In this document: piece after piece, positions 1 to 64,000 of the stretch | Layout of the letters: every line of letters starts with the position of its first letter | Position numbering within the stretch: position 1 is the stretch's first letter | NCBI GenBank assembly: GCA_964605665.1 | Contig: CAZSDP010000022.1 | Span: forward strand, 11,238-75,237 | Origin: an uncultured Planctomycetia bacterium | GTDB lineage: Bacteria; Planctomycetota; UBA8108; UBA1146 | DNA: 64,000 nucleotides | Direction: 5' to 3' | Program-made: the position numbers and the translations under genes | The notes under the pieces: generated by a model | The model's database searches: none | Told to the model about the DNA's origin: nothing | What the model saw: the letters and a program-made list of their open reading frames with translations, nothing else

Positions 1-1
1 T

Positions 2-817
2 GCGGAAGCACGAATCTCGAGTGATCACGGCGGGATCGAAATCGTCTCGCGACTCGCTGGTGCGGATCTGCGAGTGATCGAGGGCACCGGTCAATCCGCG
101 GCTCAGTTGGGATTCATCGTTCCCAGCGCCGACATCGAACTCGACAAAATTCACGGAGGTCGAGGGCTTTCCACCGTCGAAGGTGCGGACTTTCAGATCG
201 TGGCTGGAAACGGCGTCACCTTCGACGTCGATGTCAGCGGAGCGGTCACCCTCGGCGACGTGGTCGATCAGATCAATCAGCATCCGGGAAACACCGGCGT
301 GGTGTTTGCCGAGGTGATCGAAGGTGAAGACCGGATTCGTCTGCGCGATCAAAGTGGCGGACCGGATGACATGCGTGTCGAGAGTCGCAACGGCTCCTTT
401 GCCGCGAGTGGTCTTCGCATTCAGGGGACCGCCACCGCGAACATTCTCGAAGGGGGCGACCTTCAGCCTGGGGGGGTGCGACTGGAAAGCGCCTTCGACG
501 GCTTCGCTTTGTTGGAACAAGGGCTCGCGACTTCTGACCCCGCTGACATCCAAAGTGCGATCCGTGCTCTCGATGCTGCGAGTCGACGGGTGCTGCAAGC
601 CCAAGCGGAGGTGGGGAGCCGGTTACGCCGTCTCGAAATCTCCGAGCGACGTAACGAACTTGAAACTCTCGAAACTCAACAACTCCTCTCACAGGAGTCA
701 GACACCGACATCGCAGAAGCGATCGTCAGGTTCAACCGGGAACAGATGATGTATCAAGCGGCACTGCAGACCAGTGCGCAGTTGATGCAGCAGTCGATCC
801 TGGACTTCCTCGGATAA
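2..817 (+). CDS. flgL: Flagellar hook-associated protein, FlgL-like (could be FlgK); C-terminal part only, 5' end lies upstream of the window. Contains a flagellin-IN-like repeat.
   Basis: The frame is open from the window edge. The C-terminus ...DIAEAIVRFNREQMMYQAALQTSAQLMQQSILDFLG is flagellin/hook-associated-like. The gene sits immediately upstream of fliW-csrA, as flgL does in the Bacillus-type gene order. Confidence 0.55.
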   Translation, partial: AEARISSDHGGIEIVSRLAGADLRVIEGTGQSAAQLGFIVPSADIELDKIHGGRGLSTVEGADFQIVAGNGVTFDVDVSGAVTLGDVVDQINQHPGNTGVVFAEVIEGEDRIRLRDQSGGPDDMRVESRNGSFAASGLRIQGTATANILEGGDLQPGGVRLESAFDGFALLEQGLATSDPADIQSAIRALDAASRRVLQAQAEVGSRLRRLEISERRNELETLETQQLLSQESDTDIAEAIVRFNREQMMYQAALQTSAQLMQQSILDFLG

Positions 818-837
818 ACAAAACGGTGAGAAGCCGT

Positions 838-858
838 AGGCCGTCGCCGCGTCGGCCT
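838..858 (+). terminator. Small GC hairpin AGGCCG-N9-CGGCCT followed by TTT, between flgL and fliW.
   Basis: Inverted repeat read directly from the sequence. The T-run is short. Confidence 0.2.
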
Positions 859-872
859 TTGGAAAGGACGCC

Positions 873-1385
873 ATGGACGAGCAAGCAGTGGTCAAGGAGG
901 CTGAAGGAACCGGGAAGCTGGTCTTCCCCACGGTTCGATTTGGCGAGGTCACAGTGGCAGCGAACACATTGCTGCACTTCCCTCGTGGAATCGTCGGATT
1001 GCCGAAGGCGCAACGATTTGTGTTCTTACACAACGAAGGTGCCCCGAGTCCGGTCTTCTGGATGCAGTCGATCGATGACCCCTCACTCGCATTTTTGGTT
1101 TGTGAACCGACTCCCTTCTTCCCCGACTACGAGATCGAATTGGATTCGAGCGATCAAACTCTGCTCGGCATTCGCTCGGAGGACGAGGCCTTGGTTTGTG
1201 TGATCCTCGTGGTCCCCGAAGACCCGAAGAAGATCACCGCGAATCTCAGAGGCCCTCTGATCGTCAACACCGAGACTCGAACCGGTCTCCAGTTGGTTCT
1301 CTCCGACGATGACTATTCGGTGAAAACTCCGCTGGTCGTCGATGGGGAAGTGGTGGAGGAGGGGGGTGAGGCATGCTCGTTCTGA
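873..1385 (+). CDS. fliW: Flagellar assembly factor FliW
   Basis: 170 aa. Typical FliW sequence (...GLPKAQRFVFL...PSPVFWMQSIDDPSLAFLVCEP...ANLRGPLIVN...). Overlaps csrA by 13 nt. Confidence 0.85.
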   Translation: MDEQAVVKEAEGTGKLVFPTVRFGEVTVAANTLLHFPRGIVGLPKAQRFVFLHNEGAPSPVFWMQSIDDPSLAFLVCEPTPFFPDYEIELDSSDQTLLGIRSEDEALVCVILVVPEDPKKITANLRGPLIVNTETRTGLQLVLSDDDYSVKTPLVVDGEVVEEGGEACSF

Positions 1386-1681
1386 CCCGTACTCCCAACC
1401 AAGAGATTCGTATCGGACACGACATCATCGTTCGCGTCCTCGAAGTGAAGGGGGATCGGGTTCGAATCGGAATCGATGCCCCAACCGAAGTGAGTGTGCA
1501 CCGTGAAGAAGTGTACCTCGAGATCGCCAAGGCGAACCGAGAGGCCACCGACGTGGCTGCTCCAGGTCTTGCTGAGGTCCTCGAAATCGCCCGCGAGAAG
1601 AGTGAGATCGAATCGCCCAAGACCGCTCTTCGTCCACTCTCCAAGGGCGCGTCTGGTGCGGAGGTGAATCATGGGACTTAG
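1373..1681 (+). CDS. csrA: Carbon storage regulator CsrA with a C-terminal extension of about 40 aa
   Basis: MLVLTRTPNQEIRIGHDIIVRVLEVKGDRVRIGIDAPTEVSVHREEVY matches the canonical CsrA fold sequence. Its last codons overlap the flagellin start. Confidence 0.9.
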   Translation: MLVLTRTPNQEIRIGHDIIVRVLEVKGDRVRIGIDAPTEVSVHREEVYLEIAKANREATDVAAPGLAEVLEIAREKSEIESPKTALRPLSKGASGAEVNHGT

Positions 1682-3128
1682 AATCAACAGTAACTTGCCC
1701 TCGATGATGGCGCTCCGTCGCCTTCAGGGGAGTAACGATCAATTGACCCGTTCGATGGAACGGCTTTCGACCGGTCTTCGGATCAACAGCGCCTCGGATG
1801 ATCCTTCGGGACTGGTGATCTCTGAACAGCTGCGAGCGCAGATCCGCAGTCTCGAGCAGGCGGCGGACAACGCTTCCAATGCGAGCAACCTGCTACAGAC
1901 TGGTGAAGCAGCGCTCAACGAGATCAGCACTCTGCTCGTCTCGATGCGAGAAGCGGCGATCTACGCGCTCAACACCGGGGGGGCCTCGGCGGAACAGATT
2001 CGCGCCGAGCAAGGTGCGGTCGACCAGGCTCTCGAAGCGATCGATCGGATCGCGGCGACTACGCGTTTCGCCACGCGCAGCCTCTTCAATGGCGAGAGCG
2101 GTTTCGACATCGTCACTCGACCTCCAGAGATCACCGATCTCAATCCGATCTCGGTCACCTTTGATCCAAGTCAGCCGGTGACCACATTTGATCTCAGCGT
2201 TTCCCAGGCGGCCACCCAAGCGACCGTCGCTGCGGTCAATGGGGTTGGAGCGGCGACCAGTGGTGGAAGCGTCACCCTGCGCGTCTCGGGGCCGAATGGC
2301 ACCGAGGACATCACGATTCCCGATGCCGCGGACATCACTGCGGTGGCATCTGCCGTGAACCTCTTCCGCGGTTCGACCGGTGTCTACATCGACACCACCA
2401 CCGCCGAGTTCGTCACCGAAGAGTACGGCTCTGCCATCGACTTGCGAATCGAGCAGGTGGGCGGTCCGGGGACCTATCTCGGAGCCGGCGGACAGATCGC
2501 TGCGGTCGGGGATTTCGTGAGCGCCTCTGGCGTCGATGCCGTCGCCAATCTCAATGGTGTCAACGTCACCGCCATCGGCAATCGCCTTTCGGTCGTCTCT
2601 TCCGTCTTTGCGGGAACGATCGATTTGGTCGAGGGCACCGGGCCCGGTACTTACCAATTCCAAATCGGTCAGTCGGGACTTCGTTTCCAGATCTCCGACG
2701 GAACGACCGCGAATGATCAAGCGGTGATCGGCCTTCCTGCGCTCTACTCTTCCAATCTTGGACGCCAGGAGATCACCAGCGGTGGTCAGCAGAAGTTCGG
2801 TTTCCTCTCGTCACTGAGTTCCGGTTCAGCGAACGACCTCTTCAATGATCCTGCAAATGCTCTGCGGATCATCGATAGTGCGATCGATCAGCTCTCCGGA
2901 GTGCGCGCGTATCTCGGAGCGTTTGTGAACGACAACATCGAACCGACGCTGCGTGAGCTCGCGGTCCATATGGAGAATCTGACCGCCAGTGAATCGACGA
3001 TTCGCGATACCGACATCGCCAAGGAGACCGCCGAGTTGGCGCGCGCTCAAGTGATGTATCAGGCGGGGATTTCCGTCATGAGTCAGGCGAATCAGATTCC
3101 TGCTTCGATCTTGCAGCTGCTGCAATAA
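1671..3128 (+). CDS. fliC: Flagellin (copy 1)
   Basis: N-terminus MGLRINSNLPSMMALRRLQGSNDQLTRSMERLSTGLRINSASDDPSG and C-terminus ...AQVMYQAGISVMSQANQIPASILQLLQ are the conserved flagellin D0/D1 segments. A GGAGGTGA Shine-Dalgarno sequence lies 7 nt upstream. Confidence 0.9.
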   Translation: MGLRINSNLPSMMALRRLQGSNDQLTRSMERLSTGLRINSASDDPSGLVISEQLRAQIRSLEQAADNASNASNLLQTGEAALNEISTLLVSMREAAIYALNTGGASAEQIRAEQGAVDQALEAIDRIAATTRFATRSLFNGESGFDIVTRPPEITDLNPISVTFDPSQPVTTFDLSVSQAATQATVAAVNGVGAATSGGSVTLRVSGPNGTEDITIPDAADITAVASAVNLFRGSTGVYIDTTTAEFVTEEYGSAIDLRIEQVGGPGTYLGAGGQIAAVGDFVSASGVDAVANLNGVNVTAIGNRLSVVSSVFAGTIDLVEGTGPGTYQFQIGQSGLRFQISDGTTANDQAVIGLPALYSSNLGRQEITSGGQQKFGFLSSLSSGSANDLFNDPANALRIIDSAIDQLSGVRAYLGAFVNDNIEPTLRELAVHMENLTASESTIRDTDIAKETAELARAQVMYQAGISVMSQANQIPASILQLLQ

Positions 3129-3154
3129 AGAGAGAACTGGGTCAACACTCGATC

Positions 3155-3182
3155 GGGCTCCTCTCGCGTGCGAGGGGGGCCC
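3155..3182 (+). terminator. Stem-loop GGGCTCCTCTCGC-gtg-CGAGGGGGGCCC after flagellin 1
   Basis: 12-bp stem with 2 G.U pairs, about 27 nt after the stop codon. No strong U-tract follows. Confidence 0.4.
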
Positions 3183-3508
3183 GATCTTCATCGATCGAGG
3201 CGCAGCAGGTCGACGATCTCCGCCTCATTCTGGGGATCGACACAGATTGTCAACGCTCTAAGTATTTCAATATATTCGGCTTATGGTGCTCCCCTTCCCC
3301 TCGTTACAGATTCTCCTGCGGAAACTCCGAAGAACTCTCTGTTTCCCCTCGGGCTTTCGGCTCGGGGCAGCACTCCAGTTTGTCGTGGAGCTTGCGCGGG
3401 TTGCGCACTCCAAAGAGGAGAGATCGGAAGGAGGCCGCCTCACCCTCGCACGTCCACGCGAATGGACGACTCGAAAATTTGACAGAGACCGTGCTCGCTT
3501 CAGAGCAC

Positions 3509-3549
3509 CCGCTCCAAGGATCGGAGCGGATCGATGAAATCAAGGAGGA
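3509..3549 (+). promoter_or_regulatory. Putative CsrA binding sites in the leader of flagellin 2: hairpin CCGCTCC-AAGGATC-GGAGCGG with GGA in the loop, plus the GGA-containing Shine-Dalgarno AAGGAGGA
   Basis: Inverted repeat with a GGA-containing loop 27 nt upstream of the ATG. A second GGA lies in the SD at 3542-3549. This mirrors the B. subtilis hag leader (established knowledge), and fliW-csrA sits immediately upstream. Confidence 0.4.
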
Positions 3550-3555
3550 TTTCCC

Positions 3556-5040
3556 ATGGGTCTTCGGATCAACACCAACGTTTCCGCGATGGGTGCACTT
3601 CGCAATCTGCACCGTGCGGACAATCTTCAGCAGAGCTCTCTCGAGCGCCTTTCCACCGGTCTGCGCATCAATCGCGCATCGGACGACCCATCCGGGTTCG
3701 TCATCTCCGAGCAGCTGCGCGCCCAAATCCGCGGCATGGAGCAGGCGGCTGAAAACTCCCAGAACGCTTCCAATCTGATGGGCACCGCTGAGGCGGCCCT
3801 CAGTGAGGTCAACTCGCTCCTGATGAGCATCCGCGAGTCGGTGGTTTTCGCCATGAACTCCGGCGGCAATGACGCCGCTCAGATCGATGCAGAGCAGGAC
3901 GCGATCGATAACGCCTTGCGCTCGATCGACCGTATCTCGCAAACCACCCGCTTCGGCACCCGTAATCTGCTCGATGGATCGAGTGGCATCAGCGCGAATG
4001 CGATCAGCGCCTCGATCGAAGATATCGCAGTGCAGAGCGTCACGTTCGATGACATGAGCACCGCGAATCAGACCTTCACCGTCAACCTGACCACCGCAGC
4101 CTCGCAGGCGAACCTGAGTGGCACAACGGCTAGTGGCGGAGGTAACTTCGGTACCTTCACAAGCACCGCGGCCGATACGACCTTGCGCATCACCGGTGCG
4201 TTGGGAACACGCGATGTCGTCATCATGCAGGGCGCAACCGCTGCCGAATTCGCGACCGCAGTGAACACCTTTACCTCGGAGACCGGCATCTATGTCGATG
4301 GAACGACAAATGAGCTGGTCAGCACTGAGTACGGTTCCTCGCAGTCTGCTTCGGTGGAAGTTGTTTCAGGTGATATCACCACCAGCATCCAAGCGAATGC
4401 GACCTCCGGCATCTTCAGCGATACGGGTACCGACGCGGTTGGTGACGTGAATGGAATCACCTTCAAGGCGGATGGATTCAACCTGCGGGTGGTCTCCGAC
4501 GTTCTGTCGGCGGATCTCCGTTTGGCGTCGAACACCGCAGTGGGCGCCCACACCTTCACCGTCGAAAATGACGGGTTGGTTTTCCAGCTGAATCAGTCCT
4601 ATTCGACCGCCGACCGAGAACAGGTTGGACTCAAGAATGTCTCCACCAATCTTCTCGGTTCTCAAGAGCGCACCGTCACTGGAATGAATGGTGCCAGCCT
4701 CACGATCGGTGGTTTCCTTTCTTCCTTGATGTCGGGCGAAGCGAATGATCTCGGATCTGATCCAGCGAATGCGCTTCGTATCATCGATGAAGCGATCGCA
4801 GAGGTCAGCGACCATCGTGCCTATCTCGGCGCGTTCCAGTCGCAGACGGTCGACACGAATCTCAGTTCACTCCGAGTGGCGATCGAGAACCTCACCGCGA
4901 GCGAGTCCGCGATCCGCGATCTCGACTTCGCCGCGGAGTCGGCGGCATTCACCCGCAACCAGATCTTGTACCAATCGGGCATCGCTGTTCTTGCTCAGTC
5001 GAATCTGATCAGTCAGTCGGTGTTGACCCTTCTCGGATAA
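3556..5040 (+). CDS. Flagellin (copy 2)
   Basis: MGLRINTNVSAMGALRNLHRADNLQQSSLERLSTGLRINRASDDPSG ... C-terminus ILYQSGIAVLAQSNLISQSVLTLLG. Paralog of copy 1 with a divergent central region. Confidence 0.9.
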   Translation: MGLRINTNVSAMGALRNLHRADNLQQSSLERLSTGLRINRASDDPSGFVISEQLRAQIRGMEQAAENSQNASNLMGTAEAALSEVNSLLMSIRESVVFAMNSGGNDAAQIDAEQDAIDNALRSIDRISQTTRFGTRNLLDGSSGISANAISASIEDIAVQSVTFDDMSTANQTFTVNLTTAASQANLSGTTASGGGNFGTFTSTAADTTLRITGALGTRDVVIMQGATAAEFATAVNTFTSETGIYVDGTTNELVSTEYGSSQSASVEVVSGDITTSIQANATSGIFSDTGTDAVGDVNGITFKADGFNLRVVSDVLSADLRLASNTAVGAHTFTVENDGLVFQLNQSYSTADREQVGLKNVSTNLLGSQERTVTGMNGASLTIGGFLSSLMSGEANDLGSDPANALRIIDEAIAEVSDHRAYLGAFQSQTVDTNLSSLRVAIENLTASESAIRDLDFAAESAAFTRNQILYQSGIAVLAQSNLISQSVLTLLG

Positions 5041-5083
5041 GTGACCTTCGGTCACCGATCCCCCCGCCCGCAACTTGAGGAAT

Positions 5084-5112
5084 CCCCACCTCGCGCGTTT
5101 CGCGCGAGGTGG
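5084..5112 (+). terminator. Perfect 12-bp GC stem-loop CCCCACCTCGCG-loop-CGCGAGGTGGGG after flagellin 2. It is preceded by a second tight hairpin GTGACC-ttc-GGTCAC at 5041-5055.
   Basis: Inverted repeats read directly from the sequence. No U-tract follows. Confidence 0.45.
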
Positions 5113-5495
5113 GGGAACCTGTCAGGAGGTCATTGATGGATTCGATTCCCTCCGTCGATCCTGTGTTCGAATCATCTTCACCACGCTCCGTCGAACCGAC
5201 GCGAGCCGGTGAATCGCTCAGCGCTCCTTCCGGTCAGAAAGTACCCCCGGCACCCGCGCCCCCGGCGGAGCCAAAAATCGACCGGGAAGCCCTCGATCAG
5301 GCACTTCAGCAGCTCGATGAGGTGCTCCGAGACTCCTCCGAGCTCCGTTTTCAGGTCTCAGAGGGAGATCTGATGGTTCAGGTGGTCGACGTCACGACCG
5401 ATGAAGTGATCAGGAGCATTCCGTCGGAAAAGGTCCTCGAACTGCGAGACCATTTCCATGAGCTGACGGGCTTGCTTCTCGACGATCGCGCCTGA
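5109..5495 (+). CDS. flaG: Flagellar protein FlaG
   Basis: 128 aa. C-terminal ...LRFQVSEGDLMVQVVDVTTDEVIRSIPSEKVLEL resembles the FlaG family. Positioned between flagellin and fliD, as in many flagellar loci. Confidence 0.65.
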   Translation: MGEPVRRSLMDSIPSVDPVFESSSPRSVEPTRAGESLSAPSGQKVPPAPAPPAEPKIDREALDQALQQLDEVLRDSSELRFQVSEGDLMVQVVDVTTDEVIRSIPSEKVLELRDHFHELTGLLLDDRA

Positions 5496-5680
5496 GCTGG
5501 AACCGTCAACCGCGGCTCGGCACAGGCAGAGTGGTGGGGTTGGGGGAGATCCCGGCACGAGAACCGCATCCAGCGAATCGCCACGGACGGCGATGCGCAC
5601 GGGTGCGGTTTGTTCTGTGACCGGACATCGATCATCAGCCACTGGAGCGCTCCTCGGGGGTGCTCGCGGGAGAGAGAATC

Positions 5681-8600
5681 ATGTTTAGCATCGACGGACT
5701 GGCCTCTGGTCTCGATACCACCTCTCTGATCAATCAGATCCTCAATCTCGAGCGACGGCCGATCGCCCTGATCCAAGGGCAAGTGGAGACGGCGACCAAC
5801 AAGCAGTCCGCCTATCTCGACCTCTCCGCCCGGCTGCTCGCACTGCAGATCAGCGCCAATCGACTCACTGACGAGAATTTCTTCTCGCAAGTGCAGGCGG
5901 AGTCGACCCAACCCGATCTGTTGTCGGTTTCGGTGGGAAACAGCACTCCTCCGGGTAGCTACTCTTTCCGGTCGATCCAAACCGCGCGTGCCAGCCAATT
6001 CACCTCCTCGGGGTTTGCGGCTCGCGATGCATTGGTCGGCGCGGGGACGATGACCTTCGAGTTCGGGGGCTTTGTCGATGTCGATACCGATCTCGACCAG
6101 CTCAACGGAGGTCAGGGCGTGGCGCGGGGGGCGATCAGGATCACCGACGCCTCCGGATCGAGCGCGACGATCGATCTCTCGACCGCGATCAATGTCGATG
6201 ATGTGATCGCCGCCATCGAAGGATCGAACGTGGCGGTCTCCGCCCGGATCTCCGACTCTGGCCGCGGCCTGACGTTGGAAGACACGTCGGGGGGGAGTGG
6301 GTCGATGGTCGTCGAAGACCTCGACGGGCGGACCACCGCCCTCGATCTCGGCATCCGAGGCACCGCCGTCGGCACCACTCTGACCGGCAATCAGGTGTAC
6401 CGTCTGGGAGACTCGCTCTTACTTTCAGAGCTTCGAGATGGGCTCGGAGTGAGGACGGGACCCTCTGGGGATCTCGACATCACCAAGCGAGACGGCACCT
6501 CGGTGACCGTTGATCTCAGTCAAGTCACCACCGTCCAAGGACTGATCGACGCCGTGAGCGCAGCGGATGCAGACCTGACCCTCTCGATCAACAGCGAAGG
6601 CGATCGATTCGATTTGGCCGACGCGAGCGCAGGGGGTGGACCGCTGGTCGTGGCGAACGCGACCGGTTCCCAGGCCGCCTCCGATCTCGGTCTGGTCGGT
6701 TCTTCGACGGCGGGAACGATCACCGGCTCCGCCACGTTGGCGGGACTCAACGACCGGCTGCTCGCCAACCTCAACGGTGGAGCAGGAGTGTCCGCTGGGT
6801 CGATCGAAGTCACCGACCGCAGTGGCGTCACCACCGTGATCGACTTGTCCGCTGCGGAGACGCTGCAAGAGGTGATGCGTCAGATCAACGACTCCGGGGC
6901 AGCGGTCACCGCTTCCTTGAACAGACAAGGTAATGGACTCCGCATCAGCGATACCTCTGGCGGATTTGGATCGCTGTCGATCGCAGAGGTCGGCGCGGGG
7001 ACGACCGCGAGTGAGCTCGGCTTGCTCGGATCGACGGTGGGGACCGAGCTCTCCGGAGGTGATCTGAATCTCCGTTACTTCGATGAAAACACCCGTCTCG
7101 ATTCTTTGAATGGCGGTAGCGGCGTTGCTGCCGGGTCGATCCGTCTCACCGATTCGAATGGGGTCAGCTTCACGGTCGATCTCAGCCAAGAGTCGACACT
7201 CCAAGACGTGATCCTCGATATCACGGGAGCGGCTGCCAGCGCCGGTAGCGATGTTACCGTTTCGATCAACGCGACCGGCAACGGGCTCTTGCTCTCGTCT
7301 CTCAGTGGATCCAGCGATCTGCGCGTGGAAGAGGTCGACGGCGGGCGCACCGCGCGAGACCTCGGGATTCTCGGAGTGAGCGATGCGAGCCAGCCGGGGA
7401 TCATCGATGGCTCCTTCGAACACACGATCACCATCGAAGCGACCGACACCTTGGAGGATCTCCGCGACCGGATCTCCGAGCTGGGAATCCCGGTGACCGC
7501 GAGCATTCTCAATGATGGATCGAGTGGAACACCGTTTCGATTGTCGGTGGTCGGAGCGGCGACCGGCGCCGCGGCTCGCCTCCAGATCGATGTCTCGGGC
7601 AGTACCGCGCTGAATTTTCAACAGACCGCCACCGCTCGCGACGGCATCTTGTTCTACGGAGAAGACTCCGACGGCTCGAGTTCTTTGATGATTCGCAGTG
7701 CCACCAACACCTATGAAGATGTTGTTCAAGGGATGACGGTGACCGCGACTGGAACCTCGAGTCAGACGATCGGGATCAATGTGACGCGAGACCAACAGGC
7801 GATCACCGATCAGGTGAATGATCTGGTGACCGCGCTCAATGAAGTGCTCGATCAGATCGGTCGGCTCACCGATTTCAATCTTGAAACGGAGACTTCGGGA
7901 ATCCTCCTCGGCGATTCGACGATTCGCAACGTTCAACGCAGCTTGATCCGCGCCATGACTCGGCCGCTGGGAGACGATATCGCCAATCAGTTCAATGTGA
8001 TGGCTGAGGTCGGGGTCCGACTCAGAGGTGGGAAGTTCACTTTCGATCGCGCTCAATTCGAGAGCGCGTTGGCTGAGAATCCCGACGCGGTGCAGCGTCT
8101 CTTCGGAGCGGCACGGACGATCTCAGAGACGACCTCTCTCGATGAATTCGAAAATGGCGAAGGAGTGCGAAGGGCCACCGGTCAAAACGACATTCGTTTC
8201 GAGCTTCGCGATGGCAACGAATTCGAGGTCAATCTCGATAGCGCGATCAACGTGGGAGATGTGATCTCTCAGATCAACGCTGCTGCGGCGGGAAGCCTCA
8301 TCGCGGAACTGTCGACCGACGGTCGGAGCATCGTCTTGCGCGATCAGACGAGCGGAACGAACACCTTCCGCGTCACCTCGATCAACTCTTCCGGAACTGC
8401 GAATGATCTCGGGATCTCTCGGACCGCCGACAGCGACGGCGGAGGAATGATCACCGGGGGAGCGATCGATCTCGATCGAGATCCCGGAGTGGCCGCACGA
8501 CTCGACGATGCGATCACCTCTCTCACCGATGCGACCGATGGCGTTCTGCAGCGACGCGCCGATGGCCTCGACGATTTGATCGAAACCCTCAATGAGCGGA

Positions 8601-8734
8601 TCGAACGGATCGAAGAGCGCTTGGTGAATCGAGAAGAGATACTCCGTCGGCAGTTCGCCAACCTCGAGCTGATCATGGCGGAGAGTCAAGCGACGATGGA
8701 CCGCCTCAACGCATCTCTCCTGGGGCTCAGCTGA
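5681..8734 (+). CDS. fliD: Flagellar filament cap protein FliD (HAP2), unusually long (about 1017 aa), with at least 5 internal flagellin-IN-like repeats
   Basis: N-terminus MFSIDGLASGLDTTSLINQILNLERRPIALIQGQVE is FliD-like, with a GGGAGAGAG Shine-Dalgarno sequence upstream. Repeats of about 110 aa each begin LNGGxGVxxGSIxxTDxxGxxxxVDLS...SGG. The ORF track begins 21 nt earlier at a GTG. Confidence 0.85.
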   Translation: MFSIDGLASGLDTTSLINQILNLERRPIALIQGQVETATNKQSAYLDLSARLLALQISANRLTDENFFSQVQAESTQPDLLSVSVGNSTPPGSYSFRSIQTARASQFTSSGFAARDALVGAGTMTFEFGGFVDVDTDLDQLNGGQGVARGAIRITDASGSSATIDLSTAINVDDVIAAIEGSNVAVSARISDSGRGLTLEDTSGGSGSMVVEDLDGRTTALDLGIRGTAVGTTLTGNQVYRLGDSLLLSELRDGLGVRTGPSGDLDITKRDGTSVTVDLSQVTTVQGLIDAVSAADADLTLSINSEGDRFDLADASAGGGPLVVANATGSQAASDLGLVGSSTAGTITGSATLAGLNDRLLANLNGGAGVSAGSIEVTDRSGVTTVIDLSAAETLQEVMRQINDSGAAVTASLNRQGNGLRISDTSGGFGSLSIAEVGAGTTASELGLLGSTVGTELSGGDLNLRYFDENTRLDSLNGGSGVAAGSIRLTDSNGVSFTVDLSQESTLQDVILDITGAAASAGSDVTVSINATGNGLLLSSLSGSSDLRVEEVDGGRTARDLGILGVSDASQPGIIDGSFEHTITIEATDTLEDLRDRISELGIPVTASILNDGSSGTPFRLSVVGAATGAAARLQIDVSGSTALNFQQTATARDGILFYGEDSDGSSSLMIRSATNTYEDVVQGMTVTATGTSSQTIGINVTRDQQAITDQVNDLVTALNEVLDQIGRLTDFNLETETSGILLGDSTIRNVQRSLIRAMTRPLGDDIANQFNVMAEVGVRLRGGKFTFDRAQFESALAENPDAVQRLFGAARTISETTSLDEFENGEGVRRATGQNDIRFELRDGNEFEVNLDSAINVGDVISQINAAAAGSLIAELSTDGRSIVLRDQTSGTNTFRVTSINSSGTANDLGISRTADSDGGGMITGGAIDLDRDPGVAARLDDAITSLTDATDGVLQRRADGLDDLIETLNERIERIEERLVNREEILRRQFANLELIMAESQATMDRLNASLLGLS

Positions 8735-9171
8735 TGGATCCGACGAAGCGATACCGGCAAGTCCAGGTGGAGACTGCGGCAAAGGATGATCTGCTGATGC
8801 TCCTTCTCGACGGAGGCGTTCGATTTTGCGAGAGCGCTCTGATCGAATTGCGAAGTGAGGGGGGAGGCGATCTCGAGAAGCGCAACGATCAATTGGTGCG
8901 CGCCCAAAAGATCTTGCTCGAACTGATGGGGGCACTGAGTCCGTCGATCGGGCTCGATCTTTATCAACGCCTGATGCAACTCTATCGATTTACCTTCGAG
9001 CGACTCCTCGAAGGCAATCTGAACGGCGATCTGAAGCTCGTCGAAGAGGGGACCGAAGTGATGCACCAGCTCCGCGACCTGTGGGCGGATGCGGTCAAGA
9101 AGGCGAAGTCGGAGCGCAAGGAGCGTCCCCAAGGACCTCTCCCCAATTCATCGATCTCCGTAAAAGGGTGA
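8734..9171 (+). CDS. fliS: Flagellar export chaperone FliS
   Basis: 145 aa. MDPTKRYRQVQVETAAKDDLLMLLLDGGVRFCESA... resembles the FliS family. Start overlaps the fliD stop (ATGA). Confidence 0.85.
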   Translation: MDPTKRYRQVQVETAAKDDLLMLLLDGGVRFCESALIELRSEGGGDLEKRNDQLVRAQKILLELMGALSPSIGLDLYQRLMQLYRFTFERLLEGNLNGDLKLVEEGTEVMHQLRDLWADAVKKAKSERKERPQGPLPNSSISVKG

Positions 9172-9204
9172 ATCGCCCTGTGCGGGCGCTGGGAAGATTC
9201 AGCG

Positions 9205-9258
9205 TCTTGAGTTGCTGAGCTTGAAGATGCTGAGGCTTGAAGTACTGAGTCTGGAATT
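9205..9258. repeat. Three tandem degenerate 15-16 nt direct repeats (TGCTGAG(G)CTTGAAG...) in the fliS-tolB intergenic region
   Basis: Read directly from the sequence. No coding support. Confidence 0.3.
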
Positions 9259-9355
9259 ATGGAGATTCAGGGGCAGCGGTTGAGATCGCCGGAACTTCAA
9301 TTCTTCAGAAGATCCTCGAAGTGGCTGATTTCGATCGAGCCGCGCATCACCTCGA

Positions 9356-10390
9356 TCACTCTCCGACGGCGAATGCAGCCGATGGAGGGAGCCGCTGCGG
9401 CTGCAGGCTCACGGCGGGGAGCTTCGGGAGCCGGGGAGTGAAGCGCCAGATCTCGTCGCGCTCCCCACTCTTCGAGGTGAAGTAGATCTGCCCGTTGCGC
9501 GCCCACACCGGGTTCTCCTCGATGCGGTCGGTTCGAGTCAGACGGATGCGCTGCTGCCCTTGGTCGGTGATCGCCCATAGCTCTCGATCGAGACCACCGC
9601 TCGAGTTCTCCCCTGCCGACCTTCCGACGCTATTGAACACGATCCAACTTCCGTCGGGGCTGAAGCTCGGATGAACCGCACCCCAGTCCGCTCCCACGAC
9701 CAACTCTCGCTCCCAACCTCGATCGAGGTCGAGGAGGTGGATCGAGAACCACCGCTCGTCACGGTCTCGCGCCCGTTGAAAGACGAGATGGTTCTGCTGA
9801 GGATGGAATTCGGGGAAGAGACCGGCGGTGATGAATCGCTCGGTTCCGTCGGAGAGGGAGAGAACCCACACTTCCCATTCGCCGCGGGGAGACTCACGCA
9901 TGTAGGCGACCCGGTTTCCCGCTGCGTCGTAGGAGGGGTGCAGGGCGTTGACTCCCGCCTCGGTGAGGGGGCGAGGGGTGGCGGCTCCGGTGAGATTCTC
10001 GATTTGATAGAGACGGAAGTGGCCGTCACGGTCACTGGCGAAGATGGCGTGACCACCGTCGGGGGAGACTGTCGGATAGAGGTCGTTGCCGACCCCTTGC
10101 GTCAGCTTGAGAGTCCCCCGTGGCTCAGAACCGTGCAGATAGAGCTTGAAGTGGGGACTGTGGCGATCGGATGAGAAGATCACTCCCCGACCGGCGGGGA
10201 GGGGAGCGGGGTGGCGATCACTTCCGACGACTCCCGAGGAGACTTTGGTCAGTCCGACGAACTGGACCGATTGAGGATCGAGTGGGTTTCCCCCTCCGAA
10301 GATCGGTTCTGAGGAGGGACCCTCATTTGGGGCGACCGAGCAACCGACTCCCACCACCAGTAGCGTGACGACCCAAGTAGAGATGCGCAT
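9356..10390 (-). CDS. TolB-like WD40/PD40 beta-propeller lipoprotein
   Basis: Signal peptide with lipobox VGVGCS. Repeated PD40 motifs (YPTVSPDGGHAIFASDRDGHFRLY, HPSYDAAGNRVAYM, HPSFSPDGSWIVFNS). Confidence 0.75.
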   Translation of the reverse strand: MRISTWVVTLLVVGVGCSVAPNEGPSSEPIFGGGNPLDPQSVQFVGLTKVSSGVVGSDRHPAPLPAGRGVIFSSDRHSPHFKLYLHGSEPRGTLKLTQGVGNDLYPTVSPDGGHAIFASDRDGHFRLYQIENLTGAATPRPLTEAGVNALHPSYDAAGNRVAYMRESPRGEWEVWVLSLSDGTERFITAGLFPEFHPQQNHLVFQRARDRDERWFSIHLLDLDRGWERELVVGADWGAVHPSFSPDGSWIVFNSVGRSAGENSSGGLDRELWAITDQGQQRIRLTRTDRIEENPVWARNGQIYFTSKSGERDEIWRFTPRLPKLPAVSLQPQRLPPSAAFAVGE

Positions 10391-10633
10391 CGTTTCTCCT
10401 TCTCGATTCGGTCGCTCATTGTGACGAAAGAGAATTCCCCGTCATCTGGATCGGCCCGATCTCTCCGCCGCAGTATCACTTTTCACCTGCTCTCCGGCGA
10501 TCTCACGGTCAATTCGGCGGCAGAATGGGCGTCGTAAATATCAAGATCAGGCCTAGATAGCTTGAAATCCCCCCCGAGGCTGCCTATACATCCCCCGCCC
10601 GCGTCTTCTCGATCTGGAAGGGGAAACGGTCGA

Positions 10634-11689
10634 ATGACCTCAAGCTCCGATCCTTCCGGCTCCCCGAACCCGGTGCCGCCACCGGACGAGGAGCCGAAGT
10701 CCACCTCTGTTACTCCACTCGCCATCGAGGCGGTCGATCTCCATAGGAGTTATGGACACACCAAAGCGGTGAGCGGAGTGTCGTTCACCCTGCGGCGGGG
10801 GGAGATCCTCGGATTTCTCGGCCCGAACGGGGCGGGAAAAAGTACCACCCTCCGGATGATCACCGGCAGCCTGGTTCCCGATCAAGGCTCCGCTCGAGTC
10901 GACGGCGTGGACATCGCGACCAACCCGCTCGAGGCTCGTCGTCGATTTGGCTACCTACCGGAGAGCCTTCCCCTCTACTGGGAGATGCAGGTCGAAGAGT
11001 ACCTTCGGTTTATCGCCCGGGGCAGAGGACTCTACGGAGCGGAGGCCTCTCGCCGAATCGATGCGATCATCGAACAGCTCGGTCTCGGTCGAATGCGACG
11101 CCGGACGACCGGTGCGCTCTCGAAGGGGTTTCGGCAGCGGGTTGGACTCGCCCAAGCGATGCTCCATGATCCCCCCGTCCTGATTCTCGATGAACCGACC
11201 AACGGTCTCGATCCTCAGCAGATCTTCGAGATTCGCCGACTCCTGCGAAATCTGGCGGAGGAGCACGCCATTCTCTTCTCCACTCACATCCTCCAGGAGA
11301 TCGCCGCGGTCTGTCAGCGCATCATGGTGATCTACGAAGGAAAACTGATCGCCGACAACCGTGCGGAAGAGTTGGTGAAAGCGGAGGGGGGGAAAGCTTG
11401 GCAAGTCGTCACCGACGGTGGGGAAGAACTCAATCGTTCGATCCAGAAAGAGTTCGGTCTCTCCACCCCGATCCAGACGGGAATCCGTCGGATCTACGAG
11501 GCCAAGAATTCGCTTCCTTCCAGTGAGGCACTCGAAAAAAGAGTGCTCGAGGCGGGTGGGGAGCTGATCGCTCTCCGCCGTGCTCAATACACCCTCGAGG
11601 AGGCATATCTGCAACTGACCGGGGTCGGTTCTCAGGTCGGAGCAGAGATTTCCCAGCAGGATACGAACGCGGAGGGAGGTGAAGGATGA
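10634..11689 (+). CDS. ABC transporter ATP-binding protein (GldA-like)
   Basis: Walker [13 protein letters not shown] signature LSKGFRQRV, Walker [15 protein letters not shown] 10634 chosen over the upstream GTG. Confidence 0.85.
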
Positions 11690-12414
11690 ACCCGACGCTG
11701 AATGTCTATCGCCGAGAGCTGAAGGCGTTCTTCGACACTCCCATCGCGGCGATCTTCATCGCGCTGATGGTGGGGATGCTGAGTTACTTCTTGTTCAAAG
11801 ACTCCCCCTTCTTCGCCTTCGAGCAGGCGGAAATGCGGGAGTTCTTCGGCCAGATTCCGATCGTTCTGATGGTGTTCGCTCCGGTGATCACAATGCGACT
11901 CTGGTCCGATGAATTTCGGGTGGGAACCGCAGAGATTCTCGGGTCTCTACCGATGAGATCTCTCTCCGTCGTTCTCGGTAAGTACTTCGCAGCGCTCACC
12001 GTGCTCTTCACCGCCCTGTTGTGTACGTTGGGAGTCCCGATCGCTATCGGCATGATCGGAAATCCCGACTGGGGACCGATCGTCGGCGGTTACGTCGGGA
12101 GCTTCTTGGTCGGTGCTTTCTACGTGGCCCTCGGCTGTTGGGCGAGCTCACTCTCGAGCAATCAGGTGGTCTCGATGCTGATCGGGGTCTTCGTGGGGGT
12201 TCTTTTCACCTTCGTGCTGACCCCCAAGGCCGCGGCGATGGTCTCCTCTGAAAGCGTCATCTTGGCCCGCTGGATCGAGAACCTCGGAGTGATTTCCCAC
12301 TTCAGCAGTATCGAGCGGGGGGTGATCGCCCTCAGTGATGCGATCTACTTTATCTCAGGCTCCATCTTCTTCCTGGTGCTCAATGTGCTCCAGGTCGAGT
12401 GGAAACGCTACTAG
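11686..12414 (+). CDS. ABC-2 type permease (GldF-like)
   Basis: 6-TM hydrophobic profile. Overlaps the ATPase stop by 4 nt (translational coupling). Confidence 0.8.
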   Translation: MNPTLNVYRRELKAFFDTPIAAIFIALMVGMLSYFLFKDSPFFAFEQAEMREFFGQIPIVLMVFAPVITMRLWSDEFRVGTAEILGSLPMRSLSVVLGKYFAALTVLFTALLCTLGVPIAIGMIGNPDWGPIVGGYVGSFLVGAFYVALGCWASSLSSNQVVSMLIGVFVGVLFTFVLTPKAAAMVSSESVILARWIENLGVISHFSSIERGVIALSDAIYFISGSIFFLVLNVLQVEWKRY

Positions 12415-12427
12415 GGGGGAGGGATCG

Positions 12428-14392
12428 ATGCAGAGTCAATCATTTGTCGCCCGTTGGTCTCTATTCCTGGTCTTGTTGGTCGGGGTGTTGGTCTTCATCA
12501 ACTTGCTTTCCGCCCGATTCGATCGGCGGATCGATCTGACCGAAGCAAAACTTCACACGATCTCGCCGGAGACCCAGCGGCTCCTCGCAGACATCGAAGA
12601 TCAGGTGACGATCACCTACTACGCATCCGATGCGGACAGCATGCCCTCCGGCTTCCAGAACTTCCGTCGGGATACCGTCGATTTCCTGCGGGAGTACGAG
12701 CGGGCCGCAGATGGCCCCGTTCAGATCAAGGTGATCAATCCGCAAGACATCATCGATGAGTATGTCGAAGCGAAGCGAGAGGAAGAGCGGGCGAAGCGAG
12801 AAGCGGAGCGTCAGGAAGCGGAGGAAAAGAAGAAGGAAGGCGCGGCGGACGAGAATGCCGATGGGTCCGATTCCGCATCGGAAGATTCTGATTCCGGGGC
12901 TGAATCAGAGTCGGTAGCCGAGGACAGCACCCTCTTGGCGGATGAAGACGCGCGCAATGCGATCCGTTGGGCAGAAGAGATCAAACAGGAGCTGGCGGGG
13001 AGAAACATCCCGGAACTTCGGGGGCGATCTGTTGAGCGCGATCAGTTCTCTCTGACCAACTTCTACTCTTCGATCGAGATTCAATACCTCGACCGGCCAG
13101 TGGAGATGATTCGGCTCCATCAAAGTCTGGAGGGGCTGGAATTCGAGCTCACCAGTCGGATCGCAAAGCTCACGGTGCAGTCGAAGCCGAAGATCGCGGT
13201 CTTCCTCGGGAAGCCCGATGACATCATGCAACTGCCCCCCAACCCAAATCTCCCGCCCGGTCAACCTCCGGAGACGATGAGTGTCTATCAGCCCTTCATC
13301 CGCGATGTGTTGATGGAACAATTCGATGTCGTGGTGATCGAGCTCACCGAAAGTTCTCCGATCCCGGAGGATGCGCAGGTGTTGATCGTGGCGCAGCCCG
13401 ACCAGCTGACGCAACGACAGCTCTATGAGATCGACCGTTCCGTTGTTCGGGGGCGACCCACCTTGATTCTCGCTTCGCATACCTCGGGTGGACTCGACGA
13501 CCCAGCGCTACCGATCTCACCTCTCATACCCGGGCTCGACCCTCTCTTCGAGAAGTGGGGGCTCTCCTTCGGTCGCGACATGATCAGCTCGCTGCAGTGT
13601 GGGTTCATCGAGATCGTGCGAAATGTGGGAATCACGATGCGTCAACGAGTTCCGCTGCCCCTCTGTCCCCAGGTTCAGGGGCGCGGCTTGAACCAAGAGA
13701 GTCCGCTGACTCAGGGACTCTCCGCCTTGGTTTTCCCCTTCTCCTCAGAGATCAGACCGAATCCTCTCGTCCTCGAGAACAACGGGATGGTCCTCACCCC
13801 ACTGGCAACCACCGCGGTCAACTCCTGGCTTTCTCCCTTCCGCCCGCAGTTGCAGCGGGGGATGGTCGATCCACCCGGCACCCCGAGCGCTCGCAGTGAA
13901 TTCATCGTGGGGGCACTCCTCGAAGGAGAGTTTCCTTCGGCGTTCACCGCTGGGGATCCCCTTCCCAGCTGGGACGCTGATGCGGGAACGAGCGTCGAGG
14001 GAGAAGACGGTGAGACGCCGACGGTAGAGGTGATTCCCGAAGCGAATCGAAGTCCGGGGCGGGTGATCCTCCTCGGCTCCGCAGATATCGGGAAGTACGC
14101 GTCACTCTTTCTGTACCGAGACGCGACGAGCAACTTACCCTTCCTCTTGGGTTGTGTCGAAGCGCTCGCGCTCGGGCAAGACCTCCTCAAGATTCGCGCC
14201 AAGAAGCAGATTCCGCGGCCACTGGTGGTGACCACCGCGTCCCAACGCTGGTGGACCTCGTACGGGAATATCCTGGTGATTCCGTTGTGCATCCTCTTCC
14301 TGGCCTTGTTCCGCAACAGCTTGCGGCGAGCGGCATCTCGACGCTACGAGATCCGTTACGAGCGAGAGGAGGCTTCGCGCCATGCCCAGTAA
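12428..14392 (+). CDS. GldG-like ABC-transporter auxiliary protein with an acidic/Lys-rich insert
   Basis: N-terminal TM plus ...TEAKLHTISPETQRLLADIEDQVTITYYAS... typical of the Gldg family. C-terminal TM. Preceded by an ABC ATPase and permease. Confidence 0.75.
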   Translation: MQSQSFVARWSLFLVLLVGVLVFINLLSARFDRRIDLTEAKLHTISPETQRLLADIEDQVTITYYASDADSMPSGFQNFRRDTVDFLREYERAADGPVQIKVINPQDIIDEYVEAKREEERAKREAERQEAEEKKKEGAADENADGSDSASEDSDSGAESESVAEDSTLLADEDARNAIRWAEEIKQELAGRNIPELRGRSVERDQFSLTNFYSSIEIQYLDRPVEMIRLHQSLEGLEFELTSRIAKLTVQSKPKIAVFLGKPDDIMQLPPNPNLPPGQPPETMSVYQPFIRDVLMEQFDVVVIELTESSPIPEDAQVLIVAQPDQLTQRQLYEIDRSVVRGRPTLILASHTSGGLDDPALPISPLIPGLDPLFEKWGLSFGRDMISSLQCGFIEIVRNVGITMRQRVPLPLCPQVQGRGLNQESPLTQGLSALVFPFSSEIRPNPLVLENNGMVLTPLATTAVNSWLSPFRPQLQRGMVDPPGTPSARSEFIVGALLEGEFPSAFTAGDPLPSWDADAGTSVEGEDGETPTVEVIPEANRSPGRVILLGSADIGKYASLFLYRDATSNLPFLLGCVEALALGQDLLKIRAKKQIPRPLVVTTASQRWWTSYGNILVIPLCILFLALFRNSLRRAASRRYEIRYEREEASRHAQ

Positions 14393-15434
14393 TCGATCGA
14401 TCAATCTTCTCGCCCTCTTGTTGGTGGTCTTCGGTCTCACCTATCTTCTGACCAGTGATCCGAAGGTGGCGGGTCGGGAGCCTCCTCCCGATGCGATTTC
14501 ACGACTGGAGACGGTCGATGCCTCTACTGTGAACGCGATCGAGATCTCCCAAGGAGGTGACTCTGTCTCCATCGAGCGCGATGGGGATGGTTGGGTGGCG
14601 ACCTCTCGCTTTGGAGTTGCCGCCGATCCGGTCAAAGTGAGCACCTTGATCGATCTGATCTTGCTGATTTCGTCGGGTCAGAAGCGCGCTTCCAGCGATG
14701 CGGCGCATCGATCGTTCGAAGTCGACGCAGAGAAAGGCTATCGCATTCAGTTGCGAGGAGAGGGAGAGGGACTTCCGATCGATGTCACCATCGGAAAAGT
14801 CGATGGATTCGACCGGGTCTACGTGAGATTCGATGACGGAGCCGACGTCTATTCGGTCCTTCCAAACCTCCGATATGGAGCGGGGCTTTCGCCGAAATTT
14901 CTCATCGATGATTGGCTCGATCGGATCGTATTGGCGATCCCCGAAGAGGCTGAGATCGCCTCCTTTCGCTTCGAAACCGAAGATCGATCGATCCTCCTCG
15001 AGCATCTCGAAACAGAGACGAAGACTCCTGACGGAGAATCGGCGACCACCGTCAACTGGACCGTCACCGAACCGGAAACCTTCGAAGCGGATCCCGCCAT
15101 CGTGCGTGGTCTGGTGAGCAACGTTCAGCAGGTGCGGGCGAACACGGTGGTCGATCCCGCCAAGGTTTCTGAGACCGGTCTCGAGTCGCCGACCGGCCTT
15201 CTGACGATTTCACTGAAGAATGGTGAGACGAAGGTGCTCGAGTTCGGTGGTGAAGGAGAGATCGTAGGGGGGCAGAAGGTGACCTACGGTCGTCTCCGTG
15301 GAGATCCGCGGATCTTTGGGTTGCCGATTTGGACCGCGACCAACTTGTTGAAGACGGTCGATCAGCTGCGCCCCGCGCCTCCTGAACCGGTCGATCCACC
15401 GCAGGAGGCGACACCTGCTCCACCAGGAGGGTGA
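14382..15434 (+). CDS. DUF4340-like protein (frequent partner of GldG)
   Basis: N-terminal TM. Repeated beta-rich modules. Overlaps the gldG-like stop. Conserved neighbourhood (established knowledge). Confidence 0.6.
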   Translation: MPSNRSINLLALLLVVFGLTYLLTSDPKVAGREPPPDAISRLETVDASTVNAIEISQGGDSVSIERDGDGWVATSRFGVAADPVKVSTLIDLILLISSGQKRASSDAAHRSFEVDAEKGYRIQLRGEGEGLPIDVTIGKVDGFDRVYVRFDDGADVYSVLPNLRYGAGLSPKFLIDDWLDRIVLAIPEEAEIASFRFETEDRSILLEHLETETKTPDGESATTVNWTVTEPETFEADPAIVRGLVSNVQQVRANTVVDPAKVSETGLESPTGLLTISLKNGETKVLEFGGEGEIVGGQKVTYGRLRGDPRIFGLPIWTATNLLKTVDQLRPAPPEPVDPPQEATPAPPGG

Positions 15435-15520
15435 TCCTCCTCGCGACGTCGCTGGTCGACGATGGAGAAAGGGCCGCGATCGGGTGTCGATCGCGGCCCT
15501 TTTTTCGTCGGAAAGTGCGG

Positions 15521-16135
15521 TCACCACCGCATCAGATCGAGGAGGACTCCGTAGGTTCCCCCGATCAAGATTCCCGCGTCGCGTTGGTCCGATTGATGAC
15601 CGATGATTCCCCCCAAGGTTCCGAACAAGAGGGTGTTGGTCGGGAATGAATGGCGCTCGTGCGGCGATCGCACCACGTAGCAATCGTAGTTGGGGTGATA
15701 AGAGGGAGGGATCTCCAAGAAGGGGGAGTATCCCGGCCCGATCGTGGTCCAGATCCGTTCATCGGGGAGAAGACCTCTTTCGATGACACGTTGTGAGTTT
15801 CCGGCGGCGTGCGGTGAGTGTTGGAAGGCATCTCCGAATGGTGACGCCGGCGGAGTTACAGAGCCTTGCGGAGTGGCGATCGTGCTCGGCGTAGAGAGGT
15901 GTTCCTTGATGTACTGAGCCCGCGCGTCTTCCGTCATCTCCGCGAGGGGGCGCTGGGTGTAATCGTAGCTCAACTGACGCGGCGGAATCGCCGGCAGGGT
16001 AGTGAGCGTGCTCTCATCTCGTTGTGGCGCGGGAGCTGGATTGCTGTGACAGCCGCTCAGCATGATGCTCACGAGTAGAACCATGAGCAGTGAGAAGATC
16101 GATCGGTGCTGCGGGTGAATTCGAGGTTGCTTCAT
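15521..16135 (-). CDS. Lipoprotein with C-terminal glycine-zipper (GxxxG) segment
   Basis: Signal peptide plus lipobox LSGC. C-terminus GTLGGIIGHQSDQRDAGILIGGTYGVLLDL is glycine-zipper-like. Confidence 0.5.
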   Translation of the reverse strand: MKQPRIHPQHRSIFSLLMVLLVSIMLSGCHSNPAPAPQRDESTLTTLPAIPPRQLSYDYTQRPLAEMTEDARAQYIKEHLSTPSTIATPQGSVTPPASPFGDAFQHSPHAAGNSQRVIERGLLPDERIWTTIGPGYSPFLEIPPSYHPNYDCYVVRSPHERHSFPTNTLLFGTLGGIIGHQSDQRDAGILIGGTYGVLLDLMRW

Positions 16136-16269
16136 CGATGGCCTCCTTCAGGAAGCGGTGGCGACAGGTCGAGTCGATCAGAAATCCCAGATCAGCGAAC
16201 TTCCGCTGCTTCGGGAGCCGGCGACGCGCGCCGATGGCAGTGGCGCCTCCGATTCTATCTTCGGAAAGA

Positions 16270-16683
16270 TCAGTGCTGAACTCCTGGCCTCATTTGGACT
16301 CGGTACTCGGTGGCCCCCTCCGCGATCGATTCTCGACGGACGGTGCGGCTTCCATACTCGGGGACCAGGACGTTCTCCCACGGCGGATTTCCTTCCAGGG
16401 ACTCTCCATCACCGTTGAAGAAGGTGGTTTGGACCAAGATGTGGACCGGCTCACCGGTGCGGTTGACGATGGTCGCCTGGGCGATCAGTTGACCCGCCTC
16501 ATTCCACCGCGGTGCTTGCGTCTCGACCTCGAGCGCTCGCGCGAGCTCGGAGTCATTGACGCTGGTTCGGGGATCGGCGACCCCCTGACAGCCCACGGTG
16601 GCGGCGATGGCAAGGATCGCGACCAGGAGCGATCCACCCTTTCTTCCGATCGATGTCACCGGACGGAAACGAAACCTCTTCAT
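16270..16683 (-). CDS. Small lipoprotein, YcfL (DUF1425)-like
   Basis: Internal start MKRFRFRPVTSIGRKGGSLLVAILAIAATVGCQ (lipobox). About 137 aa. Sits downstream of an LpoB-like gene, as ycfL does next to lpoB in E. coli (established knowledge). Confidence 0.45.
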   Translation of the reverse strand: MKRFRFRPVTSIGRKGGSLLVAILAIAATVGCQGVADPRTSVNDSELARALEVETQAPRWNEAGQLIAQATIVNRTGEPVHILVQTTFFNGDGESLEGNPPWENVLVPEYGSRTVRRESIAEGATEYRVQMRPGVQH

Positions 16684-16705
16684 GGAGAACCTCTCTCGAC
16701 GGTGG

Positions 16706-17914
16706 TCAGTTCCCACCAACCCGTGGATGACCGTAACCCCGACGGAGTCCGGTGCGGAAGTAGTAGACGTTCGGTCCCTCTTCGACAAAGGGGATGTGGT
16801 GCCAAGCCTGACGATACTTGGGGAGTTCTGAGCGATTCGATCTCCGGAAGGTGAGATCGACCGAGTGGAGCCCCGGTTCGACGCGACCGATCCAGAGATA
16901 GGTATGGGCGGGGAGAAGATGCCAGTGGCGGGTATCCGCCTCCGCTCGCGTGAGGGCGGAGAGGAGGAGCAAACCCCCGCCAATCGCGAGTTCGGTATCT
17001 TGGTTCTTGGAGCTTCCATCGCTCAGTTTTCGCAACGCCTCATCGATGATGACGGTGCCTGCAATCTCGGTGGCATCTTTGAACACCGCTTTGCCCCGCA
17101 GAATTCCATCCATCTGACGCCCCCCGCGGGTCGTCGCTTGAAAAGAGACGTCAACGCCTTCGATCGGAGTGAGGGAATTTCCGCCGACTTCGAGACTCAA
17201 TTCCGCTGCTGGTGAGGGATAGGAGAGGAACGTCGCGAGTTCGCCATGAGCTCCGGATGCGATCTTCTGGGGCCCGATGCCGAGATCGATCATCAATACC
17301 GTGTTCGCATTCTTGAGCAGAGCGGGGTCGGCGAGTGGGCAACCGGGAGCGAGCTCGAGGAGACGTTCTAAGTCTTGGCGAGCGAGATCTTCTTTTCCGG
17401 CGCGCAGCGAGAGCCAAGCCTCGAGCAAGAAGAGCGCGGCGATATCACTCTGGTACTGCTTCTCCTTCGAGTCGGAGTCATTGAGGATTCCGTTCTTCAA
17501 CGCAGCACGAGCGTTCTGTTCGTCACCCGCTTCGATCAGGAGGATCGCGGTATAGAGCGAGTTCATGGCGCACTCGTAGGGATCACCGAGGTAGATCTTG
17601 CTACCTTCGGCACCGATGATCGCCCCCGGTTGGGGAGATGGAAATGAGCCCATGATGATTCCCGCTTCGATGAACGCGCGACGGGCGCGCTCATGGTCGC
17701 CACCGACCAACGCCGCGGTGGCGAGGAGGTTGGCGTCGAGCGCTTCCCGTTTGCTGGGGTGCTCGAGTCGGGCGGCAAATCCCTCGATCGCGCCTCGATC
17801 GTCCCCCTGAAGGAATGCGCGTTCTGCGGCGGGATCGGGGGCGGTTGCGCAACCGAGACCGGATGCGAACAACAGCACGAGGAGTCGGTAGAGGTGGCTC
17901 GGTTTCGCTGCCAT
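16706..17914 (-). CDS. Lipoprotein, about 400 aa, function unknown
   Basis: Start MAAKPSHLYRLLVLLFASGLGCA (lipobox) overlaps the upstream gene's stop (ATGA). Helical-repeat N-terminal half. Confidence 0.55.
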   Translation of the reverse strand: MAAKPSHLYRLLVLLFASGLGCATAPDPAAERAFLQGDDRGAIEGFAARLEHPSKREALDANLLATAALVGGDHERARRAFIEAGIIMGSFPSPQPGAIIGAEGSKIYLGDPYECAMNSLYTAILLIEAGDEQNARAALKNGILNDSDSKEKQYQSDIAALFLLEAWLSLRAGKEDLARQDLERLLELAPGCPLADPALLKNANTVLMIDLGIGPQKIASGAHGELATFLSYPSPAAELSLEVGGNSLTPIEGVDVSFQATTRGGRQMDGILRGKAVFKDATEIAGTVIIDEALRKLSDGSSKNQDTELAIGGGLLLLSALTRAEADTRHWHLLPAHTYLWIGRVEPGLHSVDLTFRRSNRSELPKYRQAWHHIPFVEEGPNVYYFRTGLRRGYGHPRVGGN

Positions 17915-18510
17915 CAGCGGTAAGAGGTTCCCCTCTTCCCTTCCTTTTTGACGTCGTACTGACCTTCCCACACGATGGTGGAGTCTTCGGCGTCGATCAG
18001 TTGGAAGGTGTAGAGGATGTAGTCAGAGCGCTTGGAATCGCGTGCCTTCGAAATCGACAGCAACTCCCCGGTCAGGAAGAAGTCCGCACCTTTGAGGTCT
18101 TTCGCAGAACTCGCGGTGAACACCCCTTCTCGCTTCGCGGTCCGTTCCCTCTCGATGGCATCGAGGCGCTCGCGCGCGAGGAATCGAACGCGACCATTGG
18201 TACTCTCGAGCAGCTCCCCCCGCATTTTCACGAGGAGGATGTCGGTGTCGATGACGAAACGAGTGCCGTTTCGTACCGGCTCCAAGACGATCGTCGGGGG
18301 AGTTGTTGCGCGGACGATCTCAGGGGTGGCCATGATCTTCCGTGACATCTGATCGGCGATCGTACGGACATCCGCAGAGTCGATACCGGTCCCTCCCAGA
18401 GAGTCGTCGGTGTCAGGATCGACGCGCTTCGAAAGGGGACTGCAGCCGGCGATGACCGGGAGCAGAGCGAGGAGCGCGACGAGGGCGACGATGAACTTTC
18501 CTCGAGACAT
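17914..18510 (-). CDS. LpoB-like lipoprotein (penicillin-binding-protein activator family)
   Basis: Lipobox VIAGCS. C-terminal ...DYILYTFQLIDAEDSTIVWEGQ parallels E. coli LpoB ...LQMQLMLVQTGEIIWSG, and the central region is similar (recalled alignment, not computed). Confidence 0.6.
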   Translation of the reverse strand: MSRGKFIVALVALLALLPVIAGCSPLSKRVDPDTDDSLGGTGIDSADVRTIADQMSRKIMATPEIVRATTPPTIVLEPVRNGTRFVIDTDILLVKMRGELLESTNGRVRFLARERLDAIERERTAKREGVFTASSAKDLKGADFFLTGELLSISKARDSKRSDYILYTFQLIDAEDSTIVWEGQYDVKKEGKRGTSYR

Positions 18511-18566
18511 TTCAGAGCCTTTCTGTCGGAGAGCTGTTCCACGAGGAAGAGCTCGGTCGATTCACA

Positions 18567-19277
18567 TCAAAGTTCCGATTTTGACGCAACTCGGGGAAGC
18601 GCCTGCTGTTCCTTCGCGGTGTTTCCGATCGATCGGTTCCCGCTGGGGGGGAGAGGATCTCGCGCTAGGGGGCCTCCCAGCGCCGTCACTCGCTCCTGAT
18701 CCCAAGGGGGGAGTGAGAACTCACCGGTGACCACTTCTTCCCAATTGAGGGTGCCGGGGGTCGGCGGCACCAGGCAGCGTCCCCCCTTCAAAATGTGGGG
18801 GCCAGAGCTGCACAAGTTGTTGCAACGTTGGTGATCGCGTCGGGTGGAGACCCCGCGACGGCGATAGTAACCCTCCAGGGTGTCGACCGACCAGGAGCGG
18901 AGAATTCCCTGCCGGTGGTAATCGCTCAGGAGGGTGGAGCTGGGATTGCAGAGGCAGGTTCCCCCGAAGATCCAAGGTGCGGCACCTTCCCGGTGGCCGG
19001 TGCGGTCATTGCAATGGACCAGCGGCGGCGCGTCATCGGGAGGAGGCACCGTTCGGTACGGCAGGGGTGGGGTATTGCGCCAGCTCTCATCGATGGGAGC
19101 TGCGCAGCCCCAGAGGAAAACGCCGAGGAGGAGAGTCCACCACAGCTGGCTGAAATCGCAGAGAGGACCTCTCCCGAGTTCTTTCCAACCTCGAGGCCGA
19201 TGCGGGGAACCTCGATCTTCTGGCTGCGGCGGATGGTCTGGGATGCTCAGATGGCGCACGGCTTTGGTCCGCTTCAT
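18567..19277 (-). CDS. Hypothetical membrane-anchored Cys-rich protein
   Basis: Only long ORF in this gap. N-terminal hydrophobic segment LWWTLLLGVFLWGC. Cys-containing motifs HCNDRTGH, CLCN, CNNLC. No family recognised. Confidence 0.3.
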   Translation of the reverse strand: MKRTKAVRHLSIPDHPPQPEDRGSPHRPRGWKELGRGPLCDFSQLWWTLLLGVFLWGCAAPIDESWRNTPPLPYRTVPPPDDAPPLVHCNDRTGHREGAAPWIFGGTCLCNPSSTLLSDYHRQGILRSWSVDTLEGYYRRRGVSTRRDHQRCNNLCSSGPHILKGGRCLVPPTPGTLNWEEVVTGEFSLPPWDQERVTALGGPLARDPLPPSGNRSIGNTAKEQQALPRVASKSEL

Positions 19278-19575
19278 TTGGAGTTCGTTCGGTAGGCGGG
19301 TCAAATTCTTCCTTCGGGACGGTCCCACCGCAAGGGTTCCGGTGGCTGATCGACCGACAAAGTTCTACCATGAACCGATCGCATCCCACGAGCTGCGGCC
19401 GAAGAGAGGTCGCGCTTCTCGGTCGCTGCGGCGGTACTCCGTCGACTGAGACGGCGATTCTGCCCCTTTCAGTCGGGATGAGAGTCTTTTCATTCATCGG
19501 TGGGAGATCAGAGATTCGAGGTCGGGGAACCGGTCGCCAGCGATCGGGTTCCAGCGGGCCGAATGGGGGAAACAG

Positions 19576-20196
19576 TTGGCCAAACTCTACTTTCGACATG
19601 GCACCGTGGGGAGTGCGAAAACTCTCAATCTGCTGGCGGTCGCCCACAACTATGAGCGCCAAGGCAAACGAGTTCACGTTCTCAAGCCCAGTTTCGATAC
19701 GCGATTCGGGGCCGAGGAGGTCGCATCTCGGGCGGGGCTCAAGCGAACGGCGCACCAGTTGATTTCGGAGGAGACCGAGCTCGATCCTGCCGACTTCCAT
19801 GACTGCCACTGCATCCTCGTCGATGAAGCGCAGTTCTTGGCTCCCCGTCACGTCGATCAACTGCGCGACATCACCCGGATCGCCAATTGCCCGGTGATCT
19901 GCTACGGCCTGAGGACCGACTTCCGAACGGAACTCTTTCCTGGTAGCCGCCGACTTCTCGAGCTCGCCGATTCGATCGAAGAGGTGAAGACGACCTGCGC
20001 GTTCTGCAACAAGAAAGCGCTCCTGAACTTGAAGCTGGTCGATGGACGAGCGGATCTCGATGGACCGAGTGCCCAGCTCGGTGCGGAAGAGACTTATCAG
20101 CCGGTTTGTTTCGCCCACTATCTCGAGCAACATCGGCGGGAAGGTGTGGTGGGACTGCGCATCGTCGCCGAAGAGAATTCGTCGACGTCAGTCTGA
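19576..20196 (+). CDS. tdk: Thymidine kinase
   Basis: MAKLYFRHGTVGSAKT... (P-loop) and the Zn-ribbon CAFCNKKA...CFAHY match E. coli Tdk closely. TTG start. Confidence 0.9.
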   Translation: MAKLYFRHGTVGSAKTLNLLAVAHNYERQGKRVHVLKPSFDTRFGAEEVASRAGLKRTAHQLISEETELDPADFHDCHCILVDEAQFLAPRHVDQLRDITRIANCPVICYGLRTDFRTELFPGSRRLLELADSIEEVKTTCAFCNKKALLNLKLVDGRADLDGPSAQLGAEETYQPVCFAHYLEQHRREGVVGLRIVAEENSSTSV

Positions 20197-20219
20197 ACGG
20201 AACTCGAATTCTTGCCGCC

Positions 20220-20798
20220 TCACCGATCGGTGAGGCGGACGCCGGTCGCCATGAAGCTGACGAGCACTTTCGGTGCATCGATCGAGTTTGGATCTTCGGT
20301 GCCGGACTCTGCCGCATAGTGCCGCTGTTCCTCGACCGAAACCGTTTGGCGACGGACGTTCCCTTCGATCCACGCGATCTTTCCTTCGCAGTCCTTCGGC
20401 AGGAAGAATGCGTAGTCCGCAAATTTGACTCTGGCTTCACTCTGACCGTCAGTCACCTTGATCCAGCACCCTTTTGCTTTGCAGACATCGATCACCTCCG
20501 CGCGGACCAGAATCGGCCGATCGGAGTAGGTCTCCGGTGCATCGATGACCAACGCGAAGTCGTCGAGGGCTTTTCGGGTCACGCCGGCGCCGAAGTCATC
20601 TCCGGTTGGAATCGAGGTGGAGCCACGAAGCTGGTGCTCCGCGCCAGATCTGCTCTCCGCGAGTGATCGGTCGGGACGGGAGCTCGGTCGAGAGGTGGGG
20701 TTTTCGGCTCGCTCGGTAGAGGAACCGCACCCGAGAAGAGCCGCGAGGGAGACGAAGCAGAGGAATCGGATCGTGGTGGACAACATCGAAGACTCCAT
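20220..20798 (-). CDS. DUF4920-like lipoprotein
   Basis: Lipobox LLGCGS. Conserved ...CKAKGCWIKV... motif. Confidence 0.65.
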   Translation of the reverse strand: MESSMLSTTIRFLCFVSLAALLGCGSSTERAENPTSRPSSRPDRSLAESRSGAEHQLRGSTSIPTGDDFGAGVTRKALDDFALVIDAPETYSDRPILVRAEVIDVCKAKGCWIKVTDGQSEARVKFADYAFFLPKDCEGKIAWIEGNVRRQTVSVEEQRHYAAESGTEDPNSIDAPKVLVSFMATGVRLTDR

Positions 20799-21039
20799 TC
20801 AGATCGGGCAGAGACCCTTCAGCTTGTCGGAGAGGGATCGATCGGCTGGGCACAGATTCGAAGGGGCGATTGGACCGTAAATCGCCGTTGGAAGGGGGAA
20901 GATCGCGCCAGATTTTGCGAATTTGGCCGGCCGCCACCGGGCACCGGCGAGTTCAATTCTCGAGATCGGCTGCAAAGTGTGTTTCTGCGGGTAGACTTCC
21001 GCCAACCCTTTTCCCCGCCGTCGATGCGGAAGGAGAACT

Positions 21040-22578
21040 ATGGCTGCCAAAGAACCGGGAACGACTGATCTTCCTCCCGCAGTGCTCGACCTGGTGGAGG
21101 AACTCCGGCGTTCGAGTTTGATTGGATCTGCGTTGGCTCTCCTCGGTTGGGACCAAGAGACGCAACTCCCCCCCGGCGGAGCCGCCAGTCGAGCCGAGGT
21201 GATGGGGGCGTTGACCGAGGTCTATCACAACCGTGCGACCTCCGATCGACTGGGAGAGAAGATCGACTTGGCGGCAGCGGAGATCGCCGGAGAGGACGGC
21301 CCTCTTTCCGCCTTGGTGCGGGAAGCGACGCGAGACTGGCGGCGCAGTCGCTGTGTGCCGACCGAGCTCGCCCAGGAAGTGGCGGTGCAAGCTTCGAAGT
21401 CGGTGATGGCTTGGCGATCGGCGCGGCAGCAGGATGACTTCGCAGGGTACCGTCCGCAGCTCGAACGGATGGTCGACCTCAAGTGTCAGGTGGCGGATGC
21501 CATCGGCCGCGATTTCGGAAGCACCCGCTACGACACCCTCCTCGATGAGTACGAACCAGGGATGACGGGGGCGCAGTTTCAAGGGTACATCGATGTCGTC
21601 AAGCCGCGCCTGGTCCAGCTCGTCGCGGATGCGACTCCTCGCTGTGCACGAATGGACGTCCAGTTCTTGAGCGCCGGCTACGACCGCGATCAGCAGTTGG
21701 AATTCTCGCGAGAGGTCCTTTCAGCGATGGGATACGACTTCGACCGTGGTCGACTCGATCTCACCGCCCACCCCTTCTGCACCGGGATCGCCGCCCCCTT
21801 CGATGTGCGGATCACCACCCGTGTCGACGATGACGATTTCACCGGCAATTTCTTCAGCGTGATTCATGAAGGGGGCCATGCGCTCTACGAGCAGGGCCTC
21901 GATCCGGCTTGGGCTGGGACTCCCCTCGGGAGCGCGACTTCGCTGGGGATTCACGAGTCACAGTCGCGACTGTGGGAGAACGTGATCAGCCGCAGCGACG
22001 AATTCTGGACCCACTGGTTGCCCCGTTTCCGAGCGGCTTTCCCCGGACGTTGCGATTCGGTCTCTCACACCGACTTCGTCGCCGCCGTCAATCGGGTGGT
22101 TCCATCTCTGATCCGCACCGAAGCGGACGAAGTGACCTATAGCTTGCACGTGATGCTCCGTTTCGAATTGGAACACGGCCTGATCGAAGGAAAGATCAAC
22201 GTCGAGGATCTTCCCGAGTTGTGGCGAACGCAGATGCAGGAACTTCTCGGCGTGGTCCCTGAAAACGATGCCGACGGGGTTCTTCAAGACATCCACTGGG
22301 CGATGGGCGCCTTTGGTTACTTCCCGACTTACTTCCTCGGGAATCTCTATGGCGCACAGATCGATCGTCAGGCGCGGAAAGAACTTCCCGACCTCGACGA
22401 GCAGCTCGCGCGCGGGGAGATGATTCCTCTGCGAGAGTGGCTCGGCGAGAAGGTCCATATGCAGGGGCGGCGCTATCAGTCTCTCGACCTGATTCGCGAG
22501 ATCTGTGGCGAAGATCTCGACCCCACTTTGTTCGTCGATTACCTCGAAGACAAAGTGACGAGGTTCTTTCCCGATTGA
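21040..22578 (+). CDS. M32 carboxypeptidase (Taq-type metallocarboxypeptidase)
   Basis: HEGGHALYEQG zinc motif, DVRITTR and HPF motifs. 512 aa. Confidence 0.9.
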   Translation: MAAKEPGTTDLPPAVLDLVEELRRSSLIGSALALLGWDQETQLPPGGAASRAEVMGALTEVYHNRATSDRLGEKIDLAAAEIAGEDGPLSALVREATRDWRRSRCVPTELAQEVAVQASKSVMAWRSARQQDDFAGYRPQLERMVDLKCQVADAIGRDFGSTRYDTLLDEYEPGMTGAQFQGYIDVVKPRLVQLVADATPRCARMDVQFLSAGYDRDQQLEFSREVLSAMGYDFDRGRLDLTAHPFCTGIAAPFDVRITTRVDDDDFTGNFFSVIHEGGHALYEQGLDPAWAGTPLGSATSLGIHESQSRLWENVISRSDEFWTHWLPRFRAAFPGRCDSVSHTDFVAAVNRVVPSLIRTEADEVTYSLHVMLRFELEHGLIEGKINVEDLPELWRTQMQELLGVVPENDADGVLQDIHWAMGAFGYFPTYFLGNLYGAQIDRQARKELPDLDEQLARGEMIPLREWLGEKVHMQGRRYQSLDLIREICGEDLDPTLFVDYLEDKVTRFFPD

Positions 22579-22599
22579 CGAAAGGGAGAGATCCCACCG

Positions 22600-24951
22600 A
22601 TGGGTAAGCGTGGTCGAGAAGACGATGGAGCGGGAGAAGGGACTCGGTCTCCGATTCGCCCTCGTGGTCTTGAGGCGATACCGCTGATCGGTCGCTATAC
22701 CCGTTGGCTCCATACCCGTTGGCCGGCGGGGAAGGTCGAGAAGCTCCCGGAAGTTCGGGAAGATGGCTCGACCCGATTGCCGGGACTCTATGTCGTCGGC
22801 GATCTGACCGGTGTTCCCCTTTTGAAGCTCTCCGCTGAGAGCGGAACGAAGGCGGTGCGCACCATCGTCGAGCGCGGCATCCCATCCGCGTCCGGCGATA
22901 CCGAAATTCTCGATTTGGCCATCGTCGGGGGGGGAGTCTCAGGACACGCGGCCGCCATCGAGGCGAACCGACAGCAGCTGAACTATCGTCTCTACGAAGC
23001 GGCGGAACCGTTCTCGACGATCGTGAACTTCCCGCGGGGAAAACCGATCTATACCTATCCCACCGATCTGACTCCTGCCGGAGATCTGCAGTTTCATGAG
23101 AAGTCGGTGGTGAAGGAGGGACTCCTCGAGGATCTGCGCGAGCAGGCGGAAGCGGCGGGCGTTGTCGCGACACCGGCCCGGGTGGAACAGGTCAGAAGGA
23201 GAGCGGGGCTCCTCGAGCTCACCCTCGAGGGGGCAGGGGGAGAGCAGGTGGTCCGCGCCAGGCGGGTGATCGTCGCGATCGGGCGCTCAGGCAATCATCG
23301 CAAATTGGGGGTGCCGGGGGAGGACCGTCCCCACGTCTACAACCGACTACATGATCCCGCCGAGTTTGTTCACCAGAAAGCGCTCGTGGTCGGTGGGGGG
23401 GACAGCGCTTGTGAAACCGCCGTCGCTCTCTGCGACGCCGGGGCGGACGTGACGTTGAGCTATCGGGGAGAGACGCTCGCTCGACCGAAGGCTGAGAATG
23501 CCGAGATGGTCGCGTCGCGGGTGGCCCAGGGAAAGCTAGGGCTGCGTCTCGGTACCGAAGTGCAATCGATCGAAGAGGGAGTGGTCACGCTGCGAAGCGC
23601 CGACCGAGCGACAGAGCAGATTTCCAATGACGTGGTCTTCTCGATGATCGGTCGCGAGGCTCCCCTCGATTTCTTCCGCCGCTCTGGAGTACCGATCCGC
23701 GGCGAGTGGAGCGCCAAGAGCACCCTCACCCTCATCGTCGCATTGGCGATCTTCACCGTGGTCTATCACTGGAAGAAGACCGGCGTTTGGATCCCGATCG
23801 GGGACGCGTTCGCAGAAAATCGTTGGTTCCCCTACAACCTACCGCAGTGGTGGGAGGGGCTCGGTGAGAGCTTCAGCGATCGCTCCTCGATTCTCGGTAC
23901 CTTGAAGGTCACCATCGGTGAACCAGGCTTTTGGTACTCGCTGGTCTACACTCTGGCGATCTTGATCTTTGGCGTCAGGCGGATTCGACGTCGAAAGACC
24001 GCCTACGTCACCCGCCAGACTTGGACCCTCTTCGCGATCCAAGCGATTCCTCTCTTTTTACTGCCGTACATCGTGCTCCCATACCTGGGAAATCAGGGGG
24101 TGTTCGACAGCGGCTTTGCCCAGAGATGCGCCGATGAGTTCTTCCCCGAGGCGAACTATGGACATGGCCGAGAGTATTGGCGCGCGTTTGGATTCATCCT
24201 CGCTTGGCCGCTCTTCTTTTGGAATGTCTTCACCTCGCAACCGATGTGGGGTTGGCTCGTGGTGAGCTTCCTTCAGACCTTCGTGCTGATCCCGCTGTTG
24301 ATCCGTCGTTACGGCAAAGGAGTCTACTGCGGTTGGATCTGTTCCTGCGGAGCCTTGGCGGAAACGGTGGGGGACGCCCACCGCAGCAAGATGCCCCATG
24401 GACCAGCTTGGAATCGGCTCAATATGATCGGGCAGCTGTTTTTGCTCTTCGCCACGATTTTGTTGGTGACGCGCATCGGTTCGTGGATCTGGCCCAATTC
24501 CGGGCTCGGCGAAATCTATCGAGTGGTCCTCGATCGGAACGGTCTACCGGGATTGAACTACGTGTGGTTCGTCGACCTCTTGTGGGCGGGGATTCTCGGG
24601 GTCGGTCTCTATTGGCACTTCTCAGGCCGGGTTTGGTGTCGCTTCGCCTGTCCTCTCGCTGCACTGATGCATATCTATACTCGGTTCAGCCAGTTCGCGA
24701 TCGTTTCGGAAAAGAAGAAGTGCATCTCCTGCAACGTCTGCACTTCGGTCTGCCATCAAGGGATCGACGTCATGGCTTTTGCGAATCGTGGGCTTCCGAT
24801 GCAGGATCCTGAATGTGTCCGCTGCTCTGCTTGTGTCGGCTCTTGTCCCACCGGAGTGCTCACCTTCGGAAGAGTCGATGGGGAAGGGATGACGGTATCT
24901 CTCGATCGGGTTTCTGCATCGGCGGTCCAGGCCGGTGAAGGTGGAAGGTAG
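22600..24951 (+). CDS. Fusion protein: FAD/NAD(P)-binding pyridine-nucleotide-disulfide-oxidoreductase-like domain plus NapH/MauN-like membrane polyferredoxin
   Basis: IVGGGVSGHAAA and LVVGGGDSACETA (two Rossmann motifs) and LYVVGDLTGVP (FAD motif), then TM helices with CGWICSCG and CRFACPLAA motifs, then two 4Fe-4S motifs CISCNVCTSVC and CVRCSACVGSCP. Confidence 0.8.
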   Translation: MGKRGREDDGAGEGTRSPIRPRGLEAIPLIGRYTRWLHTRWPAGKVEKLPEVREDGSTRLPGLYVVGDLTGVPLLKLSAESGTKAVRTIVERGIPSASGDTEILDLAIVGGGVSGHAAAIEANRQQLNYRLYEAAEPFSTIVNFPRGKPIYTYPTDLTPAGDLQFHEKSVVKEGLLEDLREQAEAAGVVATPARVEQVRRRAGLLELTLEGAGGEQVVRARRVIVAIGRSGNHRKLGVPGEDRPHVYNRLHDPAEFVHQKALVVGGGDSACETAVALCDAGADVTLSYRGETLARPKAENAEMVASRVAQGKLGLRLGTEVQSIEEGVVTLRSADRATEQISNDVVFSMIGREAPLDFFRRSGVPIRGEWSAKSTLTLIVALAIFTVVYHWKKTGVWIPIGDAFAENRWFPYNLPQWWEGLGESFSDRSSILGTLKVTIGEPGFWYSLVYTLAILIFGVRRIRRRKTAYVTRQTWTLFAIQAIPLFLLPYIVLPYLGNQGVFDSGFAQRCADEFFPEANYGHGREYWRAFGFILAWPLFFWNVFTSQPMWGWLVVSFLQTFVLIPLLIRRYGKGVYCGWICSCGALAETVGDAHRSKMPHGPAWNRLNMIGQLFLLFATILLVTRIGSWIWPNSGLGEIYRVVLDRNGLPGLNYVWFVDLLWAGILGVGLYWHFSGRVWCRFACPLAALMHIYTRFSQFAIVSEKKKCISCNVCTSVCHQGIDVMAFANRGLPMQDPECVRCSACVGSCPTGVLTFGRVDGEGMTVSLDRVSASAVQAGEGGR

Positions 24952-24957
24952 GCGAAA

Positions 24958-25767
24958 TTGCTGCAGTCACCCCCGACGACCGCGATCATCATCGCTGCAT
25001 ATCAGCAAGCGGAGTCACTACGACTTCTCTTGGCGGCATTGTCCGCAGCACCGCAGACCGACTTCGAGGTCTATGTCGCCGACGATGGCTCATCGCCTTC
25101 GATGGAGGAGCTCCTCGCACGCGAGGTGGCGGAGTCACCCTTTCCGGTGACCTTTCATTGGCAGCCCGATGCGGGGTTTCGCAAGGCTTCGATCCTCAAT
25201 GCCACCGTCTCACCGCTCACCGCCGAATTACTGGTTTTTCTCGACGGCGACTGCATCCCCCATCGTGATCTCATCGAGGTCTACCGTCAGGCATTTCAGC
25301 CACGGGAGTTCTTCGTCGGCAGTGTCGGTTTTCTCGAGGTGAATCGGAGCCGCGCGCTCGACTCTCACTCGGTGGCGGCGGGCGCACATGAGGGAACGAT
25401 CGGGTTCAAACAGGAGTGGAAGATCCGGATGACCCACTGGAAGAACCAACTCTACCGCGGTCGGAAGAGAGTCCGTCCGCGGATCCGAGGGGGGAACTTC
25501 GCCATCTGTTCGCAACTCTATCGGCTGGTCGATGGATTCGACGAAGTCTATGAAGGACACGGGAAAGAAGACTCCGATCTGCGCAATCGACTCCGCAATA
25601 GCGGGGCGAAAGGACTGAGCCTTTGGAACCGAGCGCGGGCGGTCCATCTCTCACGCGAGGTGGCACCGAGTGGTGAGCGCGCGCCGACGCCGATCTCGCT
25701 CTATGAAGAGGGGCGGCAGTTGATCAAGGCGAGGCGGGGACTCAGCGCTCACTCAGAAGGCGATTGA
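24958..25767 (+). CDS. Family 2 glycosyltransferase
   Basis: AIIIAAYQQAESL...YVADDGS...FLDGDCIP (DXD). Confidence 0.8.
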   Translation: MLQSPPTTAIIIAAYQQAESLRLLLAALSAAPQTDFEVYVADDGSSPSMEELLAREVAESPFPVTFHWQPDAGFRKASILNATVSPLTAELLVFLDGDCIPHRDLIEVYRQAFQPREFFVGSVGFLEVNRSRALDSHSVAAGAHEGTIGFKQEWKIRMTHWKNQLYRGRKRVRPRIRGGNFAICSQLYRLVDGFDEVYEGHGKEDSDLRNRLRNSGAKGLSLWNRARAVHLSREVAPSGERAPTPISLYEEGRQLIKARRGLSAHSEGD

Positions 25768-25782
25768 GCGACGTCGGTCTGC

Positions 25783-26613
25783 TCAACGGAGGGGGCGTCC
25801 ATCTGCGTCTAAGCCCCAACCGGAGTACCGATGTTCGAGCAGTCCCTTTGCCTTGAGGCGGATCGACTTCTCTCGCGCCAACCGATCGATGCGTTCGGTG
25901 ATCTCCTCGAGCGGACGTCGCGGTTCGAATTTGCCTCGGTTCCCGCGGAGAAAGGACTCACCTCCGGCGGCGAGGAAGTAGCGCCAAAAGCGTAGGCGGG
26001 TGGTGGAAGAGATGTTCGGGGGAAGATGCCCGAGTTGAGCTAAGTTCTCGATCACCTGGGCTGGCGAGATTCGATCGACGAGGCGAACGTCGTCGAGATC
26101 GACCAAGATCGCTTGCCACCCTGTGGCGTTACGGCGGACCAACACATTTTGTGGAGCGAGGTCGCTGGTGGCGAAACCGGCCTTCAACAACTGGACCAGA
26201 GAGTCGGCGATCGAGCGCAGGAACTCATCGAGGGAGATCAGATCGCGCAACTGATCCTGAGCAGCGGCATGAGCGAGGTGAATGTGGTCACCGTCGAACC
26301 AACGGGTGACGAGCACCGCGGCGTCGGGGCCGTCGGTGGTGAAGCACACCGCTTCCGGCAGCGGCAGCTGGCGTCGAGAGAGAAGTTCCCAAGATCTCCG
26401 CGCGGGGGCGATCGCTCGGAAGCGCAGCAGCCCGCGGGCACGATAGTGCTTGCGCGCATAGTGCTCGCCATCGACCGCGACTTCGACCACGACTCCCCGG
26501 CGGTTGCGGTGGATCTCTCGAAGCACCGGTGCTTCCAAAATCGCCCGCGCGAGTTCGGGGGAGATTCCGGGGGCGAGTTCAGCTGGAAATGATGGATCGA
26601 TTCTTGCGACCAT
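25783..26613 (-). CDS. Lipopolysaccharide kinase (Kdo/WaaP) family protein
   Basis: ...DLAPQNVLVRRNATGWQAILVDLDDVRL... catalytic-loop pattern of the LPS-kinase family. Confidence 0.7.
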   Translation of the reverse strand: MVARIDPSFPAELAPGISPELARAILEAPVLREIHRNRRGVVVEVAVDGEHYARKHYRARGLLRFRAIAPARRSWELLSRRQLPLPEAVCFTTDGPDAAVLVTRWFDGDHIHLAHAAAQDQLRDLISLDEFLRSIADSLVQLLKAGFATSDLAPQNVLVRRNATGWQAILVDLDDVRLVDRISPAQVIENLAQLGHLPPNISSTTRLRFWRYFLAAGGESFLRGNRGKFEPRRPLEEITERIDRLAREKSIRLKAKGLLEHRYSGWGLDADGRPLR

Positions 26614-26780
26614 GAGCCTCCGTGGCGCGATGGTACCGGAGCTGGCTGGCGGAGTCAGGAGAAGGTCTCCAGAAGTGTCGAGATCCCTCGCGCTGGCAGT
26701 TGCGGAATCGCAGAGAATCGCGGGGATCGCGGTTCCGCCTCACGTCTTCGCGTAGCCCCTGCTCTTGGAGGTTTCTGGAG

Positions 26781-27398
26781 ATGATATCGATCGCGTCTCA
26801 CCCCCTGCTCGAGGTCGAGTCCTTTGCGGCGACTCTGCCCTGTCCACTCTCCGAAATCGAGACCCCTTCCCACCTGCTCGCCGCCCTCGACGCAGAAGCT
26901 GAGAATCTGCGCGATGACGAGACGAAGGGGGCGGTGAGGCGGATGCTGCGATTCGGTGGGTACCGTCCCGCCGGTCGCGGCAAGCCAGCGAGCGAGTTTC
27001 TCGTCGCGGCCTCGCAGAAGGGGATCCTCTCTTCGATCAATGGTGTGGTCGATGGATGCAACGCCTCCAGCCTGTGGGGAGGGCTACCGATCAGCGTGGT
27101 CGATTTCGATCGGGTCACCGAACCTCTGAAGATCGAGATCGCGGCGGAGGGGTCGTCCTATCTATTCAATCGCGCCGGACAGGAGATTCAGCTGACCGGC
27201 CTCCTCTGCCTCTTCGACGCCGAGGGACCGTGTGCCAACGCGGTCAAAGACTCCCAGAGGACGAAAACTCACGGAGAAACGGAGCGGTTGCTCGCAGTGG
27301 TTTGGGGGACTCGAGAACTTCCAGGACGAACGGCGGCGGTGGCGGATCGCTACCGCGCGGCGATCGAGGCGGTCGGGGGAGAGATCTCCCCGATTTGA
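26781..27398 (+). CDS. B3/4 domain protein (PheT B3/B4-like)
   Basis: ...ETKGAVRRMLRFGGYRPAGRGKPASEFL... is typical of the B3_4 family. Internal ATG chosen (MISIASHPLL...) over the long upstream extension that overlaps the divergent gene. Confidence 0.55.
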   Translation: MISIASHPLLEVESFAATLPCPLSEIETPSHLLAALDAEAENLRDDETKGAVRRMLRFGGYRPAGRGKPASEFLVAASQKGILSSINGVVDGCNASSLWGGLPISVVDFDRVTEPLKIEIAAEGSSYLFNRAGQEIQLTGLLCLFDAEGPCANAVKDSQRTKTHGETERLLAVVWGTRELPGRTAAVADRYRAAIEAVGGEISPI

Positions 27399-27615
27399 GG
27401 GGAAATCCCCCAATTCGGGGAGGAAGAAAAAAGTCCCAGAATTGTCCTGAATTCGCTGCACCCGCTACCCCAGATCGTGCGAATCGGTACGATACATGAC
27501 AGCGTTGACGCGCTTGAGGCGGCCGATCAGAAGAGAGGGCGCCGAGCGGAAACGCCCTCAGTTGGCGGACCCTTCGATCAGATCGGTCATTCCCCATTGA
27601 ACAGGAGCACCCCCA

Positions 27616-28844
27616 TGGATTTCGCCCCCGTCGAGGAGCTGATTCGCGAGATCGCTCGCGGTGGCATGGTCATCCTCGTGGATGATCCCGGACGGGAGAA
27701 CGAGGGCGATCTCGTGATGGCGGCGGAGAAAGCTTCCGCCGATGCGATTCGATTCATGGCGACCGAGGGGCGTGGGTTGATCTGTGCCCCCGTCTCCGCG
27801 TCGATCGCCGATCGTCTCGAGCTCCCCTTGATGACCGAGAACCCCTCCGACCCGAGTGAGTGCATGTTCACGATCTCCGTCGATGCGCGCGAGGGAACGA
27901 CCACGGGGATCTCCGCATTCGATCGAGCACTCACCGCCCGACTCCTCGCGAGTCCCAATTCTCGGCCGAGAGATTTCAAACGTCCTGGGCATCTCTTTCC
28001 GTTGCGAGCGGAAGCGGGGGGAGTGCTCAAACGTCCCGGTCACACCGAGGCCGCGATCGATCTCGCTCGTCTCGCCGGATTGGCGGAAGCGGGAATCATC
28101 TGCGAGGTGATGTCGGAGGATGGTTCGATGGCGAGGCTCCCCGAGCTGCGAAGACTCGCGGCTCGCGATAATTTGCTGATCGGTACCATCGCAGATCTGG
28201 TGGAGTATCGGCGCCTCCAAGGAGATCAATCTGAGCCAAAGTCGTTGTCTCTCTCCGTTCGACGACTCGCCGAAGCGGAGCTGCCCACCCCACTCGGGGT
28301 GTTCGAAGTGCACGTATTTGCGACGGGGCGCGATGAAGAGATCATCGTGTTGTCGCAAGGCGACCTCTCTGGTGAGGAACCGCCTCTGGTTCGGGTGCAC
28401 TCCGCTTGCTTGACCGGCGATGTGCTCGGCTCTCTCCGTTGTGACTGTGGTGGTCAGCTGGAGATGTCTTTGCGCAAGATCGGTGAAGCGGAACGAGGAG
28501 CGGTGATCTATCTGCCTCAGGAGGGGCGGGGGATCGGGCTGGCAAAGAAGATCGAAGCCTACCGACTGCAGCAGCAAGACGGCCTCGACACCGTCGAAGC
28601 GAACCACAAGCTCGGATTTCCGGCGGACCTCCGCAGTTACGAGGATGCTGCCGCGGTGCTTCGAGACTTTGGCGTCACTCGAGTGCGACTCTTCACCAAC
28701 AACCCGGCGAAGATCGCGGGCCTCGAGCAGCATGGAGTCAGCGTGGTGGAGCGTTTGGCGATCGAGCCGGGCGCTGGTCCCGTCAACCTCTCCTATCTTC
28801 GGACGAAGAAGGGGAAGCTGGGACACCTCTTCGAAGCGATCTGA
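27616..28844 (+). CDS. ribBA: Bifunctional 3,4-dihydroxy-2-butanone-4-phosphate synthase / GTP cyclohydrolase II
   Basis: RibB motifs (DDPGRENEGDLVMAAE, GHTEA) and RibA motifs (CLTGDVLGSLRCDCG, GRGIGL). Confidence 0.9.
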
Positions 28845-28881
28845 ACCCCAGCGCTTCTCGTCTGACGATGACCCGTGATCC

Positions 28882-28931
28882 AAAAAAAACACCGGCCCGG
28901 GAGCGTGACGCTCTCGGGCCGGTGGTGTTTT
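28882..28931. terminator. Bidirectional rho-independent terminator: A8 - CACCGGCCCGGGAG - loop - CTCTCGGGCCGGTG - GTGTTTTG, between convergent ribBA and the dockerin protein gene
   Basis: Near-perfect 18-bp inverted repeat flanked by an A-run and a T-run. Confidence 0.6.
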
Positions 28932-28955
28932 GCCGTGAGACTCTGGCTAGAGGGT

Positions 28956-30272
28956 CTATGGGCAATTGTATGATTGGCAGTCGAGGGAATCGGTGTCGGT
29001 CGGATCGCTTCCGCAGCTGCCGATCGGCGGCGGTGGAGGAGCTGCACCCGAGAAGGTGACTCCCAAGGAGTAGATTGCGTCGGAGATGTCGATGTTGCCA
29101 TCGTCATTGACGTCCGCCGCGTCAAGGCAGTTCAAAGGCATAGAGCTGAAGAGGAAGCCGAGCAGCGCGATTGCGTCGGAGATGTCGGTCATACCGTCGG
29201 TGTTGGCGTCACCACGGATGAACTGCTCCGGCAGGCACTCTTGAGTGCAGCTCAATTCGGCGAGCGCATTTCCGCAGGCGTCGTAAGCGATCACCGCGAG
29301 GGTGGTCGGCGCGCCGAGGGAGAGAGTGGCGGTCGCGGAGGTGGCGGATCCGGCCAGGGTCTGGGCGAGCGCGCCGTCGATCAGAAGCTCGATGCTGGTG
29401 TAATCGAGCTCGCCGTTGGTCCAGCTCAGGCTCGCTTCGCAAGTTGTGTGATCGGTGCTGCAGAGCAGGTCGCTCGGAGCTTGGCCCACCGCGGGCACGG
29501 TGCACTCGGCGTTGCAGCAGGTCGGAGCGGAAGCGGCGGTTCCCACGATCCCGGTGACACAGTATTGGGCGTTGGCGCCCAGAGCGACGTCGTGAGAGGT
29601 CGCAGTGCCGGGCAAGGTGGCGATCACCATACCGTTTTGGCTGATCTCGATGCTGTCGTAGCTATGTCCATTGGTCCAGTTCATCTGACCGCTGCAGAGG
29701 CAAGCGTCGGTGGTCGCGCAGGTCAGGGAGCTCACCGCCGGGGTCTCGATGGCGACGGAGCCGGAATTGGTGGTCGGGACGAAAGAGACGCCATCCACCG
29801 TGACCACGATCGCAACCGGGGGAATGTTGAGACCTCCGGTGAAGTTCAGAGCGCTGGTCGTTCCCGGAGTGGCCGCTGCGCTGATGTCGTAGGTGATGCT
29901 TCCGATTTCTCGGTCAACGCCGGCGGGGATCGACTGAATCGGCGAACCGAGGCTCACCACGGCGCCCATCACGACTCCCGGACCGCCACTGGTCGGCATC
30001 GTGTCGGAGAAGAAGTAGTCGGCGCCGGTTCCGTTATTGGCGGAAGCGAGCGTCGCTCCTTGTTCGGCAAGAGTCGCGGTGAGAACCGCGCCGTCATGGG
30101 CGAGTCCAAATTGGAATCCTTGCATGTCGCTCGTGCCATCGAGAGTGACGGAAACCGTAACACTCGAACCGGGCAGACCGGCTGCGTTTCCTGCATTGAG
30201 GCTGTAACTTTGCGCGGTGGCGACGCCGGTGCAGAGCATCAGCGCAGCGAGGCAAATCAGAGAACGCTTCAT
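28956..30272 (-). CDS. Secreted cohesin-domain / dockerin-repeat protein with Cys-rich middle repeats
   Basis: Signal peptide MKRSLICLAALMLCTGVATAQ. Cohesin-like segment. Dockerin repeats GDANTDGMTDISDAIALL and DVNDDGNIDISDAIYSL. Confidence 0.7.
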   Translation of the reverse strand: MKRSLICLAALMLCTGVATAQSYSLNAGNAAGLPGSSVTVSVTLDGTSDMQGFQFGLAHDGAVLTATLAEQGATLASANNGTGADYFFSDTMPTSGGPGVVMGAVVSLGSPIQSIPAGVDREIGSITYDISAAATPGTTSALNFTGGLNIPPVAIVVTVDGVSFVPTTNSGSVAIETPAVSSLTCATTDACLCSGQMNWTNGHSYDSIEISQNGMVIATLPGTATSHDVALGANAQYCVTGIVGTAASAPTCCNAECTVPAVGQAPSDLLCSTDHTTCEASLSWTNGELDYTSIELLIDGALAQTLAGSATSATATLSLGAPTTLAVIAYDACGNALAELSCTQECLPEQFIRGDANTDGMTDISDAIALLGFLFSSMPLNCLDAADVNDDGNIDISDAIYSLGVTFSGAAPPPPPIGSCGSDPTDTDSLDCQSYNCP

Positions 30273-30719
30273 GTTCCCGTTTCCTTCCTGGGATTGAATC
30301 GTGAAACCCCAATCAAGACCCTTCGAATGAAGGGTCTCCGGACCGATGGGGAGACTAACAAGTCTTGATGGATTTAATACAAGCCCCCTAGGCACCCTCC
30401 GCCAGGGGACGTATTGTCCAGATTTATGTTAATTGTATCGGCAGTTGAAAATGCGTCCACCCGGCGCTGCAAAACTCCGTGATTTCCCTCGGTAGAGACT
30501 CTTCCTAAGTCCGATCGAGCAGAATTAACTGCTCCATATTTCAAGAGTTGGGGAAATCGGGGTGGCAACTGCCGTTGTGTCTCTTCTCCAAGGGTGATAT
30601 TCGTGGCACTGGCCGAGAAGAGCGTCAGGGCGCGACCGATGGAGGTCCTCGGCCACGTTCTTGGCCTTTACAACGGTGGAGTTCTGCCCCCTTCCGGGGG
30701 GGAAGGAGCGAGGTTTCTC

Positions 30720-31712
30720 ATGGTGATCGATCGAGATCGAAGCGGTACCGACGCCGCGACCCCCCGCGTCCCCTTTGAACGCGCGGTTGGGGGGGCTCTG
30801 CGCCGCTCCCCCCTCGAGATCGTTCAGATCAACCTGGGAAAGCTCTGCAATCAGACCTGCGTCCACTGCCATGTGAATGCCGGTCCCAACCGGACCGAGC
30901 AGATGAGCGCGGAAACGGCGGAGATGGCGGTGGAGCTCTTCAACCGCTTTCCCGCGGTTCACACCGTCGATCTCACCGGGGGAGCTCCCGAGATGAGCCC
31001 CCACTTTCGTCGCTTGGTGACGGAAGCGCGCTCACGCGGCCTCACCGTGATCGATCGCTGCAATCTGACGATTCTCGAGGAGCCTGGATATGAAGATCTC
31101 GCCGATTTCCTCGCGGAATCGTCGGTTCACGTGGTGGCGAGCCTTCCCTGCTATCTCGAAGAGAATGTCGATGCCCAGCGAGGGGATCAGGTTTTTACGC
31201 GCAGCATCGCCGCGCTGAAAAGACTCAACGGCCTCGGTTATGGCGGTGGGGAGGGGCTCGAGCTCTCCCTCGTCTTCAATCCGGTCGGGGCGGTGTTGCC
31301 CCCCGACCAGGCTCAATTGGAGCGCGATTACAAAGACCAGCTTCGCGATCGATACGGCATCGAGTTTGACCGTTTGTATACGATTACAAATATGGTGATC
31401 TCTCGCTTTGAGAGCTTCTTGAAAAGGACCGGGGAGTTGGAGGAGTATCAACGGCTCCTAGAGAGTTCCTTCAATCCCGCCACCCTTCCTCAGCTGATGT
31501 GCCGAAACACCCTGAGCGTCTCGTGGGATGGCTATCTGTATGACTGCGATTTCAACCAGATGCTCGATCTTCGGCTGAAGAACGGAGCTCCTCTGCGGGT
31601 CGATTCGATCACCCCGGAACTCTTCGAGACCCTTCCCATCATCACTGCGCAGCATTGCTACGGCTGCACCGCGGGCGCGGGGAGCTCCTGCCAAGGCGCA
31701 CTGGAGGAGTGA
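30720..31712 (+). CDS. Radical SAM/Cys-rich domain protein (arsenosugar ArsS-like family)
   Basis: CNQTCVHC radical-SAM motif. C-terminal WDGYLYDCDFNQML...CYGCTAGAGSSC is characteristic of the family. Start uncertain (track starts at 30594). Confidence 0.7.
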   Translation: MVIDRDRSGTDAATPRVPFERAVGGALRRSPLEIVQINLGKLCNQTCVHCHVNAGPNRTEQMSAETAEMAVELFNRFPAVHTVDLTGGAPEMSPHFRRLVTEARSRGLTVIDRCNLTILEEPGYEDLADFLAESSVHVVASLPCYLEENVDAQRGDQVFTRSIAALKRLNGLGYGGGEGLELSLVFNPVGAVLPPDQAQLERDYKDQLRDRYGIEFDRLYTITNMVISRFESFLKRTGELEEYQRLLESSFNPATLPQLMCRNTLSVSWDGYLYDCDFNQMLDLRLKNGAPLRVDSITPELFETLPIITAQHCYGCTAGAGSSCQGALEE

Positions 31713-31715
31713 TTT

Positions 31716-31779
31716 CACCGTGAAGTGATTACACCGAGGAGTGGAATCACCGAGGAGTGGAATCACCGGAGGCGTGAAC
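31716..31779. repeat. Four tandem 16-nt direct repeats (CACCGAGGAGTGGAAT x2 perfect, plus two degenerate) immediately after the ArsS-like stop codon
   Basis: Read directly from the sequence. Confidence 0.35.
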
Positions 31780-31888
31780 TCACCAGCGCCCGCAGTGCCG
31801 GCGATCGAATCGCCCCACGCCGAAGCGTTGGGGAGATCGTCGGTCGGACCGCGGTCATTTTCACCGTCGCCGGTCGGGTCGTCGCCGA

Positions 31889-32587
31889 TTAGGGGATGCG
31901 CAATCTCACCCCGACCGAGAGTTGCTGCGGGCTGGCGACGCGATCGAGGTTCGCTTCGATGATCTCCGGCCACCGCGATCCGGTTCCGTAGTATTGGCGA
32001 GAGATCGCAAAGAGTGTTTCCCCCGCTTGTACTTGGTGCTCGAAAGCATCTGAGCCTCGTTCACCGGTGGTGACTACCCGGTGGTCGGTGTTGGTCACGA
32101 GGGTGGGATCGCTTCGACCCGGTTCGGTCAAGCTCGCCTCTCCGGTCCATCCCCAAGCGGGAGCATCCGCGGGAGGGAGCTGAAGCATCGAGTTTGGTTG
32201 CTCGCTGGCGGCAGTCTCCACTTCCTCTTCCTCCACCGATCCTCCGAGGGCGATCGGGACGAGAAAGAGGGGAGTCAGCGTGCGCTCTTCACCTCGCTCC
32301 GAATAGTGATAGAGGGGGAAGACCCAATGGGAGACTTCGGTGGTGCTATCGTCGTCGCGATCGCGATGGGTGGCTCCACCGATACAGCCGGGGAGGAGAA
32401 GGATGGTCGACAAGAGCAGGCTCAAAATGGCAAAGGGGGAAGGTGAGCAGACACGACACGGCTCGGTGACCCGTTGACCGACCGTGGTCGAGGTCGAGTG
32501 AGGCATTTCGATCGTCCTTTGAACTCTCTCTCGCAGCGTACGCGGCATCCTATCCGGGTACCGCTCGAGAGGTCGAGCCAATTCCAA
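31889..32587 (-). CDS. LysM-domain lipoprotein
   Basis: Lipobox LLLPGC. C-terminal LysM HQVQAGETLFAISRQYYGTGSRWPEIIEANLDRVASPQQLSVGVRLRIP. Start uncertain. Confidence 0.6.
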   Translation of the reverse strand: MELARPLERYPDRMPRTLRERVQRTIEMPHSTSTTVGQRVTEPCRVCSPSPFAILSLLLSTILLLPGCIGGATHRDRDDDSTTEVSHWVFPLYHYSERGEERTLTPLFLVPIALGGSVEEEEVETAASEQPNSMLQLPPADAPAWGWTGEASLTEPGRSDPTLVTNTDHRVVTTGERGSDAFEHQVQAGETLFAISRQYYGTGSRWPEIIEANLDRVASPQQLSVGVRLRIP

Positions 32588-33964
32588 CTATCGAGAGGGA
32601 GAAGGAACCGTCGCGATGATCCAGAAGGGGATCAAGAGTGAGATGGCTCCACTCCAGTAGGGGATCGCCGGTCCATACTGCCAATAGAGAATCGCCGCCG
32701 CGAAGGGACCGATCGCTCGTGCAAGAGCCCCCAGGCCTCGGAAAATTCCCAGTGCTTCCCCCTGAGAAGACTCTGAGGCGTGAAGAGAAACGAGTGCGGA
32801 GAGCGATGGGAAGCAGAGTCCACTCCCTCCCGCAAGTGCGGTCAGCGAGAGCCAGAAGATCAGGCGCGACTGTTCGGCAGCGATCCCGACGAGACCGAGG
32901 GCGACCAAGGCGAGACCGACCAGAGCAAGTCGCTTTTCGCCATAACGAGGGGCGAGGCGCCGGACCAGTCCCCCCTGCACGATGGCGAGGACCAGTCCGA
33001 TGTGGACAAACATTCCGGCGATCTGGGGAGGGTTCCACTGGAAGCGGTCGCGGACGAGAAAACTGAGTGTGAATTCGATGCCGCTGAAGGCGAGGAGCAG
33101 CATGAAATTGCCGAGATTGGTGCGCAGGACCGCTTTCCCGAACTGGCCTCCAAATCCGATCCTGGGCAGGGCAGAGCGAGGAGGCTTCGCTGCCCGTCGC
33201 TCAGGTGGATAGGTCTCGCTAAAGCGCTTTCTGATCCAAATCCAATTCAAGAAGGAGAGGAGCCCCGCTCCGAGCGCACAGGCGCTGAAGGGGTGCATCC
33301 CCCAGGCGGCGAGACTCGGGTAGAGCTCCGTGAGATCGATCAGAGAGAGGCCACCACCGATGGCGGGCCCGAGGATGAATCCGAGTCCGAATGCGGCTCC
33401 GATGATGCCCATCCCCTTCGCTCGTTCCGCCCGTGAAGTGACGTCGGAAACCGCGGCGGTCGCCGTGGCGATGTTCCCCGCCATCATGCCGGCGATGAAG
33501 CGGGAGATGACCAAGAGGGTGAAACTCGCGCTGAAGGCCCAGAGAAGGTAGGAAAATCCGATCCCCGCCACGGTGATGGAGAGAATCGGCTTACGGCCGA
33601 CGCGGTCGGACCACCGTCCCCAGATGGGGCTCGCCAAGAATTGCAGCAGAGAATAGAGCGACCCGAGAACCCCACCGAAGAGCGCTTGAACCCGCGGATC
33701 ACTCGCATCTTCGATCGAGAACGTCTGTCGAAGGAAGTTGAGGAGCGCCTGCATTCCAGGGTCGTCTTGGTACTCGGTGAGGATCGCCGGGAAGAGGGGA
33801 AAGATGATCGAGAAGCCGACCAGGTCGAGGAAGAGGGTGAGAAAGATGACGCCGAGCGGAGTGGAGCGCGGCTGCGGATCCGATTCGGGCGGGAGCCCAG
33901 ACTGCGAAGACTCCGACGAGGCGGAATCTGGCCGTGGTTCAGATCGTTCCGATCGATCCTTCAT
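32588..33964 (-). CDS. MFS transporter
   Basis: 12-TM profile. MFS motifs (GRWSDRVGRKP). Confidence 0.85.
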   Translation of the reverse strand: MKDRSERSEPRPDSASSESSQSGLPPESDPQPRSTPLGVIFLTLFLDLVGFSIIFPLFPAILTEYQDDPGMQALLNFLRQTFSIEDASDPRVQALFGGVLGSLYSLLQFLASPIWGRWSDRVGRKPILSITVAGIGFSYLLWAFSASFTLLVISRFIAGMMAGNIATATAAVSDVTSRAERAKGMGIIGAAFGLGFILGPAIGGGLSLIDLTELYPSLAAWGMHPFSACALGAGLLSFLNWIWIRKRFSETYPPERRAAKPPRSALPRIGFGGQFGKAVLRTNLGNFMLLLAFSGIEFTLSFLVRDRFQWNPPQIAGMFVHIGLVLAIVQGGLVRRLAPRYGEKRLALVGLALVALGLVGIAAEQSRLIFWLSLTALAGGSGLCFPSLSALVSLHASESSQGEALGIFRGLGALARAIGPFAAAILYWQYGPAIPYWSGAISLLIPFWIIATVPSPSR

Positions 33965-34116
33965 CCCGCCCGACTTTCTTTTGGTCTGATCGTGAGATCA
34001 GGACTTGTGGTCTGCGGGGTTGCCCAAGAGCTTTGGAGCACCCCTCGAGGAGAGCAACGGATCAGCTCTCCGACCCGCCGATTCCAATCCGATGTGGCTT
34101 CGACGGAAGCGGCGGA

Positions 34117-34596
34117 TTATTCCCCGCGGATGATCTCCGTATTGGAACCGTTTTTCTGGGCGCGGACGAGCAACTGGGAGTCGGCGTCATAGGCGGACAC
34201 CATCTGGTCTCCACGTTCGAGGAGGAAGGTGTGCTCCGATCGATCGGGGGCGACGACCGTAACCTCGAGTCGATCCCCATCGACCGGGGTGATCGTGGTC
34301 ACGCTGCCGTCCTCGCCGGTGATGGTGCGCGACGTCATCATCGGATTCTCTCCGGTCCAGAATTCGACTGAGTTGAGAATCAAGATGTCGAGGGCGTAGG
34401 CGACGCCGTAGACCGGGATGATATTCAGAACGATAAAGAGCAACTCCTGGAACCACTGGGAGTCGCTGGCGTCCTCATTGAACTCTTTCACCTTGTGCCA
34501 GGCGGCAAATGAGCCGATGCACCCCGTCAAGGCGAGCGGAGCGAAACCCAAAATCAAGAGAAGGCAGAGTGCGCGTGAGGTCCTCGCTTTGAACAT
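34117..34596 (-). CDS. DUF3332-like lipoprotein
   Basis: MFKARTSRALCLLLILGFAPLALTGC (lipobox). ...IIPVYGVAYALDILILNSVEFW is DUF3332-like. Start at the internal ATG. Confidence 0.55.
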   Translation of the reverse strand: MFKARTSRALCLLLILGFAPLALTGCIGSFAAWHKVKEFNEDASDSQWFQELLFIVLNIIPVYGVAYALDILILNSVEFWTGENPMMTSRTITGEDGSVTTITPVDGDRLEVTVVAPDRSEHTFLLERGDQMVSAYDADSQLLVRAQKNGSNTEIIRGE

Positions 34597-34800
34597 GACG
34601 ACTCCATTTCCGGGGGGTAGGCAGCTTTCGATCACCAGGGTCAGGGGCGGAATCATAGCCGGGTAGAATCGACAAAATCGAGTTAGAATTGACGGATGAG
34701 TCCCGGAGAATTGGCGATCGGATTCAGAGGTCGACTCTGGGAGGCGGAAGTGTGGTACGATCTCCGCGGATAGCAGAGAGCAGGGGCGACCATTCCTTCG

Positions 34801-35856
34801 TTGACCGGATCCCCTGCGATGCTGCGGAAGCGAGGAGGTCCATTGAGACTCACCGCCCCCCGCCTGGTCGGATACACACCTCAGTGGCGAGACAGCACCG
34901 TCTCGTTGTGGAATCGTGTGTTCCAAAATCTCCCGAACTTCGTGCCGATGTCGCCCTCTCTATGGCGCCGTCGGATTGAGGAATTCTCCCTCGCCGAGGG
35001 GCAAGGAAACCTCTCCGGAGCAGGACCCTCCCAATTCGATCCTCGACATTTCCGGCTGGCGATCCTCGATGATGAGGTGGTCGGATTTGCCCATGGCAGC
35101 TTATGGGAGGACGAATTCCTCGCCCGACTCCTCCCCGATGACGAGCCTGCCCGCGTCGGAACCTTGCTGATTATCGCGGTCGATCCGGCGCATCGGGGGC
35201 GAGGGCTGGGGAGCGATCTCCTGCGGAATCTCGAGGAGACACTCGAAAAGACTCACCAAGTGAAGCCTCCTCTGCGAGTCGATGGCCGCGGTTACAACCC
35301 CTTCTATGGGAACTTTGTCGCCCCGATCTCACCTCCGTGGGGGACCGCCGAGGGGATCGCACTGCTCGCATCCGACGACGACTCCCGCGCCTTCTTCCGC
35401 CGACGTGGATTTCGAGAAGAGGTCGAGGCGTGCCGGCGGATTCGCAACCTTCGCGGAGTAGACCGCTTCCAGGGGGCGATTCCGGAGGGGGTGGTGATCG
35501 AAGAGGTGGAGAATTGGCAACCGATCCTCGGTTCTGACGACGGGACGCCGTTCCCGCTGGAGAACGAGTCTCGGACGTGGATTCTCCGCACCGGGGATAT
35601 CCAGATCGGGGCTCTGGTCGCCTTTCCGATGGACTTCGACCGAACCCACTACGCGATCTATTCCTTCGAAATCGAGCTCGAACGCCGGGGGAAAGGGTTG
35701 GGACGGCTCTTACTGGAGTACGCTCTGGCCGCCCTCGCTCACCGCGGGGCGAGTGAGGTCGAGGTGCTGGCTCTTCCCGAGGAGAGTCCGGAGGCGGATC
35801 ACCTCTACGAAAGCTTCGAGTTTGCCGCACAAGATCGCTGGATCGTCCTCGCTTGA
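34801..35856 (+). CDS. Tandem-GNAT N-acetyltransferase
   Basis: Two acetyl-CoA-binding motifs (HRGRGLGSDLL and RRGKGLGRLLL). Confidence 0.7.
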   Translation: MTGSPAMLRKRGGPLRLTAPRLVGYTPQWRDSTVSLWNRVFQNLPNFVPMSPSLWRRRIEEFSLAEGQGNLSGAGPSQFDPRHFRLAILDDEVVGFAHGSLWEDEFLARLLPDDEPARVGTLLIIAVDPAHRGRGLGSDLLRNLEETLEKTHQVKPPLRVDGRGYNPFYGNFVAPISPPWGTAEGIALLASDDDSRAFFRRRGFREEVEACRRIRNLRGVDRFQGAIPEGVVIEEVENWQPILGSDDGTPFPLENESRTWILRTGDIQIGALVAFPMDFDRTHYAIYSFEIELERRGKGLGRLLLEYALAALAHRGASEVEVLALPEESPEADHLYESFEFAAQDRWIVLA

Positions 35857-36027
35857 TCGAGTTTCACCCCCAATTTTTTCTCTTTGAGCCCTCCGATCGG
35901 CGCGTCGTCCCCCTCAAGTGGTGGAATCCCGAGCCGGTTCTTCTATCCTCAGGCCCGCAGGGCTGGCGAATGAGTCGACTTCGGTGGGGGTGAAGCCCCT
36001 CGAGGGGAAGAGACGCGAGGGAGAATC

Positions 36028-37128
36028 GTGGCGAAGATGACCAGAGGAGAGACCGGCGGTGGCGGGAAGAACGCGGCACCACTGCGACACTCCGATCCCC
36101 AATCGTTCGATGCCCAAGAGCAGGAGCGTGACGCTTCGATCCGCCCGAGGAGTTTGCAGGAGTTCATCGGCCAACACTCGGTGACGGAGAACCTGCGCGT
36201 CTACATCGAAGCTGCGCGAGGGCGCGGAGAGTCCCTCGACCACCTACTTCTCTCGGGGATGCCTGGTCTCGGGAAAACGACCCTCGCCCATCTTATCTCG
36301 CTGGAACTGGGGACCGGGTTTCGCGCGACGAGTGGGCCCGTGCTCGAAAAAGCGAAAGATCTGGTTGGGATCCTCACCGAGCTCGAAGAGGGAGATGTCC
36401 TCTTTATCGATGAAGTCCATCGGTTGAGCCGCGTCGTCGAGGAGTATCTCTACTCCGCGATGGAAGACTTTCAGATCGACATCCTCATCGACCAAGGACC
36501 GAACGCGCGATCGGTGAAGATCGAGTTACCGCGATTCACGCTGGTGGCGGCGACGACTCGCGAAGGAAACCTCACCGCCCCCTTCCGAGCTCGCTTCGGT
36601 ATTCAGGAGAAATTGGAGCCGTACGACGACGAAGAGATGCTGCAGATCCTTCAGCGGAGCGCGCGGATCTTCGGGATCACCCTCGACGAAGAGGGGGGGC
36701 GGGTGCTGGCCGGTCGCTGTCGCGGGACGCCACGGATCGCCAATCGATATCTTCGTCGCGTTCGTGACTTCGCAGAGGTCTACGGCGAATCGAAGGTCGA
36801 TGCGAGTGGGGCTGAAAAGGCGCTCTCCCGGCTGGGGGTCGACCCGCTCGGACTCGACACCCTCGATCGCAAGATTCTGGAGGTGGTGGGCCGCCATCGC
36901 GGAGAGCCGGTCGGGGTGAAGACGATCTCCGTTTCGGTGGGGGAAGAAGAGCGCACCATCGAGGATGTCTATGAGCCCTATCTGATCCGACGTGGATTTC
37001 TGGCGAAGACTCCCCGAGGGCGCGTCCTCGGGCCGAGGGCCGATCAGGTCCCCGGTCTGGAGCTTCCCGCAACTTCCTCCGGTCAGGTGGAGGATCCGGG
37101 GCTCTTCGATGGGGAGGACCGACGATGA
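36028..37128 (+). CDS. ruvB: Holliday junction DNA helicase RuvB
   Basis: GMPGLGKTTLA Walker A, DEVHRL, TTREGNLTAPFRARFG, RGTPRIANRYLRRVRDFAEV. Near-collinear with E. coli RuvB. Confidence 0.92.
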   Translation: MAKMTRGETGGGGKNAAPLRHSDPQSFDAQEQERDASIRPRSLQEFIGQHSVTENLRVYIEAARGRGESLDHLLLSGMPGLGKTTLAHLISLELGTGFRATSGPVLEKAKDLVGILTELEEGDVLFIDEVHRLSRVVEEYLYSAMEDFQIDILIDQGPNARSVKIELPRFTLVAATTREGNLTAPFRARFGIQEKLEPYDDEEMLQILQRSARIFGITLDEEGGRVLAGRCRGTPRIANRYLRRVRDFAEVYGESKVDASGAEKALSRLGVDPLGLDTLDRKILEVVGRHRGEPVGVKTISVSVGEEERTIEDVYEPYLIRRGFLAKTPRGRVLGPRADQVPGLELPATSSGQVEDPGLFDGEDRR

Positions 37129-38396
37129 TCCGATGCTTCGGGAGAGAGGGTGTTTCCCGCGTACGGTCGATGGTGGGCGATCGCTCGCCGCGTCTTCCGA
37201 TCGGATTGATCTGTGCGTCGCTCCTTCTCTTGGCTCCGATCGATGCCCTTCTCGCGAATTCCGATGGACCGGTGATCGGGGTGCAGATCCACAGAGGGAC
37301 CGGCGAATTCCCGATTGTGGCCGGGCCCGGTGGAATGCAGGTGGAGTGGCCAGGCAACCGCAAGGACTTCTCGGCCGGGACCTACTCCCTGCGCCTCACT
37401 CAAGAGGGAGCGATCCTCGGCGATCTCGATTTTGGGCGTGAGATCCCCTTTCGTTTTCGAGGCGCGAAGAGTTCGCTCAATTTCGGCGACAAGTTCTATG
37501 AGGGGTGGTTGGAAGTCGACCTTCCGAAGGCGGGAGCACCGTGGAAGCTCGTGAATCGATTGCCGATAGAAAAGTACCTCCTCGGAGTTCTGCCGGGAGA
37601 GATGCCGGTTGCCGATTATCCTGCGGCGGCATTGGCGGCCCAAGCGATCGCGGCGAGAAGCTACGCGCTCTTTCAGATCATGGTTCGTCCTCCCGAAGCA
37701 CGGATTCACCTCTTCAGTGACACCCGCTCACAGATGTACATCGGAGGTGGGCTACCGCACCCTCGGGCGAGAGAGGCGGTCGACTCAACTCGTGGGTTGG
37801 TGTTGACCCACGAAGGCCGGATCTTTGAGTGCTTCTACCACTCCACTTGTGGGGGAGGGACCCGCTCCGCCGCGGACTGCTTCGGAGGAGACTCGATCCC
37901 TGCGATGGTCGCCGTGCAGTGCGGGAGCGCCGGGGGAGGAGACCGATCTTCGGTGGGAGCTTGCAAGAGTAGCAAGTACCACCGTTGGGACCTCACCATC
38001 GGAGAAGATCAACTGCGCCGGGCGCTCGCACCGATCTGCGCTCGCCACCGCATCGATCTCGGGGAGATCCTCGCCCTCGAGCCGGTCGATCCCTCCCTCG
38101 GAGGACACTGCTCTTATGTTCGAGTGCGCCATCAAAATGGCACCTTCGAAGTCGATGCAGATCGTCTCCGTCAACGTTGCCGAGAGGTTTTGAAAGACTC
38201 GAAGAAGCGACTCCGTTCCACCTCATTTGTTGGGGAGCGTCGCGGCCGCGAGTTCGTTTTTTACGGGCGAGGTTGGGGGCACGGCGTGGGCCTTTGCCAG
38301 GTTGGCGCGAAGGGGCACGCCAAGCGCGGCCTCGACTTCCGGCAGATTCTTCAGCACTACTATTCTGGAGTCGAGCTGACTCCGATGTGGAAGTGA
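37125..38396 (+). CDS. SpoIID/LytB domain protein
   Basis: ...AAQAIAARSYAL..., ...CFYHSTCGGGTRSA..., ...GRGWGHGVGLCQVGA.... Start could be the downstream ATG (MVGDRSPRLPIGLICASLLLLA signal peptide). Confidence 0.8.
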   Translation: MIRCFGREGVSRVRSMVGDRSPRLPIGLICASLLLLAPIDALLANSDGPVIGVQIHRGTGEFPIVAGPGGMQVEWPGNRKDFSAGTYSLRLTQEGAILGDLDFGREIPFRFRGAKSSLNFGDKFYEGWLEVDLPKAGAPWKLVNRLPIEKYLLGVLPGEMPVADYPAAALAAQAIAARSYALFQIMVRPPEARIHLFSDTRSQMYIGGGLPHPRAREAVDSTRGLVLTHEGRIFECFYHSTCGGGTRSAADCFGGDSIPAMVAVQCGSAGGGDRSSVGACKSSKYHRWDLTIGEDQLRRALAPICARHRIDLGEILALEPVDPSLGGHCSYVRVRHQNGTFEVDADRLRQRCREVLKDSKKRLRSTSFVGERRGREFVFYGRGWGHGVGLCQVGAKGHAKRGLDFRQILQHYYSGVELTPMWK

Positions 38397-38464
38397 TCGA
38401 CGTGGCGAGTTCTTTCAATGACCCGGTGGAGAGTTCCGAGGAAGAGTTCCAAGCCCTGCATCCG

Positions 38465-39607
38465 ATGTTGGACGGATTCTCTTTCGCGGTGACTGCGGGG
38501 GCGGTGAACGGTCCTCGAGTGGGACGACTCGCCACCCCGCACGGAGAGATCGAGACCCCGGCGTTCATGCCGGTCGGAACCCGCGGTGCGGTCAAGGGGC
38601 TCACCCCCGATCAATTGCGTGAATGTGGATCTCAGATCGTTCTGGCGAATGCCTATCATCTGCACATCCGACCGGGAGAAGAGACGGTGGCAAAGCTGGG
38701 AGGCTTGCACCAGTTCATGGGGTGGGACCGACCGATTCTCACCGACTCTGGCGGTTTCCAAGTCTTCTCCCTCGCCGAGCTTCGCGACTTAGATGATGAC
38801 GGCGTCAGTTTTCGCTCTCACATCGATGGATCGCCGATACGACTCACACCGGAACGGGTGCTCGACATCGAGGCCGCGCTCAATCCCGACATCGCCATGG
38901 TTCTCGATCATTGTCCTCAACCGGCGGTCGATGAAGCGGGGGCGCGCGACGCGCTCGAACGAACGATGGCGTGGGCGGAGCGAGCGGTGCAGCACCGGGA
39001 GTCTGTGCGGACTCGTCGACCGATGGCTCTTTTCGGAATCGTTCAAGGGGGCGTCCACCAGTCGTTGCGGCGAGAAGCGGTGGAGCGCCTTCGAGAGCTT
39101 CCCTTTGACGGCTATGCGGTGGGCGGAGTTTCCGTCGGTGAAGATCGGGCGACGATGCTGCGGACGATTCCCTGGGGGAGTCACGGTCTTCCCGTCGACC
39201 GACCGCGCTATCTGATGGGGGTGGGTGGTTTCGAGGAGTTTCGGGTCGCCGTCGAAAATGGCATCGACCTCTTCGATTGTGTCATCCCGACCCGCAATGC
39301 CCGGAGCGCCTATCTCTTTCGGAGAAGTGGTGGGCCACTCCGGATGCGCAACAGTATCCACAAGGAGGATCCTCGACCGATCGAAGATGGGTGTGAGTGC
39401 CTCGCCTGCCGGCAATTCTCCCGCGGGTTCCTCCATCACCTGTATCACCGTAAGGAGATGCTCGCGTCCACCCTCGGGTCGATCCACAACCTCCACGTCT
39501 TTCACCGTTTCTTGACCGAGGCGCGCCAGGCGATCTCCGAAGGAGAATGGGAGCGCTTTCGAGCGGAGGTGGCCCCCCTCGAAGAGCTCTATCGAGAGCC
39601 CGCCTGA
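38465..39607 (+). CDS. tgt: Queuine tRNA-ribosyltransferase
   Basis: MLDGFSFAVTAGAVNGPRVGRLATPHGEIETPAFMPVGT...ILTDSGGFQVFSL... aligns with the E. coli Tgt N-terminus. Zn site CECLACRQFSRGFLHHL. Confidence 0.9.
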   Translation: MLDGFSFAVTAGAVNGPRVGRLATPHGEIETPAFMPVGTRGAVKGLTPDQLRECGSQIVLANAYHLHIRPGEETVAKLGGLHQFMGWDRPILTDSGGFQVFSLAELRDLDDDGVSFRSHIDGSPIRLTPERVLDIEAALNPDIAMVLDHCPQPAVDEAGARDALERTMAWAERAVQHRESVRTRRPMALFGIVQGGVHQSLRREAVERLRELPFDGYAVGGVSVGEDRATMLRTIPWGSHGLPVDRPRYLMGVGGFEEFRVAVENGIDLFDCVIPTRNARSAYLFRRSGGPLRMRNSIHKEDPRPIEDGCECLACRQFSRGFLHHLYHRKEMLASTLGSIHNLHVFHRFLTEARQAISEGEWERFRAEVAPLEELYREPA

Positions 39608-39662
39608 CCACCAAAACTCCTCCAAAAGCCCAGAATGAGTGCTTTTCCTACCTCGGGAAGCG

Positions 39663-39690
39663 TTGAACGCCTGGTGCACTCCTCTATAAT
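39663..39690 (+). promoter_or_regulatory. Near-consensus sigma70-type promoter TTGAAC-N16-TATAAT about 220 nt upstream of yajC
   Basis: Read from the sequence, in an unusually AT-rich island for this genome. Confidence 0.3.
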
Positions 39691-39910
39691 CCCCGATTCA
39701 ATCTGGCGATAAGCCACCATCTCTTAGCGGGTTAAGAGGAATCGAGTGAAGGTGAATCAGCCCCCGAAAGGGTGAACTTCATCTGTCGAGGTTCCGAGAT
39801 CCGCCGATAAAGAGAGTACGTCGGCGATCGACCAGTGGCTCGATCGAGCTTCTCGGCAGGCGAGGAGCCGCGGTCGGATGCGGACGTTTGACTCGGAGGG
39901 GAAGACCGGC

Positions 39911-40408
39911 ATGTTCGGACTCGTGGCTCTTTTTGAGCCGTACGCAGTAACTGGGTGGAGTCTTTTGCCGCCGAGTGTGACGCGTCACTTCATCGGATTG
40001 CCGATCGCCCAAGTCGATGGAGTTGAGGCACCCGCATCCGCTGAGGGGACTCCCGGTTCGACGGGCAATCCCAATCCGATGGGTAGCCTCCTCGACATGC
40101 TGCCACTGGTGATCTTCTTGTACGTGATCTTCTACGTCTTGATGATTCGCCCGCAGCGAAAGCAACAGCAACAGCACGACCTGTTGCTCAAGAATCTGAA
40201 ACAGTACGACACGGTGCGCACCAGCGGAGGCATCTTCGGTCAGGTCGCCACCATCGATGAAGAACAAGACCAAGTCGTCCTCAAGGTCGACGAGAAACAA
40301 AATGTGAGAATGCGCGTGTTGCGGTCCTCCATTGTTGCAGTGGTCGGTCGGGGTGAACAATCCTCCGCCGAAGTTGCGACGACCGCCGCCACGGGAAAGC
40401 CGAGGTAA
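39911..40408 (+). CDS. yajC: Preprotein translocase subunit YajC (with N-terminal extension; alternative start ATG 40078)
   Basis: LLDMLPLVIFLYVIFYVLMIRPQRKQQQQHDLLLKNLKQYDTV...VVLKVDE is the YajC signature. Immediately upstream of secDF. Confidence 0.75.
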   Translation: MFGLVALFEPYAVTGWSLLPPSVTRHFIGLPIAQVDGVEAPASAEGTPGSTGNPNPMGSLLDMLPLVIFLYVIFYVLMIRPQRKQQQQHDLLLKNLKQYDTVRTSGGIFGQVATIDEEQDQVVLKVDEKQNVRMRVLRSSIVAVVGRGEQSSAEVATTAATGKPR

Positions 40409-40415
40409 CGGATCG

Positions 40416-43160
40416 ATGCTGAAGAACACGTTTTGGGGTTTCGTCATCGTCGCCCTGCTGATTGTCGGTTCCGTTTGGTCGTTGAAAGACTTCTCCGACC
40501 CTGAAACGGGCATCAATCTCGGGATCGACCTTCGGGGTGGAACCGAGTTGGTCTACGAGATCGATCTCGATCTGATCAACCCCGAGTCACGAGCCACCAT
40601 CCTGGAAGATGTCAAAGCGGTCATCGGAAACCGATTTGATGCCTTTGGTCTGAAGGAGATCTCGATCGCTACCGCGGGGCGAGATCGACTGATCATCCAG
40701 TTGCCCGGCTTCGATAACGCCGAGCTGCAACAGATGAAGCAGCAGATCGAGCGCTCCGGAGAGCTTTCCTTCCACCTTCGTTCGACCGATCAGAGCGAGG
40801 CGACCCTCGATGCCATCGAGGCGGAGTGGCGCGATTACGAGGCGCGGCTCAAGGCGTTCAATGTTCAGGGAGTGGGGACTGCGCCCACCCTGCCGACGCG
40901 CCGAGTGGTGAGACCGAAAGATGATTCGGTGTCAACCGCCGCGCGGATCGCGGTGGAGTGGGACGAAGATGGAATGGTCAGCGGTCGGTGGCTCCAGAGT
41001 GCGAGCTTCGGCCGGGATGAGTATAGCAATCCCGCTATCGCGTTTAGCTTCAGTGGGATCGGCGCCCAGAAGTTCGGAGAGCTGACCGGAAACAATGTCG
41101 GGCAGCAACTCTCCATCGTGCTCGACGGCACGATGATCCAGCAGGCGGAGATCCAGTCTCGGATCACCAACCAAGGTCGCATCACCGGTCAGTTCGAGCA
41201 GGAATACGTCAACGGCATCGTCACCCTGCTGCGCGCAGGGAGTCTGCCCGCCCGACCGATGCTCGCCAATGAGCAGACGATCGGTGCGCTCCTCGGTCGA
41301 GACTCGGTCGATCGAGGGATGAAGGCGATGCTGACCGGTTTCACCATCGTCGTCATCTTCATGTTGATCTACTACATGGCGGCGGGTGTGGTGGCCAATA
41401 TCGCACTCTTCCTCAACATGCTCTTCCTCTTGGCAGCGATGCAGATCTTCCGCAATACGCTGACCTTCCCCGGCATGGCTGGATTGCTGCTCACGGTCGG
41501 TATGGCGGTGGATGCAAACATTCTGATCTTTGCCAGGATCAGAGAGGAGAAAGCGCGGGGGCGCGGGCTCGCCCAAGCGGTTCAGGCCGGGTATCAACGG
41601 GCGTTCTGGACCATCTTCGATGCCAATGTCACCACCTTGATCACCGCGTACATCCTCTTCAAATTCGGTTCGGGAGCGGTCAAAGGGTTCGCGGTGGTGC
41701 TCTCCATCGGGATCGTGGCGAGCTTCTTCACCTCGATCTATGTCAGCCGCTTGATTCTGACAATCCTCATCCGAAACGGGTGGGTCAAAGAGCTGCGGAT
41801 GATGGCGATCTTGACCAATACCAAGATCGATTTCATGAAGCGCGCGAAGACCTTTGCCACCCTTTCGGCGATCGTGGTGATCTGCGGATTGCTGCTTTTG
41901 GGAATCCGTGGTCGTAACTCTCTCGGTATCGACTTTACCGGTGGAGCGCGATTGATCACCAGCTTGAGTCAGTCGACCAGCGAATCAGACATTCGAGAGA
42001 TCGTTGCCAACATCACCGATGACTCCGGCGAGAAGATCTTTGCGGATGTTCAGGTGCAGCGGCTCGGGGGCACTGAAGAGGGATCGACCTCTTTCTCGAT
42101 TCGCACCCGCCACATGGAGCTGAATACATCGCAACCGCGCACTGCGGAGGAACTCCAGCCGGGAGCGGTTGATTCGGCGAGTCCGACCTCGAGCACCGAT
42201 CAATTCCGATTGCTGGTCGCCGATGCGTTGCGGGAGCGGAGCCTCCTCGCTCCCGATGGCATCACCGACGTCGTTCTCACCGAAGATCCAGGACTCTTCA
42301 GAGCGAAGATCAACGTGATCGCGCCAACGACGGTGACCACCAGCAATCTTCAGAGCTTCTTGACCGAAGAGGGCTTCCCTGCGACCAAGGTCGACAATCG
42401 AGTTCAAATTGCTGCGCTTCCCGAGGGAAGGGCGCTCTACGCGTTCGATGTCGAGGCGACTCCCACTGAGGAGCTGCAAATCTTCGGCTTGGAAGAGGCG
42501 TTGAGTGCCGTCTGGAAGGGCGGGGTCAACGCGTCAGAGATCACCCTTTCGACCCCCTTCCCCGAGGTGAACTCGATCGGGGGCCGCGTCGCGGCGGATA
42601 TGCAGGGGAAGGTCTTCGTCTCGATGATGATCGCCTTCTTCGCGATCGTGTTCTACATTTCGCTGCGCTTCCGGTTCCAGTTCGGCCTGGCGGCGATCGT
42701 CGCGTTGGTCCACGACATCTGCTTCGTGTTGGGAGCTCTCGCCTTGGGCGATCTCATCTTTGGCGATTGGCTCACCTTGAAGATCAACCTGCCCGTCGTT
42801 GCAGCACTGCTGACAACGGTCGGATACTCGTTGAACGACACGATCGTGATCTTCGACCGGATTCGGGAGAATCTGGCTGGCAAGAAGCGCGACGTCGATT
42901 ACACCGATATCGTCAATACCTCCATCAATCAGACCCTGAATCGAACCGTTCTCACCTCTGCGACCACGTTTGTCGTGGTGAGCGTGCTGTTGCTCTTCGG
43001 AGGTGAAGGATTGACCGCATTCAGCTACGCGTTGGTGCTGGGGGTCCTGGTCGGAACCTACTCTTCGATCTTTGTGGCGAGTCCGGCGCTGATCTACTTC
43101 CACAAGCGCTCCGTCGCCCGCCGTGAAGAGATGCTCGCGGAGTTTGCCACCGCAAAGTGA
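40416..43160 (+). CDS. secDF: Fused protein-export membrane protein SecD/SecF
   Basis: SecD N-terminus MLKNTFWGFVIVALLIVG...GIDLRGGTELVYEID. Two 6-TM modules, each with an RND-like signature. 914 aa. Confidence 0.9.
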   Translation: MLKNTFWGFVIVALLIVGSVWSLKDFSDPETGINLGIDLRGGTELVYEIDLDLINPESRATILEDVKAVIGNRFDAFGLKEISIATAGRDRLIIQLPGFDNAELQQMKQQIERSGELSFHLRSTDQSEATLDAIEAEWRDYEARLKAFNVQGVGTAPTLPTRRVVRPKDDSVSTAARIAVEWDEDGMVSGRWLQSASFGRDEYSNPAIAFSFSGIGAQKFGELTGNNVGQQLSIVLDGTMIQQAEIQSRITNQGRITGQFEQEYVNGIVTLLRAGSLPARPMLANEQTIGALLGRDSVDRGMKAMLTGFTIVVIFMLIYYMAAGVVANIALFLNMLFLLAAMQIFRNTLTFPGMAGLLLTVGMAVDANILIFARIREEKARGRGLAQAVQAGYQRAFWTIFDANVTTLITAYILFKFGSGAVKGFAVVLSIGIVASFFTSIYVSRLILTILIRNGWVKELRMMAILTNTKIDFMKRAKTFATLSAIVVICGLLLLGIRGRNSLGIDFTGGARLITSLSQSTSESDIREIVANITDDSGEKIFADVQVQRLGGTEEGSTSFSIRTRHMELNTSQPRTAEELQPGAVDSASPTSSTDQFRLLVADALRERSLLAPDGITDVVLTEDPGLFRAKINVIAPTTVTTSNLQSFLTEEGFPATKVDNRVQIAALPEGRALYAFDVEATPTEELQIFGLEEALSAVWKGGVNASEITLSTPFPEVNSIGGRVAADMQGKVFVSMMIAFFAIVFYISLRFRFQFGLAAIVALVHDICFVLGALALGDLIFGDWLTLKINLPVVAALLTTVGYSLNDTIVIFDRIRENLAGKKRDVDYTDIVNTSINQTLNRTVLTSATTFVVVSVLLLFGGEGLTAFSYALVLGVLVGTYSSIFVASPALIYFHKRSVARREEMLAEFATAK

Positions 43161-43185
43161 GTTCTGCCGTAAATCGACACTTTGA

Positions 43186-43228
43186 GAACGCGGATCGGGG
43201 TCAACCCTGATCCGCGTTCTTTACTTTG
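43186..43228 (+). terminator. Rho-independent terminator GAACGCGGATC-loop-GATCCGCGTTC followed by TTTACTTTG after secDF
   Basis: Perfect 11-bp stem plus T-rich tail, 26 nt after the stop codon. Confidence 0.65.
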
Positions 43229-43455
43229 CGGTTGACGATCTGCTGACGGCGGGGTCCTGCGCGCGGTCTCCGGAATCGGTGCGGAAAGCGGTGGGGAATC
43301 TCGCCGTTTCCGGGTAATCTTCCCATTGCTCCAACGCCGCGCGACCCTTCTTTGAGTCGGGTCGACCTGGAGCGAGCTGGTTCTACTGAATTCACGGGTC
43401 TCCGAGAGCATTGGCATCCCTTTCTCCGGTGACCGCGATCCTGCTGTGACCGTTT

Positions 43456-43506
43456 CCCGGCTCGACTGATTGCCCGGCTTGACTGATTGCCCGGCTTGAC
43501 GGTGTG
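43456..43506. repeat. Three tandem 17-nt direct repeats CCCGGCT(C/T)GACTGATTG upstream of the LysM protein gene
   Basis: Read directly from the sequence. Confidence 0.35.
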
Positions 43507-43696
43507 CCATCAACGCGCTGCTCCGTCAGTTCTCTGCACAAGTGGAGCTGGTGGGGGGTTGCTGAACGCGACCGGATGCGTCGCGGGGCGGGAATGCCGG
43601 TAACATCCTTTTGTGAAACAGCTTAGTAAGACTGGCTCAGTTCGATCCTGGGGTTTGAGCAGCATTTCAGCTGCTTTTGAGGGGAGGAGCCGAACC

Positions 43697-44833
43697 ATGG
43701 GTAACGGCACCAAGATTGGGATGGTTCTCGTGTTGGTTTTGGTGGTGATCGTCACCGTCAAAGTCTTCGATAGTGGGGAACCGGAGCAACAGGCGAAGAG
43801 CAACTCGAAGGAGACGTCCTCCAAGAGCGAACCGAAGGCGGCAGACACCGCCTCGAAGAGTGCCAAGACGACCTCAGGCACCTCGAGAGGTTCTCGCGCT
43901 GCAGTTTCTTCGCGCTCCAATCCGCGCGCCAGCTCTCCCGTGGGAGAGAACAGTCGAACGAACCGAACCGATCGTCCGATTGTCGGCTCCAGACCCCGAT
44001 CTGGAGATGCGGCCAACTCGACTCGCTACGACGCCGGAAGAGATCGTCGACTCGCCCAAAACAATTCCACTTCCAGCAATCGAGGAGCCTCCGGCGTTGC
44101 AAATCGCCCGGAGAGCGCGAAGCAAGGTGACGGGAAGGTCTCCACCGACCCACGGGTGCGACCCACTTCCACCTCCGCGTCTCGCGGGGGGAAGCCGGTG
44201 GGGGCGATCGACCCCAGCGGCGTGCGCCCGAGCCCCACGGGGGCAGGAGATGCGCGCCCTGTTCCAGCGACCGCCCGGAGTGGAGTCGCCTCCACTTCAG
44301 AGACTGCGACCACATCGCGAGGGAATGAGCGCCGCCGGTCGGGGATCATCGGTCGCCAGCCCGGGGCGGAACCGCCGACCACGACGTCGGAGCGCAAGTC
44401 CTCGACGAGCACCCCGGGATTCCCGAAGACCCACCAAGTGGTCGAAGGGGACAGTCTCTGGAAGCTCGCTGAGACCTACTACCAGCGACCCAGTCTTTTC
44501 ACGCTGATCTTGCAGCACAATCCGAAGTTGGGCGATGGATCTGAACTGCGGATCGGTGATCAATTGAAGATCCCAGCTCCTCCCGCAGCAGTGGCGTCGG
44601 CAGTGAAGAAGAACGCCTCTTCCAAGCCGACCACCGCTTCTTCGAGTCGCCGCGAGACCACCGCGCAGAATGGCTTCCGCACCCATGTGATCGAAGATGG
44701 AGATACCCTCTACGATCTCGCAGAAGAGTACCTGGGGAGTGGTCAGCGTTGGACCGACATTCAAAAGGCGAACCCTGGTCTCGATCCGTCTCGACTGACG
44801 ATCGGTAAGCAGATCCGCGTCCCGAATAGTTAG
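43697..44833 (+). CDS. Membrane-anchored Ser/Thr/Arg-rich protein with two C-terminal LysM domains
   Basis: N-terminal TM KIGMVLVLVLVVIVTV. LysM 1: HQVVEGDSLWKLAETYY...LKIPAP. LysM 2: THVIEDGDTLYDLAEEYLG...IRVPN. Confidence 0.75.
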   Translation: MGNGTKIGMVLVLVLVVIVTVKVFDSGEPEQQAKSNSKETSSKSEPKAADTASKSAKTTSGTSRGSRAAVSSRSNPRASSPVGENSRTNRTDRPIVGSRPRSGDAANSTRYDAGRDRRLAQNNSTSSNRGASGVANRPESAKQGDGKVSTDPRVRPTSTSASRGGKPVGAIDPSGVRPSPTGAGDARPVPATARSGVASTSETATTSRGNERRRSGIIGRQPGAEPPTTTSERKSSTSTPGFPKTHQVVEGDSLWKLAETYYQRPSLFTLILQHNPKLGDGSELRIGDQLKIPAPPAAVASAVKKNASSKPTTASSSRRETTAQNGFRTHVIEDGDTLYDLAEEYLGSGQRWTDIQKANPGLDPSRLTIGKQIRVPNS

Positions 44834-44888
44834 CCTTCTCTCAGAACCGTTTGGAGAAGCAGGAGACCGCCACTTCTTAGGTGGTTTG

Positions 44889-44943
44889 GAACACCGCTCG
44901 CGGTTGGTTCGCCTTTCGGCGAGATCGACTGCGAGCGGTGTTC
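44889..44943. terminator. Long inverted repeat (13-bp perfect arms GAACACCGCTCGC / GCGAGCGGTGTTC enclosing an inner TCGCC-tttc-GGCGA hairpin) between the convergent LysM gene and fliM
   Basis: Read from the sequence. No U-tract on either strand. Confidence 0.35.
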
Positions 44944-45210
44944 TCGATGGTATGGAAGATCGCTCTCTCGGCCTTCTTTCCCACTCCGGGGGGTAGCGCG
45001 GGTCGTCGCGACCGCCGTTCGTCGGTGAGGACGCGCTGTGCTCACTCTTGGCTCCCTCAGAGAGGAGAATCGCCGCGATGGAGCGGCGGAGTTCGAACGG
45101 CCTTCGAATCGGTCGTGGAGCCGGTTTTTCAAGAGCGTTGAGGGGAGGCGATCGGAGATCGAACGAGCTTCCGATCTGTATCGAGGATCGTCCCTTGCGC
45201 GAAGAGGAGT

Positions 45211-46275
45211 TCAGGCGTCGGGGTCGGTGGGGCGGACCCGATCGAGAAGTTGCACCACCTGGCGGTTTTTTTGGGTGTAGGGGGTGCCGCGGAATTTGCG
45301 CCGTCCTTGAATCGACAGCGTGATCGGCTGATCTTGCGGATGTCCGGTATCGAGGATATCGCCAGGTCGAAGCGTCAGCAGATCGTAGAGGCTGACCGGG
45401 GTTTCCGCGAGGACCGCGGAGAGCTCGATCGGTGCGTTCGCGATGTTCCCGAGGATTCGGTCGCGGCTCGCTCCACCTTCACGTGATCGGCTCGAAGAGA
45501 ACCAGTTGCTCTGGGAGAACTCCGGCATAATCGGCTCGATCACTTTAAAGGGGATGCAGAGGTTCACCATCCCTGAGTAATCACCCATCATCAGTTCGAA
45601 GCTGAGCAATACGATCGGTTCGTTCGGCGCGACGATCTGCAGCAGGAAGGGGTTCGATTCCCGTTCGAAGATCTGGAAGTCGATCTCCTTCACGCTCTCC
45701 CAAGTCTCACGGAGCTGCTGGATCATCCGGTCGAGCACCGTATTGACCAACCCCAGTTCGATGTTGGTGAAGGGGCGCTCGAGGTAGAGCGCCTCCGATT
45801 TTCCACCACCGAGGAGTCGATCGATGATCGGGTACAAGATCGACGGATTCACTTCGAGGATGATGTTTCCCTCGAGTGGTTCGCAGGTCAGCAAGTTGAA
45901 GGAGGTTGGAATCGGCAATGACATCGTGAATTCGGAGTAGGTGAATTGCTCCACCGAAACCAACCGAACCTCCACGATGTGCCGGAGGTAACCGGAGAGG
46001 GATGCGCTGAGATTTCTCGCGAAGACTTCGTGTAATGCTTCGAGCGCGATCACTTGGCTCTTGGAGACGCGCTCCGGTCGCTTGAAGTCGTAGATCGAGA
46101 TTTGATGGGAGGGGAGCGGGTTGTATTTCTCAACGGCGCGCTGGGAATCTGGGGATTGCTCCTCGACCGCTTCCGCCGTTTCGGCGACCGCGGATTTCTT
46201 CGACTCTCCGCCCGGGCTCGACTGAGCGAGGTGCATCAGCGCCTCGACCTCGTCTGGTTTGAGCGGTTCGGGCAT
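45211..46275 (-). CDS. fliM: Flagellar motor switch protein FliM (isolated from other flagellar genes)
   Basis: LGG motif, ...FLLQIVAPNEPIVLLSFELMMGDYSGMVNLCIPFKVIEPI..., and a C-terminal SpoA/FliN-like domain. Confidence 0.85.
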   Translation of the reverse strand: MPEPLKPDEVEALMHLAQSSPGGESKKSAVAETAEAVEEQSPDSQRAVEKYNPLPSHQISIYDFKRPERVSKSQVIALEALHEVFARNLSASLSGYLRHIVEVRLVSVEQFTYSEFTMSLPIPTSFNLLTCEPLEGNIILEVNPSILYPIIDRLLGGGKSEALYLERPFTNIELGLVNTVLDRMIQQLRETWESVKEIDFQIFERESNPFLLQIVAPNEPIVLLSFELMMGDYSGMVNLCIPFKVIEPIMPEFSQSNWFSSSRSREGGASRDRILGNIANAPIELSAVLAETPVSLYDLLTLRPGDILDTGHPQDQPITLSIQGRRKFRGTPYTQKNRQVVQLLDRVRPTDPDA

Positions 46276-46461
46276 TCGAGAGCTCTCTTTCTCAGGATCC
46301 CCGCAGGCGCGACTGCGGGTCATTCGATCGCAGAGACCCTCGCTCGGCGCATCGAGACCATATCTTAGCTATCGGCGCGACGCGGTTCCGGCTCCACCCG
46401 GAATTTTGCCCACCGGCGAAATTCTCCCTCTGACGACCAGCCACTCCCTAGCAGCAGATCC

Positions 46462-46896
46462 CTACAACTCCGAGATGCGTCCCTCGCCTCGCAGCCAGAG
46501 CTCGAGGGGAATTCCTCGCTCATTTCGATCTCGGCCGAGAACCTTCTCGAGGAGCTCTTTCTCCACCCTCGGGTCGGTTTCGATGGCGTGATACCACCGT
46601 GAGGCATCATCGGTTGATTGAAGAAGTTCTCGGTAGAGGCCTTCCGCTTCATGGAGTTCTCGTTCGAGACTCTGCAGTTGCTGTTCACGGGGGGAGTTCC
46701 ACCCCGCCGCGATCAAAGCGGAGATCCCGATCAAAAGGAGGAGGAACTGCAGAAAGGGGAGATCGATGAGGGCGAGAAGGGATGGGGGGGCGGAGTCGGT
46801 CCAGCGGGTGCCACCGCCGGAATGGCTCGCCTGAGCACTCTTGAGATCAGAGCTCGTTGAATCTGTGCGCGATGGTTTCCGTCGCCACAGGATCAT
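46462..46896 (-). CDS. FtsB/DivIC-like septum formation initiator (TM plus coiled coil)
   Basis: TM LLLLIGISALIAAGW, coiled-coil QQLQSLERELHEAEGLYRELLQ, ...DPRVEKELLEKVLGRDRNERGIP. Downstream of eno, a widely conserved eno-ftsB arrangement (established knowledge). Start uncertain. Confidence 0.45.
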   Translation of the reverse strand: MILWRRKPSRTDSTSSDLKSAQASHSGGGTRWTDSAPPSLLALIDLPFLQFLLLLIGISALIAAGWNSPREQQLQSLERELHEAEGLYRELLQSTDDASRWYHAIETDPRVEKELLEKVLGRDRNERGIPLELWLRGEGRISEL

Positions 46897-47072
46897 TCGC
46901 GGTCCCTTCGGAGCACCGTGCGCGAGGGGTCGACGACCTCTCAGTGCCCATCCTCGTGTCACCAGGCCTCATGTTACGGCGCCCTCACCGGAGGTGAGTG
47001 GCGGCTGGCGACCGGATGGTTACTCCCGCGGCGTCGGGAGTCACCACCTGGGGATATTGAAGCGAGATCTGC

Positions 47073-48341
47073 TCAGTACCGCAAGGGCCCGAAGCCCGCC
47101 TCTGCACCGAGTTGCTCAGAAATCCGGAGCAGACGGTTGTATTTGGCGTTTCGCTCCGAGCGGCAGGGGGCGCCGGTTTTGATCCATCCGCAGCCGGTGG
47201 CCACCGCGAGGTCGGCGATGAAGTCATCTTCGGTTTCTCCCGAGCGGTGGGAAATCACCACGCGGAGACCATGTTCACTCGCGAGCCGGCACGCTTGCAG
47301 GGTCTCGGTCACGGTACCGATCTGGTTCAGTTTGATCAGAATCGCATTGGCAGCGTTTTCGTCGATCGCTCGCTTCAACCGGCTCAGTTGGGTGACCAAC
47401 AGGTCATCTCCGATCAGACGAATCTCTGAAAGGGTCGCCGTCAGATGTCGCCAGCCTTCCCAGTCATCCTCCGCAAGACCATCTTCGATGGAGGTGATCG
47501 GGAACCGTTCCACCAGAGTTCGATAACGTGCCGTCATCTCCTCCGCGCTCAACGGAGCAGATTCGGTGGAGAGGTGATAAGCGCCATCGCGATAGAACTC
47601 GCTCGCGGCGACGTCGAGAGCGAAGGTGAACTCTTTTTCGCAGCCGCTTCCGTAGCCGGCGTCCTCGACCGCGGCGTTCAACTCTTCGAGAACCGCTTCG
47701 TCACCGGGCAAGTCTGGGGCGAACCCTCCCTCATCTCCCACCGCGACCGTCAAGCCGCGAGCTGCCAACCGCTTCTTCAGAGCGTGATAGACCTCGACCC
47801 CATACCGCAATGCGGTTGGAAAGTCGGGAGCACCGGAAGGAGCGAGCATGAACTCTTGGAAGTCGAGACTGTTGTTGGCATGGGCTCCCCCGTTGACCAC
47901 GTTGAGCAGAGGGATCGGAAGGCGCAGATTCCCCGGGCCTCCCAAGTAGCGATAGAGGGGGAGCTCTGAGGACTCCGCCGCGGCGCGGGCGACCGCCATC
48001 GAGACTCCGAGGGTTGCGTTCGCTCCGAGCCGCGATTTGTTGTCGGTACCATCGAGATCGATCATCGCCCGATCGACGGTGGCTTGGTCGAGTGCATCCT
48101 GCCCCAGAACCGCGTCGCAGATCTCTCCCCGAATGTGTTCAAGCGCGCGCTCGACTCCCTTTCCGCCCCACGCTTCCTCGCCGTCGCGAAGTTCGAGCGC
48201 TTCCGCCGCTCCGGTCGAGGCGCCCGATGGGACCGCCGCGCGGCCGAAGGAGCCGTCGTCGAGCAAGCAATCGACTTCCACGGTGGGAAATCCACGTGAG
48301 TCGAGAATCCAGCGGCAATCGAGATCGACGATGATGCCCAT
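47073..48341 (-). CDS. eno: Enolase
   Basis: [24 protein letters not shown]...[18 protein letters not shown]... full-length match to the family. The track ORF extends 160 codons upstream of the true ATG. Confidence 0.92.
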
Positions 48342-48524
48342 CGGTGACTCCTCAAGTGAAGGGGATTGAGAGGGTACGAATCTGTGGGGATGGTGCGGCT
48401 CTGAGGATGCTGTGTCAATCGAAGTGCTGGGGGGAGAGCGGTCTGGAGGGGGAATTTTGGTCACATCGCCTCGGAGTTTCCGGGAGGGGTGGAGTCGCCG
48501 GGGTGGGGATCTACAATCGCTCCC

Positions 48525-49127
48525 ATGAGACAGAGTGAAGAGATCTCCCGACCGAGTGAAATCGATCGTCCTTCTGCTTCTGAGACGGAGAGCGGTGGTC
48601 AGAGGACCTCCGCGCAGGTCACGCTCGGTTTGGGGTCGAATCTGGGGGACCGAAAGAAAACGATGCAATCGGCGCTGAAGCGTCTTCTCTCCGATGGCAT
48701 TCTCTTTGATCCGCGCGTCTCCGGGCTCTACCAAACTTCTCCGATCGGTCCCGCTCAAGGGGATTACTTGAACGCGGTGGTGATCGGGTCGACGATCCTC
48801 GATCCCTTGGAGATCCTCCAACGATGCCAGTCGATCGAGGATGAACTCGGGCGAGATCGGAGCGTGTCGCGGTGGGGCCCTCGGAAGATCGACATCGACA
48901 TCCTCTCATTGACCGGTGCTTCGGGCCGCTATGGGGATGGAGCTTTGACCTTGCCCCATCCGGAGATTGCACATCGTCGCTTCGTTCTCGTACCGTGGTG
49001 TGAACTCAACCCCTCCGCGATGATTCCGGGGAGTGACGGAAAGACGGTCCAACGGCTTCTGAGTGCCTTGGAGAGTCGTGGCGATGGCCAAGTGGTGAAT
49101 CGGTGGGAGGGAGAACTCTCATGCTAG
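48525..49127 (+). CDS. folK: 2-amino-4-hydroxy-6-hydroxymethyldihydropteridine pyrophosphokinase
   Basis: [12 protein letters not shown]...[12 protein letters not shown]...[18 protein letters not shown]. Start approximate. Confidence 0.8.
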
Positions 49128-49975
49128 TCCTCGATGGAATTGCGAGCTTGCGCGCTTGGAGAAAGGACCAAGATCGAGAGTTGTCGATCGGGTTGGTGCC
49201 GACGATGGGTGCGCTCCATGAAGGACATCTCAGTTTGATTCGTCGGGCGCGGCAAGAATGTGATCGAGTTGCGGTGAGCATCTTCGTCAATCCCGCTCAG
49301 TTCGGGCCGAATGAGGACTTGGAGACCTACCCCCGCGATCGCGACGGAGACATTTCCCTCGCGGCGGAAGCGGGGGCCGATCTGACTTGGTTCACCAGAC
49401 CAGATCAGATCTATCCCGAGGGTTTTGCCACGAAAGTTGAGTTGCCTGACTTGGCCGAGCGGTTGTGCGGCCTCTCTCGACCGGTTCACTTTCCTGGAGT
49501 TGCGCTGGTCGTCTTGAAGTTGTTTCACCTCTTCGCTCCGCAGCGCGCCTACTTTGGGCAGAAGGACTATCAGCAGTCGGTGATCGTCGATCGTCTTGTT
49601 CGGGATCTCGACTTAGAGATCGACATCATCGCTTGCCCTGTGATTCGCGAGGAGAGTGGCCTCGCCATGTCGAGTCGCAACCAAGGTCTCACTCCGAGTG
49701 GCTTGAAGACGGCGGCGAGCTTGTCTCGCGCTCTCTTTGCGGCCCAATCCGCCTTCGAGGCGGGAGAGCGCGACGGCGCTGCTTTGATTCGCTGTTCAAC
49801 GCAGGAACTCGCTGACCCCCAGCTGCGACTGGAGTATCTGGAGCTGGTCGATCCCCACTCCCTCGAGCCGGTGGAGAAGGTCGATGCGTCGCAGGGCGCG
49901 CGGATGTTGATCGCCGCCCAGGTCGAGAAGGTGCGGCTGATCGATAACGTCGCCATCGGTGGGATGGCCACGTGA
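49121..49975 (+). CDS. panC: Pantoate--beta-alanine ligase
   Basis: LVPTMGALHEGHLSLI, FGQKDYQQ. GGGAGGGAG Shine-Dalgarno sequence 7 nt upstream. Confidence 0.88.
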   Translation: MLVLDGIASLRAWRKDQDRELSIGLVPTMGALHEGHLSLIRRARQECDRVAVSIFVNPAQFGPNEDLETYPRDRDGDISLAAEAGADLTWFTRPDQIYPEGFATKVELPDLAERLCGLSRPVHFPGVALVVLKLFHLFAPQRAYFGQKDYQQSVIVDRLVRDLDLEIDIIACPVIREESGLAMSSRNQGLTPSGLKTAASLSRALFAAQSAFEAGERDGAALIRCSTQELADPQLRLEYLELVDPHSLEPVEKVDASQGARMLIAAQVEKVRLIDNVAIGGMAT

Positions 49976-51228
49976 TCGAGTTTCCTCTCCTACCGGTTCG
50001 ACCGCTCGGCAGAGGTTGGGTGGTGAGGACCCCGGCAAAATTGAACCTCTTCCTCGAAGTGGTCGCGCGAAGAGCTGACGGCTTCCACGATCTCGAGACC
50101 CTCTTCCTCGCTGTGGACTACGGAGACACCTTGTGGGTGGAACCCGCATCCGATCTCCAAAGGACAGATTCGCTCACAGTGCGCGGTGTGCCCGTTCCGA
50201 CCGATCAGAGTAACCTCGTGTCTCGGGCTCTGTCTGCTGCGCGGCGGAAACGTCCCATCCCTCCGCTGTCGATCACCTTGCGCAAACGGATCGCCGTCGG
50301 GGCCGGCTTGGGAGGAGGCAGTGGCAATGGAGCGGGAATGCTCGCTCTTCTGGAATCGCTCGCTCCCGACCCAGAGGGGTTGCACGGTATCGTGTCGATC
50401 GGAAAGGAACTCGGTTCGGACGTCCCCTTCTTCTTTTCCCAGAGCGGGGCGGCGGTGGGCCGAGGGCGTGGCGATCAACTCAGCGAAGCCCCGCGAAATC
50501 TGTTTGGAGGAGACGAGCCGGTCTTTGTCATCGCGATCCCATCCATCGCTTCATCGACCGCCCACGCCTTTCGCACAATTGAGTTGCCCTTGACACTCTC
50601 AGGTGGCCCAATTACTTTTCCCGCAAGGACTTTTGAACTTTCAGGGGAGTGGCAGAGGGGAACTTTCAACCGCCTTGAGGCCCCGGTTCTGAGAGATGAG
50701 CCGAGGCTCGCCGAGTTTGCACAAGCCCTCGCTGAAGTGGAAAGCACACCGATCGCCGAAGAAGACATCCCATCTTCTGCATCGACGACTTCCAGTGAAG
50801 CGAACGAACGAGCACTCGAGAACGCTGGAGAACTCGCGAAGCGGCGGCTGAGGTTACCGAGCGAAGAGCGGTTACGAGGAGACGAGAGCAGCACCGAAGC
50901 GCAGGGTGAGGATACAACAACCGGAATTCCAACTGCGCGCTCAGAGTGTTCCAGTTCTGCAATCGATCGAGAATCGGATGTGGCCGAGACTGGTCGGAAG
51001 CGTCGCGGAGATTTTTCTGGTGGACTTGGTTCTGCCGATTCTCTGCGGTCTCGGTTTCAGATGACCGGCAGCGGATCGGCGTTTTACGCGATAGCGGAGA
51101 GTCGCCGGGCAGCATCGAATCTCGTTTCTGCATTGGAAGCACCGACCGGACCTGTTGCTCGTTGGGCTCAAAAAACCGGCCATTCGGTTTCCGCGCTCAT
51201 CGTCCGACCCCACCCCTCTCTCCTGTGA
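49972..51228 (+). CDS. ispE: 4-diphosphocytidyl-2-C-methyl-D-erythritol kinase with an insertion of about 110 aa of low complexity
   Basis: TPAKLNLFLEVVARRADGFHDLETLF, GAGLGGGSGNGAG, C-terminal GSGSAFYAI. GTG start overlaps the panC stop. Confidence 0.85.
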   Translation: MIEFPLLPVRPLGRGWVVRTPAKLNLFLEVVARRADGFHDLETLFLAVDYGDTLWVEPASDLQRTDSLTVRGVPVPTDQSNLVSRALSAARRKRPIPPLSITLRKRIAVGAGLGGGSGNGAGMLALLESLAPDPEGLHGIVSIGKELGSDVPFFFSQSGAAVGRGRGDQLSEAPRNLFGGDEPVFVIAIPSIASSTAHAFRTIELPLTLSGGPITFPARTFELSGEWQRGTFNRLEAPVLRDEPRLAEFAQALAEVESTPIAEEDIPSSASTTSSEANERALENAGELAKRRLRLPSEERLRGDESSTEAQGEDTTTGIPTARSECSSSAIDRESDVAETGRKRRGDFSGGLGSADSLRSRFQMTGSGSAFYAIAESRRAASNLVSALEAPTGPVARWAQKTGHSVSALIVRPHPSLL

Positions 51229-51341
51229 TCCCGTCACGGTTCATCTGTCGGCCGACCGATCCGCTTGGTCTTCATTGATCAGCGAGGGAGTTGGTCTCGG
51301 AGGACTTTCGGGGCGTTGGACGATGAGGAGAGGAGCAGCCT

Positions 51342-52103
51342 GTGGATATCACCGAGGTCCGTGTGAAGCTGGTCGAGGGGGGACAGGACAAGCTTCGAGC
51401 CTTTTGTAGTATCACCATCGACGACGCGTTCGTGGTCCGCGATTTGAAAGTCATCGAAGGGAGCAAGGGGCTGTTCGTTGCGATGCCGAGTCGGAAGCTG
51501 ACCTCGCGCTGCGGTCGTTGCGGATTCAAGAATCAGCTCCGAAGCAACTATTGCAATGACTGTGGAAAGTCTCTCCCTGAAACTTCCCCGCGCGATGATT
51601 CTCGGGCGAAAATCCACGCCGATATCGCCCATCCCATTCACAGTGAGTGTCGCGAACGGCTGCAGATGGTCGTGGTCGAATCGTACTTGGAAGAGGTGGA
51701 GGCTTCGGAGCAACCGGGCTACGCGCCTCGGGACATCGAGGAGTTCAATGCGGAACCGGTACCGGTAGGCGCGGGTGCACCTTGGGAAGAGGACCAGACT
51801 CCGAAGGGAAACACTGAAGAATCCGCGTCTTCAAATCGCCCGATGGCGTACGAGCGGGGACCGGTCCCCGAAGCGGACAGTTGGAACGCGCCCGATACTC
51901 AAAGTGAACCGCGTGAGTTCTCACCCCCTGACTCGAGGGAAACAGGGCGAAGAGAAGGGCGAGCTGCAGCTGCGAGGGCGGATGACAGACACCATGCGCC
52001 TCAAAGTGACCCGCGTGGCGAGCAGCGGTTGACCGGGCGTCAGCGCGGTCCTCTCTCGGAAATGCCTCCACCCGACGACAACTTCAGCGCGGGGATCTTT
52101 TGA
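51342..52103 (+). CDS. spoVG: SpoVG-family protein with a zinc-ribbon insertion and a long acidic disordered C-terminal tail
   Basis: VDITEVRVKLVEGGQDKLRAFCSITIDDAFVVRDLKVIEGSKGLFVAMPSRK ... IAHPIHSECRERL matches SpoVG. CGRCG...CNDCG is inserted in between. ispE-spoVG neighbourhood as in Bacillus. Confidence 0.8.
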   Translation: MDITEVRVKLVEGGQDKLRAFCSITIDDAFVVRDLKVIEGSKGLFVAMPSRKLTSRCGRCGFKNQLRSNYCNDCGKSLPETSPRDDSRAKIHADIAHPIHSECRERLQMVVVESYLEEVEASEQPGYAPRDIEEFNAEPVPVGAGAPWEEDQTPKGNTEESASSNRPMAYERGPVPEADSWNAPDTQSEPREFSPPDSRETGRREGRAAAARADDRHHAPQSDPRGEQRLTGRQRGPLSEMPPPDDNFSAGIF

Positions 52104-52113
52104 CCTCTCGTCG

Positions 52114-54858
52114 GTGATCGACCGGGCTTCCCGCGTCGATGCCAGCGACAGAGTGAGGAGGATCGGGGCGAATCAGAGATCGGTTTCAGGTTGCGGCTTC
52201 GAGAATTGTTCGACATCAACTCGTAATAGAGGGACAGGCGTGCGCTCTACTCGGTGGCAGATCAGTTTGAGCAAGGCGCGGCCGGAGGCCATCGGGCGGA
52301 GTCGTTTTCTCTGGGGGCGATGGCGACGAGAATCGGAGCGATCGACATCGGGGGAGTGGTTCACCGCTCTCTTGATTTTGACGATCTTCTTCTGCAGCAC
52401 GTTCTTCTGCAGCACGTTGCCAAGACTCTCTGAATCGCTGGAAGCGGCGCAAGCGACAGGAACGGGTGAGAGTACTGACCCCGATCCCCGAGCGGAGAGT
52501 CCTCAAGAGGAACCGATCACGCCACCCGCGGCTTCCGATGCGCCGATCGATGTGCGCCGCCTTCTCGACTCTACTGCAGAGAATGATTGGGTCCGTGGGC
52601 TCACTCTTCTGGCGGCCGCAGCGTCGGTTCCCGAGGGAGCTCCTCAGTGGACGACTTCGACCTTGCTCGAGTACATCGAGCAGCGCGGGTTGGAGAATCT
52701 GGAGCGATCCCGAGCGATTTTGTCTGATCCCGTCATGCGCCAGAAAGTCCCCGGGGAAGCAGTTCTGCTGAAGCTGCTCGAGGGGCCGGGGTACGAGACT
52801 TTCGCCCCCGAGATCGAAGAGGCGATCACCCGTGTCGCCGCCGATCGTGCCCGTCGCGACGAACTGACCGAGACGTTGATCAGCAGTTTCAATGCGGAGT
52901 TGATCGAGCGCCTCTTTCCACTGCTGGCTCGTCACGAGCCGGGAGCACTGATGCGCGTGGTCGTCGATCGCTTGACGCAAAATCCCCAAGAGTTGGTCGA
53001 CCCTGCCCTTCTTCGGGCGGTCTCCCGTTTTCTCGGCCGGACCTTTGATGACACCTCTGCGCTCTCTGCCTGGTGGAAGGAACACCAGGGGGACGCCATT
53101 CTCACGTTGATTCTCGAACAGGATCGGTTCAACGCGAATGAGCGGGCGAAGAAACTGTGGGCTCGTGCGAACGACTATCTGGTCGATGACGCGAGTCCGA
53201 GTTCTTATCGCGGTTGGCTGCTCGACTCCCTAGAGCCGTCACAACCCGCCGGGGTTCGATTGAGCGCTCTTCAGGAGATCGAGAGGTTCGTCCCGCGGAT
53301 CACGACCGGCGAAGGGGCGCAACCGGTGGAGCAGCAACGAGAGTTGCTGCGTCCCCTTCTGGTCCGATTGCAGCAGATCATCTCCCGAGAAGCGGTGACC
53401 CTCGGCGATCGAGATCCACTTCGAACGCGGATTCAGGCGCTTCGCTCCCTCCGGGCTCTCAGCATTTTCCGTGATGAAGAGACGGTCGTGGCGCTCCTCG
53501 AAGCGCTGATCGATGACCTCGCGCGAGTGGGATTCAGCGGTGAGTCTGCGTCCTCGAAACTGAGCCTGTTGGCGGTCCGGGTGGCGGGAGCGATGAAGGC
53601 GCCGGTCGGAGAGGCACTCGACGCGGCTCTCAACGCCTTGTTGCCAGCGGAAGACGCAAATGGCTGGGCCGAAATCCCCACGGAGCCTCTCGAGATGATT
53701 CTCAGTAGCCTCGGGCAGGTGGGGGCGCGTTCCGGAACGATCGATAACCTCGCTCGCCTCTACGTGAAGCGACCGGACGTTCGGGAAGAGATTCTCGAAG
53801 TCTTCGTGCTGCGGAGTGTACCGGAGGAATCGACGTCGGAGGTGCTCACACTCTTTACGGAAGCATTGGCGATCGATGAGGGCGACAGCTCCGATGGGAA
53901 TACCGACGAGAATCTCCGGACTTTGGCGATCAACGGTATCGGGCGACTGGGGCTGATCGAAGGAATCGAGCCGCTCGAGAAGGCGATCCAGTCCGACAAA
54001 TTGAAGCGCGATGAACGAACCGCCGCTCTCAAGAGCATCCAGAGTATCGGTGGGCGAGCCGCTCTCGAGTCGATCGCCCGTCTCTGGCCTACCGTTGCCG
54101 AAGGAGACGATCTTCGGACCGAGATGGCGACGATCGGGGCTGAACTCTGCGCCTCCGATCCTTCCCTAGAACTTCTCGAGGCCTTTCTTCTCTCAGACGG
54201 CGATGCTCCCCTCCCTTGGTTCTCGGAGGTGATTTCAAATAGGGCGATCGCTGAGTTGCTCGATCCAGGTCGCTTGCCCGCGGACTTCTGCACTGCTCGA
54301 CCTCTCGATTGCGCGCGATTTGAAAGACTGCAAGCGGTTCGAGCTTCACTCGATGCTCAGAGGGAGATCACCGCGGAAGATCTCACTGCGATTTCAGAGG
54401 CTCTCTTGAGTCAATCGGAGCAGATTCGACGCGTCCTGGAAGTTCTTGGAGAGTCTCCACAAGGTGGGGCAGAAGGAGCTCGCAAGGTCTTGGAGTCGAT
54501 CGCCCTGTCGACAGGTGGTCGGGGACAAGTGGCCAGATTGCTCTCTCGTCGGGAGATCGAAGCGCTTTGGGGTCCGCTCGAACAACTGCTCGAGGCGGAG
54601 CAGGCCCTCTTCGCGGGGGAGGTTGATCCGGGAATTCCGGGGGCTGGAGGACACATCCTCTGGTTGATCGACCAAGTTTTAGCCCATCCACTCGAGGAAG
54701 AGTCTCTCTTCTTAAATGGTCTCGAAGCCTTCATGGAGCGGTATCCTAGGGGAGACGTCGTCCGGGAGAAGCTCGCGGAGCTCGAGGCGCGCGTCAACGC
54801 TGAGAATGGAGGTGGGGATGAGGAGCCCCCGCCTGTAGATTCTGGAGACGGGAAGTAG
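52114..54858 (+). CDS. Large membrane-anchored HEAT-repeat protein, function unknown
   Basis: 914-codon open frame. TM WFTALLILTIFFCSTFFCSTL. Repeated HEAT/PBS-lyase-like helices. Start uncertain. Confidence 0.55.
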   Translation: MIDRASRVDASDRVRRIGANQRSVSGCGFENCSTSTRNRGTGVRSTRWQISLSKARPEAIGRSRFLWGRWRRESERSTSGEWFTALLILTIFFCSTFFCSTLPRLSESLEAAQATGTGESTDPDPRAESPQEEPITPPAASDAPIDVRRLLDSTAENDWVRGLTLLAAAASVPEGAPQWTTSTLLEYIEQRGLENLERSRAILSDPVMRQKVPGEAVLLKLLEGPGYETFAPEIEEAITRVAADRARRDELTETLISSFNAELIERLFPLLARHEPGALMRVVVDRLTQNPQELVDPALLRAVSRFLGRTFDDTSALSAWWKEHQGDAILTLILEQDRFNANERAKKLWARANDYLVDDASPSSYRGWLLDSLEPSQPAGVRLSALQEIERFVPRITTGEGAQPVEQQRELLRPLLVRLQQIISREAVTLGDRDPLRTRIQALRSLRALSIFRDEETVVALLEALIDDLARVGFSGESASSKLSLLAVRVAGAMKAPVGEALDAALNALLPAEDANGWAEIPTEPLEMILSSLGQVGARSGTIDNLARLYVKRPDVREEILEVFVLRSVPEESTSEVLTLFTEALAIDEGDSSDGNTDENLRTLAINGIGRLGLIEGIEPLEKAIQSDKLKRDERTAALKSIQSIGGRAALESIARLWPTVAEGDDLRTEMATIGAELCASDPSLELLEAFLLSDGDAPLPWFSEVISNRAIAELLDPGRLPADFCTARPLDCARFERLQAVRASLDAQREITAEDLTAISEALLSQSEQIRRVLEVLGESPQGGAEGARKVLESIALSTGGRGQVARLLSRREIEALWGPLEQLLEAEQALFAGEVDPGIPGAGGHILWLIDQVLAHPLEEESLFLNGLEAFMERYPRGDVVREKLAELEARVNAENGGGDEEPPPVDSGDGK

Positions 54859-54981
54859 AGAGCCCCGGCGGATCGAGTGATCCGCGGTTTGCCGTCTCCC
54901 CACGATCGATTCGTTCCGAGCGAGTATTGCTTTCGCGAATGAGAGATCGGTTCGCTAGTCAGTGTTCGAGGATCTCACGTT

Positions 54982-56019
54982 ATGAATTTATCCGATTCCA
55001 CCCTATCGAAGACCTCACCTCCGATCGAAACTCGAGTCGGTCGAGCAGATCGAACCGAGTCGATCCATCGGGCGGTTGCTGTCGCGATTTCCCTCAATGA
55101 TGCGCCGATGTTCTTTGGCGAAGATCCGGGCACCTTCATGCGCTCGGTTGCGAAGCCATTTCAAACTCTCGCACTCTTTCGCAATGGAGTGGTCGACCAT
55201 CACGGCTTGAGCCCCGAAGAGATCGCCGTGATCTCCGCCTCCCACGGTGGCGAGCGAGAGCATCGTCGACGGGTGGAAGGACTTCTGCGGCGGGGGGGCT
55301 TTACCTTAAAAGATCTGCACTGCGGAACCCATGCTCCATTTACCGCCTCGGAGCGTCGTCGAATGATCGCGGGTGGAGAGAAGCCAGACCTCCTCTGTAA
55401 CAACTGTTCGGGAAAGCACGCGGGGATGTTGCTTCATGCGGCGCACCTCGGGGCTGACTCCACCAGATATCTAGACCGGCAGCACCCGGTGCAAAGAGCG
55501 GTCGCCTCCACCCTGTCGATGTTTCTCGATGTCGATCTTTCACAAGCGGATTGTGGTATCGACGGTTGCGGCGCACCGACCTGGTTTGTGTCTCTCGAAG
55601 CGATGGCGCGCGGATTTGCGCGTCTGAGCGACCAACGCTTCTTGGAGGAAAGAGGATTGGTCGATGCCGTCGATCGCTATCACGACGCACTGCGCACCGC
55701 GCCGCTCCTCTTCTCCGGTGAGCAACGTTTTCCCTATCTGTGGAGTCACCACCTTCAGCCGGAGTCCTTTTCGAAAGAAGGAGCAGAGGGGGTTTATGTG
55801 GTGTGGGGGACTCGAGGTGCTCTCGCTTTGAAGTCGACCGACGGAACTGAGCGGGGATACCGCTATGCAATCCCGGAGTTGCTCTCGAAGCTCGGTTGGA
55901 TCGACGGAAGAACTCACCGCCGTTGGATCGCTTCCGATCCGCCGATTGTTCGCAATGTCGCCGGCCGAGAAGTGGGGCAAATCGAGGTTTCGATCCCAGA
56001 GCCTCGGATGGGGGCCTGA
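54982..56019 (+). CDS. Asparaginase-II family protein
   Basis: ...SVAKPFQTLALF..., NCSGKHAGML, DGCGAPT. Confidence 0.8.
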   Translation: MNLSDSTLSKTSPPIETRVGRADRTESIHRAVAVAISLNDAPMFFGEDPGTFMRSVAKPFQTLALFRNGVVDHHGLSPEEIAVISASHGGEREHRRRVEGLLRRGGFTLKDLHCGTHAPFTASERRRMIAGGEKPDLLCNNCSGKHAGMLLHAAHLGADSTRYLDRQHPVQRAVASTLSMFLDVDLSQADCGIDGCGAPTWFVSLEAMARGFARLSDQRFLEERGLVDAVDRYHDALRTAPLLFSGEQRFPYLWSHHLQPESFSKEGAEGVYVVWGTRGALALKSTDGTERGYRYAIPELLSKLGWIDGRTHRRWIASDPPIVRNVAGREVGQIEVSIPEPRMGA

Positions 56020-56034
56020 GTGATTTTCAGGAGG

Positions 56035-56370
56035 CTACTGTTCCTCAGGTTCTGGAGTTTCGATCCCGAGGGGCTGACGGAGGAAAGATCGTTGGCACTC
56101 GGGGCAGAGATCGAAGTGTAACTCCCGATAAACTTGATCTTGCGCTTCTTCGGCGCTCAGCGTCTCCAGCTCGCGGATCAGCTTCTCCCAATCTACGGCA
56201 TTCTGCTTCTGCAGTTCGTCCCTCGAAATTTCCATCGGGTCGTAGGCGGCTTGAACGACGATCTTGACCTGATAGCGGACGTTCTCATCGAGGAGGAGGG
56301 TCTTGTCGCAGCGATCGCAGTTCAGTCCATGCAACGAGGTACACCTTCCCAAGCGGGGAGTGGAGTTCAC
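56035..56370 (-). CDS. Hypothetical zinc-ribbon protein
   Basis: CDRC ... CPEC pairs about 75 aa apart. Acidic C-terminus. Weak support. Confidence 0.35.
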   Translation of the reverse strand: MNSTPRLGRCTSLHGLNCDRCDKTLLLDENVRYQVKIVVQAAYDPMEISRDELQKQNAVDWEKLIRELETLSAEEAQDQVYRELHFDLCPECQRSFLRQPLGIETPEPEEQ

Positions 56371-56676
56371 CTCATTCTAGCGGGGAAATGGAGCTAGAGC
56401 CTCCATCGACCCTTGATGAGCCGGTCGACCTCACCCTCACCCCACTCTGAGTCGAGGCCGGGACAGCTGCGGAGCCCGATCGCGCGCATTCGCTCCATTC
56501 CCGATATCTGCCCTGATTCTCCCCTCTGAGGCCGCTTTAGAGGCAAGAACCCGTTCCACCTCGAAGCCGATTTCGCCGAGCTGTCGATCTCTGCTCAAGA
56601 GTGCCCTCCATCGATCCGATCTGAGGAATTGCGGAGAACTGCATTGGTGTAGTCTCCAGATCGAGAGGTTTTCTCC

Positions 56677-58818
56677 ATGAGTCTGAACCTAAATCGATGG
56701 GGAACCATGCTGGTGACCCTTCTGCTGGTGCTCACTCCCGCCATGAACTCGGGTGCCTTCGATGCCGATCTCGAACGTCTGATCCGCAAAGACGGAACGT
56801 CGGTCGTGGGAGTCATCGTCGGCTTTGATCACGGCTCATATCGGGTTCGGGTCGGGGATGGCATCTTTGAGGTTCCCGCTCAGGAGGTGCGAACGATCGA
56901 GCCGGTCGGTGCGGCCCAGCCGCTCCGGGAGTCTGCCGAAGACGCGGCGAGTTTGGCCTGGGTCGATCGAGTTGCCGAGAAGCTCGCTTCTCGATCGCGT
57001 CAGAGAGTCTCAGCTGAAGGTCGGCAATTCTATGCGGATGCCATGGCCGCCCTCGTTCGAGGAGATGGAGCGATCGCTCGACAAGATGCGTCGCGGGCCG
57101 CTTCTGCGAACCCCGGTTGGGTCGATCCACTCATCGTCCAACTCGTCGCGGCGGTAGAGATGGGGCGAGAATCGGAAGCGCTGCGTCTCGCTCTCCGCAT
57201 CAACGCAGAGTATCCCGACGATTTGCTCGCTGACGAAGTTTCCGCCGAAGTCTATCGCCGAAACGGCTTTCCTCACCGCGCCGCAGAACTGTCGGAGAAG
57301 GTGCTCTCGAGTCGCGGAGACCTTGACGCTCGCCGGGAACTGGTTCGCATCTGGTGGCCGATCGATCGAGCGCGGGCACTGCAGCACTGGAAACAGATCG
57401 TCGCAGCGGACCCTCGTTTCGAGAAGAGTCGCAGTGCGGAATCGCTTCTGATCAGAAGAGCGAGGGCTGCCCTCGATCTCGGTGACTTGGTGAACGCGGG
57501 CCAAGCGATCGAGGAAGTCGCCCGAGACTTCCCTTGGGCGCTCGACCAGGTCGACCGACTTCGCATCGAGTTGACCCGCGCGCGGCTTCGACAGGCGGAA
57601 TTATCGGGAGATCTCTCTCTCGCCACCTTGGCGGCGGACTCTCTTCGCAGACTGGGAGTCGAAGACAACTCCGAACTCGCAGGTCGAATCACCTCCCTGC
57701 GAGAGGAGAGGTTCGCTCGAGCCCTTGAACAGAACGATGCCAGAGACCTTCAGATGTGGTTCCAAAACCACTCCCATCTTCTCGAGGGTTCCGCTCGATC
57801 CGATCGGTCGGTCGCTTCTCGGATGCAGGAGCTCGGCTTGGACGCTCTCATCGCGGGTCACGTCAGCGATGGTCATTCAGGTCTGACCTTGGCGGAGCAA
57901 ACCGACCCCGATGCGGAATCACCCCGTGCAAATTCCCAGATCGTGACCCTCGTCGAGCAAGCGCTCGCGGCATTTGGTCGCCGTCAGGAAGATGTGGGAC
58001 TCTCAATCTTGTCGACTCTCCACCGATTCATGCCGCAGCGAGACGCCATCGCTACCGGACGCATCGCGGAATACTTCGCTCAACCGAGGCGTGATTTGTT
58101 GACCGATCATGAGCGTCGTGTGTTGTCTCGTCGACTCGCAGAGCTGTACGACGACGAGAGTCTGGAGATTCCTCTTTCCGTGACTTCAACCGTGACGGAG
58201 CGAGGGTCTTCTCAGAGACGCACCGCCGCCGCGATCGCACGGGCGCCAAGACCTGCCAAGGTGGACATCGACGCCACCGAGCAGTTGACTCAATGGTTCC
58301 CGATCGCAGTGGGAACTCGTTGGACCTATCGGCTCGATGACGGAACCACGGAGCAGCGAGAGATCATCGGAAGTCAGACCGATCGGAAGAACGGCCTGAT
58401 CATCGTGATGGAAGTGACTCCCAGCGGTGGACTTGCCTACGAGAGTCGCGCTTGGATCCGAGATGGCGAGGTGCGGCTCGGTTTTCCGGAAGCTCCTCCG
58501 GGCGAGGTTCTGATGCAAGGTGGACTCGTCGTCGGCAGCCGCTGGCAATGGCGGCGAGGGAACTTTTCTTATCGACGTGAGGTCGAAGAAGCTCGCTACC
58601 CCGTCGAGACTCCAGCTGGCGTCTTTCACGACGTTCGGGTGATTCGTGCCGAGAATCTCCTCGAGTCGAGCGAGAGTGGGCGAAGTTGGAGCGCCTCCCA
58701 TCGCATCACTTTCGCGAAGGGGGTGGGAGTCGTCCGGATCGACGGAGCGAACGAATCGATCGACCGAGAGTTGATCGAGTTTACTCCTGGGCCGAGTGTG
58801 GCGAACGATCGGAATTGA
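56677..58818 (+). CDS. Secreted protein with TPR-like helical region, function unknown
   Basis: Signal peptide MLVTLLLVLTPAMNSGAF. 713 aa. Confidence 0.6.
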   Translation: MSLNLNRWGTMLVTLLLVLTPAMNSGAFDADLERLIRKDGTSVVGVIVGFDHGSYRVRVGDGIFEVPAQEVRTIEPVGAAQPLRESAEDAASLAWVDRVAEKLASRSRQRVSAEGRQFYADAMAALVRGDGAIARQDASRAASANPGWVDPLIVQLVAAVEMGRESEALRLALRINAEYPDDLLADEVSAEVYRRNGFPHRAAELSEKVLSSRGDLDARRELVRIWWPIDRARALQHWKQIVAADPRFEKSRSAESLLIRRARAALDLGDLVNAGQAIEEVARDFPWALDQVDRLRIELTRARLRQAELSGDLSLATLAADSLRRLGVEDNSELAGRITSLREERFARALEQNDARDLQMWFQNHSHLLEGSARSDRSVASRMQELGLDALIAGHVSDGHSGLTLAEQTDPDAESPRANSQIVTLVEQALAAFGRRQEDVGLSILSTLHRFMPQRDAIATGRIAEYFAQPRRDLLTDHERRVLSRRLAELYDDESLEIPLSVTSTVTERGSSQRRTAAAIARAPRPAKVDIDATEQLTQWFPIAVGTRWTYRLDDGTTEQREIIGSQTDRKNGLIIVMEVTPSGGLAYESRAWIRDGEVRLGFPEAPPGEVLMQGGLVVGSRWQWRRGNFSYRREVEEARYPVETPAGVFHDVRVIRAENLLESSESGRSWSASHRITFAKGVGVVRIDGANESIDRELIEFTPGPSVANDRN

Positions 58819-58902
58819 ATCCCGACCTCCCCTGTTGATCGGAAGTGGGGAGCGGTGAGATCAAAGGCGACTGAAGCGACGACTCACTGCGGTTGAAGTC
58901 GC

Positions 58903-59679
58903 TCACTCCTCGTCTCGCCGAACGATCGAAGTGATCCATCGACCGAGGATCGTTCCCAAGATCTTCTTTCCAGCGAGGAAGGTGCCGCGCACGGTCCCTG
59001 TGATCTTGGATCGGCCGACTCGCTTTCGGTAACCGACCGGAACCTCGGTCGAGGGGAATCGCCTCTCGGCAGCTTTGACTTGCAACTCCACCGTCCAGCC
59101 AAAGTCGGGGTCACTCATCGCGAGAGCCTCGAAAGCATCGCGTCGGATCGCTCGGAATGGCCCGAGGTCGGTGTAGCGAACTCCATGGATGATCTCGATC
59201 AGGGTGGTCGCGAGCCAATTCCCGAAGCGTGCTTGGGGGAGGAGGGCTCCCGGTTCACAGCGGGGGTTCACCCGGGTGCCGATCACCAACAACACCTCAC
59301 CGGAGATGATCGGTTGCACCAAGTGGGGAAGATCTCTGGGATCGTCGGAGTGGTCCCCATCGAGAAAGACGATGATCTCCGATTCGGGAGCTTCGGGGAG
59401 TGGAAGAGCGGCGAGGGCTGCGAGACAGGCGGAGCCATAACCTCGACGCGGCGCATCGATGACTTTGGCACCTCCTGCGATGGCGATTTCGCGGGTGCGA
59501 TCGGTCGACCGATTGTCTCCGACGTAGACCCCCGCTAATCGATCCCAAGGTAACTCGGAGAGGACTGCTCCGATGCTTCCCTCCTCATTGAGCGCGGGGA
59601 TCACCACGTAGATCAGCGGCTGATCGATCGGGTGGGGGAGGATCGGTTCGCAACGGCGCTCGGCAGTCATGGCGGTCAC
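58903..59679 (-). CDS. Family 2 glycosyltransferase (polyprenol-phosphate sugar synthase-like)
   Basis: IYVVIPALNEEGSIGAVL...VGDNRSTDRT...FLDGDHSDDP. Confidence 0.8.
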   Translation of the reverse strand: MTAMTAERRCEPILPHPIDQPLIYVVIPALNEEGSIGAVLSELPWDRLAGVYVGDNRSTDRTREIAIAGGAKVIDAPRRGYGSACLAALAALPLPEAPESEIIVFLDGDHSDDPRDLPHLVQPIISGEVLLVIGTRVNPRCEPGALLPQARFGNWLATTLIEIIHGVRYTDLGPFRAIRRDAFEALAMSDPDFGWTVELQVKAAERRFPSTEVPVGYRKRVGRSKITGTVRGTFLAGKKILGTILGRWITSIVRRDEE

Positions 59680-60536
59680 TATTCGAGGGTGAGATCGGGG
59701 ATCTCGCGAATCAACTGGGCGATCGGCTGCAGTTGGTCGAGGAGTGGCTCCAGCTCGGCGAGGGGGAGCGCGTTCGGCCCGTCGCAGAGCGCCTTCTCCG
59801 GTTCCGGGTGAACTTCGAAGAAACAGCCGTCGAATCCTGCGGCCACCGCGGCCCGAGCGAGGATGGGAATCATCGGTCGCTCGCCGCCACTCGATCCACC
59901 AACTCCACCGCCGGGGCTCTGTACGCTGTGGGTGGCATCGAAGATCGACGCCGCTCCTGTGCCCTGGATGGCCGGCAAGATGCGAAGGTCATTGACCAGC
60001 CTCTGATATCCGAAGCTCACCCCACGTTCTGTGATCCACACATCTTTTGCGCCCGCTGAGCGCAAGACTTCGACCCGCTGCGGGATGTCGCTCGGAGCGA
60101 GAAACTGCCCTCGCTTCAGATTCACCACCTGTCCTCCACTTGCGGCAGCTTCGAGAAGGCTATTCTGCCGCGAGAGAAACGCGGGAAGCTGAATGACATC
60201 GACCACCTCACTGGCGAGACGAGCCTGTTCCTCGGTGTGGACGTCGGTGGTGATGGGAAGACCGGTCTCTTCCCTGACGCGACTGAGAACTTCGAGTCCC
60301 GCTTCGATACCTGGTCCGCGAAAGGAATCGGCGCGCGATCGGTTCGCCTTCTCGTAAGACGCTTTGAAGATCAGAGAGAGCCCACGACGCTGACCGACCT
60401 CTGCCAAGGTATGGGCGACTTCGAGGGTAAATCCCGCATCCTCGATGACATCCGGCCCGATGATCCAAAGGGGGGCCGGCACTTCGCCACTTCCGACGTG
60501 GAGCGCATTTCTCAGTCCGGACAGTCGTGGAGGCAT
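59679..60536 (-). CDS. kdsA: 3-deoxy-8-phosphooctulonate (KDO-8-P) synthase
   Basis: Collinear with E. coli KdsA (LIFKASYEKANRS, VVDVIQLPAFLSRQ, CDGPNALPL). Confidence 0.92.
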   Translation of the reverse strand: MPPRLSGLRNALHVGSGEVPAPLWIIGPDVIEDAGFTLEVAHTLAEVGQRRGLSLIFKASYEKANRSRADSFRGPGIEAGLEVLSRVREETGLPITTDVHTEEQARLASEVVDVIQLPAFLSRQNSLLEAAASGGQVVNLKRGQFLAPSDIPQRVEVLRSAGAKDVWITERGVSFGYQRLVNDLRILPAIQGTGAASIFDATHSVQSPGGGVGGSSGGERPMIPILARAAVAAGFDGCFFEVHPEPEKALCDGPNALPLAELEPLLDQLQPIAQLIREIPDLTLE

Positions 60537-60702
60537 CAGAACTCCCTGTACTGCGGTGGTGGGCCGAGGCCCGAGGTCGGTCCCGAGGGTGGGACCCGAG
60601 CTAGGGAGGATACCGCAACTGTGCGGTGGTGGAATGCGCTCTTACCTGAAGTTGTTCTCCGAGCGCTCCTCGTTATGATCCCAGCTTCGGAAAGGAGCGG
60701 CG

Positions 60703-60993
60703 ATGAGTGACTCTGCTGGCTCACAGCCCATTGGCCCGATCGCCTTGTACACCGCAGATTGGTGCCCTGCCTGCCGTCCTGCCAAGCAGTTCTTGGAAGA
60801 GCATGGGGTGGAATACACCGCCATCGACATCGATCAAGATCGGTCTGCGGCCGAGGAGCTGGAAGCGGCGACGGGGAAGATGGGGATTCCATTCCTCAAA
60901 ATCGGCGAAACCTGGGTCCAGGCCTACACCCCCGGCGGGGGCCCTTTTCCGCGAGAAAAGGTGGCGGAAGCTCTGGGAATTCCCCGAGTTTAG
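60703..60993 (+). CDS. Glutaredoxin-like protein
   Basis: IALYTADWCPACRPAKQFLEEHGVEYTAIDID...GIPFLKIG. Active site CPAC. GGAGCGG Shine-Dalgarno sequence upstream. Confidence 0.8.
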   Translation: MSDSAGSQPIGPIALYTADWCPACRPAKQFLEEHGVEYTAIDIDQDRSAAEELEAATGKMGIPFLKIGETWVQAYTPGGGPFPREKVAEALGIPRV

Positions 60994-61177
60994 CAGGAGT
61001 TCGGGTACTTCATCGGCTCGAGCCTCCTCCCGCTCAGTTTCACCTTTGCCGAGTGGGAACGATTCCTTCTCCCTTTTCGTTACAATCGAGCGCCGCTGGC
61101 GGCGCTTCGTCCTGCGCAGGCAGCGTCCGCTTCTCTATGACCGGTCCCGAGACCACATTTCCCCGACGGAGGGTTCC

Positions 61178-64000
61178 TTGATCGACGAAGTGACCGATGC
61201 GGCGAGACGCCGCAATACTCCCTTCAGGATTCTCCTCATCCTCCTCTCAATCTCCCTCGTGGGTGGAGCCTTTGCGGACGAGTCCTCGTTCGATTCAGTC
61301 AAAAGCGCTGCTGATGGCACGGTGAAACTGACCGCAAAAGGGGTCGATGGAGTCGCTCCTGGTGCGAGCTTCAAACTGGTTGTCGAGGTAGAGCTCGATC
61401 GCGGCTGGCATATCTACGGATCGAAGCTCAATCCTGATCTCGGAATTCCGACACAATTCTCTGTCACCGATCCCAATCCCTTCCAGGCTGATGGTGAGCT
61501 CCAGGAGTCGAAGCCCCACGAGCGTTTCGACTCGGTGATGGAAGGAACGATGATCGAGCATGAGAAGGAGGCGACCTTCTCGCTCCCCTTCAAGGTGCCG
61601 GATACGGTGGAACCGGGCCTCTATACCGTTGGAGCTTCCTTCGTCCTTCAAGCCTGCGACGCGATGATGTGTTTGCCCCCCGAGACCCTCTCCCTCGAAT
61701 TCAAGGTTCGCGTGACGGAGGCGAGTGGCGACAAGAGCTCAGCCACCAAAGCTGAAGCGCTTTCCCTCGTGCAAGAACTCGGCGGAGGCGAGGAGATGCC
61801 CGTTGTGGTTCGGGGCAAAGGGGTCGAAGGCGTCTCTCCTGGAGGAGCGTTCGAGATCGTGGTCGAGGCGGAGATCGATCGCGGGTGGCACCTCTATTCG
61901 CTCTTCATTTCGCCAGACTTGGGGGTGCCCACCCAGCTGACTCCCCTCAAGGCCGCCCCATTTGTTGCGTTGGCAGCGAAAGAGCCGAAGCCTCATGCTC
62001 GTAAAGATGATGCGACGGGAGAGACTTATCTCGAGCACGATGGAACGGTTCAGTTTCGGCTTCCGTTCACCGTGCCAGCGGATGTCACGGCGGGGACTTA
62101 TTCGGTTCAAGTCTCCTTCATCACGCAACTTTGCGACGCGATGATGTGTCTCAATCCCGAAGAGTTCGTCTTCGACCTCCCGGTGATCGTGGGCGACAGT
62201 GCGGCCTCCGGTCAATCCTCGACCTCTACCAGGAGCTCGGTTGCTGCGGTCGAAGAGAACTCCGGACCGATCTTCTTCACCGCTCGTTTCGACCGATCCC
62301 AAGTGCGTGAAGGGGAAGAGGTCACCATCGAGTTCGAGGGCGAGGTTGTCGAAGAGAAGAAGCGGATTCCCGCGATCGAAAAAGACATCTCGAAGCAGGG
62401 GTTGTGGGGGATCATCCTCCTCAGTGCTTCGGGGGCATTGATCGCACTCTTGACCCCCTGCGTCTACCCGATGATCCCGATCACGATCAGTGTTTTTACC
62501 AAGCAAGCTCATCAAAAGCGTTCCGCTGTCGTCGGATTGGCGTTCCTCTTCTGCTTCGGCGTGATGGCGAGCTTTACCACTCTAGGACTCGTTCTCAGCG
62601 CGGTGCTCGGTGAAAATGGCGCCAATTTCATGGCGACCAATCCGGTGGTGAACTTTGCCATCGGAGCGTTGTTCATCTACTTCGCATTCAGCTTGTTCGG
62701 CTACTACGACGTCCAGCTTCCTGCTTTCCTTCGCAATCGAGTCGCCAGCAGCGGACAAGGGGGCGGAGTCGCCAGCGTCTTGGTGATGGGCTTTGTCTTC
62801 AGTGTGACCACCTTCACCTGCGTCGGCCCGATCGCTGCGGCGCTGCTCGCTTTGGCAGCGGGGGCGGGTCCCGGCTATGCAGCGATCGGGATGCTCGCCT
62901 TTTCGGGGACTTTCGCACTCCCCTTCTTCTTCCTCGCACTCTTTCCCAAAGCGCTGACCGGACTCCCGCGATCGGGGGGATGGCTCAGCACGGTGAAGGG
63001 AATCCTGGGGTTCATCGAGCTTCTAGCGGCTTGGAAATTCCTCAGCGCCACGATCGGTCGGACCGGACTCGACGTGGTGATTTCGCGAGAAGTGATCTAC
63101 GGAATCTGGGGGGTGACCCTCCTCCTGATGACGCTGTACCTCTTTGGCAAGGTGCGCTTTCCACATGATCCTCCCTTACGAAAGATCGGGGCGGGAAGAG
63201 TTCTCTTGGCGATCGTGTTTTTGATTTGCGCTGCCTTCTGTTTCTGGGCGGTCACCGGCAAGCGATTGAATGCGAACTTGGAGTCGCAACTGTTGGTGAA
63301 GTCATTCTACAAGAGTGAAGCCAAGCTCGATTGGCGGGTGCTACAGGTTCCGGAAGATCCCGATGAGCCACTGGTCCTCTACGCAGATGAGATTCAGAAG
63401 ATCCGCGACCAGGTCGCTGCCGGAGGATCGAAGAAACCGATCTTTATCAACTTCACCGGCCATGTCTGACAGAACTGTCGGGCGATGGAGTCGGAGAGTG
63501 GCATCCTCCATCAACCCGAAGTCGAAGAGTTACTTCGACAATTCGAGCTTTTTGAGATCTTCACTGACGACCCGCGAGAGCTTCCATATGCCGCGGTTCA
63601 AAAGGCGGTGACTGGCTACAACGCCAACCCGACCTACATCGTTCTCGATTCTGAGAATCATCTTGAGGTCGCCCGGATTTCGTTCACCAACTCGAAGCAG
63701 GAGTTCATCGACTTCCTGAAGAAGGGACTCACCGATCGCCCAGCGTTTATCAGTCAGGTTCGATTCACCGGAGTCGAACTCGAGGAGCGGGGAGAAGCGG
63801 TCACCGTGCTGACGGAGCGTGGGGTGATGGAATCGACCGAGGGAACTCTCGAGTCCTACGACGGTGAAGAGGTCTATGCCTACCGCGGTTCATTCTCCGG
63901 TCGTCAGACCTTCCGGGTGGCGCGAGATCTCGATGGGAAGTATCCGATCACGGTGCATTTGGTGACGGGACTCTACTCAGGAGATGAACGTCAAGAGACG
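61178..64000 (+). CDS. dsbD: DsbD-family thiol:disulfide interchange protein with duplicated N-terminal DsbD-alpha domains. An in-frame TGA at 63467-63469 is proposed to be selenocysteine (U-Q-N-C). 3' end lies beyond the window.
   Basis: TTG start 4 nt after GGAGGG. Signal peptide RILLILLSISLVGGAFA. Two CDAMMCL motifs. Central TM domain with LTPCVYPMIP and FTCVGP. The frame stays open for 176 codons after the TGA and encodes a thioredoxin-like domain. Confidence 0.55.
63480..63517 (+). other. SECIS-like hairpin GGGcGATGGAG-(15-nt loop)-CTCCATCaaCCC starting 11 nt 3' of the in-frame UGA
   Basis: Inverted repeat read from the sequence. Its position matches bacterial SECIS placement (established knowledge). 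Not computationally verified. Confidence 0.3.

What the first reader, a model, noticed from the sequence alone, without database searches (positions are those of the whole stretch)
22600..24951. Unusual fusion: TrxR/YpdA-like flavin reductase joined to a NapH/MauN-type membrane polyferredoxin
The N-terminal approx. 340 aa carry two Rossmann GxGxxG motifs plus an FAD GD motif (LYVVGDLTGVP). Unusually, the GD motif lies before the first GxGxxG, suggesting a permuted order. This region is fused in one polypeptide to a multi-TM domain carrying the paired CGW(I/L)CxxG-type motifs (CGWICSCG, CRFACPLAA) and two C-terminal 4Fe-4S ferredoxin motifs (CISCNVCTSVC, CVRCSACVGSCP), as in NapH/MauN/NosR-type redox membrane proteins. 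Such a fusion could wire cytoplasmic NAD(P)H to a membrane or periplasmic acceptor. A GT2 and an M32 peptidase flank it, so context gives no clue to the substrate.
Basis: partly seen in the sequence, partly recalled or inferred. Interest (0 to 1): 0.55.

Follow-up and report, generated by a model that had tools for sequence, protein, structure and literature searches.

The report
NADPH flavoprotein fused to membrane polyferredoxin
This gene encodes one protein that joins a rearranged NADPH-using flavin enzyme to a membrane iron-sulfur module, probably to carry electrons from the cell interior to the membrane or beyond; the family is widespread but has never been studied.

Summary
ORF 22600-24951 (+, 783 aa) is intact. 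It encodes a YpdA/TrxR-like FAD/NAD(P)H module (residues 33-371), six TM helices, two cysteine motifs and two 4Fe-4S motifs of NapH/MauN type.

The suspected permutation is real. Moving residues 45-99 behind residue 368 extends the TrxR profile match from positions 2-244 to 2-294 of 300 (+12 bits). A shuffled control gains nothing.

The fusion is not a one-off. It is full-length in at least 582 reference species of many phyla, with 4162 protein clusters, and only generic annotation.

The flavin module has no conserved redox cysteines (YpdA Cys14 is Ser115, and there is no CxxC). FAD must therefore hand electrons to the Fe-S clusters, as in TrxR-type ferredoxin reductases. All redox motifs face the cytoplasm.

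The only recurrent operon partners are exported proteins:
- DUF547, adjacent in 11 of 84 loci, or fused behind one extra TM helix.
- A DUF6503-like protein, adjacent in 12 of 84 loci.

Neither is present in this window.

Best reading: a self-contained NAD(P)H-fed electron-input module for a NapH-type membrane device. The terminal acceptor (periplasmic partner, quinone or metal) is unresolved. I class it as a new variant of a known kind, of moderate interest.

The parts
22600..24951 (+). Complete gene, 783 aa: flavin module, six TM helices, ferredoxin domain
   Evidence: Single ORF. Full-length collinear homologs.
22696..22896 (+). Permuted N-terminal segment (residues 33-99). It holds the conserved helix WLHTRWPAG, then a beta-strand, the GD motif (LYVVGDLTGVP, 22786-22818) and a long helix. 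In ordinary TrxR/YpdA this is the C-terminal FAD-binding element.
   Evidence: Transplanting residues 45-99 behind residue 368 extends the TrxR and YpdA profile matches by 11-13 bits, while a shuffled control gains nothing. PDB 2q7v rises from 45.6 to 60.4 bits. The segment is nearly invariant in the family. AF2 predicts strand 63-67 and helix 75-92.
22897..23712 (+). Core of the TrxR/YpdA-like two-Rossmann flavoprotein (residues 100-371). The FAD GxGxxG motif GGGVSG is at 22927-22944. The NAD(P)H motif GGGDSA is at 23392-23409, followed by SYRGETLARPK.
   Evidence: Pfam Pyr_redox_2/3. YpdA profile positions 1-264 of 316. Foldseek hits 7apr and 7a76 at E about 1e-18.
23713..23994 (+). Extra TM hairpin (TM1 372-392 and TM2 442-465) with conserved periplasmic loop 1. 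It tethers the flavin module to the NapH-type module. The RRIRRRK cytoplasmic cluster lies at its end.
   Evidence: Hydropathy and loop charges. AF2 helices 372-390 and 442-465.
24001..24687 (+). NapH-type membrane module (residues 468-696). It has four TM helices (468-498, 550-571, 602-630, 654-674). Cys motif 1 is CGWICSCG (24328-24351), a variant of CX3CP. Cys motif 2 is CRFACP (24637-24654), a canonical CX3CP. Periplasmic loop 2 (GHGREYWRAFGFILAWPLFFWNVF) is highly conserved.
   Evidence: TIGR02163 NapH/MauN covers model positions 42-253 of 255. Pfam Fer4_5 matches twice. C577, C581, C680, C684 and P685 are invariant even at 25-33% identity, and P0132 has a canonical CX3CP at motif 1.
24694..24879 (+). 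C-terminal 2x[4Fe-4S] ferredoxin domain (residues 699-760). The motifs are CISCNVCTSVC (24721-24753) and CVRCSACVGSCP (24814-24849).
   Evidence: Pfam Fer4_21/10/7/9. All eight Cys are invariant.
21040..22578 (+). Upstream co-directional neighbour, an M32 carboxypeptidase (22-nt gap). It is not a recurrent partner.
   Evidence: PF02074 at 3e-173. No recurrence in 84 loci.
24958..25767 (+). Downstream co-directional GT2 glycosyltransferase, starting 7 nt after the stop codon. It is probably co-transcribed, but is not the same GT2 subfamily that recurs elsewhere.
   Evidence: PF13641 and PF00535. No BLAST match to the recurrent GT2 cluster. TIGR04283 scores only 34 bits against a cut-off of 182.

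Best explanation
The gene encodes a self-contained, membrane-anchored flavo-iron-sulfur reductase.

The proposed path has four steps:

1. A cytoplasmic, circularly permuted TrxR/YpdA-type module oxidises NAD(P)H on FAD. The donor is probably NADPH, judged from the YR-x5-R motif after the second Rossmann strand.
2. This module has no redox-active cysteines. FAD therefore passes single electrons to the two [4Fe-4S] clusters of the C-terminal ferredoxin domain of the same chain, as TrxR-type ferredoxin:NADP+ reductases do with free ferredoxin.
3. The clusters feed the NapH-type four-helix membrane module. Its two cysteine motifs (five invariant or nearly invariant Cys) sit at the cytoplasmic membrane surface.
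4. From there electrons leave to an acceptor in or beyond the membrane. The most likely acceptor is an exported partner protein (DUF547 or a DUF6503-like protein in other genomes), possibly via a bound quinone.

Status of the evidence:

- Shown here: the architecture, the permutation, the conservation, the lack of redox cysteines, the topology logic and the genetic linkage to exported proteins.
- Inferred: cofactor content, the direction of electron flow, the NADPH preference and the identity of the terminal acceptor.

The permutation places the new C-terminus of the flavin fold directly at TM1. I read this as the structural solution that allowed the fusion.
For: **Architecture and motifs.**

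**Permutation.**. The TrxR profile match goes from 2-244 to 2-294 of 300 and the YpdA match from 1-261 to 1-289 of 316. The shuffled control is flat.

**No thiol chemistry in the flavin module.** YpdA Cys14 aligns to Ser115 (alignment). The only Cys in residues 100-371 (C271, C278) are not conserved.

**Structural relatives.** The nearest ones include the TrxR-type FNRs 3ab1, 2zbw and 6gar.

**Conservation.** All 13 Cys of the two motifs and two clusters are invariant in A1. All but C583 (13 of 14) remain so down to 25% identity.

**Topology.**
- There are six long helices.
- Positive charge is concentrated at 460-466.
- In three independent fusions, one additional TM helix separates the ferredoxin domain from DUF547.
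- Free DUF547 always carries a signal peptide.
- The ferredoxin domain is therefore cytoplasmic and DUF547 is outside.

**Linkage to exported proteins.**
- DUF547 is adjacent and co-directional in 11 of 84 loci from at least two phyla, with varying gene order.
- DUF547 is the top Pfam family among 120 operon-like neighbours.
- A secreted DUF6503-like protein lies 4 nt downstream in 12 of 84 loci.
- DUF547 is independently fused to a glutaredoxin-like domain in plants (PMC13621322).

**Literature.** NapH-like modules are regarded as modular transmembrane electron-transfer devices (PMC8238504).
Against: - No cofactor able to carry electrons across the bilayer is evident. All Cys motifs and clusters are cytoplasmic, and there is no conserved His pair in TM helices.
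- The exported partners are adjacent in only 23 of 84 loci, and neither is encoded in this 64-kb window.
- In one genome DUF547 lies 1.26 Mb away from the gene.
- DUF547 has no known function and no solved fold relative.
- The DUF6503-like partner has no conserved Cys or His.
- Characterised NapH is thought to work with quinol, not with a cytoplasmic donor (PMC5928378).
- Nothing here was measured biochemically.
Confidence: 0.5

Rival explanations
1. It is a single-polypeptide NAD(P)H:quinone oxidoreductase. Electrons go from NAD(P)H to FAD, then to the [4Fe-4S] clusters and the NapH-type quinone site, and simply enter the quinone pool. Exported neighbours would be incidental, or would be downstream users of quinol.
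For: - The NapH membrane segments are proposed to be the quinol/quinone-reactive domain (PMC5928378).
- All redox motifs are cytoplasmic, so no transmembrane transfer is needed.
- Most loci (61 of 84) have no conserved partner, as expected for a self-sufficient enzyme.
Against: - NDH-2-type flavoproteins reduce quinone with FAD alone, so the two clusters, five extra Cys and highly conserved periplasmic loops would be unexplained.
- This model does not explain the repeated fusion to exported DUF547 through an added TM helix.
- No quinone-binding motif was tested.
Confidence: 0.25
2. It is a CcoG-like, cytoplasm-facing metal reductase (for example Cu(II) to Cu(I)). The physiological electron donor, unknown for CcoG, would be built in as the NADPH-flavin module, and the cysteine motifs would be the metal sites.
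For: - CcoG is a membrane polyferredoxin of the same general kind. It has two [4Fe-4S] clusters and two Cu sites, it reduces Cu(II), and its donor is unknown (PMC7558416).
- Five conserved Cys lie at the membrane surface here.
Against: - No CcoG/FixG family match appears at E <= 0.001. NapH and NosR rank first.
- Pfam Fer4_18 reaches only E = 0.046, and there is no FixG_C domain.
- No copper-handling genes were found among recurrent neighbours.
- A cytoplasmic reaction does not explain the exported partners.
Confidence: 0.12
3. It runs in the reverse or redox-balancing direction. Electrons from quinol or a periplasmic oxidase enter through the NapH-type module and are delivered to NAD(P)+.
For: - NapGH has been linked to quinol oxidation, with the NapH membrane segments proposed as the quinol-oxidising domain (PMC5928378).
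- NapH-like modules are also found with oxidases (PMC8238504).
Against: - Quinol to NAD(P)+ is uphill, and no ion-translocating or bifurcating element is present.
- TrxR-type modules without thiols normally act as NADPH-dependent reductases (inference).
Confidence: 0.06
4. It is an artefact: two adjacent genes merged by a sequencing or assembly error, or a chance ORF.
For: None found.
Against: - The frame is uninterrupted.
- 4162 homologous clusters have the same full-length architecture.
- 582 reference genomes carry it.
- Members at 25-33% identity remain collinear.
Confidence: 0.01

Closest known systems
NapH / MauN family ferredoxin-type membrane proteins (TIGR02163; E. coli and Wolinella NapH)
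   Same: Four TM helices. Cys motifs directly after the 2nd and 4th helices of the module. Two C-terminal 4Fe-4S motifs. N- and C-termini of the module in the cytoplasm. It is the best curated match, covering model positions 42-253 of 255.
   Different: The score is 60-63 bits against a cut-off of 213. The first motif is CX3CSC instead of CX3CP. There are two extra N-terminal TM helices and a 370-aa flavoprotein. There is no nap operon or NapG partner nearby.
NosR / NirI and RdhC/PceC (NapH-like proteins with a periplasmic covalent-FMN domain)
   Same: They share the NapH-type membrane module with two Cys motifs. NosR also has the C-terminal polyferredoxin. They are considered devices linking membrane or cytoplasmic electrons to periplasmic enzymes (PMC5928378, PMC8238504).
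   Different: This protein has no periplasmic FMN-binding domain and no signal peptide. Its flavin is a cytoplasmic non-covalent FAD in a TrxR fold. The NosR model scores 33-37 bits against a cut-off of 1000.
YpdA / Bdr bacillithiol-disulfide reductase (PDB 7a7b, 7apr, 7a76)
   Same: It is the closest solved relative of the flavin module (E about 1e-19 by sequence, about 1e-18 by Foldseek). Both have FAD and NADPH Rossmann domains, and both lack the TrxR CxxC.
   Different: The order is circularly permuted. Cys14 of YpdA is Ser115 here. TIGR04018 scores 130 bits against a cut-off of 340. The module is fused to a membrane protein.
TrxR-type ferredoxin/flavodoxin:NADP+ oxidoreductases (PDB 3ab1, 2zbw, 6gar, 5ygq)
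   Same: They have a TrxR fold without redox-active disulfide and exchange electrons between NADPH and an Fe-S ferredoxin. This is the likely working analogy for the FAD-to-cluster step (PMC8564101, PMC9137726).
   Different: Those enzymes are soluble, have the canonical domain order, use a separate ferredoxin and carry a C-terminal extension over the flavin. Here the ferredoxin is in cis and the order is permuted.
CcoG / FixG / YccM cupric reductase family
   Same: They are membrane-anchored, cytoplasm-facing polyferredoxins with two [4Fe-4S] clusters and extra Cys sites. The electron donor of CcoG is unknown (PMC7558416).
   Different: No family-level sequence match was found. There is no FixG_C domain and no cco or copper gene context.
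DsbD/CcdA, MsrQ and NQR/RNF-like fusions (systems exporting reducing power to the periplasm)
   Same: The proposed task is the same: supplying cytoplasmic or membrane electrons to exported proteins (PMC8238504).
   Different: They are unrelated in sequence and cofactors. DsbD uses a thiol relay, MsrQ uses haem b, and the NQR/RNF-like fusion joins NqrB/RnfD to an NqrF NAD-binding domain.

Membership tests
YpdA/Bdr (TIGR04018) | Whole-protein score above the curated cut-off (339.9 bits) | tested here: not met
   129.7 bits; only profile positions 1-264 of 316 are matched.
YpdA/Bdr (TIGR04018) | Conserved Cys14 in the GGGPCG FAD motif | tested here: not met
   It aligns to GGGVSG, so Cys14 is Ser115 (alignment). 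The family shows S or A at this column.
YpdA/Bdr (TIGR04018) | Canonical order: FAD Rossmann, then NADPH Rossmann, then the C-terminal GD segment | tested here: not met
   The GD segment is N-terminal. The un-permuted construct restores the full profile match.
Low-Mr thioredoxin reductase (TIGR01292) | Redox-active CxxC in the NADPH domain | tested here: not met
   The only Cys in residues 100-371 are C271 and C278. They are not a CxxC pair and are not conserved.
Low-Mr thioredoxin reductase (TIGR01292) | Score above the cut-off (343 bits) | tested here: not met
   68 bits.
TrxR-type ferredoxin:NADP+ reductase | TrxR fold with FAD and NADPH motifs and no redox disulfide | tested here: met
TrxR-type ferredoxin:NADP+ reductase | Measured NADPH:ferredoxin electron transfer; C-terminal subdomain over the flavin | not testable with these tools
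   This needs enzymology or an experimental structure.
NapH/MauN (TIGR02163) | Four TM segments with two CX3CP motifs after the 2nd and 4th segment | tested here: inconclusive
   The TM pattern and the second motif (CRFACP) are met. The first motif is CGWICSC, with P replaced by S plus an extra Cys. One family member (P0132) has the canonical CX3CP.
NapH/MauN (TIGR02163) | Two C-terminal 4Fe-4S motifs | tested here: met
   CX2CX2CX3C occurs twice and is invariant.
NapH/MauN (TIGR02163) | Score above the subfamily cut-off (213 bits) | tested here: not met
   60.2 and 62.8 bits.
NapH/MauN (TIGR02163) | nap or mau operon context (NapG partner) | tested here: not met
   The neighbours within about 8 kb are M32, GT2, a Kdo-kinase-like protein, a B3_4 protein, RibBA, TK and DUF4920. 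No such partner appears among recurrent neighbours.
NosR/NirI (NF046105) | N-terminal periplasmic FMN-binding domain with a covalent-FMN threonine motif | tested here: not met
   There is no FMN_bind hit. The N-terminus is a hydrophilic TrxR-like domain without a signal peptide.
CcoG/FixG | Family-level sequence match and a C-terminal periplasmic Ig-like FixG_C domain | tested here: not met
   It is absent from the NCBIfam hits at E <= 0.001 and from the Pfam hits.

The most novel reading that the evidence does not exclude
The family is a third, haem-independent and thiol-relay-independent way for bacteria to export reducing power. Cytoplasmic NADPH is oxidised on a permuted TrxR-type FAD module. 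Electrons then pass through two [4Fe-4S] clusters and a Cys-ligated site of the NapH-type module across the membrane. They finally reach exported DUF547 enzymes, the same domain that plants fuse to a glutaredoxin. If true, this would assign a role to the long-enigmatic cytoplasmic clusters and CX3CP motifs of NapH, NosR and RdhC, and a first functional handle to DUF547.
Probability: 0.25. Interest if true: 0.8.

Novelty: new variant of a known kind. Interest (0 to 1): 0.55.

Why it matters
NapH-type membrane modules occur in nitrate, nitrous-oxide and organohalide respiration (NapH, NosR, PceC), and CcoG in copper handling is a related membrane polyferredoxin. What their CX3CP motifs and cytoplasmic Fe-S clusters do, and where the electrons come from, is still unsettled (PMC5928378). 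The physiological donor of CcoG is likewise unknown (PMC7558416).

This is a natural fusion that attaches an NAD(P)H-flavin module to such a device in one polypeptide. It names a plausible donor and gives a self-contained protein that can be purified and assayed.

The circular permutation of a TrxR/YpdA fold appears to be undescribed in the searchable literature. It shows how the fold was re-wired so that its chain end runs into the membrane.

The recurrent fusion with exported DUF547 gives the first testable hypothesis for that widespread domain, which also occurs in plant class IV glutaredoxins.

Tried and rejected
1. **Frameshift or merged genes.** Rejected.

2. **A DUF547 or cluster-7 gene in the window.** None was found. 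tblastn and profile searches with all filters off gave nothing. A weak tblastn hit near 59.6 kb (E = 0.09) did not survive the profile test.

3. **Window neighbours as conserved partners.** M32, the window's GT2, the Kdo-kinase-like protein and DUF4920 do not recur in the 84 loci.

4. **An arsenosugar link.**
   - The window encodes a true ArsS 5.6 kb downstream.
   - ArsS lies within 10 kb of the gene in 5 of 84 loci.
   - The recurrent GT2 is AglJ/Dpm1-like, not the arsenosugar GT TIGR04283.
   - The window GT2 is not TIGR04283 either.
   - This is kept only as a weak lead.

6. **Literature on a characterised member or a permuted TrxR-type flavoprotein.** None was found in the searchable library. 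The primary CcoG paper was not held.

7. **Membership in CcoG.** Rejected.

9. **Rfam.** No RNA family was found anywhere in the window.
Full report

Window 22600..24951 (+) is one uninterrupted 783-aa ORF. An AAGGGAG ribosome-binding-like motif lies about 12 nt upstream of the ATG.

| Motif | Residues |
|---|---|
| LYVVGDLTGVP | 63-73 |
| GGGVSG | 110-115 |
| GGGDSA | 265-270 |
| CGWICSCG | 577-584 |
| CRFACPLAA | 680-688 |
| CISCNVCTSVC | 708-718 |
| CVRCSACVGSCP | 739-750 |

Pfam finds Pyr_redox_3 and Pyr_redox_2 at 105-369 (E = 1.6e-27 and 5.4e-24). It also finds Fer4_5 twice (552-597 and a second stretch) and 4Fe-4S dicluster models at 701-756. NCBIfam ranks YpdA first for the N-terminal half (1e-37) and NapH/MauN first for the C-terminal half (2e-16; 3.5e-17 when that half is scanned alone). 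The flanks are an M32 carboxypeptidase and a GT2, as stated.

**2. One gene or two?**

The whole-database search returned 4162 protein clusters. The best 120 are all 745-830 aa with the same domain set and 54-91% identity over 96-97% of the query. The exhaustive search of 50%-identity representatives found 511 clusters at E <= 1e-30. It included full-length collinear matches down to 27-35% identity. A scan of one genome per species found the gene in at least 582 species. The phyla include Planctomycetota, Verrucomicrobiota, Acidobacteriota, Thermodesulfobacteriota, Latescibacterota, Krumholzibacteriota, Myxococcota, Elusimicrobiota and others.

The fusion is therefore a genuine, old and widespread architecture. 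It is not an assembly artefact and not a rarity. Its database names are generic: 'NAD(P)-binding domain-containing protein', 'thioredoxin reductase/polyferredoxin' and 'NosR/NirI family'. I found no paper on a characterised member.

**3. The permutation**

The YpdA and TrxR profiles match only their first ~264 and ~245 positions, at residues 105-369. The C-terminal GD-containing part of the profiles is left unmatched there.

I built an 'un-permuted' sequence, residues 100-368 followed by residues 45-99, and compared it with the core alone and with the core plus a shuffled 45-99.

| Model | Core alone | Un-permuted construct |
|---|---|---|
| TrxR TIGR01292 | 69.4 bits, positions 2-244 of 300 | 81.6 bits, positions 2-294 of 300 |
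| YpdA | 132.1 bits, positions 1-261 of 316 | 143.1 bits, positions 1-289 of 316 |
| Lipoamide dehydrogenase | 48.3 bits | 66.5 bits |

The shuffled control stayed at 68.7, 132.0 and 47.3 bits. Against the PDB, *Deinococcus* TrxR 2q7v rose from 45.6 to 60.4 bits and is now covered to residue 304 of 325.

The N-terminal segment is among the best conserved parts of the family, with consensus WLHTRWPAG..VEKLP.V..DGSTNVPGLYVVGDLTGIPLLKFSADTGARAV. It persists in the most divergent members. AF2 predicts it as a strand (63-67) plus a long helix (75-92), as for the canonical GD element, with block-mean pLDDT of 69-93.

The break point lies in the hairpin that normally links '...GV.I...G' to '.V....T..PG.FA.GD'. 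The new chain end (GVPIRGEW, residue 371) therefore runs straight into TM1. I could not inspect model coordinates, so a non-sequential structural superposition is still needed. No description of a permuted TrxR-type flavoprotein turned up in the searchable literature.

**4. What chemistry can the flavin module do?**

The best solved relatives are the Bdr/YpdA structures 7a76, 7a7b and 7apr. Next come TrxRs and the TrxR-type ferredoxin:NADP+ reductases 3ab1, 2zbw and 6gar.

The thiol chemistry of those enzymes is missing. YpdA Cys14 (GGGPCG) aligns to Ser115. There is no CxxC. The only cysteines in residues 100-371 (C271, C278) are not conserved. Electrons on FAD must therefore leave to a one-electron acceptor, as in TrxR-type FNRs, and the obvious acceptor is the ferredoxin domain in cis. 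This is an inference.

The SYR-x5-R-x-K segment after the second Rossmann strand resembles the HRRxxxR 2'-phosphate site of TrxR. NADPH is therefore the more likely donor. This is an inference from established TrxR knowledge.

**5. Membrane part and topology**

Hydropathy and the AF2 secondary structure agree on six long helices: 372-392, 442-465, 468-498, 550-571, 602-630 and 654-674. Charge is concentrated in the 460-466 RRIRRRK stretch and after TM4 and TM6. With a cytoplasmic N-terminal flavoprotein, this places the loops as follows:

- Loops 393-441, 499-549 and 631-653 are outside.
- Both Cys motifs and the ferredoxin domain are inside.

This is the topology reported for the NapH module, described as four TM segments and two CX3CP motifs shared by NapH, NosR and RdhC (PMC5928378).

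Nature supplies an independent topology reporter. In three fusion proteins (P0035, P0006, P0074) the ferredoxin domain is followed by exactly one extra TM helix, an S/P/T-rich linker and a DUF547 domain. Every free-standing DUF547 neighbour has a signal peptide or N-terminal anchor. DUF547 is therefore outside and the ferredoxin domain is inside.

The NapH-type module is TM3-TM6, and TM1-TM2 form an extra hairpin. Motif 1 is CX3CSC here, but P0132 has a canonical CX3CP at the same place. The 13 Cys of the two motifs and two clusters are invariant in A1. All but C583 (13 of 14) stay so at 25-33% identity. The periplasmic loops are also strikingly conserved, for example GHGREYWRAFG.ILAWPLF.WNVF.

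**6. Genomic context**

I examined 84 loci from other genomes in two ways: an all-against-all clustering of neighbouring ORFs, and a Pfam census of 120 tightly spaced same-strand neighbours. Most loci have no conserved partner. Two partners stand out:

- **DUF547.** It is immediately adjacent and co-directional in 11 of 84 loci (counting the fusion locus L004), upstream or downstream, in Planctomycetota and Thermodesulfobacteriota. It is also the top Pfam family in the census (10 of 120 ORFs; next are GT2 with 5, GDH with 4 and UPRTase with 3).
- **A secreted ~270-aa DUF6503-like protein.** It starts 4 nt after the stop codon in 12 of 84 loci.

Both partners are exported. Neither is in this window.

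In one complete genome DUF547 is 1.26 Mb away from the gene, so the linkage is facultative. Several further DUF547/family pairs share the same short contigs, judging from matching contig lengths.

DUF547 has an invariant C-x4-C-P and many invariant aromatic, His and Arg residues. Its model is confident (pLDDT 89.6). It has no solved relative by sequence or by Foldseek (best E = 2.9). In plants DUF547 is fused to a glutaredoxin-like domain (class IV GRX; PMC13621322). That is a second, independent fusion to a reductant-supplying module. The DUF6503-like partner has no conserved Cys or His, so it is not obviously a redox protein.

**7. Mechanism**

The part I consider well supported is this path: NAD(P)H to FAD (permuted TrxR-type module), then to two [4Fe-4S] clusters (in cis), then to the Cys-motif region of a NapH-type module at the inner face of the membrane. 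Where electrons go next is open.

- **Delivery to an exported partner.** I favour this, possibly through a bound quinone, because of the fusions and adjacency and the conserved outer loops. The weakness is that no transmembrane cofactor is evident.
- **A plain NAD(P)H:quinone reductase.** This is the most economical rival. It fits the many stand-alone loci and the proposed quinol reactivity of NapH. It leaves the clusters, the extra Cys and the exported partners unexplained.
- **A CcoG-like cytoplasmic metal reductase with a built-in donor.** This is attractive because the donor of CcoG is unknown (PMC7558416). There is, however, no family-level similarity to CcoG and no copper context.
- **Reverse flow to NAD(P)+.** This is energetically unfavourable without a coupling element.

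**8. Comparison with known families**

The protein works like a TrxR-type FNR plus ferredoxin that has been welded to a NapH/NosR-type membrane module. It is not a member of YpdA, TrxR, NapH/MauN, NosR or CcoG:

- All curated scores are far below their cut-offs.
- Defining residues are absent (Cys14, CxxC, the periplasmic FMN domain, FixG_C).
- The domain order is permuted.

NapH-like modules are already viewed as modular electron-transfer devices combined with various partners (PMC8238504). This family adds a combination not discussed there: a cytoplasmic NAD(P)H-flavin input. I class it as a new variant of a known kind.

**9. Verdict**

The protein is not unique. It belongs to a large, conserved and uncharacterised family.

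Its interest has three sources:

- It is a natural 'Rosetta-stone' fusion bearing on the unresolved electron source of NapH/NosR/CcoG-type polyferredoxins.
- It shows an apparently undescribed circular permutation of the TrxR/YpdA fold.
- It links to exported DUF547.

No biochemical claim is proven here. Interest: 0.55.

Noticed in passing
window 30594-31712 (+): This ORF is a bona fide ArsS, the arsenosugar-biosynthesis radical SAM (seleno)protein (TIGR04167, 441 bits against a cut-off of 300; Radical_SAM plus DUF3641). It lies 5.6 kb downstream of the gene. ArsS homologs lie within 10 kb of family members in 5 of 84 other loci. In three of these (L051, L052, L060) they are directly adjacent and convergent. 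Radical SAM enzymes need a low-potential reductant, so a functional link is conceivable but unproven.
   Followed up: partly
L032, L043, L044, L049 (Thermodesulfobacteriota) and L068 (Planctomycetales): A three-gene set recurs in two phyla with different gene order: exported DUF547, the flavin-polyferredoxin gene, and an AglJ/Dpm1-like GT2 of the polyprenyl-phosphate hexose transferase type (TIGR04182, 114-132 bits). The window also has a GT2 7 nt downstream, but of another subfamily.
   Followed up: partly
L001 7173-7967 and homologs (alignment A2): DUF547 gives a confident model (pLDDT 89.6). It has an invariant C-x4-C-P plus invariant N-Y-N, R-W, E-H, R-x-H-F and Y-W-x3-D-F residues. It has no solved relative by sequence or Foldseek. 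It is always exported in these bacteria, whereas plants fuse it to a glutaredoxin-like domain.
   Followed up: partly
L002, L007, L010, L013, L024, L026, L064, L071, L075: A glutamate dehydrogenase (ELFV_dehydrog) gene lies just downstream of the family gene, or after its DUF6503-like partner, in 9 loci. This may be lineage synteny or a link to NADPH supply.
   Followed up: no
P0121 (1024 aa) and alignment A1 columns 330-395: Some family members carry large insertions. P0121 has a ~180-aa helical insert inside periplasmic loop 2 and another in the flavin module. Many members have a 30-60-aa insert (consensus DP.A.V.VE.PTSERVTTA) in the NADPH domain, which the window protein lacks.
   Followed up: no
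window 20220-20798 (-): A DUF4920 lipoprotein (signal peptide with a lipobox-like LLGC) is encoded 1.8 kb upstream on the opposite strand. It does not recur near family members.
   Followed up: partly
window 12335-15434 (+): A pair of genes encodes an ABC_transp_aux/DUF7088 protein (685 aa) and a DUF4340 protein (350 aa). They overlap by 11 nt.
   Followed up: no
window 1-64000: No Rfam family reached its gathering score anywhere in the 64-kb window. Several long ORFs overlapping the gene on the opposite strand (for example 22196-23173, 24058-24399) are shadow ORFs of this G+C-rich sequence. They recur only as antisense shadows in the other loci.
   Followed up: yes

What the first reader, a model, noticed from the sequence alone, without database searches (positions are those of the whole stretch)
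63440..64000. Candidate selenoprotein: UGA at the first Cys of the DsbD thioredoxin CXXC motif, with a SECIS-like hairpin
The DsbD-family ORF ends ...KKPIFINFTGHV-TGA (63467-63469). The same frame then runs open for all remaining 176 codons: QNCRAMESESGILHQPEVEELLRQFELFEIFTDDPRELPYAAVQKAVTGYNANPTYIVLDSENHLEVARISFTNSKQEFIDFLKKGL... This has strong GC3 codon bias and reads as the rest of a DsbD gamma (thioredoxin-fold) domain. In canonical DsbD the motif is ...DFTADWCxxC... Here the TGA occupies the first (nucleophilic) Cys position, giving U-Q-N-C, the typical placement of Sec in thioredoxin-fold selenoproteins. A hairpin, GGGcGATGGAG-15 nt-CTCCATCaaCCC, starts 11 nt after the UGA, where bacterial SECIS elements lie. 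A glutaredoxin-like gene (CPAC) is immediately upstream, so this looks like a small thiol-redox module. If the UGA is a true stop, DsbD would lack its catalytic C-terminal domain and the downstream ORF would be a thioredoxin domain missing its N-terminal Cys. A Sec-containing DsbD would be unusual.
Basis: partly seen in the sequence, partly recalled or inferred. Interest (0 to 1): 0.85.

Follow-up and report, generated by a model that had tools for sequence, protein, structure and literature searches.

The report
Selenocysteine-containing DsbD in marine Planctomycetota
The "stop" codon inside this membrane disulfide-reductase gene (DsbD) is almost certainly read as selenocysteine, so two database genes are really one selenoprotein; the recoding type is familiar, but this protein architecture is not yet catalogued.

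Summary
A DsbD-like ORF (signal peptide, two DsbD_N domains, DsbD_TM) ends at TGA 63467-63469, and the same frame stays open to the window end.

- **Conservation:** the TGA is present in all 25 distinct homologous sequences from marine Planctomycetota MAGs. It is flanked by F-x-N-F-T-G-H-x-[TGA]-x-N-C-R/K-x-M-E. The five codons between the TGA and the ATG used by gene callers vary synonymously, so they are translated.
- **Cys homologues:** single-ORF homologues with Cys (P0035, PDB 3f9u, Neisseria DsbD gamma) align colinearly across the TGA and place the first Cys of CxxC on it.
- **No reassignment:** TGA is the commonest normal stop in the window.
- **SECIS:** a hairpin at 63479-63518 meets the published bacterial SECIS constraints. 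It is more stable than synonymous recoding predicts, as is a second hairpin at 63521-63539.
- **Second selenoprotein:** sister-clade loci carry another conserved TGA gene, related to selenoprotein "DG", with a GGUC-loop hairpin.
- **Conserved neighbour:** a cytoplasmic glutaredoxin-like gene lies directly upstream.

Not tested: selA, selB, selC and selD in the genome. None is in the window.

A Sec form of full-length DsbD is absent from NCBIfam and from a 2026 inventory of 119 families. GOS 2008 listed UxxC "thiol disulfide interchange" reads. Verdict: new member of a known kind.

The parts
60703..60993 (+). Glutaredoxin-like gene (96 aa, WCPAC, no signal peptide). It lies directly upstream on the same strand and is conserved next to the DsbD gene in relatives.
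   Evidence: Pfam Glutaredoxin E=6e-15. NCBIfam GlrX_YruB E=8e-19. tblastn finds it directly upstream of the DsbD gene in 21 further distinct loci, with motif WCP[ADS]C.
61178..63466 (+). First 763 codons of the DsbD-like selenoprotein gene. The likely start is TTG 61178 after GGAGG at 61166-61170, or GTG 61190. It encodes a signal peptide, two DsbD_N (alpha) domains each with CDAMMC, and an eight-helix DsbD_TM (beta) domain with Cys in TPCVYP and FTCVGP. The thioredoxin-like gamma domain begins here.
   Evidence: DsbD_N best stretch falls at about 61358-61690, and the second copy at about 61797-62190. DsbD_TM covers 62423-63046.
63467..63469 (+). In-frame TGA, read as selenocysteine (residue 764 counting from 61178). 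It occupies the first position of a U-Q-N-C redox motif.
   Evidence: TGA in 25 of 25 distinct homologous sequences. It aligns to Cys in P0035, 3f9u and 6dnl.
63470..64000 (+). Continuation of the same ORF: QNC (Cys codon 63476-63478), the rest of the gamma thioredoxin fold to about 63715, then a C-terminal beta-sandwich domain from about 63752. It runs off the window. The identical contig L001 adds 14 codons and a stop.
   Evidence: Gene callers annotate 63485 onward as a separate 185-aa hypothetical protein (P0001).
63479..63518 (+). Hairpin 1, the candidate bacterial SECIS. Lower stem CGGG/CCCG, upper stem GAUGGAG/CUCCAUC, and an apical region holding the family-invariant U-GG-N-A.
   Evidence: Fold. 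It passes the bSECIS constraints with spacing 26 nt, an 8-nt loop starting with G, and -19.0 kcal/mol. Synonymous-codon null gives z=-2.03 in the window and a family mean of -2.1. Compensatory changes appear at alignment columns 21/55, 24/52 and 30/46.
63521..63539 (+). Hairpin 2 (GUCGAAG-AGUUA-CUUCGAC), a second conserved stem-loop just after hairpin 1. Its role is unknown.
   Evidence: Synonymous-codon null gives z=-1.52 in the window and a family mean of -1.87, against controls of -0.11 +/- 1.0. There is a CG to UA double change at columns 63/76 in 5 sequences. The pairing register differs between clades.

Best explanation
Bases 61178 to beyond 64000 are one gene of about 954 codons. It encodes a DsbD-type transmembrane thiol:disulfide reductase whose periplasmic thioredoxin-like gamma domain carries U-Q-N-C instead of C-x-x-C.

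UGA 63467-63469 is recoded to selenocysteine. SelB with Sec-tRNA(Sec) would be recruited by the hairpin at 63479-63518 while the ribosome is on the UGA.

By analogy with E. coli DsbD, electrons would enter from the cytoplasm. The donor is probably the conserved glutaredoxin-like protein encoded directly upstream. Electrons would pass to the Cys pair of the membrane domain (C428/C548). They would then move to the Sec/Cys pair of the gamma domain, to the Cys pairs of the two N-terminal Ig-like alpha domains, and on to periplasmic clients.

Sec sits at the position of the nucleophilic first cysteine, where its low pKa and good leaving-group character should speed both exchange steps.

Shown here: gene continuity across the UGA, conservation of the UGA, the hairpin, and the domain and cysteine inventory. 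Inferred: Sec as the inserted residue, the electron path, and the donor.
For: 1. The TGA is present in 25/25 distinct sequences spanning 44-66% protein identity. Its neighbours are conserved through synonymous change: Asn AAC/AAT 12:13, Cys TGT/TGC 8:17, and Arg in five different codons.
2. One continuous BLASTP alignment (E=7e-60, 337 columns) joins the read-through product to the single-ORF Cys homologue P0035: FTGHV[U]QNCRAME against FTGYQCTNCRWME. PDB 3f9u (FTGYGCVNCRKME) and Neisseria DsbD gamma 6dnl behave the same way.
3. Three thioredoxin-clan Pfam models and NCBIfam DsbD PRK00293 (residues 295-790) straddle the TGA.
4. TGA ends 26 of 38 long ORFs in the window, so the recoding is site-specific.
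5. Hairpin 1 satisfies the bSECIS constraints quoted in PMC13188914. 19/25 family members pass, against 19.5% of all TGA triplets in the window.
6. Both hairpins are more stable than synonymous recodings of the same peptides.
7. An exhaustive phmmer search of 1.84 billion representatives finds the downstream part almost only as ~185-aa orphan ORFs. None has a start of its own upstream of the conserved Met.
8. Sixteen sister-clade loci hold a second gene with a conserved in-frame TGA. Its best NCBIfam hit is (seleno)protein DG (E=5e-11). In the loci folded, a 6-7 bp stem with a GGUC loop follows 20 nt after the UGA in two, and a weaker form in a third.
9. Sec-decoding gene sets are documented in other Planctomycetes (PMC4807772).
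Against: - No selA, selB, selD or tRNA-Sec was found in the 64-kb window or in about 530 kb of related loci. The rest of the genome could not be searched.
- The bSECIS criteria are permissive: 1 in 5 random TGAs pass.
- For the window alone the structure excess is modest (z=-2.0 and -1.5).
- RNAalifold found only a 4-bp consensus, because the lower stem and the register differ between clades.
- The structure I counted was derived from these same sequences.
- The 25 sequences are phylogenetically related, so the counts are not independent.
- No close Cys orthologue exists; the nearest is 34% identical.
- The second TGA gene was not found in the window's own clade.
Confidence: 0.85

Rival explanations
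1. The TGA is a genuine stop. The organism would make a DsbD lacking its gamma domain, plus a separate 185-aa protein started at ATG 63485, as every gene caller annotates.
For: TGA is the normal stop here. The ATG is present in 25/25 sequences. Public annotation calls two genes. UGA recoding is never complete, so a truncated product is probably made as well (PMC4513850 abstract).
Against: - The 15 nt between the TGA and the ATG evolve like codons in the upstream frame.
- The stop is never TAA or TAG in 25 sequences.
- The ATG is the internal Met of C-x-N-C-R-x-M-E in Cys homologues.
- The 185-aa product would lack strand 1 and the nucleophile of its thioredoxin fold.
- It has no signal peptide, although the domain works in the periplasm.
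- Modelled alone, its N-terminal half has low confidence, and Foldseek finds no significant match.
- No Shine-Dalgarno motif precedes the ATG.
Confidence: 0.07
2. The UGA is read through, but by something other than the Sec machinery. One route would be near-cognate tRNA-Trp or tRNA-Cys decoding stimulated by the downstream hairpins, giving W/C-x-x-C.
For: No Sec machinery has been seen for this genome. Structured RNA after a stop can promote read-through (general knowledge).
Against: - The position is the catalytic Cys of a CxxC motif, the classical Sec site.
- The hairpin has the spacing and G-first loop of bacterial SECIS elements.
- A second TGA gene related to a catalogued selenoprotein, with a GGUC loop, is present in sister genomes.
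- A Cys codon would be the simpler way to obtain Cys.
Confidence: 0.05
3. Sequencing or assembly error, or a recently inactivated pseudogene.
For: A single in-frame stop seen in one read of raw sequence.
Against: Three independent assemblies give an identical sequence. The TGA is kept in 25 distinct sequences from more than 20 species-level MAGs, with purifying selection on both sides.
Confidence: 0.01

Closest known systems
E. coli / Neisseria DsbD (alpha-beta-gamma thiol:disulfide interchange protein)
   Same: Signal peptide, an Ig-like DsbD_N domain with a Cys pair, a DsbD_TM domain with two Cys, and a C-terminal thioredoxin-like domain whose redox motif aligns.
   Different: Sec replaces the first Cys of the gamma CxxC. 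There are two tandem alpha domains, each with C-x4-C. An extra ~100-aa beta-sandwich follows gamma. The NCBIfam DsbD score is 125.6 bits against a cutoff of 330.
Bacteroides 'exported cytochrome c biogenesis-related protein' 3f9u and the single-ORF homologue P0035 (Cys forms)
   Same: These have the closest sequence motif, F-T-G-Y-x-C-x-N-C-R-x-M-E. P0035 is colinear from the membrane domain through gamma.
   Different: They carry Cys rather than Sec. P0035 ends after gamma, without the C-terminal beta-sandwich.
[quoted passage not shown]
   Same: A UxxC motif in a thioredoxin-clan domain. cd02953 is the DsbD-gamma model in CDD (from my memory). The GOS reads are marine, like these MAGs.
   Different: Those entries are defined by a thioredoxin-like domain only, in Deltaproteobacteria or on short reads. 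PF13098 matches here only below its threshold (21.6 against 27 bits). No sequence with the NFTGH/UQNCR motif was found in the stored part of the GOS dataset, and that file is truncated.
TsoB, rhodanese/DsbD fusion-like selenoprotein (NF045694)
   Same: A selenoprotein built on a DsbD membrane domain. It is the best NCBIfam hit to the membrane part.
   Different: TsoB has a rhodanese domain and a UxxxxU motif with two Sec. The score here is 126.6 bits against a cutoff of 805, so this is not a member.

Membership tests
Bacterial selenoprotein (UGA recoded to Sec) | In-frame UGA that aligns with Cys in homologues | tested here: met
   P0035, 3f9u and 6dnl place Cys on the TGA.
Bacterial selenoprotein (UGA recoded to Sec) | Protein-level conservation on both sides of the UGA, in frame, in several species | tested here: met
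   25 distinct sequences, with synonymous variation in the flanking codons.
Bacterial selenoprotein (UGA recoded to Sec) | [quoted passage not shown] | tested here: met
   My own approximate implementation, not bSECISearch. The window passes with spacing 26, loop GAGUGGCA and -19.0 kcal/mol. 19/25 relatives pass. The background rate is 19.5%, so the criterion has low specificity. Excess stability over synonymous recodings adds support.
Bacterial selenoprotein (UGA recoded to Sec) | selA, selB, selC (tRNA-Sec) and selD in the same genome | not testable with these tools
   None in the window or the fetched loci. Indirect support comes from a second TGA gene related to selenoprotein DG in sister-clade loci.
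Bacterial selenoprotein (UGA recoded to Sec) | Selenium shown in the protein | not testable with these tools
   This needs an experiment.
DsbD family | Periplasmic N-terminal DsbD_N domain with a Cys pair | tested here: met
   Pfam DsbD_N E=6.7e-16, two stretches. Cys pairs C160/C165 and C319/C324.
DsbD family | DsbD_TM membrane domain with two conserved Cys | tested here: met
   Pfam DsbD_TM E=2.2e-26. C428 lies in TPCVYP and C548 in FTCVGP. Hydropathy shows seven clear helices plus one weaker segment.
DsbD family | C-terminal thioredoxin-like gamma domain with CxxC | tested here: inconclusive
   The domain is present only if the UGA is read. The motif is UxxC, not CxxC. Thioredoxin_7/_2 match at E=3.6e-5 and 2.9e-4, below Pfam gathering scores.
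DsbD family | Score above the NCBIfam PRK00293 cutoff (E. coli-type DsbD) | tested here: not met
   125.6 bits against 330. This is a distant branch, not the E. coli subfamily.
TsoB (NF045694) | Rhodanese domain, UxxxxU motif and a model score >= 805 bits | tested here: not met
   126.6 bits, covering the membrane domain only. There is no rhodanese match.
'Thiol:disulfide interchange protein' selenoprotein (PF13098) / GOS Trx-like 2 (cd02953) | UxxC in a PF13098 / cd02953 domain | tested here: inconclusive
   UxxC is present. PF13098 matches at E=2.9e-4 over model positions 2-103 of 104, but below the gathering score. CDD is not available here.

The most novel reading that the evidence does not exclude
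The UGA, its two conserved hairpins and the conserved in-frame ATG five codons later might form a selenium-dependent switch.

With selenium, one alpha-alpha-beta-gamma(Sec) reductase would be made. Without selenium, termination would yield a gamma-less DsbD, possibly with re-initiation at the ATG giving a cytoplasmic gamma fragment with one Cys. Periplasmic reducing power would then be tuned to selenium supply.

Hairpin 2 would be a new accessory part of a two-hairpin bacterial SECIS, or a pausing element.
Probability: 0.1. Interest if true: 0.65.

Novelty: new member of a known kind. Interest (0 to 1): 0.45.

Why it matters
1. **Annotation.** In more than 20 species-level marine Planctomycetota genomes, public annotation splits this gene. 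It appears as a truncated DsbD plus a 'hypothetical protein'. NCBIfam has no model for it, so the error will propagate.

2. **Catalogue.** It would add a full-length DsbD (alpha-alpha-beta-gamma) to the list of selenoproteins. Sec would sit in the middle of a multi-step thiol-disulfide relay across the membrane. That is a natural experiment on how a selenylsulfide changes the rate and direction of electron flow in such a cascade.

3. **Pathway.** The conserved pairing with a cytoplasmic glutaredoxin-like gene points to a dedicated electron donor other than thioredoxin.

The recoding principle itself is ordinary. UxxC thioredoxin-fold selenoproteins are the commonest bacterial kind.

Tried and rejected
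- **Rfam** on 63300-63700 gave only chance hits. Rfam has no general bacterial SECIS model.
- **RNAalifold** on 25 sequences gave only 4 consensus pairs, so I named the structure myself. That biases the counts.
- **Read-through protein submission.** Structure prediction carries the same input rule, so only the downstream ORF alone was used.
- **Structure of the downstream ORF.** The AlphaFold model has pLDDT 76, and Foldseek against the PDB found nothing significant. This does not identify the C-terminal beta-sandwich.
- **Sec machinery.** Regex motifs for SelA, SelD and SelB found nothing in 595 kb. ARAGORN found no tRNA-Sec. NCBIfam on 20 window ORFs of suitable size found no sel gene.
- **Other in-frame TGA candidates in the window:** none were credible.
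- **GOS supplementary sequences:** the stored file is truncated and the motif was not found in it.
- **Genome-wide TGA reassignment** was considered and rejected.
- **TsoB membership** was considered and rejected.
- **SelD/SelB protein search.** I ran no further search on an E. coli SelD or SelB query. Proteobacterial hits would swamp any from these MAGs.
Full report
**1. The observation**

The sequence is as described. An ORF in frame with 61178 ends ...KKPIFINFTGHV-TGA at 63467-63469. The same frame then reads QNCRAMESESGILHQPEVEELL... and stays open for all 177 remaining codons.

The upstream ORF matches Pfam DsbD_TM (E=2.2e-26) and DsbD_N (E=6.7e-16, two stretches). A Thioredoxin_7 match and the NCBIfam DsbD model PRK00293 (residues 295-790) both straddle the TGA.

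Scanned alone, the segment around the TGA matches three thioredoxin-clan models, each running across the TGA position:
- Thioredoxin_7, E=3.6e-5
- Thioredoxin_2, E=2.9e-4, model positions 2-103 of 104
- Thioredoxin, E=0.009

The glutaredoxin-like gene is at 60703-60993.

**2. Is the TGA real and conserved?**

Three independent assemblies (JGI, TARA/ENA, ENA) have a sequence identical to the window over this region.

A protein search with the region spanning the TGA returned 21 hits. All were ~185-aa ORFs that begin at the Met six codons after the TGA.

I fetched the DNA around these hits and scanned one genome per species. This gave 33 loci, nearly all titled Planctomycetota MAGs from marine samples. 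In every locus that reaches the site, the codon is TGA. That makes 25 distinct sequences whose downstream proteins are 44-66% identical to the window's.

The flanks read F-x-N-F-T-G-H-x-[TGA]-[QA]-N-C-[RK]-x-M-E.

The five codons between the TGA and the ATG used by gene callers behave as codons:
- Asn is AAC or AAT (12:13).
- Cys is TGT or TGC (8:17).
- Arg appears as CGG, CGA, CGC, CGT or AGG.

An untranslated spacer would not evolve this way. The stop is never TAA or TAG.

TGA is also the commonest ordinary stop in the window, ending 26 of 38 long ORFs. This excludes a genome-wide reassignment.

**3. Homologues with cysteine**

- PDB 3f9u (Bacteroides 'exported cytochrome c biogenesis-related protein') aligns KPVMLDFTGYGCVNCRKME to KPIFINFTGHV[U]QNCRAME.
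- Neisseria DsbD gamma (6dnl) aligns its CISC motif in the same way.
- The exhaustive phmmer search of 1.84 billion representatives with the downstream ORF gave 17 hits. Nearly all were orphan ORFs of about 185 aa or shorter fragments. One was a fragment of a single-ORF DsbD (P0035) carrying FTGYQCTNCRWME.
- The read-through product aligns to P0035 in one continuous BLASTP alignment of 337 columns (34% identity, E=7e-60). The alignment runs from the membrane domain through the TGA to the end of gamma.

The Met that gene callers take as a start is therefore the internal Met of a motif shared with the Cys forms.

**4. The RNA after the TGA**

Hairpin 1 (63479-63518) has a lower stem CGGG/CCCG and an upper stem GAUGGAG/CUCCAUC. 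Its apical region holds U-GG-N-A, which is invariant in the family.

[quoted passage not shown] I implemented these approximately.
- The window passes with spacing 26, loop GAGUGGCA and -19.0 kcal/mol.
- 19 of 25 relatives pass. Most have a GGC, GGU or GGA triloop 24 nt after the UGA.
- 19.5% of all TGA triplets in the window also pass. The criterion alone is therefore weak.

A stricter test recodes each sequence with synonymous codons, keeping the peptide unchanged (a 75-nt version is).

| Region | Family mean z | Window z |
|---|---|---|
| Hairpin 1 | -2.1 | -2.03 |
| Hairpin 2 (63521-63539) | -1.87 | -1.52 |
| Control windows in the same genes | -0.11 +/- 1.0 | n/a |

On the structure I named, 76.5% of cells pair, against 28-45% when partners are slid. 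There are 23 double-change cells, against 9.1 in shuffles.

Several cautions apply:
- That structure came from these same sequences.
- RNAalifold alone finds only four consensus pairs.
- The lower stem of hairpin 1 and the register of hairpin 2 differ between clades.
- Rfam has nothing here.

**5. Does the lineage use Sec?**

I could not search whole genomes.
- The window has no tRNA at all.
- It has no SelA, SelD or SelB motifs.
- No sel gene is among 20 ORFs of suitable size.
- The fetched loci have no tRNA-Sec.

A scan for recurrent in-frame TGAs did find a second case in 16 sister-clade loci. It is a ~110-aa zinc-ribbon protein with VPGG-[TGA]-GT[KQ]LILAVA, located 2.6-7.9 kb from the DsbD gene.
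- tblastn alignments cross its TGA at 37-72% identity.
- Its best NCBIfam hit is 'zinc ribbon-containing (seleno)protein DG' (E=5e-11, below the cutoff).
- A hairpin follows its UGA. In L016 and L018 it is a 6-7 bp stem with a GGUC apical loop 20 nt downstream; a weaker form folds in L015 and not in L012.

This is independent evidence for Sec decoding in the sister clade. It says nothing directly about the window's own clade. Complete Sec gene sets are reported in other Planctomycetes (PMC4807772).

**6. Anatomy and likely mechanism**

Counting from TTG 61178, which is preceded by GGAGG:

| Feature | Residues |
|---|---|
| Signal peptide | 15-36 |
| Alpha 1 Cys pair | C160/C165 |
| Alpha 2 Cys pair | C319/C324 |
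| Membrane domain (seven clear helices plus one weaker segment) | C428 and C548 |
| Gamma redox pair | U764/C767 |
| Beta-sandwich (pLDDT 81-88, no significant PDB match) | about 100 residues |

With an N-terminal periplasmic domain and eight helices, gamma is periplasmic, as in DsbD. This is an inference from the family.

The downstream ORF on its own has no signal peptide. It could not reach the periplasm as a separate protein.

In E. coli DsbD (established knowledge, from memory), electrons pass from thioredoxin to beta, then gamma, then alpha, then DsbC, DsbG or CcmG. The first gamma cysteine is the attacking residue. Sec at that position should accelerate both exchanges.

The glutaredoxin-like gene (WCP[ADS]C, no signal peptide) lies directly upstream, on the same strand. 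This holds in the window and in 21 further distinct loci. It is absent in L004-L008. It is the obvious candidate for the cytoplasmic donor, again by inference.

In L004, L005 and L009, System I cytochrome c maturation genes (ccmE, ccmF) lie 4-9 kb downstream. This hints at one client pathway, but the linkage is not general.

**7. Comparison with what is known**

The 2026 inventory of 119 prokaryotic selenoprotein families (PMC13188914) has no alpha-beta-gamma DsbD. It lists two related entries:
- TsoB, a rhodanese/DsbD fusion with UxxxxU. The window protein scores 126.6 against a cutoff of 805 and has no rhodanese domain, so it is not a member.
[quoted passage not shown] From my memory, cd02953 is the DsbD-gamma model, so fragments of this or a similar family may have been seen then. 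I could not check this, because the stored supplement is truncated and the motif was not found in it.

No NCBIfam selenoprotein model fits the gamma domain. NCBI records name the downstream ORF 'hypothetical protein'.

**8. Verdict**

The reading as a selenoprotein is well supported (about 0.85). The mechanism is ordinary bacterial Sec recoding at a UxxC site.

What is new is the host protein, a full-length DsbD with doubled alpha domains and an extra C-terminal domain. It occurs in a whole clade of marine Planctomycetota and is mis-annotated throughout.

Interest is moderate. A selenoprotein specialist would not be surprised by the kind. A Sec in the middle of the DsbD relay is still a useful and uncatalogued case.

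Noticed in passing
L012 TGA at 14772 (-), L015 14688 (-), L016 12785 (-), L018 17833 (-), and 12 further loci; not in the window: A second conserved in-frame TGA gene: a ~110-aa zinc-ribbon protein with VPGG-U-GT[KQ]LILAVA ... CPAC ... CxDCG. Its best NCBIfam hit is (seleno)protein DG (NF049953), at E=5e-11 but below the cutoff. A hairpin follows the UGA; in L016/L018 it is a 6-7 bp stem with a GGUC loop 20 nt downstream. It looks like an unannotated, divergent member of that selenoprotein family in Planctomycetota.
   Followed up: partly
window 63521-63539, and the same place in all relatives: A second hairpin sits directly after the SECIS-like one. It is more stable than synonymous recoding predicts (family mean z=-1.87). 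It shows a CG to UA double change, and it is kept in a different pairing register in different clades. Its role is unknown: part of the SECIS, a pause site, or something else.
   Followed up: partly
window 63752 to beyond 64000 (P0001 residues 90-185): An extra C-terminal beta-sandwich domain follows the gamma domain. It is absent from the Cys homologue P0035 and has no Pfam or significant PDB match. A 1618-aa protein (P0031) matches this region in 8 repeated stretches.
   Followed up: partly
window 61358-61690 and about 61797-62190: Two tandem DsbD_N domains are present, each keeping a C-D-A-M-M-C pair. Classical DsbD has one alpha domain. The duplication recalls the two Ig-like lobes of ScsB-type proteins (from memory; not tested).
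   Followed up: no
L004 13945-20558, L005, and L009 18979-20558: System I cytochrome c maturation genes (ccmE, ccmF, ccmH, ccmA/B) lie 4-9 kb downstream of the Sec-DsbD gene in the window's closest relatives. The window ends before this region.
   Followed up: partly
window 1671-3128 and 3556-5040; 45211-46323: Two tandem flagellin genes (485 and 494 aa) and fliM are present. The organism is a flagellated planctomycete, and the window is otherwise housekeeping (ribBA, eno, tgt, ruvB, ispE, kdsA).
   Followed up: no
L010 (JAFMMO010000271.1) and L030 (QNYK01000104.1): Two loci carrying this planctomycete gene come from MAGs titled 'Proteobacteria bacterium' and 'Bacillota bacterium'. These are probably binning or labelling errors.
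   Followed up: no
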